From contig OZ024742.1 of assembly GCA_964016885.1 (NCBI GenBank), positions 152,024,001 through 152,088,000 on the forward strand: a DNA stretch of 64,000 nt, read 5' to 3'. Both the position numbers and the translations under genes were made by a program. This stretch comes from Eledone cirrhosa (Eukaryota). Below, in pieces: positions 1 through 64,000 of this stretch; position 1 is the stretch's first letter; each line of letters opens with the position of its first letter. The notes below the pieces were generated by a model. The model searched no databases. It saw only the letters and a program-made list of their open reading frames with translations, and was not told the DNA's origin.

Positions 1-1459
1 CACTTTATATCTAAAAAAAAAAAGAATAAAATCTAGAACAGATAAACAATACTGTTGTAACTGTCTCATTAGGCGACATCTTTAAATGAATTATAATTAC
101 TAGAATTAACCATATTTTTCCATAATAATATCACAATCAAACTTTTCAAAATATTTTGTAGGAATTATGGAAGATGGTATTTTGGCTACTTTATGAGAGA
201 ACGTCTCAGACATGAATTTTCACTTTATATTACATTTTTTCCTAAATAATTTTGCCTTTCTTTTGTATAATTTAAATATATGTTTAAATATATAACATTT
301 TTTCCCTTATCGGTTATAATTATTATCATGATAATGATATTTTACTTAAGTGGCCAATACTATTGAACAAAAGGGTAAGATCTTGCTATACACATTAGAG
401 AGGATTGTTGTGTTAATGTCTGGACGAAACCGCCTCATTATATATATCACAATTTTGGTCTTTGAAAATGTGGAATGGTCCTTCGTTGGTTTCGACGATG
501 AGTGTCCTAGCTATTCGATCAACGGAACAGGTTGCTCAGAAGAATAACGTGTAAGTGCTTGAGCATACTACAGACAATTATATCTTTAACTTAATTCTCT
601 GGGAAATTCAGAGCGACAAGGCTGGTCCGTCGAATTATAGGTATACAGTCCATCTGATCAAACAATATCCATCTATTCAGTTTCACTTACTAGACGTTAG
701 ATCAACTCGAGGCTATGATAAAATCACTTACCCAAGACGCCACGCATTGGTACAGAACCCGAGCGATAATGATTTCGAAATATTCAACTATATTGCGTCC
801 TTCATTTGAAAATGTATAAATGTAGCAATATCCCTTTTGTCTCAACTATAATATCGGTTATCTCCAATTTAGTCAATCGACACTAATAATATTATATTGT
901 CTAAGTAAGGAGCATTTCAAGAGATTGGTGCAGAAATTACACAGAGGTTAAGAAATTCTCTCGTACTAAGTGACTCAAAATCCAATGCTACTGTACGATA
1001 TTGTGGGCATATGTTTTTTTACCATATTGTCGGGTTGACCTGTGATTTGTGAGTGCATTTGGTGCATGAAAATTATACTGAAGAAAGTTGTATACAGACA
1101 CAGACATACATATATATATATGCGTGTGTGTCATTGAATGAGTGTGTACGTGTGTACTTCTATTGGTTCCAGCCATTGGATTTTAGTCATGCTGGGGCAC
1201 CGCTTTGGTAGATCTTAGTCATTATATCGAACACGCTACGTTGTCATGAAAGCATTTTATAGATTTATATCATTTTAAAGAACAATAGCTTATACACACT
1301 GACACACATGCACTCACACAAACACACACACACACACACATATATATTTAAGTACACTGTTATTTAAAACAACTACCTCTGTATATATATATATATATAT
1401 ACATATATGTATATACAATGATATTAAATAAATGGAAACTATATTTATAAAACCATATT

Positions 1460-1520
1460 TATTTTATTATATATATTTCAAGGGTACCAAGACATTGGTA
1501 CGCTTTCATCAGATAAAATA
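1460..1520 (-). ncRNA. Type-I hammerhead ribozyme (family K pseudo-LTR fragment)
   Basis: Minus strand reads TATTTTAT-CTGATGA-AAGCGTACCAA tgtc TTGGTACCCTT-GAAA-TATATA-TA-ATAAAATA: 8-bp stem I, canonical core, stem II, palindromic stem III, AUA site. A truncated copy of the same family is at ~62821-62888. Confidence 0.85.
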
Positions 1521-1923
1521 CAAAGTTGTTTTATAAATAGAGACATACCCATGAAAATCATACATTATCGGTTGGATATTCACTGGCTAGTGGAAATATA
1601 TTAGGGATTTTTCAAACTTATGTGTGAATATGCAAATGAATATGTGAATAATTGAAAAACAACCGTTTATTTCAACGACTATGGAGAGAGAGAGAGAGAG
1701 AGAGAGAAGAGATAAGAGGAAAAGAATAAATAGTGCGAGAGAGAGAGAGAGAGAGAAGAAAGAAACAAGAGAAGATGAACAAGAGAAGATGAAAAAAACT
1801 CATATAACGTTAATTTGAGGGAAATATATTCTATGTATATATCTTAATAGTACGTGTATTTACGATTAGTTGTTTAAAATTTGTTTATGATATAATATTT
1901 TTCTTCTGTTATAAGTAGATAGA

Positions 1924-1958
<35 letters not shown>

Positions 1959-1997
1959 AAAAAAAATATATATATATATATATACATACATACATAC

Positions 1998-2060
<63 letters not shown>

Positions 2061-2101
2061 CATACATATGTATATATATATATATATATATACATACATA
2101 C

Positions 2102-2172
<71 letters not shown>

Positions 2173-2232
2173 TACATACATCCATATATATATACATATA
2201 TATATATTTAAAAAATAGAGGTGTGACACATG

Positions 2233-3745
2233 AGTTGTGATATATTAGTAAAAAGGAAAAAGAAAAAGCTGACAAATTTTTCTCAGTGAAAAATAGTTTA
2301 ATTAGGAATAAGTATAAATTAGTAATAAGTATTAGTTAGTATTCAGTTTTAGTTTTAAGTTTTCACCGGTTGCTCATTTCTAATGCTTTTCAAAAATAAT
2401 TTTGAGCGCCCGTGATGTTTTCTCTAATCTGATTAGTTTTGGAAATTCTTCCTGTTTTATGTGTAAAAAGTGGCTCCAGAGGTATTAAGATTTGGTTGGT
2501 TGTTTAATGTCACGTGAATAAGCACTATAAATTTCGCGCCAATTCGTGTTGCAAAAATTCTTGTAGTCAAAACAATTTTGATTGGTCTGTAGAAGTCACG
2601 TGAATGTTAAAATTGATTTTAGCGCGAACTGGTTTCGCGCCAAATGTAGGTTTGTCGAAGAGTGTCCTTTTTCCGCTTGATTGAGTTGCAGTCATGTTGA
2701 GAATCACTGAAAAATATGTCTATTAAGACAAATATGTGTGTGTGTATATAGTAAAGTGGTTCATTGTTGTGATAATGGTCAGTATGGATGTGTGTGAGTT
2801 GCAGTCACGTTGAAAGGTCAACAGTTCAGGTGTGTATTAAGACAATTATGTGTGTGTGTAGCAGAGTGGTTGATTGTTGTGATAATGGGGATGAATCGGA
2901 CAGTAGGAATGTGTGTGTACGTGTGTGTACACAACAAGGAACTACTCTGCTACAGCTCTTGTCTTATACGGAGAAGTGTGTGTATGTCTGTCCCTATGTT
3001 AGTGTACGCGTGTGTGTGTGTGTGTGTGGATGTACCAGTATGTTTGTGAGACTGGTAAAAATGTTGTACATTATTCGATATTTTCAGTCATTTACAAAAA
3101 CGATTCTCTCAAAAGAACACCAATAACATCAATAATAAAAGAGGTGAAATGATGTATAGTATTGCCATAACAACAAGGTGTGTGTGAGTCCAGATTGTAC
3201 GTACTGCAAGGGGAATCCATTAGGCCCTGCCGTATGGGATAGTTGTGTACAAATATGTATGTGCTCATCAATGTGCAATACATGTGTGCGTATGTGTATG
3301 TGCGCGTGTCGGCACGTGTATATCTATAAACATCAAAAGGTGACGCGAAACCAGTTCGCGCTAAAATCAATTTTAACATTCACGTGACTTCTACCGACCA
3401 ATCAAAATTGTTTTGACTACAAGAATTTTTGCAACACGAAGTGACGCGAAATTTATAGTGCTTATTCACGTGACATTAAACAACCAACTAAATCTTAATA
3501 CCTCTGGAGCCACTTTTTACACAGAAAACAGGGAGAATTTCCAAAACTGGTCAGATTAGATCAAAAATCACGCGCGCTCTATCTCAAAAATTACTTTTGA
3601 AAAGCATTAGAAATGCGCAACCGGTAAAATGTTAAACTAAAACTGAATACTAACTAATACTTATTACTAATTTATACTTATTCCTAATTAAACTATTTTT
3701 CACTAGGAAAAATTTGTCAGCATTTTCTTTTTCCTTTTTACTAAT
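2233..3745 (-). mobile_element. Non-autonomous remnant of the Neptune-like PLE family (3' UTR plus inverted pseudo-LTR), family H
   Basis: ~400-bp inverted arms at ~2233-2642 and ~3340-3745. Arms and interior are similar to the 3' UTR/pLTR of the PLE at 51687-55063 (e.g. TCTTATACGGAGAAGTG and GTACATTATTCGAT are shared). Flanked by (TA)n. Confidence 0.75.
3595..3628 (+). ncRNA. Variant minimal hammerhead-like motif (UUGAAAA...GCAA), family H
   Basis: TT-TTGAAAA-GCATT aga AATGC-GCAA-CCGG-TA-AA. Mirror copy at ~2361-2397 (-), other copies at 51808-51844 (-) and 54902-54938 (+). Stem I is weak. Confidence 0.5.
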
Positions 3746-3762
3746 ATATATATATATATATA

Positions 3763-3959
3763 TAGTAATAATAATAAATTTGAAGACTAAAATCCAAAGA
3801 GGGCTCGATAAGGATAAATATATATCAAATATATAAGAACCGTAGAGCAAATATTTATTAAAATAACAGATTAAAGTTTAAGCAAAGAATCGCTGCTTCC
3901 CGTTAAGGGTGAAAGCAGCGATTATTTGCTTAAACTTTAATCTGTTATTTTAATAAATA
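3763..3959. mobile_element. Fold-back pseudo-LTR fragment, family B
   Basis: Arms ~3853-3898 and ~3912-3959 are inverted and turn at CCCGTTAAGGG (HHR stem II). Same family at 37592-37659, 38886-39080, 40890-41012, 41814-41853 and 63270-63490. Confidence 0.8.
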
Positions 3960-3995
3960 AATATATATATATATGTTTATATATATGTATATATA

Positions 3996-4028
<33 letters not shown>

Positions 4029-4091
4029 ATGTATATATGTATATATATGTATATATATATATATATATGTATATATATGTATATATATATG

Positions 4092-4136
<45 letters not shown>

Positions 4137-5008
4137 ATATATATGTGTATATATATATATATGTATATATATATATGTATATATATATGTATATTTATAT
4201 GTATATATATATATATATGTATATATATATGTATATGTGTGTATATGTATATGTATATATATGTATATATATATGTGTATATGTATATATGTATATATAT
4301 ATACGTGTATATATATGTGTATATATGTATATGTATATGTATATATATATGTATATATATATATGTGTATATGTATATATGTATATATATATACGTGTAT
4401 ATATATGTGTATATATATGCATATATATATATGTATATTAACAAGAGGAATTCCAACTTTGTCTGATTTACTCGTTTTATTTACAATCCTTTAAAATTTA
4501 TAATGGTATTATAATCAAATAGTATGATAGAATATTAAATTCTAAGTGTTAATTGAACAAGTACTTTCATGCTTTCGCAATCTTAAGCTTCATAATATGT
4601 GGTGAAAATTGCAAACTTGACTGTCACCACATATTATGAACCTGAAGATTGCGAAAGCCTGAAAGTACTTGTTCAATTAACACTTAGAATTTAATATTCT
4701 ATCATACTATTTCATTATAATACCATTATAAATTTTAAAGGATTGTAAATAAAACGGGTAAATCAGACAAAGTTGGAATTCCTCTTATTAATATAATCTT
4801 CTATACACAATCATACACACCTGTGTATATTTATCTATCTCTCTCTATATATATGTATATATATATATGGATATATGTATATATATATATGTGTATACAT
4901 ATATGTATATATATATATATGTGTGTATATATATGTGTATATATATATATGTGTATATGTATATATATATATGTGTATATATATATATATGTATATATAT
5001 GTATATGT

Positions 5009-5040
<32 letters not shown>

Positions 5041-5181
5041 GTATATGTATATATATATATATGTATATATATATGTATATGTATATATATATATATGTAT
5101 ATATATATGTATATATATATATATATGTATATATATATGTATATGTATATATATATGTATATATATATGTATATATATATG

Positions 5182-5212
<31 letters not shown>

Positions 5213-5261
5213 GTATATATATATGTATATATATATGTATATATATATGTAATTATATATG

Positions 5262-5292
<31 letters not shown>

Positions 5293-5350
5293 GTATATAT
5301 ATATATGTATATATATATATATGTATATATATATGTATATATATATATGA

Positions 5351-5402
<52 letters not shown>

Positions 5403-5413
5403 CTATATGTATG

Positions 5414-5480
<67 letters not shown>

Positions 5481-5600
5481 GTATATGTATATATATGTAT
5501 ATATATATGTATATATATGTATATATATGTATATATATATGTATATATATGTATATATATATGTATATATATGTATATATATATGTATATATATGTATAT

Positions 5601-5652
<52 letters not shown>

Positions 5653-5725
5653 GTATATATATATATGTATATATATGTATATATATGTATATATACATAT
5701 ATATACATATATATGTATATATATG

Positions 5726-5757
<32 letters not shown>

Positions 5758-5944
5758 CATATACATATATATATATACATATATATACATATATATATAC
5801 ATATATATACATATATATATACATATATATACATATATATATACATATATATACATATATATACATATATATATACATATATATACATATACATATATAT
5901 ATATACATATATATATACATATATATACATATATATACATATAT
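3960..5944. repeat. Degenerate (TA)n/(TATG)/(TACA) microsatellite arrays, interrupted by the 4436-4835 element
   Basis: Seen directly. Similar arrays at 1967-2207, 7485-8460, 9180-9885, 14337-17590, 22951-24050 and many shorter tracts. Confidence 0.95.
4436..4835. mobile_element. Palindromic (fold-back) HHR-bearing element, family A, copy 1
   Basis: Arms ~4436-4604 and ~4625-4795 are reverse complements. The plus arm has an HHR at 4637-4675 (TGAAC-CTGAAGA-TTGC gaaa GCCT-GAAA-GTAC-TT-GTTCA); the mirror HHR at 4554-4592 has a mutated core. Confidence 0.85.
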
Positions 5945-7480
5945 CTTTTTCGTGATTGCCCTTTGAGGAGCTTCAAGTTTCATGATACTTTGTTTCGTGT
6001 GGGGAGACCACAGTGGACAACAGTATTCAAGGTGTGGTCGGGCGAAAGTAGAGAAGAGAAGGATAATGGTGCGGGAATCTCTCGACTGGAAGGTTCTGAG
6101 GATCCAGGAACACATTCTGCGGGCCATGTCAACTTTGCTGCTTATATGCGTGGTCCAGCTTATGTTGCTGTCCACGGTTACTCCCAAGTCTCTGATGTTG
6201 TTAGATGCCACGAGAGTTTCCCCGGAGGGAAGGGAGTACGGGAGTTTCAGAGCATCCTCTTTTCCAAAGTGGATCAGTTCGAATTTGTCTTCGTTCAGTA
6301 ACATGTTGTTCTTTTCTGCCCATTGGGTAACAGCCAGTAGGTCTGACTGAAGGCTTATCCGGTCATCCACGCCATTGATGACCTTTTCGAGCTTGGAATC
6401 ATCAGCGAAAATTTTAATGTTGCTGTGTTTGATGATGTCAGTGATGTCATTAATATAGATGATGAAGAGAAGTGGGCCCAACACAGTGCCTTGTGGGACC
6501 CCACTACTGACTTTGGCTGGGCTTGATTTGACTGCCTCAACTACAACATGTTGGGTTCTGTTTGACAGGAAGCTCTTGATCCACTGCTGCAGCTTTCCAG
6601 TGACACCAATATTGGACAGCTTTCGCAGTAGAATGTTATGATCAACCCTGTCAAAGGCCTTGCTGAAATCAAGGTAGATAACATCAGTGTTGGAACCCTC
6701 TCCCAAGGCTCTCAAAATGTCATCAAAGTGATGCAGTAGCTGCGTCAGGCAATCCCTTCCATTACGGAATCCATGCTGGTTGGAGTTCAGCATATTGTTA
6801 CTCTCAAGGAAGTGGGTCATTCGCGATCTCACCACTCGCTCAAATACCTTAATGATATGAGAGGTGAGTGAGATTGGACGGTAATTCACGGCAAGGGATT
6901 TGTTTCCCTTTTTGAAAACTGGGACAACAGACTGGGATAGAAGGTTTTCTGGCACATATCCAGCATCCAGTGAGTTCCGCCACAGATTGGTAAGAGGAGA
7001 TGCAAGTTGGCGTTGACACGCCTTCAAGACACAAGCAGGGAACCTATCGGGACATACTGCTGAATTATGCTTGATTTCCTTTATTGCCGCCAAGACATCA
7101 GGGGCGCCAAACGTTATGTCTGATAAGGTGTAATGGGGAGTAACATCGCCGATACAGCCCAGATCGGCCATATCAGGATTGCTGAACACAGAGCAGTATT
7201 GTTTCTGCAGTATCTCACCCATGGTTTTAGCATTGTCTTGAAGAGTGCCATTTTCATCAATTAGAGGGCCAACAGTAGAGCCAGTGATTTTGTGTTTTTT
7301 TGCAAATGAAAAGAACACTTTGGGATTGAGTTTGATCTTCTCAATGGCCCAGGCCTCTTCAGCTCTTCTCTGATTGTTGATGAGGGACATTATGTTGTTT
7401 TGGAGGTTATGTTTTTTAATCTCTAGTGATGAAATGGCAGTCAAGTTGATGTGTTGCTGCTGACAGTATTTCAGCTTGTT
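5945..7480 (-). mobile_element. CR1-clade LINE fragment encoding an uninterrupted reverse transcriptase domain
   Basis: Real part of ORF 4835..7444: [73 protein letters not shown]. No endonuclease domain. Both ends run into (TA)n. Confidence 0.92.
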
Positions 7481-7551
7481 GATTTATATATATACATATA
7501 TTGATTATATATATACATATATATATATACATATATTGATTATATATATAC

Positions 7552-7596
<45 letters not shown>

Positions 7597-7601
7597 CATA
7601 C

Positions 7602-7658
<57 letters not shown>

Positions 7659-7668
7659 CATATATATG

Positions 7669-7779
<111 letters not shown>

Positions 7780-7780
7780 G

Positions 7781-7827
<47 letters not shown>

Positions 7828-7836
7828 GTATATATG

Positions 7837-7871
<35 letters not shown>

Positions 7872-7906
7872 GTATATATATATACATATATATGTATATA
7901 TATATG

Positions 7907-7951
<45 letters not shown>

Positions 7952-7968
7952 GTATATATATACATACA

Positions 7969-8001
<33 letters not shown>

Positions 8002-8022
8002 GTATATGTATATATATATATG

Positions 8023-8072
<50 letters not shown>

Positions 8073-8094
8073 TATATTTATGTATATATATATG

Positions 8095-8128
<34 letters not shown>

Positions 8129-8259
8129 CATACATATATATATATATATACATATATCTATATGTATATATATATGTATATATATACATACATATATATA
8201 TATATACATATATATATATATGTATGTATATATGTATATATATACATATATATATATAT

Positions 8260-8466
<207 letters not shown>

Positions 8467-8591
8467 TATACATAGATAGAGAGAGGGAGAGAGACAGATA
8501 GAGAGAAATAACAAAATGAAGAGTGTGAAGAACAAATGTTAATTCTAGTTCGTTGAAACGATGATAGTGAGTGAAGAGGGTGAATCGTTTT

Positions 8592-8657
<66 letters not shown>

Positions 8658-9202
8658 TAGAGAGAGGCAGAAGAAAGAACATCTCAGCATTCTTTACAAT
8701 ATCTTATGATATATCATATGGATATAACAAAGTGAAATAAAATAAAACAGAACTAAAACAGGAAAGTCTATGGTGTGAAGGCCACAACAGTATAAACTCT
8801 GGAAACTTTATAGCTACTATACAATATGAAGGAAAAATAAATTCACTTACATATAAAACATTTCTAGAAGTGAGTGCTTTTCTGGAAGAATTTCAAGCAA
8901 ATATATAATCTACGCATAAAGTTGTTTTTCCTTAAGCAATTACTGCGTCCAACTTTATCATGTCGTTACTAGCAGTAATACGCTGAATGAGTTCTGTAAG
9001 CATCAAATAACCGAATGAATTAGTGATATTTCTTTGATTTCCCGTTCCTTGTTATATTACGAAATACCTTTGGGTCATTTTAACGATATTATTAGCAGGA
9101 ATTCTTCATTGCGCTTTTTCTTATTTCTTTCACTACACATGTATACGTATGAACTTATACAACATATATAGATGTATATATAAATATATATATACACACA
9201 TG

Positions 9203-9256
<54 letters not shown>

Positions 9257-9388
9257 CGTGTGTGTGCATATGTATGCTTATATACATACATATATACACA
9301 CATACACACATGCAGCTGTAAATACATATTTATACATATATAAATATTTATAAATATATATATGAATATATATATATGTATATAAATG

Positions 9389-9472
<84 letters not shown>

Positions 9473-9476
9473 TATA

Positions 9477-9541
<65 letters not shown>

Positions 9542-9594
9542 GTACATATATATATATATATATATGTGTGTGTGTATAAATGTATATAAATATA

Positions 9595-9638
<44 letters not shown>

Positions 9639-9803
9639 TATGTATATATATATATGCATATATATATATGCATGGATATATATATATACATATATATATA
9701 TACATATATACATACATATATATATATATATATATACATATATATATGCATATATATATATGCATGGATATATATATATATATACATATATGTATATATA
9801 TGG

Positions 9804-9836
<33 letters not shown>

Positions 9837-9875
9837 TGTATATATGTATATATATATATATATATGCATATATAC

Positions 9876-9912
<37 letters not shown>

Positions 9913-10239
9913 AAGAGAAGAAGAGAGTGAGAGAGAGATATACATACACATAGGGTGGCGACGACGGTATTCGGTAATTGAATATTGAAGGAGGAGATTA
10001 GAATTAAGGCGAAGTGAACCGGATAGTCAATATTATAAATGTATTTACCGTATTCACAGCCGATATTAAATTACTATAGAGACCTATATAGAAAAATAAT
10101 TTTCATTCATTTTTCTCTCTACTTGTTTTAAAGCGACTGGTGTTTTCAAATAATCATAGGCTCGGTAAATTCAAGAATTTTATGGTTAAATAGATGATGG
10201 TATATATATATATATATATATGATATATATATATATATA

Positions 10240-10458
10240 TATATCGATCGACTTTCGTCAAATCGGACCGAGTAAACAATGTTTTCGTCGGTATTTCCAG
10301 TTGCTAGTACTATCTATCGGTCGCATCTCCAGGTAGAAGGACAACGTGAAATAAAGTGTCTTGCTCAAGGACATAACGCATCGCCCGCTCCAGGAATCGA
10401 ACACACAACCTCAAGATTGTGAATTCAATGCTCTAACCACTCATCCACACGCCTTCAC
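10240..10458 (-). mobile_element. tRNA-derived SINE (family 1)
   Basis: Minus strand has A-box-like GATGAGTGG and B-box GTTCGATTCC, then TGTCCTTGAGCAAGACAC. Homologous to 55760-55935 (+) and 26040-26352 (-). Confidence 0.75.
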
Positions 10459-10459
10459 A

Positions 10460-10505
<46 letters not shown>

Positions 10506-10607
10506 TTACATACATACATACCCACACACACACACATATATATATATATTGTATTGTAAAGGCTCTGATACAATAAACACAGAGCTGGCCTATCTAAGAA
10601 CTAACTA

Positions 10608-10663
10608 ACTGCCTGATGAGGTCTTAGCCACTCAATGGCTATCATCGAAATATATATAGCAGT
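10608..10663 (+). ncRNA. Type-I hammerhead ribozyme, family Q
   Basis: ACTGC-CTGATGA-GGTCT TAGCCA ctcaa TGGCTA TCATC-GAAA-TATATA-TA-GCAGT, followed by AATAAA. Confidence 0.8.
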
Positions 10664-10792
10664 AAATAAAGGATTATGAGTTCATGCAATTGACTTAAGT
10701 TTCGTCACTATATATATATATACAAATTATAAAAATTATAAATTATAAAAAATAAACCAAAGAAGCCTTCAATACATCAAAAGTCTTTATTA

Positions 10793-10830
10793 GCCAACAA
10801 TGTTTCGTCCTATTAAGGACTCATCAGGGC
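10793..10830 (-). ncRNA. Minimal type-I hammerhead, family R (mirror copy)
   Basis: Reverse complement is GCC-CTGATGA-GTCCT taat AGGAC-GAAA-CATTG-TT-GGC. Confidence 0.85.
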
Positions 10831-12125
10831 AAATAAAGCTACAAGAAGCACTATCGGCCAATACAAGCCCAAAACTCAGAAGAATATGGAGTATACATCT
10901 ATTAAAGCCTAGGAAGGATATCAAGGAAAAGTAGGCTAAGATTAAGAGTGAGCAGTTACAAACATAGATATAGACCAAATAGCAAGGAAGTGATTAACAT
11001 GTTGAACCCACATTGTAAATATTATATAATGCAAAAACTTGAAACACAAATGGTAATATAATGCGAGAATTACAGTACGATATAGAATATAATATAATAT
11101 AATAGATGGTGATAATAAAAAGCTTAATATACGTATATATATATATATATCTATACATATATACATTAGTACAAACACAAACTAACACTTATTAAGTATT
11201 TAAATATATATATATATATTGTTTACAGTATATAATAAAGATAAAAATAAGAATAAAGATAAAAATAAAATATAATATATAATTCCCTGTGAGTGTGCAT
11301 AAACAATATAAAAACATTATAATAACATTATAATAACAATATTATAATATATTGGCATCAAAAGATATACAAAATTACATCATATATATAATTCAAGGTT
11401 AACAAATAGTATAAATTTTAACACAGAGTAAGAAAAAAATCATATCGAACTAAATAGTGTTGAAAAAATTGTGTTGAAAAAAATATCTATACCATTGCAA
11501 CAAATACACGGAGGTCAAGACGTTTTACATTGGCATAAATATTGCCAAAATATCACAAGATATTACAAAATATAACAGAACAGTTCTTTAAATAACATAT
11601 ATTAAAATCTATAATACGATTACATAAAAATGATTTGATATAACAACATTAATATCAAATATCAAACAGAGTCTAAGGAAATGCTTAATAAATATTTACG
11701 TGGTTGACATACACAGACATATATTAATGAACAGCGTGTGGTAGTAAAAAAATAAATAAAATAAACCGAAGATCGAAAAACAAAAACAAATATATTTACT
11801 TAGGTGTCACAAGCGGTTAAGTAAAAGAAGAGATAGAAATGTAAGCGGCGAATTGACTAGAAAACCTTTTTAAATTAATTAATATTAAAAGTATTTAAAA
11901 TCCATATTTAGTCACTTCAAAATTGGCTATAGTTTAAGTCATCAAAATCGTATAAGTTAATCACTTCCTTGCTATTTGGTCTATATCTATGTTTGTAACT
12001 GCTCATTCTTAATCTTAGTCTACTTTTCCTTGATATCCTTCCTAGGCTTTAATAGGCTTTAATACTCCATATTCTTCTGAGTTTTTGGCTTGTATTGGCC
12101 GATAGTGCTTCTTGTAGCTTTACTT

Positions 12126-12163
12126 GCCCTGATGAGTCCTTAATAGGACGAAACATTGTTGGC
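12126..12163 (+). ncRNA. Minimal type-I hammerhead, family R
   Basis: GCC-CTGATGA-GTCCT taat AGGAC-GAAA-CATTG-TT-GGC-TAATAAA: canonical core, GUU site. Confidence 0.88.
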
Positions 12164-12312
12164 TAATAAAGACTTTTGATGTATTGAAGGCTTCTTTGGT
12201 TTATTTTTTATAATTCTTCGGCTCTGTTTAATTACATTGAGTTATATCTTATACTGTCATTTCTATAATATGAAGAGGGTTTTTAACTCCAACACACTCT
12301 AGTATTTTAATT

Positions 12313-12339
<27 letters not shown>

Positions 12340-12347
<8 letters not shown>

Positions 12348-13078
12348 AAATAACAGGAGACTGGACTTGTTTACATCCTTGAAAGGTTTATTATACTATG
12401 ATTATTTCAATGACCGGGTTCCGTATGAATCCGGTGATATTATCAGGTATTCGAAATATAATAAATGAATGTAACAGATAACATCCATGGGGCTGAAAAT
12501 TATTAGACCCGAGGACGACCGACCATCTAGCATCTTCCACTTTAGCCGGCTATTCGGTCTACTTAAGGCTATCTGGTGAGGGGGCGAAAGCATATACTGT
12601 TCCAATTTTCTGTTCACACATTATACCATGCAGACGCCCACTATATATCCCTCTGTTATAATATATACCTCTGTTAAGATATAGGTTCTTTAGAATAACA
12701 TTTTTCGCGGCAATTCCTAGCCTGATTGTAGCATGTCATTAACGCTGACTTTTCTTCTTCGTCTCTGTCTTTTTTTCCTCTTTAACCGGGAGGTTAGTAG
12801 CACGGTATAAGCTTTCGCCCCCTCACCAGATTGCCTTAGTAGACCGAATAGCCAGCACTTGAGGGCGACCGGCTAAAGTGGAACATGCTAGATAGTCGGT
12901 CGTCCTCGGGTCTATGATTTTCAGCCCCATGGATTTTATCTATTATCATCAGGTATTCGAAATATAATAAATGAATGTATCACCGGATTCATACAGAACC
13001 CGGTCATTGAAATGATCATAGTATAATAAACCTTTCAAGGATTTACACAAGTCCAGCCGCCTGTTATTTTATTATAAT
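12340..13078. mobile_element. Inverted-repeat element, family D, with a degenerate HHR at 12393-12450 (-)
   Basis: Arms ~12340-12597 and ~12805-13078. Left arm minus strand: ATAC-CTGATAA-TATCACCGG..CCGGTCATT-GAAA-TAATCA-TA-GTAT-AATAAA. The right arm keeps GAAA-TGATCA-TA-GTAT but its CTGATGA segment is inverted. Confidence 0.75.
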
Positions 13079-13260
13079 AATTAAATCCGTACTCGCACCA
13101 CCAACTACACAAACGAAGACGGTTGAGCTTCATTACGTTGAGTACTCTCCATATTATTACATCATGATTGACCATACGGAATGACCAACTCTATCCAGTG
13201 GTGAACCTTCAAACCTAAATATATATATATATATACACACATACTTACATATATATATAC

Positions 13261-13293
<33 letters not shown>

Positions 13294-13297
<4 letters not shown>

Positions 13298-13492
13298 AAC
13301 AAGTGTGACCCCGACGGCAGAGCTCAAGCCGTTTCGACGGCTATTTCTGGACTCAGTCCAGAAATAGCCGTCGGAACGGCTTTCGCCCTGCCGTCGGGGT
13401 TATACTTGTTCCTATTACCCACTCTACTACCCTAAGTATTGAGTACTTTGATGCGTTATGGTCCATCAGATTCCTTACCACAATGCCTTCGC
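13294..13492. mobile_element. Fold-back pseudo-LTR fragment, family U (pLTR of the PLE at 46547-50118)
   Basis: Arms turn at TTCTGGACT/c/AGTCCAGAA (~13345-13363). Contains the 3' half of the family-U HHR. Same family at 35031-35218 and 45169-45385. Confidence 0.8.
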
Positions 13493-13511
13493 TATATATA
13501 TATATATATAT

Positions 13512-14321
13512 TAAATGTATATATTGATTGAGTTAGGAACTCAAAATAGTTTCTTACAACAAAATAGCTCTAAGAAAGAAATATTTCTGAGCCGTATATT
13601 ATAATAGAATATAAAAGACAAACGAACACATATATAGATATATGTGTTCAAATCGTAAGGGACCTGATTCGCTAAGGGGAAAAGAATACTAACTATAGAC
13701 AATTGGGTTCGCTTGTCTCAATTTAAGAAAAAATTAAGAAAATAAATGCGAACCGGAATTGTCGTAACTACCATTCACCCAGGCAACTTGTTCTTGTTTC
13801 GCAAAGTTAATTGGGAATAGAAATACTAATCCGAGCTCATCAGTGGGTGATGAATTAGTATCCTAGACACATCTATGTATGCTATATAAAATATAAAACA
13901 GTGCACATGGCATCCTAGCGAGTCTCACAAACCCACACCACTAAAAATAGCAGCCAGGTTTACTCGACATTTGAAATAGGTCAACACATTAACGGAGCCG
14001 AATATATTAAATGTATATATTGAGTTAGGAACTGAAAATAGTCTCTTACAATAAAATAACTCTAAGAAAGAGATATTTCTGAGCCGTATATTATAATAGA
14101 ATATAAAAGTAAAACGAACACACATATATAGATATATGTGTTCAAATTGTAAGGGACCTGATCCGCTAAGGTGAAAAGCATACTAACAATAGACAATTGG
14201 GTTTGCTTATCTTAATTTAAAAAAAATGAGAAAATAGATACAAACCGGAATTGTGGTAACTACCAATCAAACAGACAACTTGTTGTTTCGCGAAGTTAAT
14301 TGTGCATAGAAATACTAATCC
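13512..14321 (-). mobile_element. Head-to-tail ~496-bp non-coding monomer (1.6 copies) with HHR, family I (retrozyme-like)
   Basis: 13512-14007 is repeated from 14008. HHR at 13775-13850 (-): TCACCCA-CTGATGA-GC...GC-GAAA-CAA..TTG-CC-TGGGTGA (the second copy has TC at the cleavage site). Related to 63580-64000. Confidence 0.7.
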
Positions 14322-14362
14322 AATTGTGGTAGTTACATATATATATATATATATTATGTATG

Positions 14363-14429
<67 letters not shown>

Positions 14430-14720
14430 GGAATCCTACAGTGAAGTCTCATTATTTATTTATATCTATATTTATTAATGTCATATTTATTTTCCTTTAA
14501 GTAAAAATAAAATGATGTAAGGCTCTTTACTGAAAGATATGAAATATAAGGAAGCAGTGAGAATTGATTATTTAGATTTTTTTCCAATTCAGGAGTCTAG
14601 AAGAGAAACCATTTCCTATGATTATTTGATATAATGTAGCAAAACGATGCTATTAATATTTATTTTAATCGAAATAACGCGATTGTTATGTTTCACAATC
14701 TCTCTCTCTCTCTCTCTCTG

Positions 14721-14761
<41 letters not shown>

Positions 14762-14806
14762 GTTTATATATATATATACATGTATATATATATATATTAT
14801 ATATAT

Positions 14807-14870
<64 letters not shown>

Positions 14871-14882
14871 ATTTATATATAT

Positions 14883-14922
<40 letters not shown>

Positions 14923-14930
14923 ATATATAT

Positions 14931-14972
<42 letters not shown>

Positions 14973-15006
14973 ATATATATATACATGTATATATATATAT
15001 ATATAT

Positions 15007-15078
<72 letters not shown>

Positions 15079-15092
15079 ATTTATATATATAT

Positions 15093-15138
<46 letters not shown>

Positions 15139-15172
15139 TTATATATATATATATATACATATATATATACAT

Positions 15173-15212
<40 letters not shown>

Positions 15213-15215
15213 ATA

Positions 15216-15265
<50 letters not shown>

Positions 15266-15269
15266 TACA

Positions 15270-15322
<53 letters not shown>

Positions 15323-15428
15323 ATATACATATATATATATACATGTATATATGTACTACAATAAAACTCACCTCCTACATATATATATATATATATATAT
15401 ACACATGTATATATATATATGTATATAT

Positions 15429-15548
<120 letters not shown>

Positions 15549-15723
15549 ATATATATCTATCTATCTAAGGCGGGTAAAATTCCCGAGATCCATGGACGAG
15601 TTCTCTCCAGCGGTCTCTGTCCCTCATTATCGCTGCCACGTCCTGCATCTCCAACAGAGCGGTGTCTGTCCTTAGGGCATCAACATACGTTAACCTTGGT
15701 CTTCCTCTTCTAGTGTGTCCATG

Positions 15724-16227
<504 letters not shown>

Positions 16228-16253
16228 TATATGTATAGATATAGATATATATG

Positions 16254-16284
<31 letters not shown>

Positions 16285-16285
16285 G

Positions 16286-16413
<128 letters not shown>

Positions 16414-16462
16414 AAATAAAGTTAAATAAAAGTAAAATGATTAAAATTTAGCTTCGTTTATT

Positions 16463-16517
16463 ACTGCTATATATATTTCAGTAACAGCCATCTTTGGCTG
16501 TGACCTCTTCAGGCAGT
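16463..16517 (-). ncRNA. Type-I hammerhead, family Q, inside a short fold-back (~16413-16587)
   Basis: Minus strand: ACTGC-CTGAAGA-GGTCACAGCC aaagat GGCTGTTACT-GAAA-TATATA-TA-GCAGT-AATAAA. Confidence 0.82.
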
Positions 16518-16692
16518 TTGAATTATATATAGCAGTAATAAACGAAGCTAAATTTTAATCATTTGACATTTATTTAACTTTATTTTACACTACTCCGGAG
16601 TAACCAAACCAACCTGCGCACTTCGTCGAGTGCTCCAGCCTGCATACTGAGGTGTTGGTATACAACCAACATAAACTCAAACTCTATATATG

Positions 16693-16727
<35 letters not shown>

Positions 16728-16816
16728 GTATATATATATATATGTATATATATATGTATATATATATATATATGTATATATATATGTATATGTATATATA
16801 TATGTATATATATATG

Positions 16817-17052
<236 letters not shown>

Positions 17053-17056
17053 TATG

Positions 17057-17161
<105 letters not shown>

Positions 17162-17192
17162 GTATATATATATATATATGTATATATACATG

Positions 17193-17256
<64 letters not shown>

Positions 17257-17417
17257 TGATATATATATGTATATATGTATATATATATGTATATATGTAT
17301 ATAGATATGTATATGTATATTTGTATTTATATATGTATATATATATATGTATATTTGTATTTATATATGTATATATATATATATGTATATATATATGTAT
17401 ATATATATATATAAATG

Positions 17418-17468
<51 letters not shown>

Positions 17469-17540
17469 TAATATATATACATGTATATATAAGTATGTAT
17501 GTATACGTACATACATATATGTATACAGACGTACAGTAGC

Positions 17541-17593
<53 letters not shown>

Positions 17594-17766
17594 TATACAC
17601 ATATGCATACAGGTACACATACATATATGCACGCATCAGTTTAGCCGACGTTTATTATAACGCCGGCCGCTTTGTTCGTTTGTTTGTCAACAAACCGAAC
17701 AGCCTGAATTTATGCCATACGGTGTTAAGGCAACCACGTCACCTTTTTGTTCAACACTGACACAGG

Positions 17767-17811
17767 AACGATATACTAGTTTCAAGCTTGTTAGCTATCA
17801 TCAGGACCGTT
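17767..17811 (-). ncRNA. Type-I hammerhead, family E (mirror copy)
   Basis: Reverse complement is AACGGTC-CTGATGA-TAGC taacaa GCTT-GAAA-CTAG-TA-TATCGTT, with a mismatch at the stem I closing pair. Confidence 0.75.
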
Positions 17812-18045
17812 GACCCATCTGCCAGATAGTTGAACGTTCGAAAGTATATACTGTCCTTATGAAAATTAACGGCTGAGCAGCCTAATTTGCATATTGAGCG
17901 AGTTAAATCGGTCAGGCATACCGAAAACGATAAGTTGAAAAAAATGAAAACGAAATTTCATTTCTCACTCTTAGTATGGCACTTACTTAAATGTAAGTAT
18001 GTATGTATACGTACATACATATATGTATACAGACGTACAGTAGCA

Positions 18046-18122
<77 letters not shown>

Positions 18123-18262
18123 GCATACAGGTACACATAATATATGCACGCATCAGTTTAGCCGACGTTTATTATAACGCCGGCCGCTTTGTTCGTTTGT
18201 TTGTCAACAAACCGAACAGCCTGAATTTATGCCATACCTGTATGCATATGTGTATATATATG

Positions 18263-18340
<78 letters not shown>

Positions 18341-18573
18341 TGCTACTGTACGTCTGTATGCATATATGTATGTACGTATACATACATACTTACATTTAAG
18401 TAAGTGCCATACTAAGAGTGAGAAATGAAATTTCGTTTTCATTTTTTCAACTTATCGTTTTCGGTATGCCTGACCGATTTAACTCACTCAATATGCAAAT
18501 TAGGCTGCTCAGCCGTTAATTTTCATAAGGAAAGTATATACTTTCGAACGTTCAACTATCTGGCAGATGGGTA

Positions 18574-18618
18574 AACGGTGCTGATGATAGCTAACAAGCT
18601 TGAAACTAGTACATCGTT
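18574..18618 (+). ncRNA. Type-I hammerhead, family E
   Basis: AACGGTG-CTGATGA-TAGC taacaa GCTT-GAAA-CTAG-TA-CATCGTT: 7-bp stem I, palindromic CTAG stem III, GUA site. Confidence 0.88.
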
Positions 18619-18791
18619 CCTGTGTCAGTGTTGAACAAAAAGGTGACGTGGTTGCCTTAACACCGTATGGCATAAATTCAGGCTGTTCGGTTTGTTGACA
18701 AACAAACGAACAAAGCGGCCGGCGTTATAATAAACGTCGGCTAAACTGATGCGTGCATATATGTATGTGTACCTGTATGCATATGTGTATA

Positions 18792-18847
<56 letters not shown>

Positions 18848-19079
18848 TGCTACTGTACGTCTGTATACATATATGTATGTACGTATACATACATACTTAC
18901 ATTTAAGTAAGTGCCATACTAAGAGTGAGAAATGAAATTTCGTTTTCATTTTTTTCAACTCATGTATATATATATATACATGTATATATATATATACATG
19001 TATATATATATATACACGTATATACATATATACATGTACATATACATGTACATATATTTATATGCATGTACATATATGT

Positions 19080-19750
19080 TTTATATGACTATTTAAGTGG
19101 AAATTGTTCTGATGAGCTTTTCTCTGTGTTCCACCGATTTCGTGAGTTTAAACGGAGGACCAGATTTTGCGGGCAGGCCTTGGACATATTGGTTCGACCT
19201 ATCCATTTTCCACTCAGTCGAATAATGTACCCAAGGCATGAGAAATATTTTGAGAGGAGTCTCCTTAATTCTGTCTGGAATAAATCAGCAGAGTTGATAT
19301 AATTTTCTAGGCGGATGGCAGTAGAATTCCATATAGAATTTTGCATTGATGTTGCATCTCTCCTTCTTCGACTTCAGCCGGTGACATGAGACACGCGGTT
19401 CTCCGTAGCATATTCGAACCTAATGTGGACTGAGACTGAGTTGGTTCTGGCTCTCAGGGTTAATGATGTCCTCACTGTACCGTAGTAAGCTGGTTAGCGA
19501 TGGTTTGAAACTCTATCCTCACGGCGTTGGTCATATAACCGTGTGGTGTCGCCTGAAACGCAGAGGAGGAACAGATGCTGATTAAATACCAGACATTGTT
19601 GTACTGACATCTTTTTATGCCGGTTGTATTTGAGACCTACAAAATCCTTGGGCTTCGGATTGCAGTTTGTTCTCGCCAAATCGGGATGATGTCATCTGAC
19701 CTAATGATGGAGCTCTGCGAGGTGAGATCGTTGATGTATTGGAAATACTT
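19080..19750. pseudogene. Decayed LINE RT C-terminal fragments (both strands)
   Basis: Plus strand: YDYLSGNCSDELFS..KRRTRF. Minus strand: YINDL and WNS..INSADLFQTELRRLL. Both resemble the 3' ends of CR1/L2-type ORF2. Confidence 0.5.
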
Positions 19751-19779
19751 ACCTGCTCTCCACAAAAAAAAAACTTCCA

Positions 19780-21860
19780 TGTGTATCTGAGATACATTGT
19801 CAAGTCGAATGTGTAAAGTTACCATATTTGCATTTCGTTTGCTTCTTTTTTGTCCTATTTGTTTAATTGTGTTACTGAAGTCTCACCAACATTTCCTTTA
19901 TTTATATTTTTAGCAGCTGAAAGCAAATTTTCCTCTTCGAAATGTAGCTCAATATAAGTGGTTGGCAAATAAGATATTTAATGATAATGCTTATAGCTTA
20001 CCTTTGAAGTTTTTCTGAGTGATCTTGAGATATATTTCAAGCAACCTAACCTGTTGAAGCATACTAAATTGAGAAAGCATATACCTTTTTTATATTTGCA
20101 GAGGCACAGCTTCTTGAGGCAGGTAATGCGGCATTCTGTGATAGAAATAAAGGAAATCAAACCATTTTGCATTGAGGATTAAATTGGTGGAGGACGTTAA
20201 AGTATCAGATTGATGCAAAAGTGTAATGGATTTTTAGGATATTTCACTTGATTTAGAAAGGAATATACGAACAGCCTTTTTTGGGCAGTTAGGTGGGAGA
20301 TCATAGTGTATGTCCTAAATTACATGTGCTATATCTTTTTAGATACCTTTCAATGGGTCAATGACAGCAATAGAGGGTAAACTGATCATAAGTATATCAT
20401 CTTCAGCATATATTAAGATTATTAAGTGAATGTTAGGAAAAACCAACGAATGAAAGCCAATAAATGTATCAGTACACTTCTTAATAAAAAGGAAAGAAGG
20501 CTGGTGGTACAGAGGTTGGGTTGTACATTAACGAGATGTGAAAACGTTTGTTGAATGGAAAAGGATAGATTCAAATCGACCCGAGGAAAGCAAATCATTA
20601 GATCACAATAAATCCAATATATTGGCATTGACTGGATACTTTAGTGAGTTGTCCACATTTGGGATAATTGAGATAGGTATGAACAATTAGAAAAGGATCT
20701 GCTGCTTTTATAATTGTAGCTTGGAATAAAATACCGCAAAAATCGATCCTGGAGGAATTATTTCTCCATTATTTGATTGGTGGAATGGTGAAAATAATGA
20801 TGTGAACAAGATATAGAACACATATGGATTAGTAACCACATTGATTTACATCAGGTCAAATAGACTAGGGACAGCCAGGACACCGTAAAATAATTTCTTA
20901 AACAGCCAGAAAATATTCAGCAAAAATTTCAGTATGATTAGGAAGTTCAGGCAATGATACAGGCCTGGTAGAGTCTTTAGGAGTACACAAGTCATTAAGA
21001 AGCTTACATAAATAAGTCTGGTATCTGAATCTATAGCGGTAATATTGATAAAAACTATCATAGGAATATATGTAGAAAGCCTTGCACCACGGTAACATAT
21101 GTGGCTACCGTATGTCAACGTTTGGTGTTTAATTACTTATGGCGGACAGTTTTCTCCAACGATAAGAAATGAATAGATTTATTGAATCCAACATGAACAA
21201 GTAATGAATGAATGTATTGTATCCAACATAAACACGAAGGCATTTTTTTTAGTTTTGGAGAAAGCAAAGTAGAAAGTATCCCGTTTCTCCAATACATACT
21301 GTTTCCCGAGTTTTGTCTTGTCAACTTTTAATATAGTAAAAGAATTGTTCACAGGTAAACGATTACCAGACTGTTTTCGTTTCGGTATTGACCGGGAATG
21401 ACATTTGAACATAACAAAATAAATTATTTTGAACTTATGCCAATTTAGTTACACATTTTCTTCAGCAAGAATTTAATTCAGATCAATACAGAGGGAAGTT
21501 TTACTTATGTCGACTATGAAGAATTTTATGTCAGAGAACGAGGAATCAATAACCGCATTGTATGGTGCAGATGAGCTTAAAATAACTAAAACGGGATCAG
21601 AGGCGCCTATTTGAGGCTCAACCGTCTTCAGGAAAATGTGTTCAGGTGAGCTTAATATAATTATAAAGGGTTCAGAATTGCCAATTGGTGGATCAACTGA
21701 TAGAGGTGAACTTAAAATAATTATAGCGGGATCTGAAGTGCCGATTGAAGAATCATCTGACCATTGTATAATGTGTACTGGCGCATTTGCAATAAACAAA
21801 TTGAACAACTTACTCTTGTTGGGAGAGCTGTTGGTTTTGTTAGATTGTTATCATTAAAAT
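19780..21860 (-). pseudogene. Decayed coding region of a probable mobile element (hydrophobic repeats, Cys/His motifs)
   Basis: A chain of short minus-strand ORFs: three IGxS(D/E)PxxxILSS repeats (~21560-21760), TCSC...SHIC, ECR, and CKYGNFTHSTxQC. Many stops and frameshifts. Confidence 0.4.
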
Positions 21861-22948
21861 ATTAATTTATTTGAATTCAATCTAAATTTGAGATACTATA
21901 AAATAAGAATGAAGCATTATAATCAACGATTAGAACATAGGTGGCATCACACTCAAAAGTATAAGGAAATATATTTGTATAAAGATGACCAAATGTACTT
22001 AATTCAAGGTTTGGAAGACAGTAAGGAAAGGTAGGTAAAAAACCCTCAAATCCTGATGGAGTCGTAGCGACGCCGTCCAGAGACACGACGTGTTTTGGGC
22101 ACTTTAAACATGGCGGAGCACACCCTCCTCAAGTTCATAACACAAACGATGCCTTCCAGAGAAGGCTCACGAGGAAGAGAAAGAATCGACCTCAGTACTG
22201 GAGTGGTATTTTATTTATCGAAATCGAAATAATGAAAGGCAAAGTTGACCTTTGCGAAATGTGAATACAAAGCGCAGAGAGCTGAAACAAACACTGAGGC
22301 ATTTTAAAACCATTACTCTAACAGATTTGCCAGTTCATCGCCATGGAGAACAAAAGGGGAGCAGAAACTTCAGTTCAGGTTAATGTAGTAAAATGAGATC
22401 TAAATAGTTTCCTACCCAGGCGAGTCGAAAAGAGAGATGGATACTCAATACTGGGGCATGATTTATAGAAAACGACTAAACCTCTTCTATGCCAACTACA
22501 GCCTTTCTGAAATTGAAATTGCGATCTCTGTTACAGTAAAAACGTATCAAACGGGTTGATAACTTGAATAGTAAGTTGAGATAAATTATAGAATTAGAAG
22601 TAATCAAAGTTTCTAATTATTTCTCTAGTGTTATTAATGCTAATAAATTCAAATTTGCTTTACCGAATTACAGTCGAGGTCAGTAATTAAATCTTTTCGA
22701 AAGATGCACCCGGAAAAGTTCATCGATGAGTGTAATTCCTCTTGACACATTTTTTGTCTTACAGTGATTAATCGATCATATCATCGCCAGCATACATATG
22801 GATGTACACACACACATATATATATTTCAAATCGAGTTGAAATGCACTTGAAATCCTTTAATTTATTCACAATATTCCCAACGGTTTCACGACTTCGTGA
22901 TAATCCTGTATTTCACTAAATAAATGGTGCTTTCTATGATGATAGATT

Positions 22949-23018
<70 letters not shown>

Positions 23019-23077
23019 ATGTATATATATATATATTATATATGTATATATATATTATATATGTATATATATATATA

Positions 23078-23116
<39 letters not shown>

Positions 23117-23129
23117 ATATATATATATA

Positions 23130-23180
<51 letters not shown>

Positions 23181-23291
23181 ATATATATATATATATATGT
23201 GTGTGTATATATATATATATGTGTGTGTGTATATATATATATATATATGTGTGTGTGTATATATATATATATATATGTGTGTGTGTGGTTG

Positions 23292-23322
<31 letters not shown>

Positions 23323-23371
23323 ATATATATATATATATGTGTGTGTATATATATATATATATATGTGTGTG

Positions 23372-23444
<73 letters not shown>

Positions 23445-23457
23445 ATATATATATATA

Positions 23458-23883
23458 TATTAATAAGAGGAATTCCAACTTTGTCTGATTTACTCGTTTT
23501 ATTTACAATCCTTTGAAATTTATAATGGTATTATAATGAAATAGTATGATAGAATATTAAATTCTAAGTGTTAATTGAACAAGTACTTTTATGCTTTCGC
23601 AATCTTCAGGTTCACAATATGTGGTGACAGTCAAGTTTGCAATTTTCAACAGTTGAAAATTGCAAACTTGACTGTCACCACACATTATGAACCTGAAGAT
23701 TGCGAAAGCATGAAAGTACTTGTTCAATTAACACTTAGAATTTAATATTCTATCATACTATTTCATTATAATACCATTATAAATTTAAAGGATTGTAAAT
23801 AAAACGAGTAAATCAGACAAAGTTGGAATTCCTCTTATTAATATAATCTTCTATACACAATCATACACACCCGTGTATATTTA

Positions 23884-23885
<2 letters not shown>
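23458..23885. mobile_element. Palindromic HHR-bearing element, family A, copy 2
   Basis: Near-perfect hairpin centred at ~23651 (TTCAAC a GTTGAA). Intact HHR at 23688-23726 (+): TGAAC-CTGAAGA-TTGC gaaa GCAT-GAAA-GTAC-TT-GTTCA. The mirror at 23576-23614 has GAAA changed to AAAA. Confidence 0.88.
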
Positions 23886-23946
<61 letters not shown>

Positions 23947-23949
23947 GTG

Positions 23950-24033
<84 letters not shown>

Positions 24034-25556
24034 CATTATATATATATATACATACATTAAAGCGGAAATTACATATCAAATAGCAGTTCTTTGCCTTACA
24101 ACATCAGTTCGTGAATATATTTCATTCCTTGCTTTAGAAACTGTGCATGCGCGTGACGTTGTAGTTACCGTTTTCCGATGACTATCGTAATATCGTCCGT
24201 TCACTACCCGGTGCCACGTTGAGTCTTGAATATGGCATTATTTCTGCTGTGTTTAAATTTTCCAGATTCGACATATCCACAGGGGCGCTAGACATCATCA
24301 TAGTTATGGTAAAAACGAAATAAAAGAAAGAAGGAAGGACTTAATATATTATAGATAAGGTTTTTTAGTATAATCCGCCAGCTGTAGTCTGTACATTGGC
24401 CGTGTGTATTAGTAAATAACTTAATGTGTCTTACTCTCATCTGTCCACCAAATATCTATGTAAAAACTTTGCTAGCTTATCACTTTTATTATTTTCCGCC
24501 CAATGAATTATGCATAAGTAATGTAGAGGAATATAGGTTACTAATAGTAGCGATATACATTGAAATGAAATGATTTCCACCGGAAATTGAAACCAGCCCC
24601 TATCTCATTGTCGTCTTGTTGAGAGTGTACCTGCTGCTTCACAAAGTTAATCACTTATAAAAAATAAATATCGATTTTTTTACTTTGGCATGATTTCATT
24701 ATTTCTTTTGGGAAACATAGTGTAATTGATTTCTGATACAAGTCCAAAATCTTTCAGAGGCATTTATTTTTTATCGAATACACAGATATAAATTGCACAG
24801 TCGACAACACTAAGAGTTGAACACAAAACGTAAACCCATATCGTCTAACACGCCTTACTCTTACTTCTATCATCCCCACTATCATCACTACATCACATTC
24901 AAATGATCGTTTCTAATTTAGGCGCAAGGCTAACAATCTATTTAGAGAGTAAGTAATGACGTGTATCTAACACAAAAGGTTACATATTTTAGGAGAGAGA
25001 GGGCAGTGAATTATATCAACCTTAATACTTGAGCCAATAATTTGCAGACCTACCAACCTCTCAAAACCCAAATGAGGAGTACCATGAACATAAGTGGGAG
25101 AAACGAGGCAAAATGGGGAGATTTTACACAATGAAAATTATACCCATTTTCACAAGAGAAGACATCTCTAACCCACCCCAACGGTGGGTGGGAGATCTCC
25201 ACCTCGAAAACCAGAGAGATACATATTAGATCTTGCTTTTATAGATACTTTCAAAAATACGGAATGGTCACTACCAGAACGCCTTTGGCCAATGGCAGCT
25301 TGAAGAGGACACCAGATACAAATCAATCAAAAGACAGAATAGACGCCATCTGTTTCATCGTGGATGTTCCTGTTGAACGTTCAACAGAAAAAACCTACTC
25401 ATGGAATTAATATGTAAGTGGCTAAGGATTCCACAGGCACGTGTATGCCGACCGCAATTCTTAGTTATATTCAGTGTGGCAATGTGTGACAAGGCAGACT
25501 CTTTGAATTACAGTTGCAGTCAACACTACGGTTTTCCAAAGAATTTCCGTCTACAC

Positions 25557-25847
25557 CAGGGGCGTGCAACAGGCGGCCCGCGGACCACAATCCAGCACAC
25601 CAGACCAGTCACAGTGGCCCGTGATGAACTTGTACGCTTATTTAGAATTGTTTTCGTAACCGCAATACAATTTTCTGTTAGTTGACCTATACTAAATGGT
25701 TTCACTGATAGGGCTGTGTGTGTTATAATTTCCCAGTTCTATATTATGGAAAGAAGTTGTGGAATAGTGCTTAGTAAATATTAATAACCCTAATAGTTGT
25801 TCCAATGTTTAAAAGTAGCCCGCCAATGGAATATATTGCACACCCTG
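25557..25847. mobile_element. hAT-superfamily MITE
   Basis: Termini CAGGGGCGTGCAA...TTGCACACCCTG with subterminal GGCCCG motifs. Exact 8-bp target-site duplication GTCTACAC at 25549-25556 and 25848-25855. Confidence 0.88.
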
Positions 25848-26039
25848 GTCTACACAGTTTTACTCACATACCCAAAATATCACATAGTGGAATAGAACTT
25901 TGCACGTAATAATTACAAAGCGAACTCGTGAACCGTTCGGTTCAACTGCGTTCACTAAGAAAAGATGAAAGGCAAAGTTGCCTGGAGAGGATTTGCACTT
26001 CGAATGTTACAACACGTAATTAAAATATCACAAACTATA

Positions 26040-26352
26040 CTTGTGGCACTCAGTCTGTTTCGACGACGAGTGTTCCAGTTTATACGACCAACGGAACAGC
26101 CAACTCGTGAAATTAACGTACAAGTAGCTGAGCATTCCACACACATGCATACCATTAACGTAGTTCTCGGGGATACTCAGCGTCACACATAATGTGACAA
26201 GGCTTACCTTTCGAATTAGAGGTACAACTCATTTTTGCCAGCTCAATGAACGCGAAATAAAGTTTCTTGCTCAAGGACACAGCATGCCACCGGGAATCGA
26301 ACTCAACGATGGCGAGCCGAATACCCTAACCACTCAGCTACACGCCTTCACA
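26040..26352 (-). mobile_element. tRNA-derived SINE (family 1 head, longer body)
   Basis: Minus strand: GTGAAGGCGTGTAGCTGAGTGG...GTTCGATTCCC...TGTCCTTGAGCAAG. Body is similar to ~500-650 and ~25420-25520. Confidence 0.7.
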
Positions 26353-26594
26353 AACTATATGTATATATATACATCACATTACCGATTTTACTAATATACC
26401 ACACCGTAAGTGAAATTGATGCATCATTGTATTGATAAGCCTAATCAACATTAATGTACAAAGTTACACGCAGATTAATCAACAGAATTCTTATCAGTAT
26501 TCATCTACCAAAGCATTTAAACTATTTGCAATAGACTTCATTTTGTACTTTGTCACCACTAATTCATACGAATTTTTGCCGTTATTATATGCAT

Positions 26595-26780
26595 TGGGAT
26601 TGGCAGTATCGGTAGAGAGTCGGACGCCATGCTTTCCAGCATAGTTACGTCCCTTTACGGTCTGAGTTCAAATCCCGCCGAGGTTAACTTTGCCTTTCAT
26701 CCTTACGGGGTCGATAACATAAAGTTCCAGTAATGTACTGGGGTCATTGATTGCCTTGTGCCAAAAGTGGAAACAGTTAT
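26595..26780 (+). mobile_element. tRNA-derived SINE (family 2)
   Basis: GGATTGGCAGTATCGG...GAGTTCAAATCCCGCCGAGG...TTTGCCTTTCATCC...GTCGATAA. Homologous to 36271-36457, 45647-45822 and 56379-56590. Confidence 0.8.
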
Positions 26781-26867
26781 TATATGCATTAAACACAAAC
26801 GTACATGTAGAAGCAAAATGAATCGCACACATATTTTGTTTGTATTTAGTTATATATATGAACAGAT

Positions 26868-26900
<33 letters not shown>

Positions 26901-26927
26901 GTGTATGCATAAATGTGTGTGTACATG

Positions 26928-26967
<40 letters not shown>

Positions 26968-27553
26968 TATGTATATGTATATATATATATGTGTATGTGT
27001 GTGTGTGTGTGTGTGTGAGTAATATTGAAATCTGAGCCAAACAGAGAATTCAGGATTAATAAAATTCAATGATCACAGCACGAAATAATAAATAAATATC
27101 AAAACACATGTATAAAACATTTACATACTCTCCCACCCCCACCTTCACCTTCACTATGCTATTAGAAATATATTTTATTTATACCATTATCTTCTTTCTT
27201 CCCCAGTGATATCGTCTTAGTTACAATAACAACAACAAAGACAACCTCAACAACATTACAAAAATAACTATTATCACGCCTACAAACAGCAAATTATTTA
27301 CATTTGAAATATTCCTAGGAGAAAAGGTATTTTTATTTTCTTTATTATATTTTATTTTATCTATTCTTTTATTTATTTTCGTTTGGCAAATAATGGAATC
27401 GACAAGTTGCATGATTCTTGTTCCCCTTAACGAAATTTCTGTAAGATAATGCGTCAAAGACTCTACAAACCAGCTGCACACTTATGTACGTATAGGTGTA
27501 CATATACACGAGCATACACAAGTACCTCCATATACACACATAGGCCGACGTTC

Positions 27554-27680
27554 ACACATATAGACTCACACACTAATACACATATAGACTTACACACTAA
27601 TACACATATAGACTCACACACTAATACACATAGACTCACACATTAATACACATATAGACTCACACACTAATACACATATA
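27554..27680 (+). repeat. ~24-bp tandem minisatellite (ACACATATAGACTCACACACTAAT) x~5
   Basis: Seen directly. Confidence 0.85.
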
Positions 27681-27964
27681 AGCAAACATGTCAGATTGTG
27701 TTGCGCACACACATACACAGACATATATACACGCACACTCACGCTCTTTCTCTCTGTATAGCTACTATTTAATAATTGGTTACCGGCCAGTAATTATAGA
27801 TTTGATTACGCGCCAATATGTTGGCAAGGAATTGCCGTTCTTTGACCAGCTTGCCATTCGTGTCATCAAAGGAGAGTGACTTGCATCATATGGATCTAAC
27901 CTAAAGTTTTAAAGTGTTTTTCACCGACGGAGCCATTCTCTTAACACATCCGTTTATCATCCTC

Positions 27965-28360
27965 GTCGCCGCCACCACCACCATCACCACCACTATCACC
28001 ACCATCATCATCATCAGCATCATCATCATCATCATTATAAACAACGACGTCGTCGTCTTCATCTTCCTCTCCTTTACAACCTACTTCTCATTCTCACAAT
28101 CATCATCATCCTTATCCCGTACGAACACGCGGAGAACAAGAAACTTCCTCTCTTCCATCACCGCCGCCACGCCGTCTTCACCCCCATCACTATCACCACC
28201 AGCACCACCACCACCAGCACCACCACCACCATCAACAACAACAACAACAACGACAGTATCAACAACAATAATAACACCATTACCATTATCTCACACGAAC
28301 ACGCTGACAACAACAATTTCCTCCCGCCCCACCGTCGCTACCAAACTCATCATTACCATT
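27965..28360 (+). repeat. Trinucleotide low-complexity tract (CAC/CAT/CAA)
   Basis: Seen directly. It explains the spurious ORF 27914..28414. Confidence 0.8.
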
Positions 28361-28694
28361 ATGAAGCCAGCACTATACTATTTATGTTGTAATTGTCAAT
28401 ATGGTAGTCATTAATATATGTTCACAATATCCGTGTGTAAGGAAGGGAATTATCCGTTTGTCTGAAAAGTTGTGAGTTCATATCCTGTAAGTGAAATGGT
28501 TATAAATAGTTGGTCAGAATGGCTGTATGGGTAACACAATTTCCTATTTGATAAAATAATCCTGATTTAAACTCACAGCAATCATGTCCGACCCTGGGTG
28601 AGACTCTGTTACAACGCAACTCCGTTCAGCTGGACATCAACTTATTGTGTGTATTACTGTCTAGCAATTTGTAAACCATGATTAAATAAATCTA

Positions 28695-29030
28695 TGAAGG
28701 TGCTTAAGTAATTCGCTTCGCAACCAATTAGTTCGGGTGTCAGTTCAACTGGGTGATTCCTTAGGCAGCTGTTTTCATCTGTAGGCCCAGGTTGAACAAT
28801 GCATTGTGGATGAAAAAAGGGTAAACAGAATCAGCAAAGCTCGTCCGTTGTGTGTGTGTATGTATCTGTGAGTGTGTCTCTGTGTCCATTTCCCCATATT
28901 TGAGTTCATGCCCAGTAACTTAACGGTTCGACAAAATAACATCGATAGAGTAAATAGTAGTCTCGGGAATGAAAGTAGTAGGATCGATATAATCAACTAA
29001 ATAAAAGTGGTGCCCCAGCATGGTGGAAGC
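28695..29030 (+). mobile_element. Degenerate SINE (tRNA-like head)
   Basis: GGTGCTTAAGTAATTCGCTTCGCAACC...CTTAGGCAG...GTGGTGCCCCAGCATGG resembles abundant cephalopod SINE bodies (recalled, not searched). Confidence 0.45.
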
Positions 29031-31767
29031 CTACTGACAAAAGAATAAGAATTCCTTCTTTAAATCGGAATTAGTATATCTACGAATACATTAACCTGTG
29101 TACTGTTTCTTCAAACGTCGCAGCTAAACAGATGAACATGAGTGTGTGTTCGTGTCTACCAGGTAAATAGATACAAAATAAGAGTATGTAGCTTTTTGAT
29201 ATAGTGGTGATGTGTTGGTGTGTGTAATAACCATAACTTATGTTCTAAGATGAATAAAAACAACACGTGTATTTTTCCTGTCTAACGTTTCCTGTTGTCT
29301 TTCTTTTATTCTCGTCCATGTTCCTATTTCTTATTATTTCTTTCAAACAACCGCTCTTCTCTCTCTCATTATTTCTTTCGGTAAAGGGCTAATGTTTGTA
29401 ATGTTACGACTCTTTTCCTACTATACCAAGCGTTAAACTATTATATCATCAGTGTATTGCGTTGTTCTGCGTCAGTTATCCTTGTTGATTTATCTTATAT
29501 ATATGATGTATCTACGTGTCTTTATAGTTGAAATAGTAGTTTTAAATATATATAACAATATTTTTAGTAGAGTATTTAGGGCAGTTGTTTAATACTCTGT
29601 CACCTTGGACTGAGCAGATCTCTTATGAAACAGTTCCTGCAATGAATCTCAGTTTACGCTTAGTGTATCTCAGATTACACATATTGCATTCTGTCCCGCT
29701 TTACGACTGTGGTATGTAGATTGAAGGAGTTTTGACTGCTTTTTCTATCAGCTGGAACAACAAAGTAAACTCTCTTTTATTGGTGAATCAGTAGCAAAGT
29801 TTGGTTTCTAAGTTTGGCACAAGGGCAGTAATTTCAGGGAAGGGTACAATTGATTAAATAAATCCCAGTTCTTTACTGGTACATTCTTTTATCGTCCTTG
29901 GAATGATGTCAAATTTGCACGGAAGGTAAAGTTGTCCCCTGCGAGATATATATTCATAATTTAAAGAACTCTAGCTAAATGCACAAATACATTCTATTCG
30001 ATGCTCTAATCATTCTGTTCTCCCTTGCAATAGCTGAATAAGGTGTAGGTGCAATGCCGTAATCAATGCGTTGACAATGTGATAGCGGTGGGATTGTCCA
30101 GGAAAGAAATGATAGGACGTATAAGAAATGGATTACTGTTTAATGAGCCACGAGTTCAAATCAACTGTTTGTATATAGTTATGTTTGTAAAGTTCGTCAT
30201 GTCATTCTATATTGACTCGGTTTTCCAGATGGATTCTTCGGTTAGAATAGTTTATCTTCCTCAGCTTCCACAGTTACAGGAGATTTACATTTGTGTTGAG
30301 GTAGATTTAAAAGGGTAAAAAGTAAAGTGCCCGTAACTCCTGATGGTGTCACATGGCGTTCGTGGCCTGATATATGGCGTATCTTGGATATTTAAACGCA
30401 TTCCAGGTTGTAACACAGCCGATTTCTTCCAGAGAATTTTCTACTCCAATCCCGGACTGCTGCTTTATTTATAGACCTCAAATCGACGAAAGGCTAAGTT
30501 GACCTCGGTGGCATATGAATTCAGCACTGGAATAAATATTGTTTGTACAGTAATGGTGATTCATTGAATTCGAAAACGGGAGCTTATATCTATTATATAT
30601 AATTTAAAACTAGTGAATTACATAAATAAACCTTATTCCTTCCTGTTCGGTAAAGTACAAACATCCTATATTGTTGGAGACAGTTTAAAAAAAACAATAT
30701 TGCTGACTCAGCCTAATGAAAGCTCGTGTCTTGCTGACATAAGTTTAAAACGTTTCTAATATAAAATTCAACTTAGTACCCTCGCCATGTTAGGAAACTC
30801 AGATATTCCTTCATTGCTTTAACTACCAGACAAACACTATAGATTTTGACGACTATTATGAGTCTTGGAATTCAACTTATGAAATCCACTTTAATTGCCG
30901 AACCAATAAAATTTCCATTACAAATGAATAAATCTTTTAATTGGCTCGTCAACTATATAACACGAAAGTAAAAAAACAAACAAATAAAATAAAACAAAAA
31001 AACAACAAAAACAAACGAAACAAACAAAGTTATGCGTAAAGAAAGTAAGTAAAAAAAATCATGCAATAGTTTGAAATCTATTCATTCATAGTAATTTCTT
31101 TCTTTTTCAAGTGTTTATAAAAATCTACTTCAGAAAACTATCTTTGCATTTTGAATATAGACTTTTTTGTTTTAATTTTACTCAAAGATATTTTCTTAAT
31201 ACACACATATAATAATTACTAGGATGTTTTCTTGGAAATATAGTTCTCTTTGGAGAAGAAATTACTTTTCTTTTTGTATATTGTTTAATATTCCTATATT
31301 CTTGACGAAGTCTGGCATAGTGCAGTGGTAAGCTCTTATTCAACGATTCTTTGCTGAAATCATTCAATAATATCCCTAAGAGAAGCAGAAATACCATTCA
31401 ATCCCACTTCTGTATCTCTTGACATATCTGTCATTTAAAGGTTAAGTAAGAAGGAATAATGAGTGGTGTATTATTTTAAATAAATTTCAATGCACAATGA
31501 GGAACATTGAAATAGAAACCAATTAATTATGACAGAGTAAGTACAAAACTAAAAAGTATCATGACCGAAAATGGACCCCCCCCCCCCCAAAAAAAAAAAA
31601 AAACAACAACAAAAAAACACAGATACAAAAAATAAACATATACATACAAACATTCACTGATACATAGACATACACACATTCAGACACATACAAATACAGA
31701 CATTCACTGACACATATACATACATAATTACCTCCCTTTCCTCTCATCCATTCTTTTATTCTATAAC

Positions 31768-31878
31768 ACGTTATTCCGGGTTGAATCGGAGGCAGCCACA
31801 GTAAGCAAGGCACTCAGTACACCGCAGAGCATGAAAGTTTTAATATAGATGCGAATCTGTATATGTATACAAACACTT

Positions 31879-31975
<97 letters not shown>

Positions 31976-32105
31976 CACATACACACACACGCATACACAC
32001 ACACGTTATTCCGGGTTGAATCGGAGGCAGCCACGGTAAGCAAGGCACTCAGTACACCGCAGAGCATGAAAGTTTTAATATAGATGAGAATCTGTATATG
32101 TATAC

Positions 32106-32185
<80 letters not shown>

Positions 32186-32673
32186 TGTGCATGCGCGCAC
32201 GCACGCGTATACAAATATAGATATATTTCCCCCATACACATGTGTGTGCGTACTCTATTGATTGGTGTATATTAGACCATTCGAGGGAGTACCAAAAGGG
32301 CACAAAGAATTGTTCTTTGTGTACCACAGAAAAGTATAGGATTTTGCTAAACTTGAGAGACACTTCCGCTTGCCTTAATTCAAAGACTGAGATCTTCAGA
32401 TGCTGTCCTCATCTGAGACCGCACCTGATCTGTAACTGAATTGACACTCCTATGAGAAATCAACCGCCTTGAACTCCCCACCCACACTTTACTTCTGCTA
32501 CGGTTATTTTACTGTTTCTACGTTCTGTACTCTTGTATATTTACATTTATTATATATTTTTTTCTCCCTTACCTCCCCTTATATTTTACCTTCACCTATG
32601 CCCCCCCCCACATATATTCTTTTTGCCTTGCCCTCCACATACCTATGTGTATGTGTATATATATTTGTGTGTA

Positions 32674-32714
<41 letters not shown>

Positions 32715-33091
32715 ACATATATATATAGATATATGTGTGTATGTGTATGTGTCTATGTATATATGTTTATACGTATGTGTGTGTGTGCCTGTGTGTATGT
32801 ATTTATATATGTATGTATTTGTGTGTGTGTGTATATATGTGTATGTGTGGATAAGCCAGGTTTCTCTCATCCTGAAGATTGTAGGAACAATTTTTTGCTT
32901 TTAAGAAACCCTTGGTAATTGGAATAATTGCCTTATGTTGCTTTAATACTTTACTACTATATATACGTATATGTAAGGTCCTTATGATTTATTTAAGATT
33001 GAGTTTTACATAGTCACACGCATATACGTGTGTGTATGCGTATGCATGTGTGTGTGCGTGGTGTGTATGTGTGTATATGTGTATATGCATG

Positions 33092-33132
<41 letters not shown>

Positions 33133-33722
33133 ATATGTGTGTGTGTACATATGTGGGTGTGTATATATTGATAATTGTATGTGTGTGTGTGTGTGTTTGT
33201 TTGTGTTCTGTTGTGCGTGTTTATGATATATACGTATTTGTATGTGTATAATTGTTTAGCTATGTATGTATATGTGTGTGTATGTGTACGTGTATATATA
33301 TGTGTGTGTGTACGTTTGAATTTATGTATATATATGTGTGTATATGTATGCATATATGTGTGTGTGTGTATATAGTTGTATACACATGTGTGTGTGTGTA
33401 TAGATTGTACACTTGTGCGTGGTTATGCATGTATGCGTATGTATGCGTTTATGTATTTGTATTTGAAATTTTTTTATGTGTGAGAGTGTGTGAATGCGTT
33501 GACTATTTCGCGCGTATGTATATGTGCTTTTGTGTGTTTTTCTTACCACGCTTGTCTGTCCAGTTTGCTGCCTTATGTAACGGTCTCAATATTTTTATAA
33601 TATATATATATATATATATTTTTTTTTCTTATATTTATTTGCGTGTGTGAATATGTAGAGGAGTGTGCATTTATGTATGTGTATGCATGTACGTGTGTAT
33701 ATATGTTTTGATTGTGTGAATG

Positions 33723-33778
<56 letters not shown>

Positions 33779-33966
33779 GGTATGGCTATGTGTATGTATG
33801 TGTATGCGTGTACACACGCGCATATATATATATGTGTATATATATGCGTGTATATATGTGTGTGTGTGTGTATGTGTGTGTATATATGCATGTGTGTGTG
33901 TGTATGTGTGTGTGTGTGTATGTGTGTGTGTATATATATATATGTATGCGTGTGTGTGTGTAGATA

Positions 33967-34017
<51 letters not shown>

Positions 34018-34447
34018 ATGAATGTTTGTATATGTTTGTTTTTAGAGGAACAAAGGCAGACAGATTTCTGTATTCAGATTGGAGCCAATCCTTATCATTA
34101 GGTTTCTCTTTAGCTTACAGGTGTCTGTAAGATCAGTATGGGGTCAGTCATGGTAGATAGATTTGGAGGAAGGGGAGATTCCTTGAAAGCTAAATTCTTA
34201 AAGGTTCTAGTAAATTTACGAAGGTTTAGGGAATTCTGTAGACAATTTCTAAGTATAATCTATACAACTGTAGCCATATATTCACGAGACACTTTCAACA
34301 GAACATACCCACTCATACACTCGCGCGCACCCATGGGCACGCGTACGCATGCGCGTATGCGCGCGCGCATGCACGCACACACATGTGTATGGGGGAAATA
34401 TATTTATATTTGTATACGCGTGCGTGCGTGCGCGCATGCACATGCGC

Positions 34448-34515
<68 letters not shown>

Positions 34516-34646
34516 GTTTGTATACATATACAGATTCTCATCTATATTAAAACTTTCATGCTCTGCGGTGTACTGAGTGCCTTGCTTACTGTGGCTGCCT
34601 CCGATTCAACCCAGAATAACGTGTGTGTGTATGCGTGTGTGTGTAT

Positions 34647-34715
<69 letters not shown>

Positions 34716-34942
34716 CTTTTATGTTTTTTCGTGTATGTGTGGTTCTATGTGTAGTCTTATTTTATTTTTCCTTTCCTTCTTCCTTCTCCAGCCTCACTTT
34801 CATATAGCTTGCTTTTTTGTTTTTAAGATCCAAATTCAATAAACAAACCAGGATTTTTTCATTCTGAGGATTGAAAGCAAAACCTTTTGCTTTTAAGAAA
34901 CCACTGGTAAATGGAATAATTGCCTTATGTTGTTTATTACAT

Positions 34943-34950
<8 letters not shown>
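31768..34950 (+). mobile_element. Composite PLE 3' remnant, family M (GIY-YIG tail, microsatellite-rich UTR, two HHR pLTRs, inverted 5' arm)
   Basis: 32268-32439 encodes WCILDHSREYQKGTKNCSLCTTEKYRILL..LNSKTEIFRCCPH, a PLE GIY-YIG C-terminus. 31768-32250 is inverted relative to ~34375-34640. HHRs at 32868-32921 (degenerate) and 34860-34913. Confidence 0.65.
34860..34913 (+). ncRNA. Type-I hammerhead, family M
   Basis: CATT-CTGAGGA-TTGAAAGCAAA acct TTTGCTTTTAA-GAAA-CCA c TGG-TA-AATG. Confidence 0.82.
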
Positions 34951-35030
<80 letters not shown>

Positions 35031-35031
<1 letters not shown>

Positions 35032-35214
35032 ACGAAGGAATTCTGGTAAGGCACCAGATGGACCATAACGCACCAGAGTACTCAATACTTAGGGTAGTGG
35101 AGTGGGTAATAGGAAAAAGTATGACCCCGACGGCAGAGCTCAAGCCGTTCAACGGCTATTTCTGGACTCAGAGTCCAGGTCATGCAGCTCTGCCATCAGG
35201 GTCATACTTTTTCC

Positions 35215-35218
<4 letters not shown>
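35031..35218. mobile_element. Fold-back pseudo-LTR fragment, family U
   Basis: AACGAAGG...GGACCATAACGCACC...GACCCCGACGGC...TCTGGACTC/a/GAGTCCAG turn, flanked by (TA)n. Confidence 0.8.
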
Positions 35219-35249
<31 letters not shown>

Positions 35250-35256
<7 letters not shown>

Positions 35257-35819
35257 TAAACAAATAATGAATAAAACAATGAAACAGTTCCTTATATTAA
35301 ACAAAAAAAGTTCATTATTTAACGATCGTTTCTAGGATATATATGTGTTAGAATTGGCATGCATATTCAACAGATCTATGTACAAAATTATACAAAATTA
35401 TACAAACTATCAAGATTAAATATACATACCAAACACACATATATGGCGTCTTCAGAAATAATTTTATTATTTTATTATTTCTGAAGACGGCATATATGTG
35501 TGTTTGGTATGTATATTTAATCTTGATAGTTTGTATAATTTTGTATAATTTTGTACATAGATCTGTTGAATATGCATGCCAATTCTAACACATATATATC
35601 CTAGAAACGATCGTTAAATAATGAACTTTTTTTGTTTAATATAAGGAACTGTTTCATTGTTTTATTCATTATTTGTTTAATATTTTATCTTGACTCTGTA
35701 TTCCGTTTATCTTTCACCGAAAGTGATTTTTCATTACATCTCTTCTTTCCATGATATCCGGAATACATTGAGTTCTTCATACGGATTGGACACTACCGTA
35801 AACTCTTGGTAGATTTATC

Positions 35820-35820
<1 letters not shown>
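35250..35820. mobile_element. Near-perfect ~440-bp palindrome with two mirror HHRs, family F
   Basis: 35250-35462 is the reverse complement of 35474-35688. HHR on + at 35474-35622: ATTATTT-CTGAAGA-(long stem II)-GAAA-CGATCG-TT-AAATAAT. Mirror on - at 35314-35462. Confidence 0.85.
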
Positions 35821-37582
<1,762 letters not shown>

Positions 37583-37659
37583 TATATAAATATAGTAATA
37601 ATAATAAATGTGAAGACTAAAATCAAAAGAGGGCTCGATAAGGATATATATATATATCA

Positions 37660-38842
37660 AAGCCATTCGACAAATTGAGAGTAACGTCGAGATAATTAAC
37701 GACCGAGAGGTTGACCTCAACCTGTATGAAGAGGTTGAAGCCTTTAAAGAAGGCTTTGAGTTCTTTTCTGAACCTGCTGCAAGAGCGTGGACCGCACTTT
37801 GTCATGGTCAAATGACCGTCATCGTGGTACAAACCACCGCCCACATTGGGGAAATTCTTCCTTGATAGAGAAAAGAAGGAAAAGGCCGAATCGCTGGCGC
37901 CCATACTCACGTCGAATGTGGTACTATTAGATTTTTTATCCAAATAGAGTCGTCGAAATTAATCACCAACTTACGGGCATTGAGGATGACATCAACTTCG
38001 AAATCCTTAACCACCGTGAGCGTTTTAGCTAAATTGATAGCTCTAAGTAGAAGTGGTAAAGTGATGGAGGAGTAGCAGTTATTGATGTCGAATTGGATAA
38101 AACAGCAATGTTCCTTGTTGCATATGCCATTGAACCAATGAATCACGGCGAAAGAATTATTCCACAATGCAAGAGGGGCCAAGCTTCTAATTTCAGGTAT
38201 AATTCTATCGAAAATCCTTTTACTAAGTCTACCTAAATCATACTTCGCAGTGTTAATTAGCCGAAAAGATGGGTTGTTCGCGAAATTGGGTTTGTGATAC
38301 TTCAGGGTAAAGTGGGGAGAAATAGGGTCCAGAGGTTTAGTCCTGTTCTGGATGTTGAGTTCAGAAGTGATTTTAAACCCAGCATCGTTGATGTCATTAA
38401 TGACACTCCGATTGGTTTTCCGGTAATCCTTAGTTACAGCATTATGTAGAAGATGATGGTAAGTACTGTGCTCCACTTGATATAGATTGCCAGTTTTGTC
38501 GGAGTGGACGTGCACGGCATTAGAATCGTTAATAGAACGAATTCTATTCTTCAGGACCTGCTGGAAGGAATTGCTGCTATTCCGAAATTTGATACTCCGT
38601 ATGAGTTCCAAGGCATCGTTTTCGAATGGTAGCAATGCTGGGTTATTCATAGGGTTATTATAACTTTTACACCTAAATTTATCCTGTTTATTGTCCGCTT
38701 TTTCCTGGTTATCGAAATAAAAGGCACGCCAACCCAACCTTTTAAGGAACGAATCCGTTTTCTGTATCAGAAGTTTTAGATATGTCTTCCTGCTAGGTAC
38801 GGGTATGTTCTTCGTAGAAATATTCAGGTGTTTCTTCTGCAT
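37660..38842 (-). pseudogene. Penelope-like element RT (N-terminal part, frameshifted, 3'-truncated)
   Basis: [67 protein letters not shown]. Confidence 0.88.
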
Positions 38843-38996
38843 GATGAATATAAGTCAATAGAGTGCTCAACTGAGGGAGCCAAATATTAATAATAATAAA
38901 TGTGAAGAGTAAAATCCAAAGAGGGCTTGATAAGGATAAATATATATAAAGTATATAAGGACCCTAGAGCAAATATTTATTAAAATAACAGATTAA

Positions 38997-39047
38997 AGTT
39001 TAAGCAAAGAGTCGCTGCTTTCACCCATAACGGGATCTTCTGAAACT
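38997..39047 (-). ncRNA. Hammerhead with CAGAAGA core, family B pLTR
   Basis: Minus strand: AGTTT-CAGAAGA-TCCC gttat GGGT-GAAA-GCA..TGC-TT-AAACT. It lies between the upstream GIY-YIG copy and the RT start (tandem PLE junction). Confidence 0.7.
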
Positions 39048-40520
39048 AAAAAAATCAATCTGTGAACGCAGAAGTAAATATTTCGAAAAATGTTCCAACC
39101 GAAGGAAAACAGGAAGACGATACTTTGGTTCGTAAAGACGTTCCCTGGCAATGAACGAAAAAAAGCGAAGATAATACAATACGTCGTTATGAGAACAATT
39201 ACACGCAAAGACAAAACCACGTTTATTGTGTAAATGAAGTCGTAGACTAATATTCTATTTAGGAAACCGAATGATTCTCAGCTTCATAATTAAGAATAAT
39301 GTAAATAAATTAGTAGAACAAAAATGACAGAGGTTATTAAAATCAATAATAATTAAATATATACATACACGTGCATACGCGAAAACGCCCGCCATGCATG
39401 CATATACATCGACGTACACATACATAAACCCGCGGGACACAAGTACCCGCACAGATACGAACGTATACAACAAATACACATAAAAAAATATATAAACGCA
39501 TATAAATACGTATATAACGCACGCACACACATACCTACAGGTAAATACACATACGTTCACCAAACGTACGTCAACCAAAACACAAAGTACACATATACAC
39601 ACCGTACATACGTGCAAACACTCATACACGCATACACACACAAACACAAAATACACATATACACATAACCATATACACATATACCAGTATATATAATATA
39701 ATATTTACACCTATAATAAATACAAGCATATATACGTACGAGAAAGTATAAGTACCTTCACAAAACATACGGGCAAGGTATACTTACCTATACAAATAAG
39801 TAATGGTATAAACATAATATATACTTAGCTATCACACCAGGACGTAAATTATCCGCGTAATGTTCATACTATCCGTTAGGGTATAATGTGGGGCTGTAAT
39901 ACAGGAAAGTTTTATGCAATTTGTGTTTACAAGCCGAAATTGCATCAGATATTTTTGTTTAAGATGTGGTCATTGGCGTAGAGTATTTCCAGGGCTTCAG
40001 CGCCGCAAAGAAAGCATGGTCTTTTATTTCCGTTATACGATCTAGCCCTAGCTAGAATCTCCCAGTGTAACCTATATTGGGTGTGGTTGTCTTTTATACT
40101 CCAGATATAAGCTGAACGTCACGTCATATTCCTTCTTAAAGGGTTAAGAAAAGAATGGGTGTCCATGTAAAGACGCTGCTTGAATCTACATAACCCTATG
40201 TAGGCTTTACGGGACGTGGCTGTTTCGACCTTACATTTGTAGACAATGTTAGTGGAGAGGCATTTCCCGGATAGAGGGCAGTCAACCCAATTCTTAGAAT
40301 TACAGTTAATACTAGCTACATGCTTGTGCGTGTGCCCAGGGCTAGGTAATTTAGCTAAATTTGAGCATGTGCAAGGTTAGGAGTCGTGGAGTAAGATATT
40401 TTAATGGTATTTCTATTAAAAATATAATTATATTTATGTGCTGAGGGGAAATGCTTCTTAATATGGGAGACAAAGATCTTAGCTAATGGTGTGGCTACCT
40501 CCATATTATATGGTGGGTTA

Positions 40521-41772
<1,252 letters not shown>

Positions 41773-41885
41773 TACCATATAATGCGTCGGGATTTACTTT
41801 TCCTTGGTCTATGAAGCAGCGATTCTGTGCTTAAACTTCAATCTGTTATTTTAACATATATACATATATATATATATAAATATAT

Positions 41886-42146
41886 ATCGCCGTATTTTGA
41901 CTAAAGAAATTATAGAAATTATTTAGCCTGATAGCGGGGTTAAGAACCCTCGAAGAAATGGAAAAAGATGAGTATTGACGTACATGTACGTACATGCACG
42001 TCAATACTCATCGTTTTCCATTTCTCCGAGGGCTCTTAATCCCACTATCAGGCTAAATAATTTTATTTAATTTCTTTAGTCAAAATACGACGATAGCTTA
42101 CATTTCTAATAATTTCAAACCCACTCGCTGTTTCGAAAATATTCTT
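41886..42146. repeat. Fold-back element, family C (second copy at ~41046-41225)
   Basis: Arms turn at GACGTACATGTAC/GTACATGCACGTC (~41990). No convincing HHR could be folded. Confidence 0.7.
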
Positions 42147-42163
42147 AATATATATATATATAT

Positions 42164-42854
42164 AACTGCACCTATCCTGACAATTGCCCCTCGGCAATAA
42201 CTGCCTTGAAAAAAATATCATCTATAAGTGTACCATTGAATCCGGAGGCAACGAGTGGTATTACGTGGGATCAACGGCAACATCGTTTAAATCTCGATTA
42301 TATAGGCATTTTTACTCAATAAAACACCAGAGCCAAAGAAATGTAACAACTTTAGCAGAAAAAGCTTGGACACTCAGGGATAGCGATCAAAAACCCAAAG
42401 CTTTTCCAGGAGCCAAAATTTCTGCAAATTATGTAATCTTGAGATTTATTACATAATCACACACAAGAAGAAAGTGCTTAATAAGAGAATTGAACGAACA
42501 TTATTCTGCCGTCACCGAACTAAAACCCTTTTTTCCCACTACAAGCTGAATATTATATAAACGAGGGACATCCTCCCAACTATGCAAATCCTCAATCTAG
42601 TTAGAAAAATATAAAAACAATCACTTCTCAACATATACATGTACTATTAATAACCTTAAATTATCACACTAATAATGGATAAATATGGTGGTGAGAATAG
42701 GTGCGAATATGCTATAATGAATGTGTCTAAAAGCGACCATATGTATGTATATAGGTGAAAATGTATATAAATAAGTAAATAAGTGGGCGAGTGTGTAAAT
42801 ATATATATATATTTGATGTGTATAATTAAATGTATGTGTATTCATGTATATGTG

Positions 42855-42917
<63 letters not shown>

Positions 42918-43025
42918 TACACACATAGTCAGGAGTATGTATGTATATATGTGTGTGTCTATATGTGTGTATATGAAGATAAGTAGAGTATGAAAGTGTA
43001 TATACATGAATTCGTATGTGGGTAC

Positions 43026-43112
<87 letters not shown>

Positions 43113-43700
43113 TTTATATATGTATGTAAGTATGAGCATGTAAGTATGTGTATGTGAGTGTATGTATTTGTAGAGGTGTGCATATATGTATGTGTGTGAA
43201 TGTGTATGTTTTTTGTTTTTTTTAAATAAGTATATATACACATATATCTATGTGTGGGCGAATGGATACACACACTTGAAAGAAAAATTTAAGTCTGTAT
43301 GTTAATTAAGTGCAAACACAAAACCAACCATGCATATCTTTACTATCTCTAATCCTTCTATAGATTTAGAAAAATAACCAACGCCAAATAATGTATTCTA
43401 TAAAAAATGTCAAAACAACAGATGGGAATCTAATTACCCACTGCTATCAAACATTTCTATCCACTTCCTTAACTATCCTTCTAACTTCACCCCTCCCTCT
43501 TAATATTCTCTATAAAAACCAAACAATTTCTCAATGAGATTATTCTGATGAAATGTTAGTTGAAAATAACATTGAAATATTGAGTGTCTGCATAATTAAT
43601 ACTTTGTAGATAGCCGTTTTCAGGTTATATAACTGTTATTGAAACACGTGTCAATAAATTCCTTTTACTGAACTGTATCCATTTAAATCCTTCTATATAT
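42164..43700 (+). mobile_element. PLE 3' remnant: GIY-YIG domain, UTR and HHR pLTR (family S)
   Basis: NCTYPDNCPLGNNCLEKNIIYKCTIE..YYVGSTATSFKSRLYRH. HHR at 43540-43657: TTATT-CTGATGA-AATG(~80 nt)TATT-GAAA-CACGTG-TC-AATAA. Confidence 0.75.
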
Positions 43701-43924
43701 ATTATATATATATATTTAGTAATAAGCCTATTTATATTTATATATGTATAATACAGCTATAAATATGGAGGCTAGCACTAAGTACTAGCGGGTTAACGGT
43801 ATGACAAAAAGCTCAATGCCAATTTTCAAGTGTTTTACAGAGCTGAGATACAATTTTCAAGTGTTTTACAGAGCTGAGTTACAAAGTGTTAAAACGATCA
43901 AATTTTAGTTTAGAACATTTATTA

Positions 43925-43969
43925 GCTGACAATTGTTTCTTCCAGAGGGAAGTCTGGAATCATTGGAGC
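43925..43969 (-). ncRNA. Degenerate hammerhead, family N
   Basis: Minus strand: GCT-CCAATGA-TTCCAGA cttccc TCTGGAA-GAAA-CAATTG-TC-AGC-TAATAAA (core mutated). A related fold-back at ~45020-45146 is centred on stem II. Confidence 0.55.
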
Positions 43970-44750
43970 ATAGGGAATGTTGAAACATATGACTAAATTC
44001 CTAGTCATTCAGAACATTTAGGGTACATAATTGTTTTTAGTGTCAAAGGCATCATGTGGAGAGTCAGGTGTTTAAAAGATGTTATGCTTGAGAGAACACA
44101 ATTACAGGCAGCACTTGTTGAAAGTGTAAGAGATATAAGCAAAACGTACAGGCAAAAAAGTTACATGCAAGGAAAAGTGGTGTACAATTCAGGAGTCAAT
44201 ACAGTCAATAAGGCATGTATGAAGAAAGAGTTATAATGCAGTTGAAATAAATGTATTTTGTGTAGGGTGTTAAAGCATGTTATAATTGTTAGAAATGTTT
44301 AAGATGGCGTGCAATTTGTTAGAGAAGCATGTGGTGATCATGTAGGTATTTGTTCTGTGAGGTGTAATGCAAAGCACGTGATAGAGTTAGATATGTGATT
44401 TTCATACAAGTGTTTATGTGTTGAAGTCCTGTGTAAACTCATAAAATTAAGCAACCTAACGGTTTAGCAACAGCTTAATAACGGTTAATACAAACCCTAG
44501 AAAAGATAATGTGTAGATAAAAAATGCATCAGATAATATACCTACAATAACAACAATGCCAGTAATTCAGTGGAATCTATATTTAACAAACAAACACCTA
44601 TTGTCTATAAACGAGTCAAAATAATCCCATGGTTAATAGCTGTGAGTTAGAAACAACATAAACACATACATACGAACTACAACACATAAACACTTGAATG
44701 AAAATCACCTATCCAACTCTATCACGTGCTTTGCATTACACCCCCCCACA

Positions 44751-44781
<31 letters not shown>

Positions 44782-45168
44782 GCATACAGACACACACACA
44801 CACACACGCTCACACACACACAAACACACAAACACACACACACACACACACATATACAGTATATATATATATATGTAATATTAAGGATACTATTTTTAGT
44901 TATGTATATACTATATACAACTATAAACAGGTAAGGTCAGTAATTTATTACTACCTTATTTCCAGTAAGATAAAGAGCTCAATGTAAGAACATCATTTGT
45001 TATATAGAGCAGTAATATAGAATACACAAGAATCAAAGCTATGTTAGAACATTTAATTGCTGACAATTGTTTCTTCCAAGTCTAGGCTTGAAAGAAACAA
45101 TTGTCAGCAATGAAATGTTCTAACATAGCTTTGATTCTTGTGTATTATATATATATATATATGTATGT

Positions 45169-45385
45169 AACGAAGGAAATGTGGTAAGGAACCAGGTGGA
45201 CCATAACGCACCAAAGTACTCAATACTTGGGGTAGTAGAGTGGGTAATAGGAACCAGTAAGACCCCGAGAGCTGAGCTCAAGCCGTTTCGACGGCTAATT
45301 CTGGACTAAAAAATCTGATTTTTTAGTCCAGAATTAGCCGTCGAAACGGCTTGAGCTCAGCTGTCGGGGTCTTACTGGTTCCTAT
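45169..45385. mobile_element. Fold-back pseudo-LTR fragment, family U
   Basis: Turn at GGACTAAAAAATC/t/GATTTTTTAGTCC. Retains GAAA-CGGC..GCTG-TC-GGGG. Confidence 0.8.
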
Positions 45386-45388
45386 ATG

Positions 45389-45423
<35 letters not shown>

Positions 45424-45646
45424 TTCGGCTATTGGAAATTATCGAAAAACAACTTCCGAGATGTGTGGCAAGCGCTCCATAGAAGCTAGTGAACTAGAGC
45501 AACAACAACAGTTAAAAGTCCAAGTAATTCGGGTCAAACAAATGAAATATGATTGAAAATTATACCCGGACCCCAGGAAGGTTGGTAATATCCAGCATTG
45601 GGTTTCTGCAACTCCTAAATCAAGTACTCTCTGCTTAGACAAATAA

Positions 45647-45822
45647 TTGTTTCTACTTTAGGCACAAGGCCAGCAATCACCCAGTGCATTATTGGTACTT
45701 TATTTTATCGACCCCGTAAGGATGACAGACAAAGTCAACCTCGGCGCGATTTGAACTCAGATCGTAAAGGGACGTAACTATGCTGGAAAGCATGGCGTCC
45801 GACCCTCTATAGATACTGCCAA
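45647..45822 (-). mobile_element. tRNA-derived SINE (family 2)
   Basis: Highly similar to 36271-36454. Confidence 0.8.
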
Positions 45823-45926
45823 AGCATTTGGTATGATGATCGAACAAGGAAGTCACTTTCTCATTAGGCTTTTAGTTCAGTGCCAAGCCAAGGACTGACC
45901 GTTATCATATATATATATATATATAT

Positions 45927-46005
<79 letters not shown>

Positions 46006-46008
46006 TAC

Positions 46009-46075
<67 letters not shown>

Positions 46076-46232
46076 TATATAAATATATATACATATATAT
46101 ATATATATATTGTTATGATTTGGGAGGGTCATGTTGCCAATAAGAAACACACGCACCAGTAGATTTCACACAAAAACAAGATGGCGTAGGACAGAACAAA
46201 GGAGAGGCACAAAAACAAAGAAAAGAATCCTA

Positions 46233-46275
46233 GTCACTGAAGAGGTCACAGAATGTGTGACGAAAGAACTTTGAC
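46233..46275 (+). ncRNA. Type-I hammerhead, family T (slightly degenerate)
   Basis: GTCA-CTGAAGA-GGTCACA gaatg TGTGAC-GAAA-GAAC-TT-TGAC. Lies inside inverted arms ~46121-46159 and ~46379-46417. Confidence 0.65.
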
Positions 46276-46546
46276 AATATATGAACAATCGTCTGGTTGT
46301 GGAACCAACCAACTAACCGGAAATTTATAAATTCTTAAATTTATAAATTTAATTTATGATAAATTGAAGTGAAAGCGGCTGGTGCGTGTGTTTCTTATTG
46401 GCAACATGACCCTCCCAAAAAATAACAATATCGGTTTCAACACACGTTTTCAGATAAATAATCTTTCTAAACAAATTCAGAAACGAAATATAGAAATATA
46501 TATATATATATAAATGAAAGTTATAGAAAGTATTGTAATATATATA

Positions 46547-49500
46547 TAACGAAGGAAATGTGGTAAGGAACAAGATGGACCATAACGCACCAAAGTACTC
46601 AATACTTAGGGTAGTAGAGTGGGTAATAGGAACAAGTAGGACCCCGAATAGCCGAACTTCTAAGGGGGTAATTCCATATTTGGTAAAAGTGATAAGCTCA
46701 AGTTCTTTCACCCGCACCATGCGAAAACACAACATTGACTTCTCCACCAAGAACATCCCAGTTCCACCGAGAAAACACTACCTCCGGATGCTCACGCCCA
46801 AAATCGACCTCTTTGCGAAAAGACTAAGAAGGAGAACTTTTTTCTACGACAGATATTGCGACAATCAGGACTTCGATACCAAGGGGAGATTCGGATTTAA
46901 TACCTACAAATCTCCCCCTCCGAACCCTATGCTCTCACCCTTCGAGCATGACCTTTCCCAACTAGTCAAGAGCATTAAATTCAAACCCAGACACAACAGA
47001 TTCCTACAAAAACTCCGTAGCAACTTAACAGAGTATGAACACACCAATGACATCATAGTGCACTCGGATAAAACTGGTAACGTCTACTTCGTCAACCCCG
47101 ACAGATACCACACACTGATCAGGAGCAGCCTAAACTCCACCTATAAAAAGGCAAACCACTCAAGCATCGAGGACATAAATCGAGATGGACAACAAATTAC
47201 CTCCAGCCTCGGGGTCGCCGACCGCACGGAACCCCTAGACCCACGGACTCCCTACTTCACACTGAAGGACCACAAATCCGATTTCGACCGTAAAATAATT
47301 ATCAGGCTTATAAACCCAACGAAGTCCGACATAGGGAGAATCAGTAAAAACATCCTAGACTGCGTTATACCAAAAGTTAAGCAAAACACCAGACTTAGCC
47401 TATGGGTCCACTCCCGGGAAGTAATCTCATGGTTCAGCAATATGGAGGACAAACGAGACACAAAATTCATCCAGTTTGACATAGAGAGTTACTATGCTTC
47501 AATTACCTTACCGCTCCTTACGGCCGCCTTGGACTTTGCCGAGACACTTGCACCTATCACCGACCAGGAAATAAATATAATCCTCCACGCCAGGAAGACA
47601 GTCCTACTTTTCGACAACTCCAAATGGATAAAGAGAGCTCCCGACTCCCCCTTCGAGGTCAGTATGGGCGGGACGGATTCGGTTGAGGTCACAGATCTTA
47701 TAGGATTATTCCTCCTAGTTAAACTCACCGATATGTTTCCTGCATTCGGCGGTGGATTGTACCGTGATGATGGGCTCCTTACCCTTAAAGGGTACAACCC
47801 CAGTAGTACAGACCGGGTCCGTAAACAATTAATCAGCTTCTTCCACGACTGGGGATTTAAAATAACCCTACAAACGTCCCTAACCCGAGTAAACTTCCTG
47901 GACGTTACACTTGTCCTCGATAATGATCTGTACTACCCATACAGGAAACCCAACGACAACCTGCACTACATCCACCGCCGGTCGAACCACCCTAGAAACA
48001 TCTCCAATAACCTGGTTAAAAAGATCTCCCTCCGCATATCTCGTTTGTCCGCTAATGAGCAGATATTCGAGGAACATGTGCCTTATTACAACCAGGCCCT
48101 CAAACGGAGTGGCTTCCGGGAGGAAATATCCTATTATCCAGCTTCCATTAGTGGAATCAGCACGCGACACCGCCGCTCACGCAACGTAACATTGTTCAAT
48201 CCTCCCCACAACGCCGAGGTGACAACACCTTTCGGGAAAATCTTCTTTAGGCTCATCGAAAAACACTTCCCACTACAACACCGCTACCACAACATAATCA
48301 ACAAAAATACCACCAAACTCTCCTACAGCACCACACCTAACTTTGCATAAAACATCGTCTCCTCTAACAACAAAAAAGTCAACCCCTATGGAAGAAACCT
48401 AGATAGCAGTGGATAGTCGACCAGGAGGTGTAACTGTCCTGATGGATCCATTTGCCCCTCGACAACAGATGCAGAGATCGTAATATGATCTACCAGTGCA
48501 ACGTGAGGACGAACACCTCCAACAAAGCTTATATAGGATTAACCGCTTGTGACTTCAAGACCCGGCTATACCAACACAGACATACTTTCCGAGACCCGGC
48601 CCGGGGTCACGCCACTACACTTTCGGGCCACATCTGGGACCTCAAAGATAAGAATATAACCTATAATCTCACTTGGAGCTTATTGTCCAGAGCTAACTCT
48701 TACACGGGATGACACCGTCCGTGTAACTTATGCTCGGAGGAAATATTACAAATGCTGTTTTCGACGGACCAACTCCTAAACAAAAAAGACGAATTGGTAA
48801 CTGCATGCAAACACAGATTGCGTAGGACTTACCTCGCCCTCAAACCCCACAATGACCGGGGGTGGGGGAGGAGGTGGGGGGTTAGACAAGGGCTGAAACA
48901 CCCCACTTGCCGACTTTGTAGTGGTTAACCCCTGCTTACAAAGGTAGACGTAACTTTTTTGTATGGATTTTCTTATATATTTTTTATCGTTTCCTCTATA
49001 TTACTTTCTTCCCCCATCCCTTCCTAGTCCTTCCACTCCAGATCTTTTTTGTTGTCATTCTTTTCACCTTGTCGCCCACCCCGAGGCAGCCCTTCGGTCC
49101 TCTGTAGCCTCAGTACCCCCCCCCCCCCTTATTCTATGATAGAATTGACCGATCCCGCATTTTATACCAGATGTGTTAGACCCAAGATACTTGCTTTCTT
49201 CTCTGATTGCTGCGCAATTTCCGTGATTTCTAGATTTCTTAGTGGTATTTCTGCTTTAGTTTCTCGTATATCAGTATTTCAATTTTTTTTTTGGGGGGGG
49301 GGGGGGGGGGGTATTCTGAATTAATTTTTCGTATTAGTTTTTCATATATATCGTACAAGCTTTTATATAGTTTGTATTAGAATTTATGTATTATAGTAGT
49401 ACTCATATATATCGTATTGGTATTCATGTTTCGGGATTCTGAATTAATATTTCGTATTAGTTTCGGGCCTCTGAATTATTATTTCGTATTAGTTTTTCTT

Positions 49501-50118
49501 TTTTTAGTATTTTGGCCCCCTACTTGTTGACCTGTCATTGTAAGATATATTTGGCCAATTACTACTAACTCATAAAAGTCTTTCACTACAATCTCGTATT
49601 TAGTGTTCCGTCCCACCTATTAAACGTTTTTGTAGCTTACCAGTACCAGTGAGAGATTTGATGATTGTGGAAGGTGAATAGTAACCAGAAATTGTGTTTT
49701 TTTTTAAAAATATTTTTTATATTTTTTATATTTTTCTATATATTTACTCCATATAGATTTAATTATTGTTTCGACATCCTCCCTCCTCCCCTTCTCTAGT
49801 ATACTTCTTTCAACCTCCTATCCTTTGATTCTGCTGTAGTTGTCACATTCAACGCTCGACAGGGTTTCCTCCACTCCCTCTCCCTCTTTCTTCTACTGGC
49901 AAGTTCAGCTACCCCTACCTTCTACAGAATGCCATGATAGAATCATGTGTCTCAACAACAAACTTTTGACCAATCCTTGTTACAATCACTTTTACCAAAT
50001 ATGGAATTCCCCCCTGAGGAGTTCAGCTATTCATTTAACAGGATAAAAATGTTCATTTAGTCCACAATTAGCCGTCAAAACGGCTTGAGCTCAGCCGTCA
50101 GGGTCCTACTCGTTGCTA
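46547..50118 (+). mobile_element. Near full-length Penelope-like retroelement (Nematis-like by motifs) with inverted 5' pLTR and 3' pLTR (family U)
   Basis: The inverted pLTR at 46547-46692 mirrors 49985-50118 where they overlap. RT and GIY-YIG lie in between. The 3' pLTR HHR at 50010-50103 reads CCCC-CTGAGGA-..-AAAA-CGGC..GCCG-TC-AGGG. Confidence 0.88.
46719..48850 (+). pseudogene. PLE RT plus GIY-YIG ORF (RT uninterrupted to 48350; stops and a frameshift afterwards)
   Basis: MRKHNIDFSTKNIP, HSDKTGNVY, FIQFDIESYYASI, FEVSMGGTDS, GGLYRDDGL, FLDVTL, FNPP, SYSTTPN*, CNC..CP, IYQC..AYIGLTACDFKTRLYQH, CNLCSEE, CKH. Confidence 0.9.
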
Positions 50119-50147
50119 TATATATTTATATATATATATATATATAT

Positions 50148-51630
50148 TTTACTCTTGATTTGGCCAGAGAATTATATTTCCAGATACCTTTTAAACGTAA
50201 CTTTCCGTATTTATTACTGTTATGAGATATTGTTTGTTATTTAAGTATCACTTCTCTGTTTTTAGCCTAAGAAACTATCTATATGCGTGTGTAATTAATA
50301 CATGCATACATTTATTTTAAAAACATTAATTGAGTTCTTAACACGCAGGATTAAAATTGTTTTTTTTTAAATAACTAATTAACCCACGTGTATATTATTT
50401 TACTTTCTTGTGTTTCGCGATTGCCTCCCTTTTCCGCTTCGTGACGCTGTGAAATTCCTCAGTCTAAAGACTGCTGGAATTTCAAATTTGGCGGTCATTA
50501 TGATGCGTGAAGGGACGACTTAGCTGACACGAAAAATAACTGCGGTAAGAAATGTTTTCTCACATCAAAGTTTGATGGGAATCCACTGATGATTTATAAG
50601 TGCCCACCTACATGTGTTCTTACATAAAAATATGTAGGCTTCTACATAAACCGGAAACATTCTCCCAACTTGTAGAAAACTTATAATGAAACAATTGTTT
50701 GGAAAGAGAGATATATTTTAATTTTAATTATATCTCATATAAAATAATACAACTGGCTTTCCACAAAATACATATAGTTAGCACCCCAAACACAAAATTG
50801 GGATTATACTAACGTATATCCTAATGTTTGTTGAGTGAGATGGTAGCCAGTCAGAGTTTAGCTTAACACTTTCTCTGTTATTATATTAAATAGTTTACTC
50901 TTGATTTGGCCAGATAATTATATTTCCAGATACCTTTTAAACGTAACTTTCCGTATTTATTACTGTTATGAGATATTGTTTGTTATTTAGGTATCACTTC
51001 TCTGTTTTTAGCCTAAGAAAATATCTATATGCGTGTGTAATTAATACATGCATACATATATTTAAAAAAAATTAATTGAGTTCTTAACACGCAGGATTAA
51101 AATTGTTTTTTTAAAAGAACTAATTAACCCACGTGTATATTATTTTACTTTCTTGTGTTTCGCGATTGCCTCCCTTTTCCGCTTCGTGACGCTGTGAAAT
51201 TCCTCAGTCTAAAGACTGCTGGAATTTCAAATTTGGCGGTCATTATGATGCGTGAACGGACGACTTAGCTGACACGAAAAATAACTGCGGTAAGAAATGT
51301 TTTCTTACATCAAAGTTTGATGGGCATCCACTGATGATTTATAAGTGCCCACCTACATGTGTTCTTACATAAAAATACGTAGGCTTCTACATAAAGCGGA
51401 AACATTCTCCCAACTTGTAGAAAACTTATAATGAAACAATTGTTTGGAAAGAGAGATATATTTTAATTTTAATTATATCTCATATAAAATAATACAACTG
51501 GCTTTCCACAAAATACATATAGTTAGCACCCAAAACACAAAATTGGGATTATACTAACGTATATCCTAATGTTTGTTGAGTGAGATGATAGCCAGTCAGA
51601 GTTTAGCTTAAAGCTTTCTCTGTTATTGTA

Positions 51631-51634
<4 letters not shown>
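50148..51634 (+). mobile_element. Head-to-tail dimer of a ~745-bp non-coding monomer, one HHR per unit, family J (retrozyme-like)
   Basis: 50148-50893 is nearly identical to 50894-51634. HHRs at 50582-50703 and 51327-51448: TCCA-CTGATGA-TTTATAAGT...ACTTATAAT-GAAA-CAATTG-TT-TGGA. Flanked by (TA)n. Confidence 0.85.
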
Positions 51635-55063
<3,429 letters not shown>

Positions 55064-55114
55064 ATAATAACTTGTGTGTTACACCTCTATTCTTTTAACT
55101 ATATATATATATAT

Positions 55115-55158
<44 letters not shown>

Positions 55159-55161
<3 letters not shown>

Positions 55162-55690
55162 CAAGTTTGTCCTCATCAGTGGCCTTCCAACCGTCGTAGG
55201 CATTTCGTCGCATTAAAGGCCATATACCTCAGGTTGGTGCGAGCAACGGCTAAAAAAAGTCGTTGGGACACGTAAATAAGGGGGACGCTCGGGTAAACAA
55301 ACAAAATGGTTTAAGCAACAGAAAGTGATGAAGAAGAAACAAGTCACAGAACTTATGTTTACCGAATTCGCTAGACCAGACCCCTTCTTCCTCCCGTTAG
55401 ACCTGTGCGAAATTCCTTCCTTGCTCACATTTCAACCAGGTTTGATGGTCTTTATTCTCTCGTTCACGATTCCACCGAATTTATATTCATAGAAATCTGG
55501 GACTTGTTTCTTCTTCATCACTTTCTGTTGCTTAAACCAGTTTGTTTGTTTATTCTAGTGTCCCCCTTATTTACGTGTCCCAACGACTTTTTTTAGCCGT
55601 TGTTCGCACCAACCTGAGGTATATGGCCTTTAATGCGACGAAATGCCTACGACGGTTGGAAGGCCACTGATGAGGACAAACCTTTTCATA
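55159..55690. mobile_element. Inverted-repeat element, family P, ending in a half hammerhead
   Basis: Arms ~55159-55345 and ~55500-55690. Both end in GGCCA-CTGATGA-GGACAAAC.. with no GAAA following. Confidence 0.65.
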
Positions 55691-55727
55691 TGTAACCCAT
55701 TTGCAGCGCCGCAGCTCCATTATTATC

Positions 55728-55758
<31 letters not shown>

Positions 55759-55759
55759 G

Positions 55760-55935
55760 GAAGGCGTATGGCTGAGTCGTTAGAGAATTGGATTCGCAAT
55801 CGTGAATTTGTGAGTTCGATTCCCAGACAGGGTGATGCGTTATGTCCTTGAGCAAGACACTTTATTTCACGTTGGTCTTTCTACCTGGTGTTGCGACCGA
55901 TAGATAGTATTAGCAACTAGAAAGACCAATGGAAA
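55760..55935 (+). mobile_element. tRNA-derived SINE (family 1)
   Basis: GAAGGCGTATGGCTGAGTCG...GAGTTCGATTCCC...TGTCCTTGAGCAAGACAC. Homologous to 10240-10458. Confidence 0.78.
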
Positions 55936-56378
55936 CAAAGTCGCATCAGGAGACACTTATGGACTTCTTATGTTGGCATTTTTGACTCTGAAAACAGGGA
56001 ATTCTTTAAACACTGGAAGTGATGAATGGTCATGTGGTACATTATTATTCCCTTTTCCTTGCTTTAGTAATAGTATTTGGATAAATTGATGTAAATAAAC
56101 AATTTCACTTTCATCGTTGAATATAGTAGTAGTAATGTTGTGGGTGAATTAGTGCTACGTAGTGACAGTGAAGTGATGGCTTTCAAGAGTGGCTACTTTG
56201 CTGAAGAGGTCTGCGATATTATTACGATTGGAAGTGTCTTAACCTTTCTGATGAATACAGCCGATCTTTCTACTTAACACCGTATAGAGACAACAGACTG
56301 GTATTCTGCTACTATATGAATAGAAACATCATGGATAAATTTATTATAACAGTATTTATTATTAATAATTCTTTCTAA

Positions 56379-56590
56379 CGGCGGTGGATTGGCAGTATCG
56401 GTAGAGCGCCGGATAAAATGTTTCGTAGCATAGAGTTACGGCCCTTTGCCTTCTGATTTCAAATCCCGCCGAGGTTAGCTTTGCCTTTCATCCTTACGTA
56501 GTCGATAAAATAAAGTACCAGTAACGTACTGAGGTCGATGTAATCAACTTTCCCATTTTCCAAAATGATTGGCTTTGTGCATATATAAGA
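56379..56590 (+). mobile_element. tRNA-derived SINE (family 2), with a degenerate inverted copy at ~56620-56815
   Basis: GGCGGTGGATTGGCAGTATCGG...TTCAAATCCCGCCGAGG...TTTGCCTTTCATCC. Confidence 0.8.
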
Positions 56591-57169
56591 AATCATTATT
56601 AATAATTCTTTCTAATATTGCCACATTGTCAGAAATGTGAAAGGAAGGGAATATCGATTATATCAATCACAGTGCTTTACTTTTACTTCATTTTATCGAC
56701 CCCGGAAGGATGAAAGGCAATATTCGCCTCGGCAGGATTTGAATGTAAAGAAACGTAACTGGGTGCTACAAAGCATTCCAACCAATGCACTAATGATTCT
56801 GTCAATCAAACATCCTTAATATTATTATCAATAATGATGAAGACACATCAGAATTGTGAAGGTTTTAAGATATCACACTAACTTTGATTATATGCTAACA
56901 ATATACATTTAGACTCCCTCAGTCAGAGAAATGTAGGATGTAGCAACAGTACACTAACGAGGTTTTTAAGATTAGTGATTGCAAAGAAGACCTAGAATAT
57001 ATAGAACAATATTGTAATATGTTTACAAGACACAATATAACGATTATCTACAATTATTTGGATAACATTGCAAACATAGTTGTAAAACAGTGAACACCCA
57101 AAGCAATTACCTCAATGTAATTGCATCAATACAACATTCTGCCCACTTAAAAGCAAACACCTCAGATTG

Positions 57170-57450
57170 GTCTTATATCCAAAGCTAAAATAACATCCAC
57201 ATATGCTATGGAAAAGAAATATATGTCATATAGAGAACGTATTAGAAGGCTGGAATACACAGTATACTCGCTCTTGAAAATTATGTCATTTGGGCACATC
57301 TGAAAAACAGTAGAATCTATAGGATACTTGAAACCTGATGCTACCAGATCAAAGAGTTACAGCGTATTTTTAGCTGAAAAATGTAATACTTTGAATCAAT
57401 CATTTAAAATGTTAACAAAATCCCCTAAGACTTTTCCGTGTAGAAATAAC
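57170..57450 (+). pseudogene. Highly decayed GIY-YIG-like remnant
   Basis: Fragments KAKITSTYAMEKKY and FLAEKCN resemble PLE endonuclease motifs. Many disruptions. Confidence 0.3.
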
Positions 57451-59223
57451 TGAATAAATTTTGAAGCAGTGTCATCACATCACCACACGTCTATAGCGCT
57501 GCCAACAGCTAATCTGCAACACTGACATATAAGTAATTTTCATTTAAATAGCACCAACTTCTATATTGCATAAATAAACAGTACTTTTAACAACCATAGA
57601 GAAATAATTTCCTTTAGAATCTGGAAGTGACAAGTAACATGACAACTATTAAAAATTCCTGTCCCCCGACACAATACAAATAACTTGCTAGCCTGCGTTA
57701 ATATACATAAGAATACTATCGGAACAAAATTGTCCAACGGAAAATGTACAATCAAAAGCAATGACCCGTGTCGCAGTAGAGACCTCTGGTGTCTAGGCCA
57801 TAGGACCACCTCCCGATTCACCATCATCGGCACAGAGTTGGCAACCCGTAGATGTAAGCCTCGCCAGCTGGAATGGCTCTTCCAACGCATCTCTCTCACA
57901 ATCCTTCTCTACTCTGTCCGACGTAGACCCTATTTGGTCACAATAGTGAGAGATGGGGAGAGCGAGAAAGACGGATGCAGAGACTATACCAGCATTGCTG
58001 AAGTATCTTGTACACTTAAACATTCTGCTTTAAATAAACTAGTATTGTGTGCATACAGCTTTTTACCTTTTGTGCTAGGATATGGTTTCCCCCACATCAC
58101 AGAATGCTTTTGAGAGGTCCATAAAATAAACTGAACAAAGATACCATTCATGACCCCAATCCTCCCCTTTTATAAACCGTGACGTAGGGCTCTCCCGCTC
58201 ATTTTATCTACGTGTTACTGGGTTCAACATATTTTTGGTGGTTCGTAAAATATTTTAAAAATATCTACCAACGAATGATATACTTAAAAGTTGATACCCA
58301 CAGCACCACCACGCATATACACTCACTCACACACACATAGCACTAAAGCACTCATGAAACACATCTGGCGATAGAATAAGGTTGCATGTACAGGTGACAA
58401 CGGGTGAACTCTCCTGACCGGTATGAAAAGATTAAGTACAGTTTAAACGTTGACATTTTTGTTGAACTGTAAAAAGGTCAAATCGTAAATCGCACATATG
58501 TGAAAATGACACTCACATCCCTCCCCCTCCCCTCATCTCGACTTGTAGACCTAGTCTGACACTTTTGCTATTTCATTTCAGAGAAGATAACTAGGAACCG
58601 GTACCGTCAAACATCACGTTGATAATCAGCTACTACAAATGCGCGCTGAAGATTTCGGTGTTAACATTCTTACATACCAAGGTGAAATGAGGGTGAAGAC
58701 AGCACAGAACTGATTAGACACTATATCTATCTATTTCTGTATACGTACAAGTGGAAGCTTAGTAAAATCGAAGCTTTGGCTGTGGCCAAGCAAAGTTGAC
58801 CTACAATAAGGAATGAGTAGCAAAGCACACAATAAGGGTAGGTCCTTAGAGTAATAACATTACTTTTAAAAAGCTTGATATATATATGCAAATATATATA
58901 TACATATATATACACAGTTCAAGAGTAACCAATCTTAAAGAGAGAGATGGAGGTAGGACAGGAGATAGGAGAGGAGAGATTGGTGAATTAGAAGCCAAAG
59001 CGTAAAGGCATGTGCTCAATGTGCAATATGCAGTAGAAAGCAACTGGGTGGCTGTGTTCATGCAGAGGTTAGGTGCACAGAGCTGGAAATATTGATTAGT
59101 TAAGCAAAACAAGACCACAAATTTCACAAGGATGACACTATTAAAAGATTGTCAACATATTTTAGTTTGATGTAAGGAATGTAGAGAATAATAATAATAA
59201 TATTAATAATAATAATAATGTCC

Positions 59224-59342
59224 GTTTACAATTGTTTCGCTACTCCATATAATATTTCTGGATCAAATGATTATATATCATTATTGATCTGCTTCAGTTG
59301 AAAATAATTCACATAGGTAAAGATAGAGCAGCTCATCGGAAC
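59224..59342 (-). ncRNA. Hammerhead with CCGAUGA core and long loop II, family V
   Basis: Minus strand: GTT-CCGATGA-GCTGCTCTAT(74 nt)ATGGAGTAGC-GAAA-CAATTG-TA-AAC. The 3' copy (62481-62578) has lost the 3' strand of stem II and GAAACAATTG. Confidence 0.72.
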
Positions 59343-59588
59343 TTCAAAAGGAATATAAATTAAAATAAGGAAAGAATGTTACATAAATGTAATGTTCCAC
59401 TATGGTGTCCTGGGTATATCAATTTTCTGCCATAGTGGAGCAGTATTCTTCTGTCGAAGCTGTATTTTGTCAGATCTGCCTATGGGTAACAAGATGGCCG
59501 CCAATGGACATATTTACCTTACTAATTAGATGTCGAACATCTGTTGTTAGGGTCTCGGAAGTTGAGCTATTTACTGTTAGAAGTCGCC

Positions 59589-62129
59589 ATGTTGAGCAAG
59601 CAGGAACTCAGGGTGTCACTTAAGTCCATACTTATCCCGGACAGGAAGACATACCTCAAACCCCTAATACAGAGTGTCAACTCTTTCATCCGAAGAATAC
59701 GATGGAAAGCCTTCCACTTTGACCGTGCGGGTGCTGCTTACGCCGGAAGTACAGCAAACAGATATGGATTTACCATCTGCAAGAACCCCCCACACAACAT
59801 CCTGCTGGACCGTTTTGAGAAAGATCTATTTAACTTCGTCAGGAGCATTAAATTCAAAAAGCATTATAAACAGAAGAATAATTTCCACATAAAATTAGCA
59901 ACAACTATAAAAAAATTTAAAGATCGCCACCTCTTACATGTTATGTCTGACAAAACCAAAAATCTATACACCATGACTCCTGAAACTTACAACTCTTTCC
60001 TTCTTAAGGAACTTAATAAAAACTACAAAAAAAAACTATACGCTCCAGTGTAAACTTACTTGACAGAAAAGCCCAGGCTTTGGTTAAGGACTTGCATCTG
60101 GATAGATTTACCGACCCTTATGTACCAACAACCCAAAGGTTTTCTGTCAAGGATCATAAGCGAAACTTTATAGAGAACCCATCTATTAGACTTATAAGCC
60201 CAACCACATCCGACTTGAGTCGTATCAGTAAGAACATACTTGATAGGATCATCCCTTGGCTACGAGATGATATCACCAACAAGTTGTGGTCCAACTCCGG
60301 CCAAGTCATTATATGGTTCTCCGATCTAAGGTCCAAAGAATCTATGAGGTTCATCCAATTTGACATTGACAGCAATTACGCTTCAATAACCCGGAACTGC
60401 TCAACAAAGCATTAACCCTAGCCAGCACCAACTCTGACATAACCAATAATGAGATTGACATCATACTTATGGCTAGGCAGACATCATTGAATTCAACGGA
60501 ACACTCTGGACTAGAAAGGACAGAGGAGACAACTTTAACATCACGATGGGCTAAAGTGACTCTGCGCAAATCACCGATTTAGTTGGAATTTACCTATTAC
60601 ATAACATCAGAGCCGAAATTCAACCCTTGCAAGGCGGAATATACAGGGACGACGCCCTATTTGCAGTCCACAATTGCACTAATCGAGGCATTGACTTGCT
60701 CAAAAAACAATTACATAGATTCTTTAAAAATAACGGTCTCTCTATCACCATCGAGCCGAACCATAAAGTAGTAAACTTCCTAGAAGTTACTCTGGATCTT
60801 AACAATAACCTATATTACCCTTACCATAAACCAGGTGAAATACTTACATATATTAGCCCACACTCTAACCATCCATCGGCAGTCATCAGAGCAGTAATCA
60901 AATCTATCTTGTATAGGATCTCCATGCTATCAGAAAATGAGGAGATATTTATAAACCATGCGGCATATTATAATAAGGCTCTTTCTGAATCTGGTTATGA
61001 ACAGTCCAGTTACTACATACCTAAATGCCATAACACAGCAATTCACCACAACCATCATAAACTTAACACTAGAACTAGAAATACCTTAGCATATAGCAAA
61101 ATTCGCCGGAACTTTAGCACCTATGCAGGGAACCTTAATGATGGCAGTGGCCTGCTTCCCACTCTAAGTAGCAAACTAAAAATCAAAACTAGAATTGGAA
61201 TGAGCAATGGGATGACAAATAACAAATGCCCAAGTAATAATAACCCTATGAAGGCCCCCTACTAACACCACTAGAACCCCTAGAAGGAATAGGCCTAGAA
61301 ATCTAGAAATGTCACCTGGCTTAACCCCCCCATTCTCATCTAATCTAGCCACTAATATCCCTAAACGCTTCTTCTCTATCCTATCTAAACATTTCCCCCC
61401 ACAACCATAGATATTACAAACTCTTTAATAAAAATAACATTAAAATCTCATTCTCCACAACACCTAACCTAGCTAGCAATATCGCATTCAGTAACCATCA
61501 TAAACTAAGACAGTATAACTCCCACACCGCGGTACCACCCCCCATCAAATACACCACGCCACTACACCAATACTTACTCTAGTAGCACACCTCCCCCATC
61601 TAATCATTCTAGCACTGACCAACCGCTTAGGTTAAACAACCCTACTCTCACTAACCGCAGAAGTAACTGCAACTGCCGTTACCCTAATGCATGCCCACTA
61701 AATGTACATTGCCTGAAACCCAACATAGTCTATAGGTGCACGGTTAAAACTGCTTCGCATACCAGCTCCTATATCGGGTCTACCTCTAACCCTTTTAAGG
61801 TACGCTATAACGCGCACTCTTTTTCCATTCGATACCCTAACAACAGATGTTCGACATCTCTAACTAGGCTCATTAAAAAGCTTAAATTAACCAACATTTA
61901 ACACTCACTAACATGGGATATCATGGCTAGGGCCCAACCGTTCAATGGACGAAGAAAATCTTGTAACATCTGTCTTACCGAAGCATATTACATAACTCTT
62001 TCACGACCTCTACCGATTAACGATAGAACGGAGGTAACTATTAGCTGTCAACATCGAAGGGCTAATTCCTTCGCCAAAAGAATATTTGACCCAACAAAGT
62101 CACCTAGCCCCATTTTTACTTGTAGCTAA
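59589..62129 (+). pseudogene. PLE RT plus GIY-YIG, frameshifted
   Basis: SLKSILIPDRKTY, MSDKTKNLY, FIQFDIDSNYASI, GGIYRDDALF, VNFLEVTLDL, CNC..CPL, YIGST, CNICLTE, CQH. Confidence 0.9.
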
Positions 62130-62893
62130 TAAGTTAAATAGCTATAACTAACTTAGATAATTATAAGTTACCTCCCTTACATTGTCTCTCAATTAAAAAA
62201 ATTAAAAAATTAGCACTTAACTATAAACTACCCACAATTTCTAATCTCTCGAGGAGTTACTTCCCCTGAAACCACCCTCTAATTAGTAAGGTAAATATGT
62301 CCAATGGAGGCCATCTTGTTACCCATAGGCAGATCTCACACAATGCAGCCTCGACAGAAGAATACTGCTCGACTATGGCAGACAATTGATATACCCAGGA
62401 CACGAGAGTGAAATACGAATATATGGAACATTACATTTATGTAACATTCTCCCCTTATATTAATTTATATTCCTTTTGAAGTTCCGATGAGCTGCTCTAT
62501 CTTTACCTATGTTAATTATTTTCAACTGAACCACATCAATAATGATATATAATCATTTGATCCAGAAATATTATAAACGGACATTATTATTATTATTAAT
62601 ATTATTATTATTATTTTCTACATTCCTTACATCAAACTAAAATATATTGACAATCTTTTAATAATGACATCCTTGTGAAATTTATGCTCTTGTTTTGCTT
62701 AAATAATCAATACATACATATATATATATGGAAAGTTATATTTAAAATTGTTGGGTTACAACTAGTAAATATTTATAACTGATATAAAAGCACTCGACAA
62801 ATATTTGGAGTATATTTACAATATTAAATAAATGGAACCTATATTTATAAAACCATATTTATTTCATTATATATATTTCGGGGATATCATATT

Positions 62894-63007
<114 letters not shown>

Positions 63008-63072
63008 CATACCTATATATATATATATTTTCATATATGTAAATATATATATATATATATAGGTAAGCACAT

Positions 63073-63109
<37 letters not shown>

Positions 63110-63130
63110 TATATATATGTATATATATGC

Positions 63131-63215
<85 letters not shown>

Positions 63216-63232
63216 TATATACATATATATAA

Positions 63233-63269
<37 letters not shown>

Positions 63270-63271
<2 letters not shown>

Positions 63272-63484
63272 GTAATAATAATAAATTTGAAGACTAAAAT
63301 CCAAAGAGGGCTGGATAAGGATAAATATATATCAAATATATAAGAACCGTAGAGCAAATATTTATTAAAATAACAGATTTAAGTTTAAGCAAATAATCGC
63401 TGCTTTCACCCTTAACGGGTTTCAGAAGATCCCGTTAAGGGTGAAAGCAGCGACTCTTTGCTTAAACTTTAATCTGTTATTTTA

Positions 63485-63490
<6 letters not shown>
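63270..63490. mobile_element. Fold-back pLTR, family B, with HHR at 63419-63467 (+)
   Basis: GTTT-CAGAAGA-TCCC gttaa GGGT-GAAA-GCA..TGC-TT-AAAC. The left arm mirrors stems II and III and turns at the ribozyme's 5' end. Confidence 0.8.
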
Positions 63491-63539
<49 letters not shown>

Positions 63540-63810
63540 GAGAGAGAGAGAGAGAGTGAGAGAGAAATAGAGAGAGTTATAAACTCAAATAGTCTTTTAC
63601 AATTAAATAGCTCAAAGAAAGGAATATTTCTGAGCCGTGTAATACAAATGAATATATGATAGGGATAAACATTGATACAAGTATACATATGTTTGCATTG
63701 CAAATTACCAAGTTAGCAAGATTGAAAAATACTAATTAAAATAATACGGTTTGCCTGACTCGATTTAAATAATAAATCAAATAAAACAAACCTATATTGG
63801 CAATAACCGT

Positions 63811-63901
63811 GATACCTGGACAAATTTTAAATTTTAAGTTTTAAAATTGTTTCGCAATAATTAAGTGAAAATTCCTATTCCTGTGCTCTTCTGCAGGTAT
63901 C
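63811..63901 (-). ncRNA. Type-I hammerhead with CAGAAGA core (relative of family I)
   Basis: Minus strand: GATACCTG-CAGAAGA-GCA...TGC-GAAA-CAA...TTG-TC-CAGGTATC, with a perfect 8-bp stem I and a GUC site. Part of a fold-back that runs off the window (63656-63714 mirrors 63941-64000). Confidence 0.78.
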
Positions 63902-64000
63902 CAGAAATTGATAAGTTTCACTTCAAAATACTTATCTCGCTAACTTGGTCATTTGCAATGCAAACACATGTATACGTGTATCAGTGTTTATCCCTATCAT

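Follow-up and report, generated by a model that had tools for sequence, protein, structure and literature searches.

Two units and their hammerheads

The window is the whole 64,000-nt stretch of Eledone cirrhosa DNA that was analysed. Two head-to-tail units lie within it, filling positions 50148-51634 (units at 50148-50893 and 50894-51634) with a period of 745 nt and an identity of 97.4%, so that 18 substitutions and one indel separate them. A (TA)n run flanks the array on each side and conceals any target-site duplication. Both units contain the string UCCA-CUGAUGA...GAAA-CAAUUG-UU-UGGA, with cuts predicted after 50699 and 51444, the first of them 552 nt from the start of the array. The features on which the argument depends are as follows.

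50148-50893, + strand: unit 1, complete, 745-746 nt (from self-comparison and family matches)
50894-51634, + strand: unit 2, which ends at the fixed 3' end of the family
50582-50703, + strand: hammerhead 1, type I, whole
50582-50585/50700-50703, + strand: stem I of hammerhead 1
50586-50592, + strand: core of hammerhead 1
50594-50600/50680-50686, + strand: stem II of hammerhead 1, with branched domain
50688-50691 and 50697-50699, + strand: GAAA and GUU of hammerhead 1; predicted cut 50699/50700
50691-50698, + strand: stem III palindrome ACAATTGT; second copy at 51436-51443
51327-51448, + strand: hammerhead 2; predicted cut 51444/51445
50700-51444, + strand: putative cut-to-cut RNA monomer, 745 nt
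50470-50496, + strand: nearly invariant 27-nt motif, ~200-230 nt before the cut; also at 51215-51241
50858-50903, + strand: unit end and unit-unit junction, likely start of reverse transcription
51599-51634, + strand: terminal copy of the end motif, joined to (TA)n
50117-50147, no strand: left (TA)n target; a broken Hydra-like Penelope copy (~46539-50116) has its tail here
51634-51687, no strand: right (TA)n target
37635-39100, - strand: broken copy of family d, candidate mobilising Penelope element, outside the dimer

The array has no ORF of 100 aa or more, the longest ATG frame in the window's subfamily is 33 aa, and tblastn found no remnant of an ORF in the units (best E 1.8). A preliminary description of this DNA, which had reported two near-identical units bounded by (TA)n, an intact hammerhead motif in each, an array that starts about 550 nt before the cleavage site and a monomer with no ORF, was right on each of these counts. 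GC content is 35% over the last 485 nt of the unit. Folded as a circle, the monomer reaches -169.1 kcal/mol, as against -136.7 +/- 5.5 for 30 dinucleotide shuffles; the minus strand is likewise low, at -167.7. Contigs from four runs of unspecified kind span the monomer, but bear on neither its expression nor its ends or strand.

It is too much to call these hammerheads canonical, as the same description did. The core is standard, but the helices depart from the usual pattern. Stem I is 4 bp long; stem II, of 7 bp, has a U.U pair at its base and opens into a branched domain of 95 nt; stem III is the palindrome ACAAUUGU; the cleavage triplet is GUU; and a scan of the window against Rfam gave no match at gathering score. 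The marks of the canonical metazoan type I ribozyme (helix I of ~6 bp, helix II of ~4 bp with loop-loop contact, G10.1-C11.1) are absent. What is found is the architecture of the paired hammerheads of Penelope-like elements (PLEs), that is, a short helix I, a longer helix II and a palindromic helix III that is kept complementary.

Palindromy has been kept while the sequence has changed. At 220 anchored sites, GAAACAATTGTTTGGA stands in 147, ACGATCGT in 34 (the two commonest other forms) and ACGGCCGT in 2. The stem III palindrome varies by subfamily between AATT, GATC and GGCC, and all three forms are palindromic; ACGGCCGT differs in both central bases, and these would be unable to pair within one lone hairpin. 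Changes in the core, seen in 76 cores that the core pattern did not pick, are commonest at the free position 7. To judge from these sites, the hammerhead is under selection, core and palindrome both being constrained. The lowest-energy fold predicted for a monomer is an inactive form in which the core pairs with the palindrome. Two units joined are predicted to reach -50.4 kcal/mol, compared with -47.0 for a pair of monomers in the inactive lowest-energy fold and -39.2 for a pair in the active one, and on this modelling the hammerhead likely acts in pairs, two units being joined through their stem III palindromes.

A dispersed family with one 3' end

The 3.0-Gb assembly yields 2,889 candidates for the 745-nt unit. 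Exact matching finds the core 1,111 times, the 3' region 1,246 times, the end 2,346 times and the unit junction 373 times, against 0 times for each control, and 98 of the first 100 junction matches run on into another unit. There are therefore thousands of dispersed copies, and the dimer is no unique tandem duplication. Two samples were taken, set A from the first 80 places of the core-match list and set B from the places of the first 100 matches to the 3' motif (88 loci analysed, one inverted arm excluded). Together they comprise 127 loci, all on one contig (C1), and 5' ends were called against a reference for each subfamily, not against the window unit alone.

Copies end alike and begin differently. 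The 3' end is one common site, ~190 nt past the predicted cut and within (TA)n, in 122 of the 127 copies (in set A, 77 of 80 3' ends adjoin a TA run), and the 5' ends vary. The preliminary description had taken the start of the array to be permuted, an idea that survives for the 5' ends and fails for the 3' end, and the phase of the array is therefore not a random permutation. The pattern is as expected if reverse transcription is target-primed and has an internal start. In the window's copy the 5' end happened to fall at the AT-rich junction of units, which is why it is a dimer of almost exact length. Multimers, which the same description had called for, are there: 37 of the 127 copies are longer than one unit, besides the 373 junction matches, and 15 of the 127 have two cut sites. 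None in sets A and B exceeds ~1.6 kb; the longest dispersed copy found has 3.7 units. Inverted 5' arms, a frequent feature of PLE-mobilised elements, occur in 3 of the 127, and the legend to Figure 2 of PMC8557442 has the inverted arm as optional.

At least nine subfamilies, 3-21% apart, can be told from one another, and all keep the tandem form. Their units measure 700-760 nt or ~990 nt, the latter because the first 257 nt are duplicated. The family is thus dispersed and multicopy, below 50% GC and non-coding, with no pair of LTRs around an internal region, with two or more consecutive units that each bear a complete type I hammerhead, and with a unit length in the reported range, all as in the non-LTR retrozymes of metazoans. 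With elements mobilised by PLEs it shares a fixed 3' end, a variable 5' end, partial tandems and 3' likeness to an autonomous family.

A satellite of the same family lies on another contig (G000:C2:312267610-312330900; L202, L258 and L291-L295). It runs for 63 kb, with ~80 units of 747 and 997 nt, 76 cut-site matches and a partial four-unit higher order, and finishes with the family's usual 3' end and (TA)n. From its sequence, local amplification is at work as well. The array is of mixed unit length and 3.4-5.7% from the nearest dispersed unit, so the window's subfamily did not come from it.

Penelope elements and a candidate enzyme

Could the units instead be pLTR fragments of the ordinary kind, derived from an autonomous Penelope element and duplicated locally here? 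The hammerhead has PLE-type proportions (PMC4209133), the window is full of Penelope remains, and at one locus (L211) a Penelope ORF stands 257 nt upstream of the unit with no (TA)n run between. That gap is not homologous to the unit, however, and L211 is the one exception: in 217 locus records (~180 places) a piece of Penelope ORF lies on the same strand upstream in 20 and downstream in 10, separated from the unit by simple repeat in all the others, and in none of the 217 is an ORF continuous with the unit. An ORF with reverse transcriptase (RT) and GIY-YIG between repeats, as in an autonomous PLE, was not found. Nor do the junctions, which lead from unit to unit, the tblastn result or the tandem form kept by all of at least nine subfamilies fit pLTR fragments. 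The idea is largely refuted by the unit-to-unit junctions and the want of a fused ORF, and is very improbable indeed. A non-autonomous hammerhead element that inserts in the Penelope manner, as the preliminary description had it, is supported by the ORF-less units, the dispersed multimers and the 3' ends joined to (TA)n.

The end of the unit points to a candidate enzyme in another element. Over its last 35 nt the unit matches, at 83%, the end of a Hydra-like Penelope family, d, and the match is terminal in both elements. The anchored end score is 53, compared with 19.4 +/- 5.5 for shuffles, none of 5,000 of which reaches it, and with 12 for a neighbouring family, a. The retrieved DNA has 2,303 ends adjacent to (TA)n. 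A score of at least 30 is reached by 158 from the retrozyme family, by 29 from d and by 16 more, most of them fragments of one or the other, so that d is the sole other family in this collection with such an end. No closer autonomous partner was present among these ends or among 30 loci with the end pattern.

Family d has a unit of ~3.26 kb, a 3' region of 1 kb (L141-L146), many open frames of 713 aa and 35,612 exact matches to its end. The 713-aa frame has RWK-like, DKT and CxCX5C motifs and the target is (TA)n, as in the Hydra clade, an assignment based on motifs. No hammerhead was detected in four full copies of d by a relaxed scan, which a more divergent motif could escape; d also forms partial tandems, and a hammerhead circle is thus unnecessary for such an anatomy. 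The protein of d likely copies the RNA of the retrozyme, a partnership suggested by ~45 nt of likeness. Since the likeness is confined to those ~45 nt, the partner could instead be a Penelope family outside the sample.

Further broken Penelope copies lie in the window at 46539-50116, 52898-54232 and 59526-61901. Two are Hydra-like, and one broken copy, with Pfam matches to RT and GIY-YIG, lies inside inverted arms of 415 nt. At 4835-7483 on the - strand, a frame that reads in translation as a LINE-like reverse transcriptase runs into a (TA)n expansion.

Routes from RNA to DNA

Then there is the matter of where copies begin. Of the 88 5' ends in set B, 18 fall at 0 to +19 after the predicted cut and one at -20 to -1. 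The stopping rate at the cut is 0.93 per 100 nt where the mean is 0.22, a departure from uniform stopping with p=1e-8. Such ends yield copies of ~160-190 nt and ~870-930 nt. A separate set, of junctions, gives 4 of 21 stops at +8 to +11 and one at -1. Within 48 nt past the cut, stops make up 16 of the 81 first passes and 12 of the 25 second ones. The higher rate on the second pass has p=0.009 in the two unbiased sets and p=0.09 (16/46 against 16/81) with the junction set included. The simplest reading of the pile-up is run-off where the ribozyme has cut the RNA, followed by trimming. It suggests that cut linear RNAs serve as templates and that cleavage occurs in the animal.

A second cluster of 5' ends, at -185 to -138, has no cut site and follows the 27-nt motif. 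This motif (50470-50496 in unit 1) is the most conserved stretch outside the ribozyme, with 1,270 exact matches in the genome; it can form a G.U-rich hairpin, and a cluster of copy 5' ends lies 15-65 nt downstream. It is putatively a promoter or structural element, with a possible start of transcription downstream, and bears some resemblance to E2F/CHR promoter words.

An explanation of the pile-up that needs no cutting in vivo is that the enzyme pauses at folded RNA, or that copies are joined through TA microhomology. ATATAT does occur at +11 in two subfamilies, a hairpin occupies +7 to +40, and the cluster after the 27-nt motif is similarly one-sided. Either cause can contribute to the pile-up. 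Half of the 18 ends, however, lie at 0 to +10, ahead of the ATATAT, with one exactly at 0, so microhomology is not the whole cause; and a further ATATAT, near -88, has 4 stops in the 20-nt bin that holds it. If the enzyme paused at the hairpin, ends would presumably be found near +40, and the explanation leaves the constraint on core and palindrome unaccounted for. Taken as the whole account it is unlikely.

The units of a multimer resemble one another more than chance would have it. Lineage markers are present in both of two adjacent units in 127 instances, in the upstream unit only in 29 and in the downstream only in 27, an agreement of 69% compared with 13% for permuted partners (maximum 26% in 200). 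Over 59 pairs, alleles private to the locus are shared 45 times in 18,597 nt between adjacent units and 9 times in 18,479 nt between nearest units of other loci. (Both analyses employed a strict duplicate filter that removed 13 loci, some probably distinct.) Local duplication can produce shared alleles and explains some cases, and units 1 and 2 of one locus (L006) have no differences in 476 nt. No scar of RNA editing is visible, with A>G changes at 109 and T>C at 114, and 5 and 6 among shared alleles. The cut is crossed without insertion in 208 of 211 crossings; the other three have private insertions exactly there, of 8 nt (L054), 1 nt (L181) and 2 nt (L184), compared with ~0.2 expected (Poisson p ~0.001), a weak hint that they may be the trace of a joining event. 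The concordant markers, together with copies of up to 3.7 units, indicate that multimers are regenerated from one monomer, whether by a circle or by end-to-end jumps.

How much of this a circle explains may now be judged. The preliminary description had every copy arise from a 745-nt circular RNA read round and round by a Penelope enzyme. The long copies with concordant markers, the private alleles that adjacent units have in common and the crossings free of insertions all agree with it, and circles have been shown for retrozymes of coral, mussel and axolotl (PMC7229834). A seamless circle, though, has no end at the cut, where first and second passes nevertheless stop, and neither unbiased set has a copy above ~1.6 kb. 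The pile-up indicates linear cut templates for many copies, and the circle as the account of all of them, which would be saved if a scar left by ligation made the enzyme stall, is unlikely. At the other extreme there is no circle, the templates are linear multimers partly cut, and copies longer than a unit come from end-to-end jumps or from read-through of long arrays. The run-off pattern in both passes, the private insertions at the cut, the partial tandems of the hammerhead-less d and the existence of a 63-kb array speak for this. If no monomer were re-read, though, the upstream units and the downstream ones would be expected to fall into different lineages, which is not observed, and the long array, by its mixed lengths and its divergence, did not give rise to the window's subfamily. 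I consider it a serious contender with somewhat less than an even chance.

I propose, with the observed family, its anatomy, ends, conservation and shared end motif as the foundation, that the element is probably a high-copy, non-coding, non-LTR retrozyme with a fixed 3' end and paired cutting, rewritten into DNA by a Hydra-like Penelope protein. The + strand would be transcribed; a lone hammerhead, predicted to be inactive, would pair with a second through stem III, and the two would then cut. The protein of d would recognise the shared end motif and nick (TA)n, and reverse transcription would start at the fixed internal site ~190 nt past the cut. Where the RNA has been cut the enzyme would run off, leaving copies of ~190 and ~930 nt, and uncut sites would be read through. 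Copies of 1.5-3.7 units would come from re-reading one monomer, with a ligated circle having about an even chance of being the template and jumps from end to end a lesser one, or else, rather improbably, from long read-through transcripts. Unequal exchange, acting locally, would occasionally build a satellite.

A narrower form of this proposal, possible and put forward tentatively, is that the element is a ribozyme parasite of a Penelope that has no ribozyme. It would have borrowed no more than the last 35-45 nt of that Penelope, its hammerhead would block itself and be fired by pairing, its multimers would be regenerated from a cut monomer, and its copies would record cleavage in vivo and copying by circle or jump.

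Neither the class of element nor the size of its unit is new. Metazoan non-LTR retrozymes have units of 170-400 nt in the accessible text of Cervera and de la Pena (2020, PMC7229834), smaller than the 700-1,000 nt seen here, but a preprint (Li, Clavereau and Pollet 2026, 10.64898/2026.07.22.740005) gives 51-972 bp, with a mean of 650 bp in ray-finned fishes. The preliminary description's undescribed large size is accordingly not borne out. Like those retrozymes, the family has AT-rich tandem units that lack an ORF and carry a type I hammerhead apiece, in monomers, dimers and long arrays, and a link to PLEs has been proposed for them, an origin also argued in the preprint, where one of nine Xenopus dimers cut in vitro. 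Unlike them, it has a 95-nt branched domain II and a 4-bp stem I, and, as far as the available parts of the two sources go, neither mentions a 3' end that is fixed, copies that begin at the cut or a partner lacking a hammerhead. The present family is known from genomic sequence, its cleavage being predicted and its circle proposed. The literature on octopus and cephalopod hammerhead elements gave no description of the family, although the supplementary tables of the preprint may hold relatives, and that on copy ends at a hammerhead cut gave no report.

It is the copy ends at the cut and the swaps of palindrome that are informative. What the hammerhead does in Penelope-type transposition is an open question: the circle route to copies longer than a unit is a proposal (PMC4209133 and PMC7229834), and the sole in vitro system, the Poseidon element PAc of the green anole, found cleavage dispensable for insertion, with uncut RNA dominant and, in the text available, no reads ending at the cut (Frangieh et al. 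2024, PMC11167929). PAc is reverse transcribed from a fixed internal site on AT-rich targets, and the present family resembles it in having its fixed end apart from the ribozyme cut, which an internal start like that of PAc would explain; it differs in that copy ends cluster at the cut. Genomic signs of copying from cut RNA, natural swaps of palindrome and a named, intact candidate enzyme are all available in this family, and the route of transposition is thereby directly testable.

Hydra-clade Penelope elements have hammerheads and are under 3 kb in the portion of Craig et al. (2021, PMC8557442) that treats them; by comparison with these and with non-autonomous Chlamys elements such as MRC1, d is longer and no hammerhead was found in it. 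The hammerheads of PLEs (Cervera and de la Pena 2014, PMC4209133) have a helix I of 4-5 bp, a helix II of 7-8 bp, a palindromic helix III and activity as dimers. The present hammerheads are like them in their short helix I, 7-bp helix II and palindromic helix III, and unlike them, within the available text, in having no ORF between repeats, U.U in place of G10.1-C11.1 in the window's subfamily, and a palindrome that takes three forms, all complementary, within the same family. A U.U at the base of stem II is also found in HHR_Amex2 of axolotl (PMC7229834), where stem III has 2 bp and a tetraloop. The window has other hammerhead-like motifs with a palindromic stem III, at 18581, 34864 and 43545, the last of which may carry a domain II of 89 nt.
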